From Octopus bimaculoides (Eukaryota), in assembly GCF_001194135.2 (NCBI RefSeq), contig NC_068990.1, positions 90,494,511 through 90,558,510 of the forward strand: 64,000 bases of DNA, given 5' to 3'. Below, piece after piece: positions 1-64,000 of the stretch; the stretch's first letter is position 1, and each line of letters begins with the position of its first letter. The position numbers and the translations under genes are program-made. The notes under the pieces are model-generated. The model was not told the origin of the DNA, made no database searches, and saw only the letters and a list, made by a program, of their open reading frames with translations.

Positions 1-53
<53 letters not shown>

Positions 54-866
54 ATGTATATATACATGTGTGTGTGTGTTTATGTATGTATGTATGTATG
101 TATATGCCTCCTTTATAATAACTAATTGTCTTCTCATTTGTTTATTTTTCGATCAATAATTACTGAATTTTCAGTTCTCCCAAAATTTCCCGTTTCCTGA
201 ATAAGGAATTTTGCAAACGTTAAAAATAAAGATAATAAAAAACAAACATACAAAATTCATCTAAAACAACTCTCTTTGCAGTTCCAAACTTGAGACTGAT
301 ATATTAATTTCAATAAAGCATCTCGACATTTATATAACCTCCACATAAAAAAAAAATATTAGTATAAATTAGGAAAGAATTCATATGTACTCCATTTAGG
401 AACCGAAGCAATAACTATTTTCAGAACGGACAGAAAATAGACAGGACATATTGATAGTGTACAATTTACGAGGAACGAGTAAATGAAATACTGGCTGCAT
501 TTGAATACCTGAATACGTCCATTGTGTAAAAGGAAAAGTACGCAGGTAATAAAACGTAAAACATTCAACGTGTCAACATTGTTTAAAAATCGAGAGGATA
601 TTGAAAATAAATCACAAGTGCAGCGACACAGCGTGGTTTCTATATTTAGGTTTTGTGAAAACCTTAAAAGATCTCGGGAATAAATGTTATGGGTATTAAT
701 TCGTTTACGGTATTGTGTTGTTATCCAAAGGGAGCCGGATGAAGAAAGCACAGGAAAATATACGGATCTTCGTCGTGTAAACTCCCGAAAGGAAATGACA
801 AAATGAATGTTTGAAATGTGTGCATGTATGTAGGTATGCATATATATGTATATATATATATATATA

Positions 867-907
<41 letters not shown>

Positions 908-1227
908 NNNNNNNNNNNNNNNNNNNNNNNNNNNNNNNNNNNNNNNNNNNNNNNNNNNNNNNNNNNNNNNNNNNNNNNNNNNNNNNNNNNNNNNNNNNNN
1001 NNNNNNNNNNNNNNNNNNNNNNNNNNNNNNNNNNNNNNNNNNNNNNNNNNNNNNNNNNNNNNNNNNNNNNNNNNNNNNNNNNNNNNNNNNNNNNNNNNNN
1101 NNNNNNNNNNNNNNNNNNNNNNNNNNNNNNNNNNNNNNNNNNNNNNNNNNNNNNNNNNNNNNNNNNNNNNNNNNNNNNNNNNNNNNNNNNNNNNNNNNNN
1201 NNNNNNNNNNNNNNNNNNNNNNNNNNN

Positions 1228-1274
<47 letters not shown>

Positions 1275-1368
1275 CTTGTTTGTACATGTGCAGATATGTA
1301 TATGGATATGTATGTTTGTACGCGTGTATTACGATCCAAATTGAATAAAACGCTTTTCTGGGGATTTA

Positions 1369-1800
1369 TCAAGCATCGTCATCACCATCATTATCGTGAT
1401 AATCCTCATCTTCACTGCCAGTACCAGCCTCAGCTTGTCATAGCTACCACCATTGTATCCAGTAGCGTTGTCAACATCCACCATTACGCCGCCATCGTTA
1501 TTTTTTCATGAAAACTACCACCGCAGCCATTATCATCTCGTTATCATCACTCTCCTCATCTTCAACATAAACATTCTTAACCTCAGAATATCTATGTCTT
1601 CCGCCTCCTCCCTCAAACCATCTTCATCATCATGGTTGTCAACGTTCTCATCACCTACATCTTCTGTCTCCGACTTATTAAGATCATTGTTATTGTCATC
1701 ATCTTCGTTTTCATTGTCGACAACTTCCGATTCGTCGTCGTCATAATCATCGTCATCATCAACATAAACAACAACAACAACAACAACAACATTGTCATAA
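1369..1800. repeat. Degenerate (CAT/CAC/CAA)n trinucleotide low-complexity tract
   Basis: CAT/CGT/CAA-rich tract that gives only low-complexity ORFs. Confidence 0.85.
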
Positions 1801-2369
1801 AGCGTCAAAATGTAAGAAAAACAATCATCTTATTACAGGAAGGCAAATATGCTATCATAATTCCATGTTTATACATGCTTATACATATACATGTATATAT
1901 ATAAATGCACATAAACGCGTATATACACAACAGATATGACACTAGTAGTGTCACGCAGTCCGAGAAAGACCATTCTGCATATCTTGATAAACAATCAGCG
2001 CAAGTGTTTTGTGATCAAGTGTTAACGCTGCTCATTGTCTCTCTCTCCATCACGTGACGTGTCGAAATGATCGCAGAGCAACGTGAAGTGAAGGGATTTT
2101 CCCAAGAACGCAACGCATCACCCGGTCCAGCAATTGAAACCATGATTTGGCGATTGCGAGTGAAAACTCTAAGCCCTAGCCGATGCTCCCTCACATAACA
2201 TAAGCTTATACTACAATAAACCTCTTACTCATTTGAAGATATTTGATATGCGATTCGTATGACAATATATCTTCTACATCTTTATATATGCGCTTCAATA
2301 AACCCAAACAATAAGACAAAATCCATACATCAAATAGATCCATACATATATTTAACAAGGCTAGTATCG

Positions 2370-2531
2370 TCATGACGTCTCTTATATTCTTTCTGGGCTA
2401 ATGGCGTACTTTGACTGTTAATATGCCATACTGTTTCACCATTTTGTCTACAAATTCTGCACTTATCACTTTCTGATATGTTGTCTATTCTGTATTCGAT
2501 GTAATTCGTTCTTAATGATTGCTCTTGGGTA
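2370..2531 (-). mobile_element. R4/Dong-like RLE non-LTR retrotransposon fragment (CCHC zinc-knuckle region)
   Basis: Minus frame reads QEQSLRTNYIEYRIDNISESDKCRICRQNGETVWHINSQSTPLAQKEYKRRHD, matching the CxxC...ETxxHIxSxCxxLA..Y..RHD motif of RLE LINEs. Confidence 0.8.
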
Positions 2532-2758
2532 CAACAGAAACAGGAAGAAAGAGTGAGAGAAAGTTGTGGTGAAAGAGTACAGCAGGGTTCGCCACCATCC
2601 CCTGCCGGAGCCTCGTGAAGCTTTAGGTGTTTTCGCTCAATAAACACTCACAACGCTCTTTCTGGGAATCGAAACCGCGATCCTACGACTGCGAGTTCGC
2701 TAACCTAACCACTGGGCCATTGCGCCTCCACACACACACACATACACACACACACACA

Positions 2759-2790
<32 letters not shown>

Positions 2791-2890
2791 TATATNNNNN
2801 NNNNNNNNNNNNNNNNNNNNNNNNNNNNNNNNNNNNNNNNNNNNNNNNNNNNNNNNNNNNNNNNNNNNNNNNNNNNNATATATATATATG

Positions 2891-2939
<49 letters not shown>

Positions 2940-3609
2940 TAGCATGAATACATGTGTGTGTATGCGTGTGCGTATATACAGACACATTTTATATTCCTAT
3001 GTGATATCCTGATGGCTACTTTGGGGGCAAAATACATGATCGTCACCACAAATGAGTGTGTGTGTGTTTGTATGTGTTTCCGTGTATCCTAGTTTGTACG
3101 TGCGTTTACACGAATACATCAGTGTGTGTGTGAAGAAGGACACTTTTTATTCATATCACACAAAAAAAAAAAAATTCATTCATATTTTATTTTATGTTTG
3201 ATGAATAAATAAAAATAAACTATAGCCATAATAATATCTTTATGTCTATGTGTTATCATGTCCGAAAGAACTTAACATCGTTTTAGAATTTAATATTCAG
3301 AGCAACGCATTGTATGAGAGTTTTCGGAATTCGATTTAATATATTATGACTTTAGAAAAACAATAACGTTTTTCATATATATTTACATTGTATCTGATTT
3401 ATTCTTTAACTCACACATTTATCAAACATTGCTATAATACGACGCATGACCGCACCAACATTTCGATTTTCATAATTTTCTGTATTATAAAGGTTTTTAA
3501 ATAAGATTTCCTGTAGTATTACGCATATACCTGTATACACATACACACATATATGATTGCGCGTGTGTTTGTGTCTCTCTCTATCTCTCTATTTCTGTAC
3601 ATCTATCTA

Positions 3610-3664
<55 letters not shown>

Positions 3665-4010
3665 ATCTATATANNNNNNNNNNNNNNNNNNNNNNNNNNN
3701 NNNNNNNNNNNNNNNNNNNNNNNNNNNNNNNNNNNNNNNNNNNNNNNNNNNNNNNNNNNNNNNNNNNNNNNNNNNNNNNNNNNNNNNNNNNNNNNNNNNN
3801 NNNNNNNNNNNNNNNNNNNNNNNNNNNNNNNNNNNNNNNNNNNNNNNNNNNNNNNNNNNNNNNNNNNNNNNNNNTATATATATATATATATATATTAATA
3901 ATTATTAATAATGACAATGTGACAACAAAAGAATGAATGAGACATCGATATGATGTAAAATAGAGGAATTTATCTATAAATATAATATGTGACAATTAGT
4001 TGGTTGACAT

Positions 4011-4071
4011 AATAAAACTCAGAGTTTCGGATACCGAGTATGAAGTCTGCTCCGGCATCTCATCAGTTGTT
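4011..4071 (-). ncRNA. Type I hammerhead ribozyme motif, Penelope-like-element type (palindromic helix III)
   Basis: Minus strand: AAACAA-CUGAUGA-GAUGCCG(gagcagacuucauacu)CGGUAUC-C-GAAA-CUC-U-GAG-UU-UUAUU. The core boxes are intact, helix II has 7 bp, helix III is ACUC/GAGU around 1 nt and the cleavage triplet is GUU. Deviations are one extra C before GAAA and a weak AU-only helix I. Confidence 0.6.
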
Positions 4072-5075
4072 TAGACAAAACGCTACGAGAAAAACCGTTA
4101 AATAAATGGAAATTACTCCAATAGGCCTTGTGAAAGTAATACTTCATTCATAGAATCCGCATATGCACACATATACACACACATACATGAAATCGAAGAA
4201 GGCACTTGTCTGAACACAGAACCATGAGGTTGGGAAGTAAACTTCTAGTCACACAGTCATACCAAACATCATATGGAATCTAACTGCATTCATCCCAGTA
4301 TTATCATTTGCAGAACAATGGAAAAGTCTGCTACAGATTGTGCCAAATTCATTGACTTAATGTGAATATTAAATTAGGGCTGCCATAACTAAAAAAGGTG
4401 AGAATAAAAATAATTTTTTTGTGTAATCCTTGTATGTTGTTAATATTATGAGAATGATAACGTATTCCCATTAATATGATTTTCACTGCTGGTAATATTC
4501 GTTTCAAATTTTAGCACAATGCCAGTAATTTTAAGGGAGAGAGTTTGTAGATTACTTTGATAATTTTTCATTCAAATATTTCATGTATGCATGTGTCAGC
4601 GAGTGGTGTTCCTTATACAAAAAGAGAATTTCAAAATGGGACAATCGATTATTGTGTTTATCTACCACTTCATGATTCTTCATATTTTAAGACGACGCAG
4701 TGTGATTAAGGAATTTGGCTGTTATGTCTCGTAGTGCAGGCGTTCTTTTATAAAGATTCCTATTTATATTTGTCATGCACTTGGTATAAATATATATATC
4801 GTATTGTTTTACATAAGCAGTCCAGCCTGGTAGACGGTACTCATCAGTCGGTGCAACAATAAGAAAATAATTGTTTTAAGCTATCAAGAAAATATAACAT
4901 CACATCATTTTAAATTTAATATAGTATATTTGATGATATACCATCAGGTCAAAACCAATAACAGTTTATTTGCTTGGCATTGATGTCAGTTGTATTGTCA
5001 GATGGAAATCGATATACGTATATCTGGGTGTAGTGTGCGGGTGTGAGTGTGTACGTGTAAACATTATACATATAC

Positions 5076-5154
<79 letters not shown>

Positions 5155-5454
5155 AACACACACACATATCGATTCCAGACGATATCAATGCTAAATCTAC
5201 ACATATAAGCAAACATATACATAGCTACATACATATATATAGAGAGAGAGACGGACAAATAGCTAGATAAATTAATAGATAGATGGATAGATAGGTAGAC
5301 AGATAAACGTACATATAGAAAACCTACAAGAGCATGACAACATTTAGGAATATGCACAAGACGCTGTGTAAATATATATTTAGCAAAAGCACTAAACCTA
5401 TATAAGTACATACGTAAACATATGTATGTATATATAAATATACATATATATATG

Positions 5455-5509
<55 letters not shown>

Positions 5510-5517
5510 ATATATAT

Positions 5518-5940
5518 CCTTTTATTTGTTTCAGTGATTTTACTTCGGCCATGCTGGAGCACCGCCTTTAGACGAGCAAATCGCCCACAAGACTTACTCT
5601 TTGTAAGCCTAGTACTTATTCTATAGGTCTCTGTTTTTGCCGAACCGCTAGATACAGGGACGTAAACACACCAGCATCGGTTGTCAAGCGGTGTTTGCGG
5701 GGGGGGGGGCACACACAGATACATAAACATACATATACACAAATATACCCACACGCACACACAAGCACAAACATATATATATACGACGGGGTTCTTTCAG
5801 TTACCGTCTACCAACCAAATCAACTCACAGGTCCTTGCTCGCCCTAGGCTACAGTAGAAAACACTTGCCCAAGGTGCCACGTTGTAGGACTGAACCCGGA
5901 GACATGTGGTTAGTAAGCAAGTTACTTACCACAGCCACCC
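5518..5940 (-). mobile_element. tRNA-derived SINE family A, full-length copy
   Basis: Minus-strand head (GGTGGCTGTGGTAAG...GGGTTCAGTCC, A/B-box-like), then GTGGCACCTTGGGCAAGTG, an internal (CA/TA)n tract and the tail GGTGCTCCAGCATGGCCG...AAACAAATAAAAG. The same sequence recurs at least 9 times in the window. Confidence 0.9.
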
Positions 5941-5959
5941 TGCACCTATGCATATATAT

Positions 5960-6010
<51 letters not shown>

Positions 6011-6059
6011 CATACATATTTGTAAATCTATATATGTGTTTATGTTATGCATGCATCTA

Positions 6060-6106
<47 letters not shown>

Positions 6107-6599
6107 GCGTGTGTGTGCGTGTGCCTGTGTGTGTATGTATATACGCATGTATAGTCTACATGTGTATAACTGTCTTTTTTATTCTGTTATTGATTCGTTC
6201 TTTACTCACGTTTCTTTATCGTTTTGTGACAGTTAATATAGTCATTGATTAATAGACATGGCAATTGTTGCTGTTGTTGTAATAGTTATTGCTTATGTGA
6301 CATTTATTGTTGCTGTTGTTGTTGTTGGTATTACTATTGTGAATGAAGAGAATGATTTTGCTGATATTTCCTTTTGGTTTATATTCTTTCTTTCCTCCTC
6401 ACACTCCTCCACCTTTATTCTTTTCTCAAAGAAACAAATAAAATGATAGCAAATTCTAAAAAAAAAACAAACAAGCAAAATAACGAAGCGAATAAAAACA
6501 AACGTAAAACAGACAAGTCGTAACAAACTCATTTCAATTGTTAAGTTTGTATACTTGACTCCCGACGACTCTCAGTCAAAAGCGATTTTTATATGTGTG

Positions 6600-6835
6600 T
6601 ATATGCAGTATAAGAGGCCGTGTATGCAATAAATGAATGCACCATCTTTAGATCGCTAACCACTACACACATTTTTTCTCTCCTTGTTTCTTTCTGTGTG
6701 CCTTTCTGTGGAAGAGCGTAGGCTCGAAACGTTAAAGACTTTTTCAATTCCCGAGCGTTATACATCCGTTATACATCAGTTTGTTTTCTACACCACCTGT
6801 CTTCATCTGTTGTTTTTTTGTGTGAATTCTCCCTA
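6600..6835 (+). mobile_element. Probable Penelope-like element terminal repeat fragment carrying a minimal hammerhead-like motif (6702-6737)
   Basis: CUUU-CUGUGGA-A-GAGC(GUAG)GCUC-GAAA-CG-UU-AAAG has minimal type I hammerhead topology with palindromic ACGU helix III and a core A6>U change. PLE assignment is inferred from the motif and the boundaries are approximate. Confidence 0.45.
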
Positions 6836-8064
6836 TATATATATATATATATATATATAGGGGCATAGGTTTGTAGATTATTGTGATTGGCTTCTTCTTA
6901 TCAATGATACATATTGCCTCGTTCATCACTGATTCATTCATCACTGATCCGAAATAACATGGCATGCTCAATCGAGAATGCCATGTTATAGTGTTTGATG
7001 CATTCGTACCCATCAACATGCCACCAATGAACAGACACAAAACGATGGTGCTTAATCCTAACAATCGAAGCAAACGAGTGCATTCTCTAAAAGAAACAGC
7101 AAACATAATCAAGACAATACACGACGACGGAAACTTCATAGTTCGAGTTCACGAGATTTGAGTGAATGAATCCGCCATTTGTTCCACAATCGAAGCATAT
7201 AGAGACGATTCATTTATCACTGTTTGTTTTGGTACCGACCTTCATGATAAACGACGATAGACGTAACCATAAAAGTTATAAAGTAATTTTATATCACGTT
7301 TGCTAGATATTCTATTTGTTAACTTTTAACTGTATCAGTCAACACTTTCCTGATATTATTTTATACCACTATTGTGGCTATACTAGATACATTTGCATAT
7401 AAATATTATATGGTCTATCAACTATAAGTGGTTGTGTTCGTTATTGCCAGCTGTTGCAGCTATTGGTGTGGCTATAATAGTTAGTATGACGAGTTACAAT
7501 AGCTATTGGTGTTTATAGAAGTTACTGGAGGCAATAAAATTTATTGGTGTCTAGAGTAGATTTTGTTGGCTATAACATTTAATATTATGACGATAGTAAT
7601 AATTAGTCGCGATATTGTTTCTGGCTAAAAGAGTAGAATCCAGATATAATTCAACATAGATTTACAATCCATGCATGCGTACATGTATGTTGTATGTCTT
7701 CGTATAATAGCGATGGATACAAACAGCAACAAAAATACGGAAACGTTCTCTCTTGATATTCTGCATCAAGCTTCAGTTACCCCTCGTTACTGTTGCCGTC
7801 ACAAATGATTGGGCTCGTTGAGAACATATCGCCATTGTTGTTCTTGTTCACGAATTGTGATATGAAAAAAAATAGGAAGTAAAAGTTTCAGTAGATCTGA
7901 TGTTATTCCATGCTTTTAATGCACGTCGACCGAGTGTGCTATTATCTGTGTCCCTTATCTAGCGACAGAAGTCTGATCAGGTCTCGTGGTTTGTCAGTGA
8001 GGTTATTCCATCCGATATACATATATATATATATACATATGGTGTGTGCGTGCGCGCGCGCATT

Positions 8065-8272
8065 TGTGTGTCTGTGTCTGTGTCCCGCAACATCGCTTGA
8101 CAACCGATGCTGGTGTGTTTACGTCCCCGTAAATTAGCGGTTCCATAAAAAGGACCGACAGAATAAGTACTAGGCTTACAAAGAATAAATCCTGATGTCG
8201 ATTTGCTCGACTAAAGGCGGTGCTCCAGCATGGCCGCAGTCAAATGACTGAAACAAGTAAAAGAATAAAAGA
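8065..8272 (+). mobile_element. SINE family A, 3' half
   Basis: CAACATCGCTTGACAACCGATGCTGG...GGCGGTGCTCCAGCATGGCCGCAGTCAAATGACTGAAACAAGTAAAAG is the reverse complement of 5518-5720. Confidence 0.9.
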
Positions 8273-8289
8273 ATTTCTCTATTCTCATC

Positions 8290-10800
8290 GCAGCTCTCTT
8301 TAATTCCGCTTTTTGGTTTTCGATTGATATCTTCCTTCAATACAGTTCGTAGCTATTTATGTTAGTTTTCCATTAGTTATTATGATATATTTTTTATAGT
8401 TTTTCAGGAAATAATTTATAATAGTTGTCTAGCTTCATAAGTCCTACTAAGTACTACTGGTAATTAGCTTTTTTAGGTTAGATTTTCTGTGGTGTATTCT
8501 ATAAATAAAACAATTCTTTTTCTTACCTAGTTCAACAAGTTCTTATTGCCATTAGTTGAGAACGTTAACATCATAACTATAACTTATCAGTGGCACAGTT
8601 CAAATATTGACGATTCTTATCTTCTATTTTAGTATTTAGCTATACAATAAGTATTAATCCCGTGTGTTTATATTATTACTTTACAAATTTTTCTTTCACT
8701 TGTATATGTTGTAATCTGTCCAATTCATTGATTCCTAATTTCTAGTGACTCTGTATTTGATCTACTTCACTTATCTTTGTTCTTTATCTTCCATTATATT
8801 AGGATTGTTATATTTATTATTTTTCAAGTTACTCTATTATATTTTCCTAATCCGTAATTTATATAAAATCCGTATACTATCTGGAGCAGCGTTTCTCGTT
8901 GGTTATTATCTACAGCAGTGTATAGTGTTAGGGTGTTTCCTTAAAAAAACATTAGAGACACTCCAGTTTTAATGGAAACGGACCTAATTATTATAGTTAC
9001 TCACTTTTCTTTGTATAAATAGAATTTGTAATAATTTACTCTGGCGTGTTTTAACGTTTCAACTTATTGTTATTGATATATTATTCAACGATATTTCTAG
9101 GTTCTAGGAGTAGGACACACTGCCTAAAGCTTTCCGGTAATCAACTTATATTATAATCAGACGCAGCTTTATCCTGATACTCTTCGATCAGTAATTAATA
9201 TTTGCATATGTATGAGTCTTTGAAACATCGATTTGGTTTTTATTACTCGTATATTTTTCTGATCTTTATTTATTTTTTGCAACATCATTGCAGGCAAATC
9301 CTGATAAATTGTAAGTTCATGCTGGGCATCGAGATGGTTTTCTTCTCAGTGACGCAGTCAGTTGTTGCTTTCGGCTCCGTCCGTATCTCATTAGCCCTCT
9401 CTAATAGCAGCTTACGTGTCTCTGTTACATATCTTAACCAGATATTTTGGATTTTGGTCATGTCCTCATAGTCTTCTAATTACTCGTTTATACTATATAA
9501 TCAGCCACAAGAGTTCAAGTTGTGCTTTTGTTGTTTTGAAAAATTTCGTTCACGATGATTGCTTTGCTGTCCTCACTTTTCTCCTAATTCTTACGCATAT
9601 CTGCCGTTCGTCCTTCAGTCATTTCTATTTCATGTTTCTTTTCTTTTTCCTAGATCTTCATAGCGTTCTTTCACGTTCGAAATGTTTGCTTTATTTGAAG
9701 AATTGTCGTTTCATTTCATATCACCGATTCTTTGTGATTCCTTATCGCATATCTCTTGATTTGAATAATGTTTTTCATTTTGGATAGATTTTTTTTGTAT
9801 GAGTTATATCTCTATAATATTGGTATGTTTTCTAATTTTACAGTTCTCTTATTTCATTATCAGTTTCATCAAGGACTGAGAGATATTTTCCTTTATTTGC
9901 TCTATTTCTCAGTAAGTTTGCTTTCCATTTTTTTTTGTAGAGTTTTATATTCCTACGCCTGTAAATCTGAGACAGTATCCATTTTCCTAATGGCTGATTC
10001 ATATATTATTTTGTTTAACCTGGTGATATCGATATTCGTGTGTCTGTTTTAATTAAGTCAGTGAAGGCCTGGCTCCCGAAGTTTTATTCTTGTTGCTATT
10101 TTATATCTGAGATGTATCCTTAGGAGGTACTTTCGCTTGTCGATAGAAATATGTTTTTAATTATTGCTTTCAATTCTTTACTGCAAACATAAGAACGTCA
10201 TGTTCATGCTCTCCATTTTTACAATCACACATTCTTAAATATTCTTTATAGTCACATTTATATTTTTAGCTGAGTTGTTCAGTTTTCGTTTTAGGGGACG
10301 TTATTATAAAGTTGTTCTCGGCTTGGTTTTGTATTTTGTTTCTTTTGTACACGACATATTAAATCCATCTTCGTGATTTGTGCTTCAAACGTTTATATTT
10401 TCGCTGTACATTCTGTGTTTGTTACTTGTAATTTCCTTATTTATTCTCTATTTCCAGGATCTTATTTTGATTTCTATAACTTTTCTCTTCGAATGAATTA
10501 TTTTCCTCGGTTAGATACTTGTTTGGGTCCACCGATACATTTAGATCCAAGTTGTTTTCCCTTCAAACTTTATACAAGTATACTGACGGATTTTTTGTCA
10601 TGGTGTATGGCTGTAGTAAGCCATGGATGTAGAATAGAAACGAACGTCATCGTATCGATTTTATACTCTTTTCTGTTTAATTTGCGAAACCTAAAGAATA
10701 AAGTCTGACCTTTCATATAATTTATATCCATTTTTGTACAGAGTACTTTTTTCCGGTGTTGTTGAGATTTTCGTTCCATTCTCGGACTTTATATTTATCA
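8290..10800 (-). mobile_element. Degenerate R4/Dong-like LINE, N-terminal domain through reverse transcriptase/thumb
   Basis: Broken minus-strand reads: VDYRKALGSVSYS at about 9100-9145 (IDYRKAFDSVPHS), KLGINELDRLQHIQVKEKFVK at about 8680-8750 (YKYLG region) and RIHHRKSNLKKL...GLMKLDNY at about 8430-8500 (HPKSDVERLY...GL). Many stops and frameshifts. Confidence 0.75.
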
Positions 10801-11049
10801 CATACGCATCAATTTACTTTGATTACTTTAGATTTATCAGATACGCATAAAAATAAGATATTTATCATTGAATCTATTAATATTAAACTGAATCATTGTG
10901 TTGTTGATGTTAACAGTGATGCGAGTGTCTGATTACACATTATATCAGATAACCGGCCACCATGAATTTTTGTGAAACATTAATTATGTGACAGGAAAGA
11001 CCAATAAATATTACTACATCTTACACAGTCATGCGTCAATATTTTCGTA

Positions 11050-11850
11050 ATTTTTTTTCACTTTTTATGTTAGTCATTATTTTTCGGAGCAGTTCAACGT
11101 TCCAAGGTTGTTCAGTTTGTTTAGCATTATTTGTCCCAGAGTCTCAATTTGTTGATACACCTCGTCCTGCTTATTTCACTTGCAAAGTCCTTATACTGTG
11201 CTAACGTCCCGTTTTTGGCTTTGATTTGCTCAGAAAGTATCGAGGTATCGATCAGAATATAGGCATTTTGGTTTTAGGCTTTGATTATTATCTCTGAACA
11301 GTTCTTCTTCATCTCATTCTCAATTTGGACAGACACAGGTAATTCCCAGATGCTTCTGCTCAAGTCAGAATTTTCTACCGTATATATCACATGGTTATAC
11401 CACTCACTTCTTGTCCGTTTCTGTAGTTAAAATGTTGCCAACCTATTGACTAGATCTGATCTATGAATATACTTGACACTTGTCTAGAACTTGGCAACCA
11501 GACACATTGTGTTCGACTGACTCACTGCATGTATGATCTCGATTTAGTGTTCATATCTTTGTTTCGTTATTTCATTTCTATAATTGTTTCTTGGTAGACA
11601 TTGTCTTTGTGCCACTAATATCAAACTGTGTTTTCCTTTTAGCTCGGAGCTTTAGTGATATTGTTAGTTTTAGACAGTTTTCAGTCTATTTTAGAATTCC
11701 AGTTGCATCTACATTAAACATTATTTCAGCATTTTTCTTTATGATCAATTTTTAGTGTACTCTTCGAGTAGATATTAACCCTTTTAAATATTAAAAATTG
11801 TCCATATGAAGGAAATGGTTTATAGTTTATTCGTAGCATTTAGAAGAATC
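11050..11850 (-). mobile_element. Degenerate R4/Dong-like LINE, C-terminal part (zinc knuckle + restriction-like endonuclease)
   Basis: Minus reads: LILVAQRQCLPRNNY at about 11580-11625 (AAQDQxLxTRNY), EHNVSGCQVLD at about 11485-11515 and AYILIDTSILSE at about 11235-11275 (LIDVSIP). Confidence 0.7.
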
Positions 11851-11869
11851 CAAAGTTTCACCTAACAGA

Positions 11870-12314
11870 ATTCTTAATGGAATTAGTGCAAAGCAGACCA
11901 AGAGGAGGCATAATGAAAGTTCTTAAAAGTCATTATTGTCATTCTTTTAACTTGGGACTTGTTAGAACTTCTGGAGTCTTGCATGCGTAGCGAGCTTGTG
12001 GCCTGCAGCCTACGGTACCATGTTCTCTGTTCTCTTTAGCTATCTAATAATTTCCTGAGGATTCTGGCCATGCTAAAGAAGCAAACGTTTTGCAACAGCT
12101 CTACTTGACATTTTATTCCCATTTCCTTTATATTCCTCTTAATACCTTCTGGTATCAAGGGACCTAGCAATAAATGACACTATCTTTATGTTTCCATTTC
12201 CCACAGTCAAGCTATCTCGTATTTAAGTGGATTCGATATGTCCAGTTTTCTGTTTTCCTTCTTAACTATTCGTGAGTCAAAGGCTACGCAACACCAATTA
12301 TAGATCACACGTAG

Positions 12315-12315
<1 letters not shown>
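11870..12315 (-). mobile_element. 5'-truncated R4/Dong-like LINE 3' end (RLE C-terminus + 3' UTR)
   Basis: Minus reads IIGVA*..FDSRIVKKENRKLD and ELLQNVCFFSMARILRKLLDS*, corresponding to DVACPFD...LQKxxLLGTARILRKVL. It abuts a (TAA)n array at its 5' side. Confidence 0.75.
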
Positions 12316-12359
<44 letters not shown>

Positions 12360-12360
12360 G

Positions 12361-12500
12361 CTTAGCGGTATTTCACCTGTCGTTACGTTCTGAGTTCAAA
12401 TTCCGCCGAGGTCGACTTTGCCTTTCATCCTTTCGGAGGTCGATAAAGTAAGTACCAGTTGAACACTGGGATCGATTTAATCGACTCATCTCCACCTCCT
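12361..12500 (+). mobile_element. tRNA-derived SINE family B (5'-truncated)
   Basis: B-box GAGTTCAAATTCC followed by the central domain GAGGTCGACTTTGCCTTTCATCCTTTCGGAGGTCGATAAAGTAAGTACCAG, which resembles the Meta/MESC-type SINE core as I recall it. Confidence 0.9.
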
Positions 12501-12601
12501 TGAGGATGTTGAACGAAACACTCATGTTTCCAAAGGTGAATTATATATAAATATATATACATACACACACACACACACACACACACATANNNNNNNNNNN
12601 N

Positions 12602-12676
<75 letters not shown>

Positions 12677-14146
12677 AGGCAGAGAGTGAGACAGAAAAAG
12701 AGACTGAGAATAGAAATGAAAGAAAGAATGAGGGGTTGAAAGATAGTCGTGATGAATTCTTCATTTAATCACGACTACCACCATTAACTAGCAGAGGCAT
12801 CAATCCGCTACACAGCCCAGCCCACATCGCCAATATCACATCTTGAATCTCGAGTGCAAAAAAAAACAACATTTAAATAAGTGAAATATATGTAATTACC
12901 TGCAGCGAGTGGGATACAATATATTACATGAAAATTTGGTTCTTAGATCAATTGAAGATGAATGGTAAATAGAGAGAGAGATCGATAAGATACGATTATC
13001 GAGATGGCTGAGATAGCATGTACTTAACGAAGTGAAAGATAGTATTTTGATCCTCGTTTTTACAATAATAAAACTGGCGAGGCGAGAGATGGAAGATCGG
13101 AGATGTGAGAGATGGAGAAAGTTGATGTTATAGTGAAATATGGAATCTTTCTTTCTTGGTCTACTATTGACTGAAAATCTCATTTGAACGTATAATGCAA
13201 TTGAAGGCTACTGAATGTAACTACGTTGCTGCAAAATTATTTTTGCTTTTTATAACACATTCCATTGGAAATATCTATCGCTATATTTCCTTGTATAGTT
13301 ATAATGCTCAACATATTCATTTTACAATCATTGAAGGAAGAATTTGCACCTAAGACTGTTCATTGATTTCATATTTTGCGTTCGAAATAATTAAAGGAAC
13401 ATAGTTTTACATGTGCCTAAAAGTTTGTGTGTATTCATGTGTTTTTCATGTATATTTGTATGCAAAATTCGAGCGTTCCATTATTCGCTTTGGTTGTATT
13501 AGTCGTCTTTCATGCTTGAATAATATATATATATATATTCTTTTAGTTCCTTCATTCACACCGAGCTGTAACACCTGAAGCACCGCATTGCAGGTAAATC
13601 GAATAAATCAACTGTAATATTTATTTTCAATCTAGTAATTATTCTGTGGAATCATTTCGCCGAGTTCCTATAATACGCTTTCATATTCCACATTTGCACC
13701 GATTACCAAATGGTAAAAGAAGAAACAAAAGCGCCAGACAAACACACACATATCCACAAATACACAAACGTACACACAGACGTGATTATATAATGTGTTT
13801 AATTATAAAATCATATAGCCTGATGACATTCAACGAGTATTTAGAAGGACATGGGTATATCTCAAAGAGAAAACTGCGATGATTATGATCCGAATTACAT
13901 TTGGTTGGTTTCTATCGTTGGATAGTTCACAGATACACAAAGAAAACTAAAACAAAACAGGAAATGAATTCATTATATATGTGTGTATGTATGTACCTAT
14001 GTATGTAGTTATTTCGTTTTATTTCAAGATTTTATGCTAATAGAGAAAGAGCCGGTTTCTAACTTAGATCCAAGGCTCCTTCATTGGAATTTCAACAACA
14101 TCAACAGGGTATGTATGCCTGTATGTATGTATGTATGTATGTATGT

Positions 14147-14185
<39 letters not shown>

Positions 14186-15155
14186 TAAAGTCATATGAAT
14201 ACGTATATGTCTAATATATGCGTATGTGTGCGCGCGCGTATAAGCAGGAGAAAGTATATTCAATGTGTACAGTTTTTGTTCAAAGCTGGTGATTCTCCTA
14301 ATTTCTATTCCTAATTCCGCAGGTTTTGTGTTCCGTCGTCTCTCATAGGTTAGTTAGTAATACTAAATATTTCATATAACCTGATCACTGTCGGCTAACC
14401 AAATTGGATGAGTTAAGCATTACAATCCAATGAAAGCAATAATCATATTTAATTATACATTCGTACTCACGGCTGCTTCATTTAGTAAACTTAGGTTGCC
14501 AAATATCGTTGGCAAACCACATACAAACCACAAAATATCTCAGCTTCCGGTGTATATCATTGATTAGAGACTCAAAGCTATAGCTCTGCGCTACGAACCG
14601 CTTAATAAACACTAATATTTCTAATAACCGTATTATTCTTCTGAATGCTAACAAGATCGAACAACGGCTGCATCACGTGAACAATACGAGCAGCAGCAAC
14701 GGCAGCAACAACAGCAGCACCAAACATAGAAAAGATCGATACAAATTTGTCAACGACGGGAACACATCATGGGTCGTAAAAGTAGCAGAGTTCTTAGGAT
14801 TCTGGTAAAAACAGTAGCACTGAAGAGGGAAGACGAACTGTTCAGGTTCTTCCTTTTCAAAGTAGAGTTCAAACTGGTGATTGGGTTATTGGTGCCTGTC
14901 TTGGTTATCCTACTAGCACCGTCACCATGACAAAATTTAGCTAAATTCTTGGTTTTGTCTATGATATTTTCAGAGAAAATAAAAAAAAAAACAAAGGTAA
15001 TTTACAATAATTATCTTTCTGGTCTTTTAAAATTTATCTTTTCTCCTTTGTAAAATCACATTTTGTCGGTTAGATGTAGACAATTTACCTGGGCGCTACT
15101 TAGATACTCAGCTATCTGGGCGCTCAATACAAAAAGCCGGATCAAATATGGTAAA

Positions 15156-15337
15156 TTGTTTCAGTCATTTGACTGCGGCCATGCTGGAGCACCACCTTTA
15201 GTCGAGCAAATCGACCCCAGGACTTATTTTTTGTAAGCTTAGGACTTATTCTATTGGTCTCATTTGCCGAACCACTAGAATACGGGGACGTAAACACACC
15301 TTATCAAGCGATGTTGGGAGGACAAGCAAAGACACAG
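15156..15337 (-). mobile_element. SINE family A, 3' half
   Basis: TTGTTTCAGTCATTTGACTGCGGCCATGCTGGAGCACC...CGGGGACGTAAACACACC matches the other family A copies. Confidence 0.9.
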
Positions 15338-15964
15338 TGTCGGCATGTAAATTGATATGATCGAAAAATATTAGTTGTTTACGCACACATACACATACTC
15401 ACTTACACAGACACAGAACACACACACGCACACTCACACACACACACACACACACACACAGAGAAACACTCACATACACACACATACATACGCACATGCA
15501 CACAAACACATGCACATGCATGCATCTACATATGCTGGTCTTTCACTGATTAGACATCGTGTGGTAATTACTCGCACTTCTGCGCTGAGTCATGTTTTCA
15601 AGAACAACGCGCTGAATATTTAAATAAATATGTAAATTAGTTAATTATATATTCAAATCTCACATGTACCAATTAGGCTTAATATTTTGGGTTTAGAATT
15701 ATCTAATGTGTATATATATATATGTGTGTGTGTCTGTGTGTGTGTAGANNNNNNNNNNNNNNNNNNNNNNNNNNNNNNNNNNNNNNNNNNNNNNNNNNNN
15801 NNNNNNNNNNNNNNNNNNNNNNNNNNNNNNNNNNNNNNNNNNNNNNNNNNNNNNNNNNNNNNNNNNNNNNNNNNNNNNNNNNNNNNNNNNNNNNNNNNNN
15901 NNNNNNNNNNNNNNNNNNNNNNNNNNNNNNNNNNNNNNNNNNNNNNNNNNNNNNNNNNNNNNNN

Positions 15965-16021
<57 letters not shown>

Positions 16022-16034
16022 TAGATAGATAGAC

Positions 16035-16102
<68 letters not shown>

Positions 16103-16548
16103 GCATGAAGAGAATGCGTTGTGGTGTATGTCTTGTTTCTGGTTATTTGGTGTATTGCAATCGATGCATAAAGTATTGAAGATGACTTAAGATATTCGAA
16201 ATGTTGTAATCAAATATACAAATATGCATTTGCAATTATATCAATTATTAATTACTGATAATTAGTATCGGGAAAGTGCTTTAGGTAATGAGTGAATTAA
16301 TATTAGCATTACAAAGCAGTCATTATTTAAATTTTGACGTGCAGATAATGCGTCCATGATTGACCGATTAATAGTTAAGAAACTTAAGCTCTTCACTATT
16401 GGCAAGATGTTTAATGCAAAGGAAGAGAGACACAGATATTATGCACAGTTGTGTGTACAGTCTTAATGATCTTACTTTAATTTCAGCTGTCAGCTCTGGG
16501 CTAAATTAAAATGGCTCTTATCTCGTCGTTTACACTGCGAGGCGTACG

Positions 16549-16910
16549 TAAGAGGAAGCGCTGGTAAGTTCATAGGCCGACTATGAAGGACTGATGCTTG
16601 AGCTGTTGAATCTTGCATGCGTTAATTTAATCTTTTCTTATTAATAACTGTATTGTTTATTTCCAGGTAAACTGATGTCTGATTGTTCAAAGAAGACTTC
16701 AGAAGTAATTGGTAGGGAGTTCTCTTAAAAATGGACAAAATTTAGCATCGTTGCATTATGAAGTACTTAGAAGAACATTCATGCTGACACGGTTGTTACA
16801 CTGGGGGATGATGCTCCAGCTTTATCAACGATGCAAAAATGGGCAGCTGAATTTAGGAGGGGACGGGAGAGCCTTGAAAATGACCCAAGGTCTAGATTCT
16901 AGCAATGGCC
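16549..16910 (+). mobile_element. Mariner (DD34D family) 5' relic: TIR-like start + transposase HTH
   Basis: ATG at 16731 gives MDKI*HRCIMKYL, then a shifted frame IHADTVVTLGDDAPALSTMQKWAAEFRRGRESLENDPRS (mariner N-terminal HTH). It is truncated where a SINE begins. Confidence 0.85.
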
Positions 16911-16919
16911 ACCATTGTA

Positions 16920-17135
16920 CCGTCGTATATATATGTATGCATGTGTGTGTATGTTTGTGTGTCTGTGTTTGTCCCTACCACCACCAACATCGTCCCCGTA
17001 ACACAGCGGTTCGGCAGAGAGAAGGACAGAATAAGTACTGGGCTTACAAAGAATAAGTTCTGGGGGCGATTTGTTCGACTAAAGGTGGTGCTCCAGCATG
17101 GCCGCAATCAACTGACTGAAACAAATAAAAGTAAA
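16920..17135 (+). mobile_element. SINE family A, 3' part, inserted into or truncating a mariner relic
   Basis: CGTCGTATATAT...GAATAAGTACTGGGCTTACAAAGAATAAG...GGTGCTCCAGCATGGCCGCAATCAACTGACTGAAACAAATAAAAG. Confidence 0.9.
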
Positions 17136-19504
17136 AAAAAAAATAAATACTTTTGCTCTTTCCACCGATACATAGATTGTAGTTAGAACGGAAAGTTATA
17201 GACTTTGCGTGAATTATTTTAAAGAAAGTAATCATTTTAGTAAATGTTTTCCCCTTTATCCTATCTTTTTCTTTTTTTAACCCAGCGAAAGACCTGAATA
17301 TTGAGAACGTACACTCGAGAATATAGCAGGGAATCTCCCACTTGCAAAATGGAATATTCTTGTGAGTTATATTGAATAGGACTCTATGCGTCTTACATAT
17401 ATAATGGCCGTCGTCACTTTTTGATCCATTATCACGTGACTGGCTTTCTGAATAGCTTCAACTGATTGAGATCCGATCATTTTAAACAACCCGCATATCT
17501 TCCTTATGAGACACTCGTCTTGATCGATTAAAATGAAAATCCGAACGTTTATTTGGAATCTACAAAGCCCAAGATTACAGCTGTCCTATTACTGTCGACT
17601 GAAGTATCACACAAAGAGTCGATACTACTTGTGTATCTTTATTATTGAAATTAACGTTTATCGTCGACCAGTTTAAATTTTAATCCTGAGTTAACATACT
17701 AAAACGTATAACAAGTGTATCAATAAATATATAAATATAACCTAGCTGATAATTCGAAAACCAAAATATTAAGCCTAATTGCTATATGTGAGATTTGAAT
17801 ATATAATTAACTAATTTACATATTTATTTAAATATTCAGCGAGTTGTCGTTCTAAGAAATATAATTCAGCGCAAAAGTACAAGTAACTACCATACGATGT
17901 CTAATCAGTGTGCCACTTATAGAACTTGAAATCTTTCATAAATGCATACAAATTAGCTCTATTTGTTGATGGAATTTTTGACAGAATAAAAATTTCATAT
18001 TTCAGAGTTTATTGTACAAATAAGCAATAAATAACACATTTTATTTTATGTATAGTGAAAACGTTGTAAAAGTTTGCTATCTGATGTATTTTGTAGTCAA
18101 TTTATGTCCCAGATTTATAAAATATAGAAAATTATAAAACACAGAACAACGTTTTGTTCTGTTTCTTTAAGTTTCTTTAAAGATTTCTTGGTATAATTAA
18201 TAATTTGTAATTTAATAAAGTATTTCTTCAAATATTGCGTCTGCAATTATAAATAAATGCATACACACACACACAAACACACACAAACACACACACACAC
18301 ACACACACANNNNNNNNNNNNNNNNNNNNNNNNNNNNNNNNNNNNNNNNNNNNNNNNNNNNNNNNNNNNNNNNNNNNNNNNNNNNNNNNNNNNNNNNNNN
18401 NNNTATATATGTATATATATATATATAAATTTTTGTAGAAAGACGTGCAGAAAGGAATTAATAACGAGAAAATTCATAAAATACGAAGCTATGTAATATG
18501 CTTTTATATGGGAGTCCTTTCAAAAACTATTTGTCTGCTGTACTATGTAAACCAGTTTACGTCCAGAAGCATCTCTATATCTCCAATGCAAAACTTTATT
18601 TTTCGTCAAATTGTATTTCAAGTCAGGTTTCACTTCTTTGAAAGAAATTGAAATTATTAAACGATCACAACACTAAGTTCTTCACCCAATGCTGGCAATA
18701 TCTTTAAAATTCGATTAGCTTTGAACATACACCATGTTCTGGATGTTTTGGTATTCTAAAACCTCCTACAGTCAATTTGTGTGCGAAGACATTTCATTTT
18801 GGTTCACAACGGTTCCTGATAATATTCTAGAATTTTCTAGGTTCGGTTAGAACTGATTTAGACGAGGCAGGGAATTAGCCTTATAGCAAACATTTTAATG
18901 TGATATTTTAATGACTAAAAGAAGAATAGGGACCAAACACATCGTTATATCAACAGTTTTAATTACTAAAACAGAAGTTTTCTGACAGTCTGCGGTTTTA
19001 GAAAATCGATTGCAACAAATATTTGCTTGGAACAAGAATTAATTCACCTAATCGTTCTCGTAACCAAACAGGTTTTATTCTCACAAGCATCAGCGCAGGT
19101 TGTATATAAACAGTTCATCTAATGGCTTCTATGAATCTATTTATCCAGCGCAACCAGGAAACATTATATATATGTCTCCCGACGAAGATTCTTTTTCGAA
19201 TCATTAGACATCACTCGTCGATAAAACAATTTATGTTATTTTCAATTGTGTGTACTCATTATTCGCCGACGCTAATCATAACTAGTTTTGTCGAACCCTG
19301 CTGTTACTTTGTCTTCACGCCTAATTACATCAAACTAGCTTGACAAGTTAACTAATGCTAACTATATTTCCGTGAATTCATGTCTCATTCAGTTGCCGCC
19401 AGAAATATAATCGTCACCGCACTTCGCTTCCTATAACTCTTAAAACTGCACGATAATGAAATTTTCAACATCCCTAAACACTGGCAATCCGTCGGTTTAA
19501 ACGA

Positions 19505-19778
19505 CAAGAGTTCCAGTTGATCCGATCAACAGAACAGCCCATTTGTGGAATTAACGTGCAAGTGGCTGAGACCTCCACAGACACGCGTACCCTTAACGTA
19601 GTTCTCAGGGAGATTCAGCGTGGCACACAGTGTGACAAGGCTGGCCCTTTGAAATACGAGTGCAATTCATTTTTGCGATCTGAGTGGACTGGTGCAAAAG
19701 TGAAATAAAGTGCCTTGCTCAAGGACACAACGCGTCACCGGGAATCGAACTCTCAACCTTATGATCGTCAGCTGAATA
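19505..19778 (-). mobile_element. tRNA-derived SINE family C (related heads at about 2075-2190 -, 2615-2730 -, 37270-37340 +, 42760-43025 -)
   Basis: GTGAAATAAAGTGCCTTGCTCAAGGACACAACGCG...GGGAATCGAACTC is the reverse complement of the B-box GAGTTCGATTCCC followed by GCGTTGTGTCCTTGAGCAAG. The same motif is shared by the listed loci. Confidence 0.8.
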
Positions 19779-19899
19779 ACGCGTGACTGTAGAGTTCTCA
19801 GCCACTTGTACGTTAATTTATATTATTGGTCTCTATGTCACTTTTTCCTTACAGGGAGAGCTAGAATTGCCTAATAGATATTAACATAAATATTGACAT

Positions 19900-20121
19900 A
19901 AGGCGGCGAGCTGGCAGAAACGTTAGCACGCCGGACGAAATGCTTAGCGGTGCTTCGTCTGTCTTTACGTTCTGAGTTCAAATTCAGCCGAGGTCGACTT
20001 TGCTTTTCATCCTTTCGAATTCGATAAATAAATTAAGTACCAGTTGCGTACTGGTGTCTTTTAATCTATTGCCGCCACAACTCGCCGAAAATTTCGGGCC
20101 TTGTGCCTAGAGTAGAAAAGA
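19900..20121 (+). mobile_element. SINE family B, full-length
   Basis: AAGGCGGCGAGCTGGCAGAAACGTTAGC...GAGTTCAAATTC...GTCGACTTTGC...CTTGTGCCTAGAGTAGAAAAG. Confidence 0.92.
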
Positions 20122-20815
20122 ATTTAATGTTGTTAAAGAATTCTTCATTGTCTTTCATAGAAACGACTCTCCTGCAATAAAAAAGAGACGACGCCCTCGG
20201 TACTGAATACTTGCTAACACAAGGAATTGCGATGTAGCATTAATATTAGCTCTTCTCTGAAGAATTAATATTAAATAGCAGGTCTGATGTATTCGATTAC
20301 GGTATGAGAGAAGAAAAATCATGTACCGTCACGGAGATCAAATTACTTGCAGGTGTGAAGATTTGTTCCAAAATCAATAAGAAGGAGAATATTTATGAAG
20401 ACCTTATTCGAAACTGTATATTTCGAAGACAGTGTTCATAAATATTCTACCTGATATTAGAATCACATTTGTATAAATAATTATTGGTGCTTTTGACTGT
20501 TAGTAAACGCCAAAGTGATGATCTCGAAAAGTTGGCAATTTCGAAGAAAGTTGATCAGTTATTATGCAACTTACGAATAGAGCCTGAATAACAAATAGAG
20601 TCAGAATAGCAAAATTATGCAAGAATTTTTCGAAAGTTCAACGCCTAACATCCAATATCATTTTTCTCAGCGATGTAGATCTTGTTATTTTTGGGGGTTT
20701 TTAAAAAAAATTTGATGCAGATCCTTTCCAGGAAAAGAAATTAAATAAGCAAAAATAGAAAAGAAAATATATACATGCATCAATAGGTAGATACATAGGT
20801 ACATAAATGCATACA

Positions 20816-21019
20816 TAAATATATTTATTTATTTATATTAAGGGCATTACTACACGTAAATGCCTCACGCTATTAGGGACTCTTAAAGTCAAAACTACCA
20901 TAATAAATACACAGTGTACCCTGTGTATTTATTATGGTAGTTGTGACTTTAAGTGTCCCTAATAGCACGAGGCATTTATGTGTAGTAATGCCCTTAATAT
21001 AAATAAATAAATATATTTA
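20816..21019. repeat. 204-bp near-perfect palindrome (99-bp arms, 6-nt spacer TGTACC); MITE-like or fold-back
   Basis: The left arm 20816-20914 is the reverse complement of 20921-21019 with 5 mismatches. An inner 152 bp (GGGCATTAC...GTAATGCCC) is bracketed by TTAA at 20838-20841 and 20994-20997. Confidence 0.95.
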
Positions 21020-22143
21020 AAGGGAATAATTATAATTTTTTTCCCTTATGAGGTTTTCACGCTGACTACTTGATTAAATTCTTATAAAGATTTTATCCTA
21101 TTTTAAAATGCATTCATAAATATATACGTATATAGGTGCATGCATGTGTGCATATGTGAGCATATTGTAGATGTGTTATTCATCCATCCTCCGACGCTGT
21201 TGAACAACAAATATCAACCGATTGGGACTCAGGGTACGGGTAGCACTAATAATCCTTTCGATTGCTGAATACAAAACATATTTCGCAATTCCTCTTTTGG
21301 GGTCATCTCACCCTTGTAGGCCGATCCATCGCAAGGTTACCAATTTCTAGGCGAGGGAACTGGGGCCTGTAATCAGAACATCGTTGCTACAAGTTGTCAA
21401 AGGTACATTAAAACATGTAAAAGATTCATGCATTTCAGCATACCGTAATGTCTACATAAACTATGTCATCCATGCTCTCGCGCATGCGTATACGTACGTA
21501 TAAATATTTAGTAGCATAAGTTTGTGATGGCATCCTTGCTTGTACGCATGCGTCTGTGCGTGCAAGCAAGCATTCAATGCAAGAGTCTTGCTTCAGGAGT
21601 TATAAGTGGAATCTTTCTTTCGGTGATAAAACTAACAACGAACATACAGTCAACATACGTACATACATACACACATACATACATTTATACATGCATTCAT
21701 ACACACACACACACACACACATATGCTTGTATGTATAAATGCTCACTTATACATGCATACGAAATAATCGGGAAAAGCTAAAGTTTTCAGCCTAATAAAT
21801 TGTACTATATGATATGTATTATATGGTCAAACTATACACAGCAAAAATACTAATGACATTATAAATATCCAACATAATATAGGCCTTTCCTGGGGACGAG
21901 AAATTTCCGAAGTGAGAGCTTTGTTCCATAGTCTGAGCTTAACCCATTTTTATAAGCAAAATTCAAAGACTTTCTTGAATAAATTCAAAGAACAGAAAAA
22001 GATACATAACGAGTATCAGTCATTATAAAAACGAACGTTCGTATATTTCGTATCTTTTGTCAGGACAGTCTCTTCTTTTGAAAGAAAGCGCACGAAGACC
22101 GTTGTAGAATAAATGTTTAATAAAACAGCAGTATATTGCTTAC

Positions 22144-22210
22144 CATAAAATGTGTTAAAGACACGAAGGATTTTGTTCTTTTGGAAATCGGAAAGTTGTT
22201 GGTTTGACAT
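22144..22210 (-). CDS. cex: First coding exon of calexcitin / sarcoplasmic Ca-binding-type EF-hand protein (22 codons + 1 nt, phase-1 intron follows)
   Basis: Minus strand reads ATG TCA AAC...TTT TAT G|GTAAGC = MSNQQLSDFQKNKILRVFNTFY. This matches the squid calexcitin N-terminus as I recall it (MAAHQLSDFQRNKILRVFNTFYD, about 18/22 identical). The GT donor at 22143-22142 splits the Asp codon that opens EF-hand 1. There is an A at -3 of the ATG. Confidence 0.9.
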
Positions 22211-22265
22211 TCTGCTTTGTTACTTGGTAATGTTTCCTTAACGGAGGAGAATACACCAAAGATTT
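22211..22265 (-). other. 5' UTR part of the calexcitin exon (whole exon 22144-22265), preceded by a 3' splice acceptor
   Basis: Minus strand has a pyrimidine tract TTTATCTTATTTTTATCCTACAG|AAATC with AG at 22267-22266, then 55 nt with no ATG before the start codon. This implies a further upstream non-coding exon. Confidence 0.7.
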
Positions 22266-22398
22266 CTGTAGGATAAAAATAAGATAAACAATAGATAAAT
22301 ACATGACTCTTCAAAAGAAAAAAACAAATAAGTAGTTATATATAGATAAATATATTCACGCGTATGTGTGTATGTATATGTATGCGTGCTCATCTGTA

Positions 22399-22443
<45 letters not shown>

Positions 22444-23719
22444 ATGTATTTGTGTGTGTGCGCATGTATTTGTATACATTTGTGTGTATGAGCGCGCGCA
22501 CTTCTCTATGTGAAAAAATAGGGAAATACTAGCATACAGATTAGCGATAGATATACATACATAACGATAGATTGACAGGCGTACATAAAGATGCTTAAAT
22601 GATGTCGACACTAAATATATTCGATCTTTGAAGTAAATGTGTATGTTACACACATACGCACGTACATATAAAGTTTTGGACAGCATAGCATCAACAGAGT
22701 CTCTTTATTGTAATAGCTAATATATGGTTACGCTTCCATTCTGCTTCTTTGCATGGTGAGCACAAGATGGACGGTTTATGGGTTTTGTTGCAGTTGTTTT
22801 CACCAAATCTTACGAAGGTACATGTAAATGAGGCCGTTGAACCTCGTAACGTGTTCGTCACTCACCACAGCACCCTAACAATCAACTTTATGCCACAAAA
22901 TTTCTTTTATAACTGCCTACTCTATCGCTTCCAAATAAAAATAGATTGTAAAAAAAAGAACATTCAACCTTTCTGCTTGTTCTGCTCAAGTCACCTCACA
23001 GTGCACTAAATCTCCATCTCTTCATCATCTTCAGTGGGTCCCACCCTCTACACAGTGCGCCAATACCTTCTTATCCATTCCTCTGTAGCACATCTATCCT
23101 CTAAATTTTTCAATTCCTCTCCACATGTGTACCTTCAAATATTCCGATTTAACTACGACTCGTTGGTCTCGATGGTGTTACAAACATCAAGAAAGGAGTA
23201 TATATATATATATATATATATATNNNNNNNNNNNNNNNNNNNNNNNNNNNNNNNNNNNNNNNNNNTATATGAACACTTGTTGTTAGGAAAGTGCGGAGCA
23301 AAAGAGAAACGTAGTTTCTCCTTCATAAAATGGTGTTTCTCTTTTTCTACTTCATAGAAATTTTCAAGCTAATGGAGAGTCTTTGTGATGCTAATTCCTA
23401 CACGATAGCTTCTGGAATTTATCACCAACATCAGTAAAATGTTTGGCATTTTAGAGACCATAATAACCATAAAAAATACTCTGCACTCTCTAAATAATTC
23501 CTGTCCTTCTTTATTCCGTCACATTCTTTCTCGCCTATTTTTCCATTTTCTCCCTCTGTTGTTGTTTACATTTACATATATAGGGACACATATACGCATA
23601 CATATATATATGTATACATACATATAGGTATGCATGCATACATACAGACACAAACATGTAAAGAGAATACTTGCGAACATGCATACGGATATATGTGAGT
23701 GTGTATGTGAGTCGAGAGG

Positions 23720-23786
<67 letters not shown>

Positions 23787-25800
23787 CGAGAGATAGAGAG
23801 TGTTTGTGTGAAGAAACGTGGTATGGTCGAATCTAAAGACTGTTTTTGTTTTCTGGGACGAATGTAATGAAATTTTTATGAAATTGATAACGAAAGGTTA
23901 TATTCATGTTCGAGTGCAACGGAACGTGTTACAAAGGATATACGTCGTTACCATTACTGTTGATTGCATAACGAATTAATGTCAGGGTGACAGGCCTTAA
24001 CATGATCCAGGAAATTTTTTTATACTGGCTTCGAAACAAATATTCACGTCTCTCTCCAAAGGATCATGTCCTATCTAACACTGAGAAAGCGCCACTATGC
24101 CGAAACGCTGGTGTCTGACGGTTTACTGACGTAAAGCGTTCTCAGACGTGTTTACCCTAAAGTTTGCCGGAACATAAAATATACATATGCATCGTCGATT
24201 TGTTTCTTGCTGTTTTGCTCTTAATCTTTCAATACTGCTAATATTAATAAAAACCAAATCTTGCAGCAGCACACACAGTTATATTCATATAGATAACGCT
24301 TGGGTTTCCGCTGGAACTTTAGTCACATTATTTTATATTGTGCACATCTCTTGCACAACAAATTCAATAATTTCAAACACATTCTTTATTGAGATGATAC
24401 ATCTATCATTACACTTAATTTGTATATGTCTAATGATTAGGCAAAGTCGGGAAAAGGCCTTTAAAAGTACTTACAGTTTTAAACATAAACGTTATGGTTA
24501 AAATAAAATTACTCGTAATGTATTTTCTTAAATCTTAAAACAACAAATAACTATTACGAATCCAAATGAAAACATTCAGTACCAAGTGTCTCAAATCACT
24601 CCCCAATCATAATTAATGATTTAGTAAACGATACTAATACAGGGTAATATAGTACTCTTGTCGTTAGACTAGCATTCATTACAGTAACAGTTTGTTAAAT
24701 AAACGCATAAACACGGAGCACGTTTGGATTTAGTTTACACTGATAATATAAATTCCGAACATTTATAATAGGATCACTAAAACCATGTGGTTCGATAACC
24801 CCATTCAGTCTTAATGTAAATGCATATATCGTTAAATTTTCGATTTAGATATTAGATAAACAGCTTTGCAAAGAATCATAAATGTGACAAAATTTAAATA
24901 GGAATATTGTTAAATTAGGCATCTGTTGTACACAGTTTCACAACAAAAACATGCATATCAATAATAAAAATCTTAAGCAGCTTTCTATATTTGATCCCTC
25001 CCCAACTTGTAAATATCTTAATCCCGTATATTGCCCATTAAATAATTCATATCTTTCAAAATCGATAATTTACAGTGAAAAATCTTTTACAGATATAATT
25101 TTACTATCCAGGGATTATATTAAACTAATGGAATATAAACTCAAAGGCAGATTCGATCTGCATCTACATACTTTCCACTATCTAAAAGATCTTTGCTCAC
25201 TAATTCATGGAAACAGATAAGAATTTTGGAAAAATTATAGTTTTGAGCTCCATAAAATTGTCTGGAATATATATCACGACGTGTCAAGGCTAAGAAGCAT
25301 GATAACGTGTATAATGGTCACCTGTTGAACAAAAAAATTAATACATTGCTTCATAAGGTTTCCATATTAAACAAACATAGAGAGTTAATATCGTATCGAC
25401 ATCATGAATCAAAATATTTGTTTAAATATTTTGCATTATCCAACGGCTTGAAAATCTTTTATATTCGCATCAGATATTCATCCACATTCCAAAAGAATCA
25501 AATCGTTTATTCAGATAATGTGAATAAAATTTCATTGTTTTGCATCATACAACGAAATCCCACGTGAGTGAATCACATATTTCGTTAGACAGTAACACTC
25601 CAGAGAAGCAAAATAGTTTTTGTGTCGCTGTATTCTTACTCTAAGGTAATTCTTTAGCTTATACTCTGTTACCCATTTACCTGTTCCTCCGCTCCCCCTC
25701 GCTCTCTCTCCCTCTCTCGCTCTTAATATATATATATATATATATANNNNNNNNNNNNNNNNNNNNNNNNNNNNNNNNNNNNNNNNNNNNNNNNNNNNNN

Positions 25801-26090
25801 AAACTAATGCCATTTTATTTTGGATAGGTATAATTACCAATACAGGAACATGTATCATACATCAAAATGAAGCTGGTCCTCTGTGGATCACATCCCTACT
25901 TCTCAACATAGTCACCGTTTCTCTCAATAGCAATGTTCCACCTTCGAATGAGAGCATGTATCCCTGCCCCGTAAAATTATGTTGACTATTCTTTCAGCCA
26001 CTTCTTCACTACAGTTTTCACTCCCTCGTCACTGGAATAATATTTACCTCTCAAACCCTCTTTCATGGGGCCGAAGAGATAATAGGTTTT
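25801..26090 (-). mobile_element. Mariner 3' relic (transposase C-terminus and subterminal sequence)
   Basis: Minus reads YYLFGPMKEGLRGKYYSSDEGVKTVVKKWLKE*ST*FYGAGIHALIRRWNIAIERNGDYVEK* (stop at 25896-25898), the region following the YSPDLAPSD motif. Confidence 0.9.
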
Positions 26091-27084
26091 TTTTTTACAC
26101 AGGATGTCACAGGATGTATGCAGTTGTACCTCTCCTTTCACACGTAAGTGTGAAATTGTGTGTGCGATGTGTGTAGATGTGTGTACGTGTGTGTGTGAGT
26201 GTGTGTGTACGTAAACGCGTATAGTCATGTTCTCAATCTATGATGCACAAATCTCCCATTCTAGACTCATTTTAACATGACACCAAAACAAGTCAGCGCT
26301 GGAACTCTATTGATTCAATATTTTATGATATCATAATCACCACACAAGACTGCTATCAACTAAATTAACTTAAATTAACTTAATTATTGTGTCTATGTTT
26401 AACACCACTTCACCAGCTACGAAACACTTAAATAAATATAAAATTATTCTAAATTTACAGGATATATTTTTCTGCAAATTATCTAGACGCGGTGTGTAAT
26501 GGCATCTCATTATGAAACTCATATTAAATTCCAACCATATTCGACATTGTTCTTTTGTAAACAAGCCAGAGGACCTCAACATCATCTCTCGGTTTATTGG
26601 AAAGAACAATTACATCCGTCTCAAATCACTTCCCATTCGCTTAAAAGATGAAAAGACACTTTAATATCTCTAATCCTATATAACACTAAACAAAGTGATG
26701 GGGTTGTCACGGGTGGAATATATATAATCAAGCCTTATTCGATCGAGGACGCCGTGTGGCTAAGCTGTAAGAAGAGTAATATTGTCTTTTATTGAAGTAA
26801 GAATCAATGTGTTATATATTGGAGCCATTTTAAAATACCTAAACGCCATTATATTTCGTCAAACTTTCATAGTTTCCAAAGTTTAACTTTGACCATTCAT
26901 TTACACATTTCGTTCTGGTGTGAGTAATAAGCTGTTTCGGAAGACTGAGATTTTTCCATGCATATCAAGAAGACTGGCGGTTGCCCCCCCCTCTCTCTAT
27001 CATTATTTATTCAGAGTCTTAATAATAAGAATATTCTATTTTCTTCAATAGACGCACAGCCTGAAATGTTGAGAGCGTGCGCTC

Positions 27085-27200
27085 GTCTAATTCAGAGACA
27101 CAGTACTCAGCTGGTACTTATTCTATCGACCCCGAAAGGATGAAAAACAAATCGACCTCAGCGAAATTCGAAAAAATGCTACTAAACATTCTTCCAACAT
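27085..27200 (-). mobile_element. SINE family B fragment
   Basis: CTGGTACTTATTCTATCGACCCCGAAAGGATGAAA...TCGACCTCAGCG is the reverse complement of the core. A second fragment lies at about 27525-27600. Confidence 0.8.
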
Positions 27201-28860
27201 GGTAACGATTCTGCTGGCTCGGCACCCATTTATTGCTTCTAATATAAGCATTAGACTATCAATTTTGAGGGGAAGGAATTTATCAATACCATCAATCTTC
27301 GTGGTTCACTGGGACTTCAGTTTATCAAACCTGGAAGCGTGAAATGCCTAGTTGTCTTCGTATGGATTTCGATTCTGAACGCAGTCAGTCGGAAGAAATA
27401 TCGCCATGCATTTTTACCAGCATTCTTACGATTCTGCCAGCTCAATAATGACAATTCTTCGTATTGATACAAAGCCAGACATTTTAGAATAAGTCTATAA
27501 ACCTTCATATTAGCAACATATTTTATCGATCACCGAAGCATGAAAAAATCGAAGTCGACCTCGTTAAGTTTTGAACTTAGAATGAAGGCGACGTAAGTGA
27601 AACCAAAAAGGCATTTTTGTATAATATTCCGCCTATTCGGCTGACCCTCTCTGCCCTAAGCAGTAATATAAATGCTGATTGAGTGATGGGGGTATACACA
27701 CAAACAAGGTTGTTTTAATAGCTTAAGGACTGTATGGTTTTCCGCCAATGGCCGAAGCTGTGGCTTAACAGGAGCCACCTAAGTTCAGTACTTTCTTCAA
27801 AGATCGATATTTGCATAATATTCTGGTTTCAATTCCTCGCTTCCATATCATGTAGTTCTTCCTTTTTATTATCTTTTCATATTTTTTTATACTACTTTTC
27901 TTTGTTTTACCAATGATTTGCAATAACGGAACAATAGATCTATCGATCTTTAATTCCATTTCTATTAGATGCTTACACAGAAGCTGTCAAAGATTCTACA
28001 AAATATCTGAAGTTATTGTATATCATTGCGAATACATGATCACGTCACCTGGAGTTGATCGCAAAATTCATTGTTCATAAGACTGGAAGAATGAGGAGGA
28101 AGAAATACGCAGGAATTGTTCTAAGGCACAAGTAAATATATTTTGGAAAGGATAAAGAAATACCTCTTTTGGTGGAGCATTTCTTAATTCTATCGCCTCT
28201 GCCAAAACAGAATCACTCAACCGAGATGTACTAATATAATGTTTATTTTCATCAAAATGCTTCCAGCCATAGAAATTCGCCTCAGATATGGAAATATTAC
28301 ATATATTCTTTGAATAGGGATGTATATGATCTTTAAGAAGATTGTGTAGAGGTTTTTCATAAAAGAGAAGTTTAGCGGTGTGTGTAAACTGGTTTTGTTC
28401 GCTTGTTTGAAGAATGTGAGTTCTGTATTCTTGTATGAAGGTATGTATGTTTAAATGTATAGATGTATGTGTGTATGTACGTATGTATGCACGTATTAAT
28501 GTATGTATGTCAAGGTGCCTTTGGAGTACGCATTTCTTAGAAAGAAATATGACATGTCACAAATGGGCACACGCATGCACACACGTATGTCTATATGCAT
28601 ACATACATAACTGCACAAAAATAGAACTTTGTGTGTGTGTGTGTGTGTGTGTGCGTGTGTGTGTGTTGGTTTGTGTGTGTGTGTGTGTGTGTTTGTGTGT
28701 GTGTGTTGGTGTGTGTGCGTATATCTGCGTGTATAGCTGCCTTTTTCTGTACATACTCAAACATACTATACACACATACATACAAACATACATACATAGT
28801 TATACGAACACGCATATAATTTGTGAGCATGTGTGTGTAAATATGTATGTATGGATATAA

Positions 28861-28920
<60 letters not shown>

Positions 28921-30899
28921 AGACACACATATGTAAAAGTATATATTTATGTATGTATATATATGTATGTGTATTATACACATACATACGTGCAAACACA
29001 AACATGCCTATATACACACATATACGCACTCACACACACACACGCCCATGTTCATACATTCATATATGCATGCACACATGTACATACTTACGGACATACA
29101 TGTATAGATATATCAATCATAAAAAGTTATGGAAGAAACGCAAAGCGGAAGATATGAAATCTCTATGAATTACTCCTTCGAACTAAGGAATCTTTTGTGA
29201 TAGGCGCAGAATATGAAGAACGATTAGTTTCGCCTGTTTGAGAAATACTCCGACCTATCTACATTCAAACTTGCATCACATTACAATAAATTTATACTAA
29301 AATAGATAACAAAACCTAATAGCCTGTTGTGTACGCAGATCACGAAACCTTCACGTCCTGCGTGTCGATTCGTGTACTGTTTGTATATCGAATAGTTTGT
29401 AATGTAGAGAGTGAAAAAAGTATGAGACTGTATGAATGGCTGCGAGGTTGTCGGAGAGATGGCTTCCAGGCAGCAACGCCATTATTTTGTATCCAGGCAC
29501 CAACTCTGCAGCATGCTCTCTTAATAACAAATAGCGTGTGTATTTGTGGGTGTGTGGGTTATATAGGAATGCACGCCTGTATGTATGAATGTATGTGTGT
29601 GTTTATACAATATACATAAATATATATTAATAAACACGCAAACTGATACACACACACATATACATACACTCACGTAGACACACAAACACACACAGGTAAA
29701 AAAAAACATGTACACACAGAAACGGCAAGTAGGTCACTCAGAGAGGCACAGATTCTTCGATAGAAGCCGCAAAGCTAAATTTGTTTGAATCAGCATCCTT
29801 TTGTTTTTGTTATTGTTTTTTTTATTTGGCGTTCGTTTATCCCCCCACCCCCACCCCTGGGTAAAGGCTAAACAAGAAGAGGTATTATACATGACTCCAA
29901 CTGTCTTTTTGTGTATGCAAGCTTGATTTCTCTGATCTGTCCTCTCATAATTTTGATAGATAATACGGCTTTGTGATCTATCTCGGGTGGGTCTTTATGC
30001 CAATAATAAACACACGCATTGATTCTAGCTCACTTCTATATATTTATATGTAAATTGTCAAGCATTTAATCACATTAACAAATTAACTCTATGATTAATC
30101 GCTCGGTCAATCAATCAATCAATCAATCAATCAGTCAATCAATCAATCAGCCAGGGCATAATGATCCGACCGAGATTCAACAGAATACGCTTCCACACAT
30201 GAGTTCAGTTACATTAAGGATCTTGCAATCTCAATACAAAAACGAAATAGGGTGTTGAATTTAGGGCAATTTAGCTACCATTTCTTGCAGGTTGTCTCTT
30301 TCCGTTAACAAAATATTAAGTTAGTATAGGTAACAGTGTTACGTTAAGACGCTTAAATTCTAAACGTGTTAAATAATCACTACTTTGAGGAGAATCGAAG
30401 AAGCGACAAAAATCAAACAAACAAGTTAAATATTCAATAAGTATAAGATTTATTGATTTATCGATTGGTATTGTAAAACAGCAAATTTGCGCCCTTTCAT
30501 TGCTTTGCGATGGAAACGCTGTGAACATATGGCTATTGGAAATATTAGAGATTAAAATTGCCACAGTCAAACGCTATAGTATATCTTCGCTTTGAAAGCA
30601 ATTTTCTCAATAACCGCCGTTTCGTGATAAGAAAGAATTCTTTGAGTGAGTATATAGTTGCGCGCGCGTGTGTGTGTATATGTGTATGTGTGTGAGTGCG
30701 TGTGCGTATTTGTATGTCTGTGTATATATACGTATAGATATTGTAATAAAACTTATTAGTGTATGTTAGACATGGTGTTAACATTCTGATATAGAAATCG
30801 GGTATTTGAGATGTATAGAAAATATGAGTATTGTTTGTTTTTTTTTACACATTATAAACAAATGCACATACGTACATACATGCAAGCAAAACTAAGCCA

Positions 30900-31970
30900 T
30901 ACAAAGGTTCTAAAAATTTCAATACAAAACAGTTTTATTTAGAGGCGTAGGTAGTTCAAATTGTAAATGTTGCTTCCTTTTTACAAATCGTCTATTCGTT
31001 ATAATCTCCATCACAAGAAATATATTTATGCCATCGTTAAATCCAATCCTCAAATCTTCTTTGAAAGACTTTAGTTGTGCACTGTTTTGTCTACTTCCTC
31101 TCAACCAATTCCAACGCATCTGCGTCACCAGATCGTTCTCCAAAAATATTGTCCTTCGTGAGACCGAGCAGAGGTGAGTGTCGGTGGTGCGGTGGGACGA
31201 GATCGGGACCACGCGGTGGATTGGGGGACCTGTGCCCAACCCAATATACCGGTTGCCTGGCTTGTTGCCAACGTAATATGTCTTCGTACTTTGTCATGAT
31301 GCGTATCATTTACGAACTCTTCTTCGGTCACTTCCGCCTAATGATAGTCTTTGTGATGTCTCAATGAAGCGCTCGCTCGTCACGGTACAGATACTTTCAA
31401 GAAAATCAAAGCGAATGATGCCTTTGTCATCCAAACATTGTCACCATCACTTCCTGTATCGATCGCTGGAACTTGCAAAACTTCTAAAGTCCTGGATAAG
31501 AGATTTGCAGCCATTCCTTGAATTATGTCTTCCTTTTCAGGTCTTAAAGAGACACCAAAGTTTCATCAGACAAAGAAAAAGTGTCTTCATTGACTTTAAA
31601 AGCTTCCAGTAAATCAATTGAATTGTTCAGCAAGCTTACGGATTGCGAATCGTTTGTCAGCACGAATGATTTCGTCCACTTGCCGGCGATTCGTCAGTAG
31701 TCGTAGTTGATGGTTTTCACTATTGCTGATTTTCGTCCAACTCCGCACCTTGCTTTGTCAACAAAAGCACGCTGTGTCCTTTTGCGAATGTTCACGACTT
31801 CCACAGCCCTTTCGACAAAGACTGAATGACAACACGTCACTTCATGCAATGAGAAAGTAGGGTTAGTGTTATGGAGGTGTCACTCAACCAGCTTGATCAC
31901 TCTGAATAGCATGCGCCCATAGATGAGAATTGATGCCCATCTTTGCATTATATTTTGGACAAATCACGTA
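30900..31970 (-). mobile_element. Near-complete but internally deleted, degenerate mariner element with both termini
   Basis: Degenerate TIRs TACAAAGGTTCTAAAAATTTCAATACAAA (30900) and, on the minus strand from 31970, TACGTGATTTGTCCAAAATATAATGCAAA. Internal minus reads include NRRQVDEIIRADKRFAIRKLAEQ, GKVMVT-type WMTKASFALIF, LGWAQVPQ..PRGPDLVP (HPPYSPDLAP) and CDGDY. Length is about 1.07 kb against about 1.3 kb typical. Confidence 0.8.
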
Positions 31971-32996
31971 CGTTTGAAATTCATTATGCAGATTTTTCTA
32001 TCGTAAATTTTTTGCTTCTTATCGTCGATATGAGTCAGCTATAATACTTATTAAACCTGATAGCCTAATACTAGTTGAGTCTCTGCTTTTGACATTCTCT
32101 TGCATAGAGCTGGTTTGAACGCGCAATCTTCAATTATGATATTAAATTCTACGCGAAAAATAAAAGTTCTGATTACTACACATTCGAAATTTTTTTTCCA
32201 TTTGCAGGATGAATAATCATCTCTATCTTCGAAAACGCAAATTAGTCTTCAGAATCTATACGCAATTTGTATATGCGAAATAACATAAAAGCCAAATTTC
32301 TACAATGTATATCTTTTCTTCCACCATTCTGCTTCGACTAATTTGAAAGAATAAAGAATGTATGGACATTCATAGCGGAAAATTGTTTTATAGACAACAA
32401 ATGAACGAAAGAAGAATGAAAACGTAGCATTGCAGAATAAGGCAACACGTTAAATAGTTTTTGATTACCGCAGCGGGCGCATCTTAGAAATTTAATATAT
32501 TCATTCTTAGGTTATGTATTCATGTGCGTGTATGTACATACATATATATACACATATATATAAAGGTGTATATTATATATATATATATATATATTTGTGT
32601 TCTAAGTTATTTATCTGAAATTGCGTCATCGTGCGTTGACATTATCAGGTAGATTGTGGTTTATGTATTACTGGTAATTACATCAGGCAAAAGGTGTCAC
32701 CAGTAAATCGGTAGAATCTGCCATTCTTCTCTTCATTGCTTCATTTCGATAATAAACTTATCTCCCAGTATCATAAATTTAGCTATAATTGATAAAGAAC
32801 TAAAACTCCCATTACTATTACTAATAATAATGAAAATAATAATGGTTTTTTTTTTAACCCTGTTTTTCACAGTGGGAAAACAAGCAGAAAAACACGCAGA
32901 AAGGTTACACACACCAAATAAATAGCTAAATCAATGCATATATCTACACACATAAATCAGTATATACACACACAAGCACACACATACACACATATA

Positions 32997-33043
<47 letters not shown>

Positions 33044-33074
33044 TACAAATATATATATACATGTATATCTATAT

Positions 33075-33152
<78 letters not shown>

Positions 33153-33605
33153 ATATGTGATTGAATGAAAGGGGGACTGTAGTGTAAATATGCCAAATGA
33201 ATCTTGTATGTTTTGTTCTATAGAAAAGCAATCATTACGTAAGGTTGAGTATGAAATTGGCTGTATATTGTGAAAGGTGTTTTAGCCCATAGAATATTAT
33301 GAGCCATAAAATATATACTGGACATTATGCTGAAAAAGAAAACAGGTTTCTGTGTATACAATATAAATATGCATATATGTGTGTATGTGCGCCTGAGTGT
33401 GTGTATGTGTGTGTATGATATATATTTGTTTTTTATATATTTATTTGTATATATGAATATATATGTATGTATGAATGTATATTTAAAACTTGTTATTTTT
33501 TTATATAACACATTTATTAACAAGCCTATGTGGTATGTTTCTGTAAATATAGTTTATACTATGTATTATAGTACATTTTTTATATGATCTGAGTCCATGT
33601 TTATT

Positions 33606-33646
<41 letters not shown>

Positions 33647-33779
33647 CTCTCTCTCTCTCTATCTTTCTCTCTCTCTCTCTCTCCATCTCTCCATCTCTCT
33701 AAGCCCCTGTTTTCTCCCTCCGTCCATCTCAAAGTCTCGCTTCTCGGCTAGCTCTCTCATTTCAATCGCTCGTTCTCAG

Positions 33780-33848
<69 letters not shown>

Positions 33849-34140
33849 CGCTTTAATCATGATACCTTAACAGGTACCTGCTCGCTACATTCTAAATGTT
33901 TATGACATCAAACAAATCCATTTGAAACCAATATCTGCATATTGATATTTTTCCTTTCAACCTTATATACTATATATTTCCTAGTTTTCAAATGAAGTTT
34001 TTCCACATCGCTACTTATAGACACATACATACATGCGTACAAAAATACACACACACACTCATAAATTCATACATTCATACATACATATAAAATTATATAG
34101 ATATATATATATATCTGTGTGCGTGTGTGTTTGTGTATTC

Positions 34141-34203
34141 TTTTGTTCGTTTACTTGTTTCTGTCATCTGACTGCGGCCACGCTGGAGCACTGCCTGAAA
34201 GAG
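34141..34203 (-). mobile_element. SINE family A tail fragment
   Basis: TTTACTTGTTTCTGTCATCTGACTGCGGCCACGCTGGAGCACTGCC. Confidence 0.8.
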
Positions 34204-34286
34204 TATGTCTATGTGTATGTGTGTATGTGTATACGTATGTATGTGTGTGTATGTATGTATGTTTATGCTGTCGCGTTCTTCACTTG

Positions 34287-34329
<43 letters not shown>

Positions 34330-34859
34330 AAATAAGCAACAGGATATCCAGAGGGATTGCAGTACGATCGTTTCAAGCGACTCCATTCAATTCAACAATG
34401 CAACAATTACATCAATAGTGATTTATTCACTGTTTCTGAGATGATTGAGATATTTAAAGGTTCCGACAATAATAGCCACAAGGACGGGACAATGGCAACA
34501 TTACAACTTTCGCTTTCCCAAATATGACATGAAAGAAGATGTTGGACTCCAGCTGGTTCCTGTTGGAAACGCAAATTTGGCCGTCCTGAATTACGATAAA
34601 CTCTTCCCCCACTTTTCTCCCCTCTCTCTATTTCTATCCCTGTGATTGTTTGTGTGTTTATTCCAATATTTCTGCAAATACATTTAAGAAAACATTTGAT
34701 GTACTTGTGCTTTAACCATGCAAGGGCGACCATTTGTGTGTCATCTGAAATTAATTGAAGCAATCACTGACCAATATATTGGACAATAAGTACCGATTGA
34801 GACTCATAACAATAGCAGCATAGAGAGAGACAGCAACGTCAGTACGTTCAGCGGTTGGT

Positions 34860-35860
34860 CAAATTTCCTTCCAATATTTCTGAAGAGCCTTCTCTTCTAA
34901 TATTGATTTATTCTTTACTGGAATCGTGAATTTAACCGAATTCGCATTATATTTTGTTTCATCTCTTATTTATCATCATGTGACCCATTATTCCTGATGT
35001 TATACATTCTTTAGAATACTTTTCTTCGCCGTCTTCTTTTCAATTACAACATGCATCCTTACAAAACAAGCTACTCAGTTTCGTTTCCGATTCTCTCTTT
35101 CCACTATGGGTCTTTTTCCGTTTTCGACATAACTTCAACAATTTCTTCAGTAACAGTAACAATTTTACATCATTTATATTCTCAGCTTTGGTTTTTCTTC
35201 GGCCCCTTTCTTGGTTTTTTCCTTCCGGTTACCATATAAACTTACAATTTTGTTCTGGCCCCATTTCTTGTCTCTTGTAATCTTTAAAGTAAGCACCATT
35301 TTTCTTCCGTAATATTCTTTTCCACTATAACTTATTTTTATCTTCATCACTATATATTTCTACCTCATGATTACTTAATCTTTCTCATATTTTTTTCTCT
35401 TCAATTTCCTGTCTAACCATATTCTTCATCTTATACTATTCTCACGACTTTTGACTTCTCCAACTGGCTCAACCATTGTTTTTTTCACTCTGATATTTTT
35501 TTCTAGCTTAGAGGTCTTTCTTCTGTAACTGGTAACATCTTATTTTTCCTTTTATCTATGTATTAATTTTCTGTATCGCATTTCACCAGACTAGCAGATA
35601 TCATGACAATTCTGCTGTCACTTTGACCATCTTTGTAACAGTAGTGCAGTAATAACCGCACTTATCTTGATGTGCCAAGAGACATTCACCTGAAGATCTA
35701 ATTTCATTAACGCACTTCTACAATAAACTTTTATTTAAAATTACAGATAAAAAGACAGTAGTGTTGTTATCGAGAGACTATGCTAACCAAGTCTAAAAAG
35801 GACTCCTCCCCTTAAGGCATAGTTAACGTTAGAGGACGTCAACCCAGTACTGTCTCAGGT
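34860..35860 (-). mobile_element. R4/Dong-like LINE 5' portion (leader + N-terminal domain), 3'-truncated
   Basis: Minus reads RIVMI...KNKMLPVTEERPL, WLSQLEK and QKYWKEI, resembling the N-terminal domain (MFxVTEQRL, WLSxLE, FWxxIW) of these elements. The 5' end abuts a (TAA)/(CAA)n array. Confidence 0.55.
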
Positions 35861-35861
35861 T

Positions 35862-35900
35862 ATTATTGTTGTTGTTGTAATAATAATAATAATAATAATA

Positions 35901-35957
<57 letters not shown>

Positions 35958-36002
35958 GTTGTTGTTGTTGTTATTATTATTGGTAGTATTATTAGCATTA
36001 TT
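35862..36002. repeat. (TTG)n/(TAA)n/(TTA)n compound microsatellite
   Basis: Directly visible. A (TAA)n run switches to (TTA)n, making it self-complementary. Confidence 0.97.
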
Positions 36003-36216
36003 AAGGTGGCGAGCTGGCAGAATCGTTAGCACGCTGGACGAAATGCTTGATGGTAATTTTGCCCGTTGCTATGTTCTGAGTTCAAATTCCGCCGAGGTCG
36101 ACTTTGGCCTTCATCCTCTTTGGATCGATAAAATAAGTCCCAGTTGAACCCTAGGGTCGATGTAATCGACTCATCCTCACCCTCCCCAAGCTGCCCTTGT
36201 GGCAAAATTTGAAACT
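36003..36216 (+). mobile_element. SINE family B, full-length, embedded in (TTA)n
   Basis: AAGGTGGCGAGCTGGCAGAATCGTTAGC...core...CCCCAAGCTGCCCTTGTGGCAAAATTTGAAAC, with TTA repeats on both sides. Confidence 0.92.
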
Positions 36217-36395
36217 ATTATTATTGTTCCTATTATTATTATCATTATTATTGTTCCTATTATTATTATTATTGTTCCTATTATTATTATCATTATTATT
36301 GTTCCTATTATTATTATTATTATTATTATTGTTCCTATTATTATTATCATTATTATTGTTCCTATTATTATTATTATTATTATTATTATTGTTCC

Positions 36396-36432
<37 letters not shown>

Positions 36433-36486
36433 GTTCCTATTATTATTATTATTATTATTATTATTGTTGTTCCTATTATTATTATA
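36217..36486. repeat. Compound minisatellite: (TTA)n interrupted 9 times by GTTCCT
   Basis: Nine GTTCCT interruptions at 18-40 nt spacing, some units carrying an ATC variant. Confidence 0.95.
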
Positions 36487-36584
36487 ACTGCTATCACTGC
36501 TATTAGTATAAATAATAATGCATTCAATTTACAGAAAGAAACAATCGTTCGTCAAAATAAGGTAAATGCTGGAATCGATATATA

Positions 36585-36770
36585 TTTCTTTATTGCCCAC
36601 AGGGGGCTAAACAGAGAGGGGACAAACATGGACAGACAAAGGGATTAAGTTATTTAATCGACCATGAAAGGATGAAAGGCCAAGTCGACCTCGGCGGAAT
36701 TTGAACTCAGAACGTAAAGACAGACGAAATAGCCCGGTGTGCTAACGTTTCTACCTGCTCGATGCCTTTG
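36585..36770 (-). mobile_element. SINE family B, alternative-tail subfamily
   Basis: TTTCTTTATTGCCCACAGGGGGCTAAAC...GGGATTAAG...GATGAAAGGCCAAGTCGACCTCGGCGGAATTTGAACTCAGAACG. Confidence 0.9.
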
Positions 36771-36957
36771 TCGTGCAATGTATATTGTGTATTTGATTAA
36801 GAACCTGTAAAACTTAACTTCAACTCCTACGAAAATCATTTCAACTTAGGCTGCTGAAGCTACGAAAGTATAAATACCAGTGCATTACTTACCGATCACT
36901 CGACTGCTCTCTACTGCCAAATCTGCCCTTTTGAGATAATATAAGGATCTATCTATC

Positions 36958-36990
<33 letters not shown>

Positions 36991-37178
36991 TATTTCATCT
37001 GCAGCCTCATTTTATTATATGCATCTACATGAATTAGAATTTAGGCTTTTTCTCCCTAATCTATTCGACTGATAATCATTATTTCTCCTTCAGTAACAGA
37101 TAAATTATCTCCTCTCCAACACTCAGCCCACGCACCAGACACATGCATACACAAATAATTACCTGCACATAAATGTGA

Positions 37179-37227
<49 letters not shown>

Positions 37228-37529
37228 AATATGCATATAAGTATATATACGCTTACACAGACACAGACACGTAAGGTCATGAGTTCAATTCCTGGCGACG
37301 CGTTGTGTTCTTGAGCAAGACACTTTATTTCATGTTGCTCTTATGTAATAGCTTGCAGTTGTACAATTGATTTTATGCATACGTGTGCTTCAAACGTATT
37401 GTATGCTATAGATGTGTGCACGTATGTGTGTGAGTATATGTGCAAGTATCTGTGTGCATGCGTTTTCATGTGTGTGTGTGTAGTGAGTATGTATGATTCC
37501 TGTTATGTTAGTATGCGGTGAATTCACTA

Positions 37530-37655
37530 TGGAGGTCGACTTTGCCTTTCATCCTTTAAAGATCGATAAATTAAGTACCAGTTGCGTACTGCTGTCCATC
37601 TAATCGACTGGCCCCTCCCCAAAAATTTCAGGTCTTGTACCTAGAATAGTAAAGA
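37530..37655 (+). mobile_element. SINE family B, 3' part
   Basis: GGAGGTCGACTTTGCCTTTCATCC...AAGTACCAGTTGCGTAC...CTTGTACCTAGAATAG. Confidence 0.88.
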
Positions 37656-51764: not shown

Positions 51765-51922
51765 TACAACGGGCTTCTTTCAGTTTCCATCTAGCGAATC
51801 CACTCACAAGGCTTTGGTCGGCCCGAGGCTATAGTATAAGACACTTGCCCAAGGTGCCACGCAGTGAACCTGAACCCGGTACCATGTGGTTTCGAAGCAA
51901 GCTACTTACCACAATTGCCACT
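51765..51922 (-). mobile_element. SINE family A, head part
   Basis: CGGGCTTCTTTCAGTTTCC...CACTTGCCCAAGGTGCCACGCAGTG...GCTACTTACCAC. Confidence 0.9.
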
Positions 51923-52861
51923 CTTTCGTTTAAGTGTTAAACCAAGCTAGTTGTTTGTGCGAGGAAGACTTAACTGCTTTGGTCAGGGATCGAACACAGC
52001 ACAGGTTATGAACTACAATCAGACGAAGTTGATCAATTCAGCCAGCTGATGCAATGTTCATATGCATCAGCTGGGATTACGACAACATAAATGATCAGTG
52101 ACTAGTTGAAGGGCTCAGTGAAACTTGGGTCATGGAATATGAACAATAAACTCCCTAGAGTCCGTACGGCATTGCTTTATCCTCACATTCTGTCCGTGTA
52201 TTTCATCCTGCGGGCTAACTAACGAATACAAATTAATGTAAATCAAACAGATGCGAAGAGTAAAGCGCTGTAGAGTTTAAACAACGGATATTTTATATTG
52301 AATTCTGATTGACAAATGAGATTTCACTTGTCGCCTAAGGGAGTAGATCTGTAAAACTATTATTGCGAATCAATCAATAACAGCTCATGCCTGAGATTGA
52401 CATTGAACAAGTAGCCTTGAGGGAGATTATAATTGCTTCGATCTCGAGTAATTTTATTATTATTTCGTTATTTTATTATCAAAATTATGGTTAACGATCA
52501 TAATTGTTTTTGTTTTTCCGTTTTCAACACTTACTGCTCCGTCGATTGTTGTAACAATTAAAACAGATGCAGTAGCCCTCACACATATCAGCTTTTTTTT
52601 GTTTGGTGTTCCCTCTTTCTTTCTGTTTATTTTTTATTTGCCGTTTTTCACCACGATGTAAATCATCTCAGTCCGTCTATCAAAAATACAGTCAAGCAGA
52701 ATGAGAATAACCTGCAGAGGTGTCGATTTTAAAACCGGGTTTCGATTCCTCCTCGTTGTATATATTTCATTGACATTCCTAAAATCCTTCTTCATGAAAT
52801 TAACAGACATTTCAATGCAAAATTTCCGTTATCACTATAAGTATCGATCAGTGATATTGTA

Positions 52862-52932
52862 TTCTATTCTAGGCACAAGGCCCGAAATTTTGGGGGAGGG
52901 GACCAGTCGATTAGATCGACCCCAGTACGCAA
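52862..52932 (-). mobile_element. SINE family B tail fragment
   Basis: TTCTATTCTAGGCACAAGGCCCGAAATTTTGGGGGAGGGGACCAGTCGATTAGATCGACCCCAGTACGCAAC is the reverse complement of the family B tail. A degenerate core lies nearby at about 53075-53150. Confidence 0.85.
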
Positions 52933-54055
52933 CGTGGTGGTGGTGACATTGATAAAGAAAAATTCGAAGATATCTACGGATATGGCACAGTTCTTGCTAT
53001 TAAGTGCTAGAAAATGTCAGGGAGATCAGAGAGAATGTCGAGAGAGCAATGCTTAGTCAATTAAAATGTTTAACAGTATTTTATCGACCTCAGAAGTATG
53101 AAAGGCTAAATAGACCTGAGTAGAATTTGAACTCAAAACAGAAAAAGCCAGAAGAGAACTTGCGATGGTTCTACCAAACCACAAGACAAACTGTTTGGGA
53201 GGAGAAGGCTTGGTCGAAACTTTTTTTGATTTTAGTATTTGNNNNNNNNNNNNNNNNNNNNNNNNNNNNNNNNNNNNNNNNNNNNNNNNNNNNNNNNNNN
53301 NNNNNNNNNNNNNNNNNNNNNNNNNNNNNNNNNNNNNNNNNNNNNNNNNNNNNNNNNNNNNNNNNNNNNNNNNNNNNNNNNNNNNNNNNNNNNNNNNNNN
53401 NNNNNNNNNNNNNNNNNNNNNNNNNNNNNNNNNNNNNNNNNNNNNNNNNNNNNNNNNNNNNNNNNNNNNNNNNNNNNNNNNNNNNNNNNNNNNNNNNNNN
53501 NNNNNNNNNNGGAGAAGAAGAAGAAGAGAAAGAAAAGAAGAAAAAGAAGAAGAAGAAGAAGAAGAAGAAGCTGTTGATGATGACGATGATGATGATGATG
53601 ATGACTATTCGACCGTGAGAAGTAAAGTTGACCACGGTGGTTCTTGAACTTAGAACGCAGAGAGTTGGAAGGAATCCCACAAAACTTTATCCTCTAACGA
53701 CTGTACACGATAACCGTCTTATGAATGCGCATGCGCGCACACGTTTGTATCTACGTACCTGTACGTATGTATTCTGTATGTATTACTCATTGATGCGTTG
53801 TAAATTCGAATATATCTCTATGTAAACACGCTGTTTGTCTACTCCTATATTCTTGCATGTATGCAACAATATGGTTACCTTGCGTATGCGCGCGTACATG
53901 TGGTATAATTTGAGAAGTCACATGACTATCACTTTCAATGCTTGAGTGTAAATCCGCATGTGCATTCGTGTGCATATGCATGAAACATTAAGGATATGTG
54001 CATCCATTTAATTGTATAGATTTCATAGGTTTTTTAGGCAGGGGGTGGGGTGGAT

Positions 54056-54208
54056 TACCATCATCATCATCATCATCATTATTATTATTATTATTGTTAT
54101 TATTATTATTATTATTATGTTACCATCAGCATTATTATTATTATTATCAACATGATGATCATCTTCATCATCATCGTCGTCGTCGTCGTCGTCATCATCA
54201 CCTCATCA

Positions 54209-54245
<37 letters not shown>

Positions 54246-54271
54246 CATTATTATTATTATTATTATTATCA
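54056..54271. repeat. (CAT)n/(TAT)n/(CGT)n compound microsatellite
   Basis: Directly visible. Confidence 0.95.
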
Positions 54272-55453
54272 TCTTTAAAGATGCTTTTCACATTCCTCCA
54301 TCTTCATATTCTGGAATTTTAAAAGAAACCCCTTTTTATTTTTTAATTAATTTTTTTTTTTTTTTTTTGTCACAATCCCACGAGAATAATCATCAAATTA
54401 CAGAAAGGGATCGAACTGGGAAGGCGTACAGACGTTATTGGCAGGAACTTGTTAGAAACGAAACAAAGAATTATTCAGCGACGCAATACAAGTACGCCAA
54501 ATACGGATCGCATGTCTTGCAACAGAGTCGCTGTTATGCTATAGAAAATATCAACCTTAATACATATTATGTTCAGAACACTTCAATCTTTCCAATATAG
54601 TCACATGTCGTATCGATTGTGTCACATGATGTATCGATTCAATCACAAGACATATATCGTTCAGTGATACGATATAGATCCATACGCAGCATCATGGAGA
54701 TATTTGCATTTCGAAGTCAGAAATTACTTGAATAGAATCACATGATATCACACAAAGGTTTTACAGATGCGTTAGAGGTAGACATGAAATGGAATAAATA
54801 TATTTGAATATGGAATCACTGGGAGGTGGGGGAGGGGGCACGGGGAGGAAAGCCTGCGGTGAATGTAGCGCAGATGTACATGTGTACACATACACTCGTA
54901 CGTACACATACGCACACACGGGCTCACGCACACACACACACATATATATAGAGAGAGAGGGGTGGATGNNNNNNNNNNNNNNNNNNNNNNNNNNNNNNNN
55001 NNNNNNNNNNNNNNNNNNNNNNNNNNNNNNNNNNNNGGGAGAGGGGGAGGAGGGAGAGGGGGAGAGGTTTAATACTTGCCTGCATATATTCATATGCGTA
55101 TTTTATATTTTCGCAGAGGAAAGGTTTAAAACATTTGTACGTATGTAACAATATATGTATGTATGTATATGTATATGTATATATCTATATGTGTGTGTGT
55201 GTGTAGACATATACATATAAATATGTATGTATATATATGTATGTGTGTGTGTGTATGTATGTATTTAACTGTATATGTGTGTGTATACTTATATATAGAT
55301 ATTGGAGTAAGCACATGAATGTGAAACAAAGTCGAAAAAATAGTACTCGAATACCGGAGGTAGAGTAATATGCTTTATTAATAAAGTATATTATATGTAT
55401 ATATACAGTTTAGCAAGGAAAAGACTTAATAGATAGACAGACAGTCAGACAGG

Positions 55454-55514
<61 letters not shown>

Positions 55515-55530
55515 GGATAAACAGACAGAC

Positions 55531-55582
<52 letters not shown>

Positions 55583-56706
55583 TAGTAGAATCGCCGGATA
55601 ATACATTTATCAAGCTGTAAGTAATCTTGAGTTTACGGCCCATATAATTCAAAGGTTCAGCTTGTATGCCACTGAGTCTTCTTGAAAACATTGTAAACGT
55701 TACAATTGTGTATCTATGAGATAATCGACCACTTATACTATAATCCATTCAGTAGTCAGCTCCTTTAATTAAACAACATAAGTACGCATAGTCGAAATTG
55801 ACGGTGGGTCCGTTTATTCGTATGTATTTAAAAACACAAAGTCTCACATACTCATATGCGATAAAAGGCCATCAATTCAACAGGAAGGGAAAAACCTGTC
55901 AATTAAATCTGCTCCAAGACATCAGTGGTAAACAGTTCATGGTCAGCACCCTGTTGCGATGAATGGCGAAAATCTAGCTTTGCGAAAACTGGTCTCAAAT
56001 CACAGAGAGAAATTACTATGAATTTTTGCGTAGTTAATCCGCCGCTCAGTCAATTCTGTCAGACGAACGACCATTTTAACACTGACATTTCGATGATAAA
56101 TTACCCAAGGTGTTCGTACACAGGCAGAAACCAGTGCAACAACAGTGACAATAACAACCACACCACATCATCTTACAATAAGCGCTTTAGACGCTACAAC
56201 AACTACAGCAGTAATAACAACCACAACTTCTTACAATAAGCGCTTTAGCAACATATGCAGCAGCACCAGCAACAGTAAGTGCATCAGTTGTAACTGCTGA
56301 TGCAGCTGCAGTTAAATCTGGTGAAGAAGTGCAGAAGAGATTAACGATCCTTGGAAAATAAGCTTTGATACTTTCGCATCTCGTTAAGATCAAACAGTAT
56401 TGCTAGCTTCGTCATGTATAACAGTTATGTTTCAGCACCATACATCAATGCATATGGCTTTAACACACCCCGTTTATGCATAGCTCCGCAACTTTCTTAC
56501 TAATCACGCTGAGCAAATAGGCTGGGGTGCAAGAGTAGAGTAATTACGGAGATTTACCTTTCACGTTCGAATCCCATTTGCGTCGAATTTTGAAATTTAG
56601 CCTCAATCAAGTGATATAATGTTCTTAATTATCAATTGACACCTTCTCTCAAGATAGCAGCTCATATATATATATATATATATATATATACGTGTGTGTG
56701 TGTATG

Positions 56707-56742
<36 letters not shown>

Positions 56743-57470
56743 TATATATACATACATACATATATANNNNNNNNNNNNNNNNNNNNNNNNNNNNNNNNNN
56801 NNNNNNNNNNNNNNNNNNNNNNNNNNNNNNNNNNNNNNNNNNNNNNNNNNNNNNNNNNNNNNNNNNNNNNNNNNNNNTATATATATATATATATATATAT
56901 ATACATGCGTGTGTTGTGTGTGTGTGTGTTTGATGTACTAGGGTCAATTTACTTGACTGTACCTTACTACAAAATCATAGCCGTGGGGACACGTTAGAAG
57001 ATATTTTATCGGAATCAAGATAGAAAAAAATTTATGTAGAGCGAAACATTTAATAGCTTCAGGTTTCAAATTGAAGTATTTCAGCCCCTTTACGTTGTCT
57101 TACAGTTCAGTAAATTATTTCTATGAAGAAGGATTTGTATTGTCAAGCAAAGAATAGCAGATACAACACACGCTACCTTTTCACGACAGGGTCGTAATAT
57201 GCCCGAAAATGAAGGACCCAATAACATTGTAGTCTCCTATGCATAAAACAGTTCGATATTTACGATTAGAAGGAATATAACCCCAGGTAAGTTCATTTAA
57301 TCCCGACCTGAGTTGAACAACTGCAACACCTACATACAAATCGAATATTTTTCACCATCCCCCAAATTTCCTGCGTTTCCTTGTGTCTGCAGACAAATTG
57401 AATGAGCAGCTCGGTCCTAAATCTCGATTGTAATAAATTCATATACCATGTCCAAATAAATTAGTTGTAT

Positions 57471-57638
57471 TCTTTTACTTGTTTCAGTTATTTTGACTGC
57501 GGTCATGCTGGAGCACCACCTTCAGTCGAACAAATTGATCCCAGGATTTATTCTATCGGTTTCTTTTGCCGAACCGCTTAGTTTCGGAAACGTAAACACA
57601 CCAACATTGGTTTTCAAGCGATAGTGCGGGGACAAAAA

Positions 57639-57682
<44 letters not shown>

Positions 57683-57838
57683 CGAGGGGATTATTTTAGT
57701 TACCGTCTACTAAATCCACTCACAAGACTTTAGTCGGCCGGAAGCTATAGTAGAAAGTCACCTGCCCAAGGTGCCACGCAGTGGGACTGAACTCGGAACT
57801 ATGTGGTTGAGAAGCAAGCTTCTTAGAACACAGCCACG
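57471..57838 (-). mobile_element. SINE family A, full-length, more diverged copy
   Basis: Same tail-body-head order as 48061-48452. Confidence 0.9.
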
Positions 57839-57914
57839 CATGCGTAAGAGATTATTATGAAATTCAGTGAAAATATGCTTTACGTGTAATGGCTAACGAG
57901 TTGTGTTTCCTTTC

Positions 57915-58078
57915 AGAGGAAGGCGGTGCACTGACAGAGTCGTTACCTCACTGGACAAAAAGCTGAGTGGCATATCTTCCGATTTTACATTCTGAGTTCA
58001 AATGCTACCAGGATCGATTTTTACCTTTCGTCCTTTAAGCATCGATAAAAGAAGTACCAGCTGAGCACTGAGATCGAA
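57915..58078 (+). mobile_element. SINE family B, diverged copy
   Basis: AAGGCGGTGCACTGACAG...TTCTGAGTTCAAATG...TTTCGTCCTTTAAGCATCGATAAAAGAAGTACCAG. Confidence 0.75.
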
Positions 58079-59410
58079 AGTATTTTGTTTTACGCCCTAA
58101 CGATCTTGCCAGTTCACTGTTTATATATGCCTAATTAGCAAAACCAATAAACCACCATACGGGGTCATTTAAATATTAAAGTTTACTACGGGGGAGATCC
58201 AAACATATTTGTCATCACAGTATCGATAAACTAATTAATTAAATTAATAGATAAGACAGTGGAAGACATCTATCATGTTTGCAACCTCATCATGGACAGT
58301 AAACTTCTAGCTTATTAACCTTCATAAAGCGTAGCTTTAAACAGAATTTCACAACGGTTTTAAAACTCTGAGTATTCGCTTTTTGATGAATGGTAAGGAA
58401 ACTAGAAACGGTAGCGTCCAGCCGATCCCTCATTTACTCTTCCGGTATGGTTTCCATATGGAACATAACAGGTGACTATTAGTTTCTAGTGAGTTAATTT
58501 TATTTAGATTACGAACATAAAGATACCTAAAATCATCGGGTATACTCCGTAGTAACCATTATTATGAAAAATAAACACTGCTATTGCGGCATGACTTCAT
58601 TTAAACGTATCCATGAATATTTTATGGCCTTGTGGCCATGCATGAAGTTAAATGGAATTCGGCAAAAAATTTCAGTTATTAGAAATATGGGAATTCATTT
58701 CCTGAGACGCTTACATTTTTCCAAATTATGGCAATATGCAAATTTTATCAGGATCGCAGTCATGAAAACTGTTGCATCTCACATATCAAGGAGTTTGAAA
58801 ATTATCGATTCTAAAAGGTGCTATTTGACCGAAATCAGCCATTAATCTTGTGTTCTGTTAGAAACATTAGAAACGTAGAATGAATATCGAGTGTCATGGC
58901 TGAATAATCGTCTCTCTTGGTTCACATAAAACAAAGTAATTTTAAACATAATCACTTTGGGCTTTGAAGGGATTATCTTGCATAAGAATTTATTCTGAGA
59001 TCGAATTCTGGACGTATGGGTTCCAGTTTCGTAGACATTTATTAAAGTGCATGGTATTTATTTTTGTATGTAATGCTCTGAACATTTCGGATTACGTTAT
59101 TGTGTAAGAGGAAGCTTTTTATGTATTTTTCACAAGAATCTGGTGGTTCTCATGTATAAGGTTGTGTATTAACGTATGAAATGTAAAACTCTTCTTGTCT
59201 TTGTTCTTGTTTTCGTTCTTAATGCTTTTAGTTATTGAAAAATAATAATCTGGAGTTTAATGGAAGTGGTAGCCAATAAAACTCGAAATTAACCAATCTA
59301 GAAATAACTTTCATTTCAAGAATTCCATGACGGAGTCTCTGCCTCGTTTCCTCCATCTGCTAGAAATAGTCATCATATCTTACTCAAATCACACCAAGAC
59401 ATAATAATCA

Positions 59411-59619
59411 TTTCTACTCTAGGCCACAAGGCCTGAAATTTGGGGGGAGGCAGCCAGTCGGTTATATCGACCCCAGTACGCAACTGGTACTTAATTTATC
59501 GACCCCGAAAGGATGAATGGCAAAGTCGACCTCGGCGGAATTTGAACTCAGAACGTAGAGGCAGACGAAATACTGCTAAGCATTTCACCCCACGTGCTAA
59601 CGATTCTGCCAGCTCGCTA
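59411..59619 (-). mobile_element. SINE family B, full-length
   Basis: Reverse complement of the 19900-20121 copy. Confidence 0.92.
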
Positions 59620-60819
59620 CATTCAAGACATATTAATAATGGAAGCGGACAGACTATAATGGGATTCTAGATACATAATTTAACCAAAGATTGGATAGAT
59701 GGTCACGGCCGGAACACTTCTGATCATAAAGACCTGTGGCTAACCTAAACCGCAACCACAAAATTTGTCACAATGTGATCAGACAATAGTCGTAAGATTA
59801 TTACACCCTTTTCTTCTTCTATCAGTTTCCTATTGCGCATGCGCACATAGCCGAAGGAATAGGGTGCTAGGAAACGCTTTTAAGATTTTAAATGAATTCT
59901 CACTAACACTCTGTTGTGTGAAGGACCAAGAGCCTTTTGTGAAGTTATCCTATTTAGCTCTAGCCAGCTCTAAATGAGCAACCTAGAATCAAAGGTCTGT
60001 TTTAGCCATAATCACACGTATTTAAATTCAGTATTTTATATCTGTCACTACTCTGGCCAATGTATTCCTCTGTAGTTAAGATGTTAACTTGTAATTTAAA
60101 GATTTCTGGCAAGTTGACGGACCCTACAATGCACTGTTGTACGTCGACAGGTATAATTACCAACACAGGAACATGCTCCAAGGGGCATCGGGCGTAAGGA
60201 TACTGTAGTAGCGTTGAGAAAGATAAAGAGAGAAGACAGTACGCCTGTGGGCCAGAGTGTCTGTAAGAGATTTTATGCCAATCCGTTAATGATCTTTTCC
60301 CGGATCTGCTGCAGAATAATTGTATGTGCAACGATAATATTGTCCCAGATGTGAGAGCAATAATTCGTTGAGCATCTCGCCTGAGATTTATAGAGTAACT
60401 ATAATTCTAGGGGGTTGAAATAGCTTCTTAATCTGTAGATAAGGGTTAATCTTTGGGATGTCCAGGCTTGCGTACTGGAGTGAAACTCCTTCCAGCTGCA
60501 CAGTTGCAGAAACACTGCGTTGAAAACCCCTCGATCAATGGAATCCTTCGAAAGCTTCCATCTATATTTTAGTGAGGTTTTAAAAGATGACATCACACGC
60601 AGTGAGGGTATTTAAGTCCGAAACATAAAGGGACATATCTAAAAAGAACCGGGTAGGCTTTTTATTTCGTGGGTACATGTACCCGTTGTGCGTATCTTTC
60701 AGCTGAAATATAAACGATACGTGTGGAATGCGACTACCGAAGAGAGCACGTGACTCCGCTAAGAGACACGTAGAGACACAGGCCTCGTAAAGTTATCCTC
60801 CTCTCCTTCCTCTTCCTCC

Positions 60820-61025
60820 TACTACTACAACTATTACTACTACTTCTGCTACTTAAAAGCTCTTGAAGCCAAAGTAACACCACTAGTAGTGCTACTGCTA
60901 ACATTACGCACGTTCACTCGTATAGGAACGAATGCAACACTAAGTTCAAATGCTGCTGCTACTACTACTACCACTAGCACCATCACCAGCACCACCACTG
61001 TTGTTGCTTCTGTTACAGCATCAAC

Positions 61026-61068
<43 letters not shown>

Positions 61069-61078
61069 NNNNNNNNNN

Positions 61079-61112
<34 letters not shown>

Positions 61113-62767
61113 TGTGGTGGTGGTGGTGTAGTAGTGGTGGTGTAGTTGTGGTGTTGGTAGTAGTAGTAGTAGTAGTAGTAGTACGAGTGGTGGCGGTGGT
61201 GGTGATGGTAGTAGTAGTGGCGGTGGTGGTAGTAGTAATGGTGGTGGTGGTGGTAGGAGTAATGGTGGTGGTGGTGGTGGTGGTAGTAGTAGTGGTGGTG
61301 GTGGTGGTAGTGGTTGTTACTTTGTTGTGGTTGTCGTATAACCGTAGGTGAAGAGTGGTCGAGCAGGCATGAGATCAAAAGGCATTCCAGCCCTGACCAT
61401 CTCGTCTTTTTATGATTATGCAGCAGGGGCTGCATTATCCAAAGTGTCCTGTTTTTTAAATTCATTTACGACGGCGGCGGGATGTGATTCGAGGGAGATT
61501 AAGCTGCTATTTCCAACGGGTGCGTCGATCACTTTCAGAATTACTCGACATAGCAGTTCATGTTGACAATGGAAAGTGCAGGGTGTTTGTTGCTATGACG
61601 ACGACGACGACAATGATGATGATGATGATGATGGTGATGCTGATGATGCTGATGATGAGGACGACGGTAGTGGTGGTGGTGGTGATGGTGATGATGATGA
61701 TGACAACGATGATGATGATGATGATAATGATGGAGATGATGATGATGGCGGGTTGGTGATGGTATTGATAGTAGTTGTGGTGGTGGTGGTGGTGGTGGTG
61801 GTAATGTTGGTAGCTGTGGTAGTGGTGGTGGCAGTGGTGTCGGTAGAGGTGATGGTGGTAGTGGTGGAGGTGGAGGTGGTGCTGCTGCTGCTGATGATGA
61901 TGCTGTTTGTTGCAGTAGCGTCTGAGAATATGTTTATAGATTTTCTCCTGATGAGGGGTGGAGGTTAGCCGTGCAACTGATGATCATCGTGGCGGGGGTG
62001 GCGGGGGTGGTGATAAGGTTTGTGAGGATCATGATGCTATTAAAGAGTACGACGAAGGTATTGCTGCTGCTGCTGCTGCTGCTGCTTATGATGATGATGA
62101 TGATGATGANNNNNNNNNNNNNNNNNNNNTGTGATGATCATGATGCTATTAAAGAGTACGACGAAGGTATTGCTGCTGCTGCTGCTGCTGCTGCTTATGA
62201 TGATGATGATGATGATGACGATGATGGTAGATGCGAAGATATCGGTGATAACAACTTCTGTTGGCTTTGATGACAGTGACACAAATGATGACAGTAAACT
62301 GCAGCAGTAGCAGCAGCAGAGCAGTGCTCTGACATCACACTGGCACCCAACCACCATCACCACCACCACCGTTATCACTTCAGTTACTCGTTCTGATACT
62401 ACTACTACTACCACTACTACTACTACTACTACCACTACTACTACCACTACTACCACTACTACTACTACTACTACCACTACTACTACTACTACTACCACTA
62501 CTACTACCACTACTACTACTACTACTACTACCACTACTACTACTACTACTACCACAAATATCAATACTACTAAGGTTACTAGAACCACCACAACCCCTAC
62601 TAATACTATCTCATCAACTACTACCACCTCCACCGTTACTATTATTACTACAAGTAATACCAATTCCCCACACTAAATACTACTGCCGCTACATCTCCCC
62701 CTACCACGATCACTAAACCTAATAACATTTCTACTACTACTAATAATAATGATAATTGATGATGATG

Positions 62768-62843
<76 letters not shown>

Positions 62844-62877
62844 ATTAATAATAGTAATAACAACAACAACAACAACG

Positions 62878-62930
<53 letters not shown>
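60820..62930. repeat. Long mosaic of trinucleotide microsatellites (ACT, TAG, TGG, TGA, TGC, TAA)
   Basis: Directly visible. It is the source of the poly-V/T/D/M ORFs in the track. Confidence 0.95.
61355..61460 (-). mobile_element. Possible RTE-type LINE/SINE 3' tail fragment (a related plus-strand piece lies at about 59695-59730)
   Basis: Minus GATGGTCAGGGCTGGAATGCCTTTTGATC resembles plus GATGGTCACGGCCGGAACACTTCTGATC at 59698. The family assignment is from memory only. Confidence 0.35.
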
Positions 62931-63371
62931 GTTACAGTGTTCCTGCTTCAACTCGTTTTTATCGAAATAAATGACATCAGGGTATTAACCTAAAAAAATG
63001 TATAAAATGCAAATTCGGTTCCCGTTGGTTTTGAACTCGGAACTCAAAGCAAGTTAATTAAATCCGCAGCTGAGCATTTCGCCTGGCACCCCACCGATTC
63101 TGTCATTCATCAGCATTCGGTAATGTTAAGTTTTTACAAAAGCAGAAGACTACACAGCTTTGAGTGTAGAATCGATTTAACAGACAGCCACATGCAATTG
63201 GCATTTAGAAGACAGAACAGCAAAATCCACCCCGAATAGAATTTATAAAACGTAAAAAAATACCCGAAAGAATTTTGTTCCGCTCTCAACCAATTTTGCC
63301 CTTAAATATTGTAGGAGTTCATAGGTGGACGCAGAGCTATGTGGTTAAGACACTCGCATGTGTGTGAGTTT

Positions 63372-63419
<48 letters not shown>

Positions 63420-63450
63420 TTATATATATTTATATATATATACATATATG

Positions 63451-63639
63451 TTTCTTTATTGCCCACTGGGGGCTAAACACAGGAGACAAACAAGGACAGA
63501 GAAAGGGATTAAGTCGATTACATCGTCCCCAGTGCATAACTGGTACTTATTTAATCGACCCCGAAAGGATGAAAGGCTAAGTCGACCTCGGCGGAATTTG
63601 AACTCAGAACGTAACGGCAGACGAAATACTGTTAAGCAT
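63451..63639 (-). mobile_element. SINE family B, alternative-tail subfamily
   Basis: Same tail as 36585-36650 plus core and B-box. Confidence 0.92.
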
Positions 63640-64000
63640 GTGTATGTATGTATGTATGTATGTATGTATGTATCATTGTCTCCTGTGCCAGCAAGAAAGA
63701 TGAAGAGAAGCGTTAACACATTCAGGACTTAAATTCACCGAAGTTAAAAAGGTAATGAATTATGTCTGGATTCCTGGGTATTTTATGTGAAACTCACTCA
63801 AAACTTGTTTTTTGTCATTTTTAATAACTAGAAGAATTCATTTTGAATAAGAAAACTAAACGCTGGGAATATTATTGCAGAAAAGCGTTTATAGTTAAAG
63901 TTCTTTCTTTTGTGGATATTTCCCTACGTAAATTCAAATGCAGGACAGCTTCAGTCTGATGTCGGCACTAGATCACAGATCAGACTCAACTGTCTTCTAC

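What the first reader, a model, noticed from the sequence alone, without database searches (positions are those of the whole stretch)
4011..4071. Hammerhead ribozyme motif oriented sense to the putative calexcitin pre-mRNA, deep in its intron
Seen: the minus strand has an intact CUGAUGA core, a 7-bp helix II (GAUGCCG/CGGUAUC), GAAA, a helix III ACUC-U-GAGU whose 1-nt loop cannot close as a monomer, and a GUU triplet (cut after 4016). Deviations are an extra C before GAAA and a weak helix I (4 AU pairs, 1 mismatch); a downstream UUGUC offers alternative pairing. Established: Penelope-like elements carry minimal type I hammerheads with palindromic helix III that are proposed to act as dimers, and intronic ribozymes occur in animal genes (CPEB3 HDV-like, amniote intronic hammerheads). 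Inference: if the calexcitin intron spans this site, a neuronal gene's nascent transcript carries a self-cleaving or trans-dimer-cleaving module that could affect co-transcriptional splicing or yield retrozyme-like RNAs.
Basis: partly seen in the sequence, partly recalled or inferred. Interest (0 to 1): 0.7.

Follow-up and report, generated by a model that had tools for sequence, protein, structure and literature searches.

The report
Lone hammerhead-like motif in calexcitin intron
A 62-base stretch deep in the first intron of a cephalopod calexcitin gene has every conserved base of a hammerhead ribozyme, but nothing I could test suggests it can fold or cut on its own, so it is most likely a dead transposon relic or a chance match.

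Summary
It has an intact CUGAUGA, a helix II of 8 bp rather than 7, an extra C, GAAA, CUC-U-GAG, a GUU site with the cut after 4016, and a 4-of-5 all-A-U helix I. A motif this good is expected about 5e-4 times per 64-kb window by Markov simulation. None of 2,518 decoy-core descriptors matched it on the real window. That still allows roughly 20 chance cases in a genome of about 2.7 Gb.

The only calexcitin exon in the window is exon 1 (22210-22144, minus), so the motif very probably lies sense inside intron 1.

Nothing supports activity:
- No Rfam hammerhead model matches, even at E<=10 on 91 bases.
- The hammerhead fold is 10.5 kcal/mol above the minimum free energy, and helix I has about zero probability.
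- GAAACUCUGAGUUUU is a 15-nt palindrome that sequesters G12-A14 and U17 in both monomer and dimer.
- The window holds no second copy, no tandem repeat, no discontinuous substrate, and no RT or GIY-YIG coding remnant in the 4.8 kb upstream (downstream frames were not scanned).
- No relatives could be retrieved.

Best reading: a solo, decayed Penelope-type hammerhead copy (about 0.45), or a chance match (about 0.38). A working intronic ribozyme gets about 0.06 and a C/D snoRNA about 0.03.

The parts
4067..4072 (-). Helix I, 5' strand (AAACAA, positions 2.6-2.1)
   Evidence: Read. Pairs 4 of 5 with 4015-4011, all A-U with one C/A mismatch. Pairing probability is about 0 in every context tested.
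4060..4066 (-). Conserved core box CUGAUGA (C3-A9)
   Evidence: Exact match. One of 12 CTGATGA occurrences on the two strands of the window.
4052..4059 (-). Helix II, 5' strand GAUGCCGG (G10.1 onward). It contains an AUG (4058-4056) that opens a 20-codon ORF.
   Evidence: 8 bp with 4037-4030. The ORF 4058-3996 is listed.
4038..4051 (-). Loop 2, 14 nt (AGCAGACUUCAUAC)
   Evidence: This is large compared with the 4-bp helix II and short capping loops of canonical metazoan type I hammerheads (PMC4209133).
4030..4037 (-). Helix II, 3' strand UCGGUAUC
   Evidence: Helix II pairing probability is 0.13-0.47 in the isolated 71-mer, but 0.002-0.05 in 131- and 231-nt contexts.
4029..4029 (-). Extra C between helix II and G12 (or, in the other register, C11.1 with C4030 bulged at 11.2)
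   Evidence: The single-nucleotide insertion known in natural and PLE hammerheads lies on the other strand, between A9 and G10.1 (PMC4209133).
4025..4028 (-). Conserved core box GAAA (G12, A13, A14, A15.1)
4018..4024 (-). Palindromic helix III, CUC-U-GAG
   Evidence: A 1-nt loop cannot close, so a monomer is limited to A15.1-U16.1, C-G and U-A with a CUG triloop. This same CUGA is what the snoRNA models read as a D box.
4016..4017 (-). U16.1 and U17. The predicted cleavage is 3' of 4016 (GUU triplet).
   Evidence: U17 pairs with A14 in most structures in which helix III forms.
4010..4015 (-). Helix I, 3' strand (UUAUUA)
4014..4028 (-). 15-nt palindrome GAAACUC-U-GAGUUUU, which competes with the active fold
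   Evidence: The dimer minimum-free-energy structure (-33.5 kcal/mol) pairs G12-A14 and U17-U1.2 in one continuous intermolecular duplex. In the monomer ensemble, A14-U17 and A13-U1.1 accompany helix III.
22144..22210 (-). Calexcitin exon 1 (MSNQQLSDFQKNKILRVFNTFY plus the first base of codon 23), followed by a GT donor at 22143-22142
   Evidence: Confirmed against Doryteuthis calexcitin and nine homologues.
4199..4261 (-). Fragment of the head of a cephalopod SINE, about 130 nt upstream of the motif on the same strand
   Evidence: nhmmer with a model built from eight SINE copies in the window, E=4.7e-6. The SINE tail does not align to the motif beyond shuffled controls.
3674..3894 (.). (TA)n run 3875-3894 and a 201-nt assembly gap 3674-3874, starting 116 nt downstream of the motif
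   Evidence: The gap could hide sequence. 7.5% of window positions have a (TA)n run this close, so the proximity is weak evidence.

Best explanation
The motif is most likely a solo, degenerate copy of a retroelement-type minimal type I hammerhead, of the kind carried by Penelope-like elements (PLEs) and their non-autonomous derivatives. It sits as a passenger in the sense strand of calexcitin intron 1.

In the parent elements such motifs have a long helix II, a short helix I and a small palindromic helix III. They cut poorly and only when two copies pair through helix III, or with help from the element's protein, to process multimeric element transcripts.

Here there is one copy, with four weaknesses:
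- an A-U-only helix I with a mismatch;
- an extra or bulged C at the helix II/core junction;
- U at position 17;
- a 15-nt palindrome that pairs core bases G12-A14 with U17-U1.2.

I therefore expect it to be effectively inert in the calexcitin pre-mRNA.

What is shown: the anatomy, its statistical rarity per window, the intronic sense position, and the unfavourable folding. What is inferred: the retroelement origin and the lack of activity.
For: - All 11 conserved core bases, the G10.1-C11.1 pair, an 8-bp helix II, a palindromic helix III and a UH site are present.
- Chance expectation is about 5e-4 per window by simulation. None of 2,518 decoy descriptors reached this quality on the real sequence.
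- The architecture matches published PLE variants: helix II of 7-8 bp, helix I of 4-5 bp, a palindromic 15.2-16.2 and loop 3, a bulged base inside helix II in the Drosophila virilis variant, and mostly solo genomic copies (PMC4209133).
- PLE remnants exist in Octopus and other cephalopods (PMC8557442).
- A (TA)n run, a preferred PLE target, lies 116 nt downstream.

Evidence for inertness:
- The hammerhead fold scores -1.4 kcal/mol against a minimum free energy of -11.9, with a z-score of 0.23 against shuffles.
- Helix I probability is about 0, and helix II drops to 0.002-0.05 in longer context.
- The dimer minimum-free-energy structure sequesters G12-A14 and U17.
- There is no second copy or remote substrate strand in 64 kb.
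- Genuine PLE hammerheads are themselves weak in vitro or need protein (PMC4209133, PMC11167929).
- Retrozymes are depleted from introns (bioRxiv 10.64898/2026.07.22.740005).
Against: - No family of related copies could be shown: none in the window and none retrievable from outside it.
- The PLE hallmark nucleotide between A9 and G10.1 is absent. The extra base is on the opposite strand instead.
- No RT or GIY-YIG coding remnant was found in three sense frames over the 4.8 kb upstream. The downstream frames were not scanned, apart from one ORF at 2330-2647.
- No Rfam hammerhead hit appears even at E<=10. Those models may in any case score PLE minimal hammerheads poorly.
- Loop 2 is unusually long, and U17 is, from my own knowledge, the least common base at that position.
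- The density of hammerhead-bearing PLEs in this genome is unknown, so the prior that favours a relic over chance is an assumption.
Confidence: 0.45

Rival explanations
1. Pure chance match. An 8-bp hairpin in AT-rich intronic DNA happens to be flanked by CUGAUGA and GAAA and by a short palindrome. It has no ancestry in any ribozyme and no function.
For: - The first stage was a scan. At about 5e-4 per 64-kb window, roughly 20 such motifs are expected in a genome of about 2.7 Gb.
- Every non-core feature is marginal or atypical: an extra C on the wrong strand, a 14-nt loop 2, U17, and a 4-bp A-U helix I with a mismatch.
- No Rfam hammerhead hit.
- The region folds no better than shuffled sequence, z = 0.23.
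- No related copy anywhere I could search.
- No PLE coding sequence in the 4.8 kb upstream.
- The original PLE-hammerhead study also discarded descriptor hits that could not be grouped into families (PMC4209133).
Against: - For a single window the motif is a 1-in-2,000 event, and no decoy core reached it.
- The closing pair of helix II is the canonical G-C, which I estimate (not computed) at about 8% of random pairs, and helix III is palindromic. Neither was required by the descriptor.
- Other metazoan genomes carry thousands of PLE hammerheads (PMC4209133). If that holds here, real copies would outnumber chance ones.
Confidence: 0.38
2. A working intronic ribozyme. The motif would cleave the nascent calexcitin pre-mRNA after 4016, acting as a monomer with a 3-bp helix III, as a dimer between transcripts, or with protein help. 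It would thereby influence splicing or expression, or release retrozyme-like RNA.
For: - Intact core and a UH site in the sense orientation inside the transcription unit.
- There is precedent for conserved intronic ribozymes in animals, and for protein-assisted cleavage by a PLE hammerhead that is inactive alone (PMC11167929).
- Nearest-neighbour folding ignores the tertiary and non-canonical contacts of the core.
Against: - The hammerhead fold lies 10.5 kcal/mol above the minimum free energy.
- Helix I probability is about 0.
- The palindrome pairs A13, A14 and U17.
- There is no partner copy within 64 kb and no remote substrate strand.
- No Rfam match, whereas the conserved amniote intronic hammerheads have their own Rfam families, HH9 and HH10.
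- Hammerhead repeats are depleted from introns in vertebrates, which suggests selection against active sense copies (bioRxiv 10.64898/2026.07.22.740005).
- No conservation data exist.
Confidence: 0.06
3. An intron-encoded box C/D snoRNA of about 62 nt. It would have C box (C)UGAUGA at 4066-4060, D box CUGA at 4022-4019, and a terminal stem AAAC (4072-4069) with GUUU (4018-4015).
For: - The best sub-threshold Rfam matches to this stretch are C/D families: SNORD113 at 15.9 bits and SNORD69 at 12.3 bits.
- The sense intronic position is the usual home of animal snoRNAs.
Against: - The scores are far below the gathering thresholds of 36-37 bits.
- An arrangement of equal quality occurs a second time in the same window, at about 1632 on the minus strand, so it is at chance level.
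- The first C-box base is C, not a purine.
- There is one nucleotide too many between the terminal stem and the C box.
- The 37-nt interior has no recognisable D' or C' boxes.
- Both would-be guide regions are paired with each other in the 8-bp stem.
- Calexcitin is not a typical snoRNA host gene (my own knowledge).
Confidence: 0.03

Closest known systems
Minimal hammerheads of Penelope-like elements (Cervera and De la Pena 2014, PMC4209133), including the Drosophila virilis variant
   Same: - Type I topology and an intact CUGAUGA/GAAA core.
- A G10.1-C11.1 closing pair.
- A long helix II (7-8 bp in PLEs, 8 bp here) and a short helix I (4-5 bp in PLEs, 4 of 5 here).
- A small palindromic helix III that implies action as a dimer.
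- A bulged base within helix II, as in D. virilis.
- Occurrence mostly as solo copies without an adjacent ORF.
   Different: - The conserved extra nucleotide between A9 and G10.1 is missing. The unpaired base here is on the 3' strand, next to G12.
- Loop 2 is 14 nt, and the cleavage-site base is U17.
- No pseudo-LTR, no RT or endonuclease remnant, and no family of copies could be shown.
Non-LTR retrozymes and satellite hammerheads of metazoans, such as newt, axolotl, mussel and coral (PMC7229834)
   Same: Type I hammerheads in AT-rich DNA. Some have a very weak, palindromic helix III and cut efficiently only as dimers.
   Different: - Those sit in head-to-tail repeats of about 170-400 bp and have 6-bp helix I, 4-bp helix II and conserved loop 1-loop 2 contacts. 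Here there is no tandem repeat and no loop-loop candidate.
- Retrozymes are reported to be depleted from introns (bioRxiv 10.64898/2026.07.22.740005).
Conserved intronic hammerheads of amniotes (Rfam HH9, HH10) and the CPEB3 HDV-like ribozyme
   Same: Sense-strand position inside an intron of a protein-coding gene, here one described as neuronal.
   Different: Those are single-copy, deeply conserved and fold stably as monomers, and the two hammerheads are recognised by dedicated Rfam models. This motif matches none of them, and its conservation is unknown.
Box C/D snoRNAs
   Same: A UGAUGA and CUGA pair with a 4-bp flanking stem, in an intronic sense location. These families give the top sub-threshold Rfam hits.
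   Different: Scores are less than half the gathering threshold. There are no internal D' or C' boxes, the guide regions are self-paired, and an equal arrangement recurs by chance in the window.

Membership tests
Hammerhead ribozyme (general, type I) | Conserved core: C3 U4 G5 A6 N7 G8 A9, G12 A13 A14, A15.1-U16.1, and H17 not G | tested here: met
   CUGAUGA 4066-4060, GAAA 4028-4025, U16.1 at 4017, U17 at 4016.
Hammerhead ribozyme (general, type I) | The core is uninterrupted: helix II abuts A9 and G12, with G10.1-C11.1 closing it | tested here: inconclusive
   G10.1 (4059) pairs with C4030 or C4029. Either way one C is unpaired, at the junction or at 11.2. The effect on catalysis is unknown.
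Hammerhead ribozyme (general, type I) | Three helices that can form together around the core | tested here: not met
   - Helix II can form.
- Helix I has a pairing probability of about 0.
- Helix III forms mainly as the extended palindrome that consumes A13, A14 and U17.
- The full hammerhead fold scores -1.4 kcal/mol against a minimum free energy of -11.9.
- Caveat: this rests on nearest-neighbour energies only.
Hammerhead ribozyme (general, type I) | Match to a curated covariance model (Rfam Hammerhead_1, _3, _II, HH9, HH10) | tested here: not met
   No hit at gathering score, nor at E<=10 in 701 bases or 91 bases.
Hammerhead ribozyme (general, type I) | Site-specific self-cleavage | not testable with these tools
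   Needs in vitro transcription and cleavage assays.
PLE minimal hammerhead (PMC4209133) | Belongs to a genome-wide consensus family with covariation and compensatory changes | not testable with these tools
   No other copy in the window. The host genome was not searchable. Outside look-ups found nothing relevant.
PLE minimal hammerhead (PMC4209133) | [quoted passage not shown] | tested here: not met
   A9 (4060) is followed directly by G10.1 (4059). The unpaired C is on the 3' strand.
PLE minimal hammerhead (PMC4209133) | Conserved G10.1-C11.1 pair, long helix II (7-8 bp) and short helix I (4-5 bp) | tested here: met
   A G-C closing pair, an 8-bp helix II, and 4 of 5 pairs in helix I.
PLE minimal hammerhead (PMC4209133) | [quoted passage not shown] | tested here: met
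   ACUC-U-GAGU is palindromic around a central U. However, the palindrome runs on into the core.
PLE minimal hammerhead (PMC4209133) | Located in a pseudo-LTR next to an RT/GIY-YIG ORF, or in a truncated PLE | tested here: inconclusive
   No Pfam family in three sense frames over the 4.8 kb upstream. Most published copies are also solo, so absence is not decisive. Downstream frames were not scanned, and the 201-nt gap downstream is unreadable.
Non-LTR retrozyme | Head-to-tail repeats of about 170-400 bp, each with a hammerhead | tested here: not met
   The 1-kb region around the motif has no repeat in the window apart from microsatellites. No second hammerhead-like motif was found.
Box C/D snoRNA | C box RUGAUGA and D box CUGA brought together by a terminal stem, scoring above the family threshold | tested here: not met
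   SNORD113 scores 15.9 bits against 36, and SNORD69 12.3 against 37. The first base is C, and the spacing is off by one. An equal arrangement occurs by chance at about 1632 on the minus strand.
Box C/D snoRNA | Guide of 10 nt or more complementary to rRNA or snRNA, ending so that the 5th nucleotide upstream of D or D' faces the target | not testable with these tools
The putative guides pair with each other in the 8-bp stem.

The most novel reading that the evidence does not exclude
A Penelope-type hammerhead variant, with its unpaired base on the 3' side of helix II, is retained in the sense strand of calexcitin intron 1. With a protein chaperone or transient dimerisation, it cleaves a fraction of nascent transcripts and so tunes expression of a calcium-binding gene described as neuronal in cephalopods.
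Probability: 0.05. Interest if true: 0.6.

Novelty: new member of a known kind. Interest (0 to 1): 0.2.

Why it matters
If it were active, this would be an invertebrate counterpart of the conserved intronic ribozymes of amniotes. It would show a transposon-type hammerhead acting on a host pre-mRNA in a gene linked to neuronal signalling.

As the evidence stands, its value is more modest. It is a worked example of how a complete hammerhead core plus a good helix II can occur without a foldable ribozyme. It also shows that copy-number and covariation data, not the core alone, decide such calls. In addition it documents that calexcitin intron 1 exceeds 22 kb in this assembly.

Tried and rejected
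1. Rfam at gathering score on the whole window, and at E<=10 on 701 and 91 bases, gave no hammerhead family. Only weak C/D snoRNA and miscellaneous hits appeared.
2. Second CTGATGA...CGAAA match at 63077-63113 (minus): no helices form, so it is not a hammerhead.
3. Idea that the motif is the diverged tail of the adjacent cephalopod SINE: only the SINE head fragment (4261-4199) is significant. Local alignments of four SINE tails to the motif region score within shuffled controls.
4. PLE coding remnant upstream: no Pfam family in three sense frames of 3875-8700, nor in the ORF at 2330-2647.
5. Relaxed cores (CUGANGA, and the U3-A8 covariant) gave only an AT-rich hit at 3425 (minus strand) that I judge unconvincing.
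6. Discontinuous hammerhead: no matching substrate strand in the window at up to 3 mismatches.
7. Relatives elsewhere:
   - Exact look-ups of the ORFs 4147-4019 and 7139-6744 found nothing on record.
   - A homologue search with the 42-aa ORF across the motif found nothing.
   - A metagenome pattern scan gave one GC-rich, apparently bacterial contig with no helix II and no Rfam hit, which I treat as a chance match.
   - I could not fetch the orthologous calexcitin gene, because no octopus calexcitin protein was returned.
8. C/D snoRNA reading: at chance level.
9. My impressions of mariner-like and LINE-like ORFs elsewhere in the window got no Pfam support. ARAGORN found no tRNA genes.

Full report
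**What is there.** On the minus strand the window reads 5'-AAACAA-CUGAUGA-GAUGCCGG-(14 nt)-UCGGUAUC-C-GAAA-CUC-U-GAG-U-U-UUAUUA-3', spanning 4072 to 4010. In hammerhead numbering:
- C3-A9 is 4066-4060.
- Helix II is 4059-4052 paired with 4037-4030.
- An unpaired C sits at 4029. Read in the other register, C4029 is C11.1 and C4030 is bulged at 11.2.
- G12-A15.1 is 4028-4025.
- Helix III is CUC-U-GAG at 4024-4018.
- U16.1 is 4017 and U17 is 4016, so a cut would fall after 4016.
- Helix I is four A-U pairs around a C/A mismatch (4071-4067 with 4015-4011).

A descriptor script recovered exactly this solution and no other among the 12 CTGATGA sites on both strands.

**Is it more than chance?** I simulated 300,000 CTGATGA seeds in order-1 Markov sequence with the window's dinucleotide content. 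Twelve gave a motif at least as good (helix II >=7 bp, helix III >=3 bp, helix I >=4 of 6, with one unpaired base allowed on either side of helix II). That is about 5e-4 expected per window.

I then checked whether real sequence is richer in hairpins than the model. I ran 2,520 descriptors on the real window, with the two core boxes replaced by permutations of the same letters. The only two hits of that quality were the candidate itself and a one-base-shifted reading of it. Ten decoys reached the middling class, as the simulation predicts. The motif is therefore a roughly 1-in-2,000 event for one window. A genome of about 2.7 Gb would still hold some 20 by chance. I do not know how many windows the first stage read.

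**Where it sits.** Calexcitin exon 1 is at 22210-22144 on the minus strand (MSNQQLSDFQKNKILRVFNTFY, then a GT donor). My probe sequence came from memory, but it proved 97% identical to the deposited Doryteuthis pealeii calexcitin. Ten real homologues, used as tblastn queries, hit only this exon and all stop at the same FY boundary. No other part of the protein is found anywhere in the window.

The remaining 170 or so codons must therefore lie beyond coordinate 1. Intron 1 exceeds 22 kb, and the motif is sense and intronic. The one caveat is that an exon could hide in one of the assembly gaps, which total 925 N between 1 and 22143. In that case the motif would still be intronic. The exon's similarity to squid calexcitin and the SINE copies carrying CCTTGGG (PMC5786205) point to a cephalopod.

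**Does it look like a working ribozyme?**
- *Curated models.* No Rfam hammerhead family matches at gathering score, nor at E<=10 when only 701 or 91 bases are searched. Those models may score PLE minimal hammerheads poorly, so this is not decisive.
- *Monomer folding.* The minimum-free-energy structure of the 71-76-mer (-11.9 kcal/mol) is not the hammerhead. The hammerhead fold scores -1.4 kcal/mol. The sequence folds no better than its shuffles (z = 0.23).
- *Ensemble.* Helix I has a pairing probability of about 0. Helix II reaches 0.45 in isolation but 0.002-0.05 in 131- and 231-nt contexts, where the CUGAUGA box pairs with upstream GCGUUUUGUC. When helix III forms, it is almost always extended by A14-U17 and A13-U1.1.
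- *Dimer.* GAAACUC-U-GAGUUUU is a 15-nt palindrome. In the predicted dimer it forms one continuous intermolecular duplex that buries G12, A13, A14 and the cleavage-site base. Dimerisation, the mechanism proposed for such motifs, would here favour an inactive pairing.

These are nearest-neighbour predictions and ignore tertiary contacts. Even so, they all point the same way.

**Context.**
- The 1 kb around the motif has no other copy in the window.
- No second hammerhead-like motif exists, even with relaxed cores.
- No remote substrate strand exists.
- There is no tandem repeat.
- Three sense frames over the 4.8 kb upstream contain no Pfam domain, so no RT or GIY-YIG remnant was found there. 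The downstream frames were not scanned, apart from one ORF at 2330-2647.
- A fragment of a cephalopod SINE head lies at 4261-4199, but the motif does not align to the SINE tail.
- A (TA)n run begins 116 nt downstream and a 201-nt assembly gap follows it. PLEs prefer (TA)n targets (PMC8557442), but 7.5% of positions in this window are as close to such a run.

**Comparison with known kinds.** The PLE minimal hammerheads (PMC4209133) have these features:
- a helix II of 7-8 bp;
- a helix I of 4-5 bp with an ill-defined loop 1;
- a G10.1-C11.1 pair;
- a palindromic 15.2-16.2 and loop 3;
- an unpaired base between A9 and G10.1;
- occurrence mostly as solo copies;
- little or no self-cleavage as single motifs.

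The Drosophila virilis variant adds a bulged base inside helix II and a 2-bp helix I. The Anolis Poseidon hammerhead cuts only with the element's protein present (PMC11167929).

The candidate shares the long helix II, the short helix I, the G-C closing pair, the palindromic helix III and the solo state. It lacks the 9/10.1 nucleotide, having its unpaired base on the other strand. It has a long loop 2 and U17. Family membership through covariation, the feature that matters most, could not be tested. It is not a retrozyme, because there is no tandem array. It does not resemble the conserved amniote intronic hammerheads, which have their own Rfam models.

**The snoRNA rival.** The best sub-threshold Rfam hits are box C/D families, SNORD113 at 15.9 bits and SNORD69 at 12.3 bits. 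They read UGAUGA as the C box, the CUGA inside helix III as the D box, and AAAC/GUUU as the terminal stem. Several points argue against this reading:
- The scores are under half the thresholds.
- The first C-box base is not a purine.
- The spacing is off by one.
- There are no internal boxes.
- The two would-be guides pair with each other.
- An arrangement of equal quality occurs again at about 1632 on the minus strand.

I rate it at chance level.

**Attempts to obtain relatives.**
- Exact look-ups of two window ORFs found nothing.
- A homologue search with the 42-aa ORF spanning the motif found nothing.
- A pattern scan of metagenome contigs returned one GC-rich, apparently bacterial contig without helix II or any Rfam hit.
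- No octopus calexcitin protein was returned that could have led to an orthologous gene.
- I found no paper reporting hammerheads in cephalopods.

**Verdict.** The sequence observation is correct and locally non-random, and the sense-intronic placement is well supported. The functional inference is not supported.

I weigh a solo, decayed PLE-type hammerhead copy at about 0.45. It is favoured if cephalopods carry hammerhead-bearing PLEs at densities like those of other metazoans, which is an assumption. I weigh a pure chance match at about 0.38, a working intronic ribozyme at about 0.06 and a C/D snoRNA at about 0.03. Under the two leading readings the motif is an inert passenger. Copy number and covariation in the full genome, the orthologous intron of related species, and a simple cleavage assay would settle it.

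Noticed in passing
window 22144-22210 (-), donor GT at 22143-22142: Calexcitin exon 1 (22 codons plus 1 base). It is the only calexcitin exon in the 64 kb, so intron 1 exceeds 22 kb. The upstream region (22300-22500) is rich in TA/CA microsatellites.
   Followed up: yes
window 5942-5502 (-), 48452-48052 (-), 57840-57457 (-); partial copies at 7964-8280 (+), 15399-15142 (-), 16870-17149 (+), 49734-49562 (-), 51923-51747 (-); fragment at 4261-4199 (-): At least eight copies of one SINE of about 400-440 bp. It contains CCTTGGG, the conserved cephalopod 'Ceph-domain' sequence, and has an internal TA/TG microsatellite. Three partial copies (15399-15142, 49734-49562, 51923-51747) lie next to assembly gaps.
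   Followed up: partly
window 3996-4058 (-): An AUG at the start of helix II opens a 20-codon ORF (MPEQTSYSVSETLSFIMSTN). In the Anolis Poseidon PLE the element's ORF also starts at the beginning of stem II of its hammerhead (PMC11167929). Here the frame closes at once, so this may be coincidence.
   Followed up: no
window about 1575-1645 (-): A second box C/D-like arrangement: AUGAUGA, then 40 nt, then CUGA, with an AACC/GGTT flanking stem. It lies inside an acidic low-complexity stretch. No Rfam hit at gathering score.
   Followed up: partly
window 63077-63113 (-): The only other CTGATGA...CGAAA pair in the window. No hammerhead helices form.
   Followed up: yes
window 3674-3874 and 15 other N runs (3,000 N in total): This is a draft assembly in which many of the gaps are bordered by microsatellites. 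The 201-nt gap starts 136 nt downstream of the motif's 3' end (4010), so its content, including any second copy, is unknown.
   Followed up: no
window 61000-62900: About 2 kb of imperfect trinucleotide repeats (GTA, GTG and GAT units), arranged as inverted blocks 61142-61317 and 62350-62606 at 72-78% complementarity.
   Followed up: no
window 2330-2647 (-), 25986-26228 (-), 30919-31309 (-): ORFs that looked to me like a LINE C-terminal zinc-knuckle region and mariner-type transposase ends. Pfam gave no support, so these remain impressions only.
   Followed up: partly
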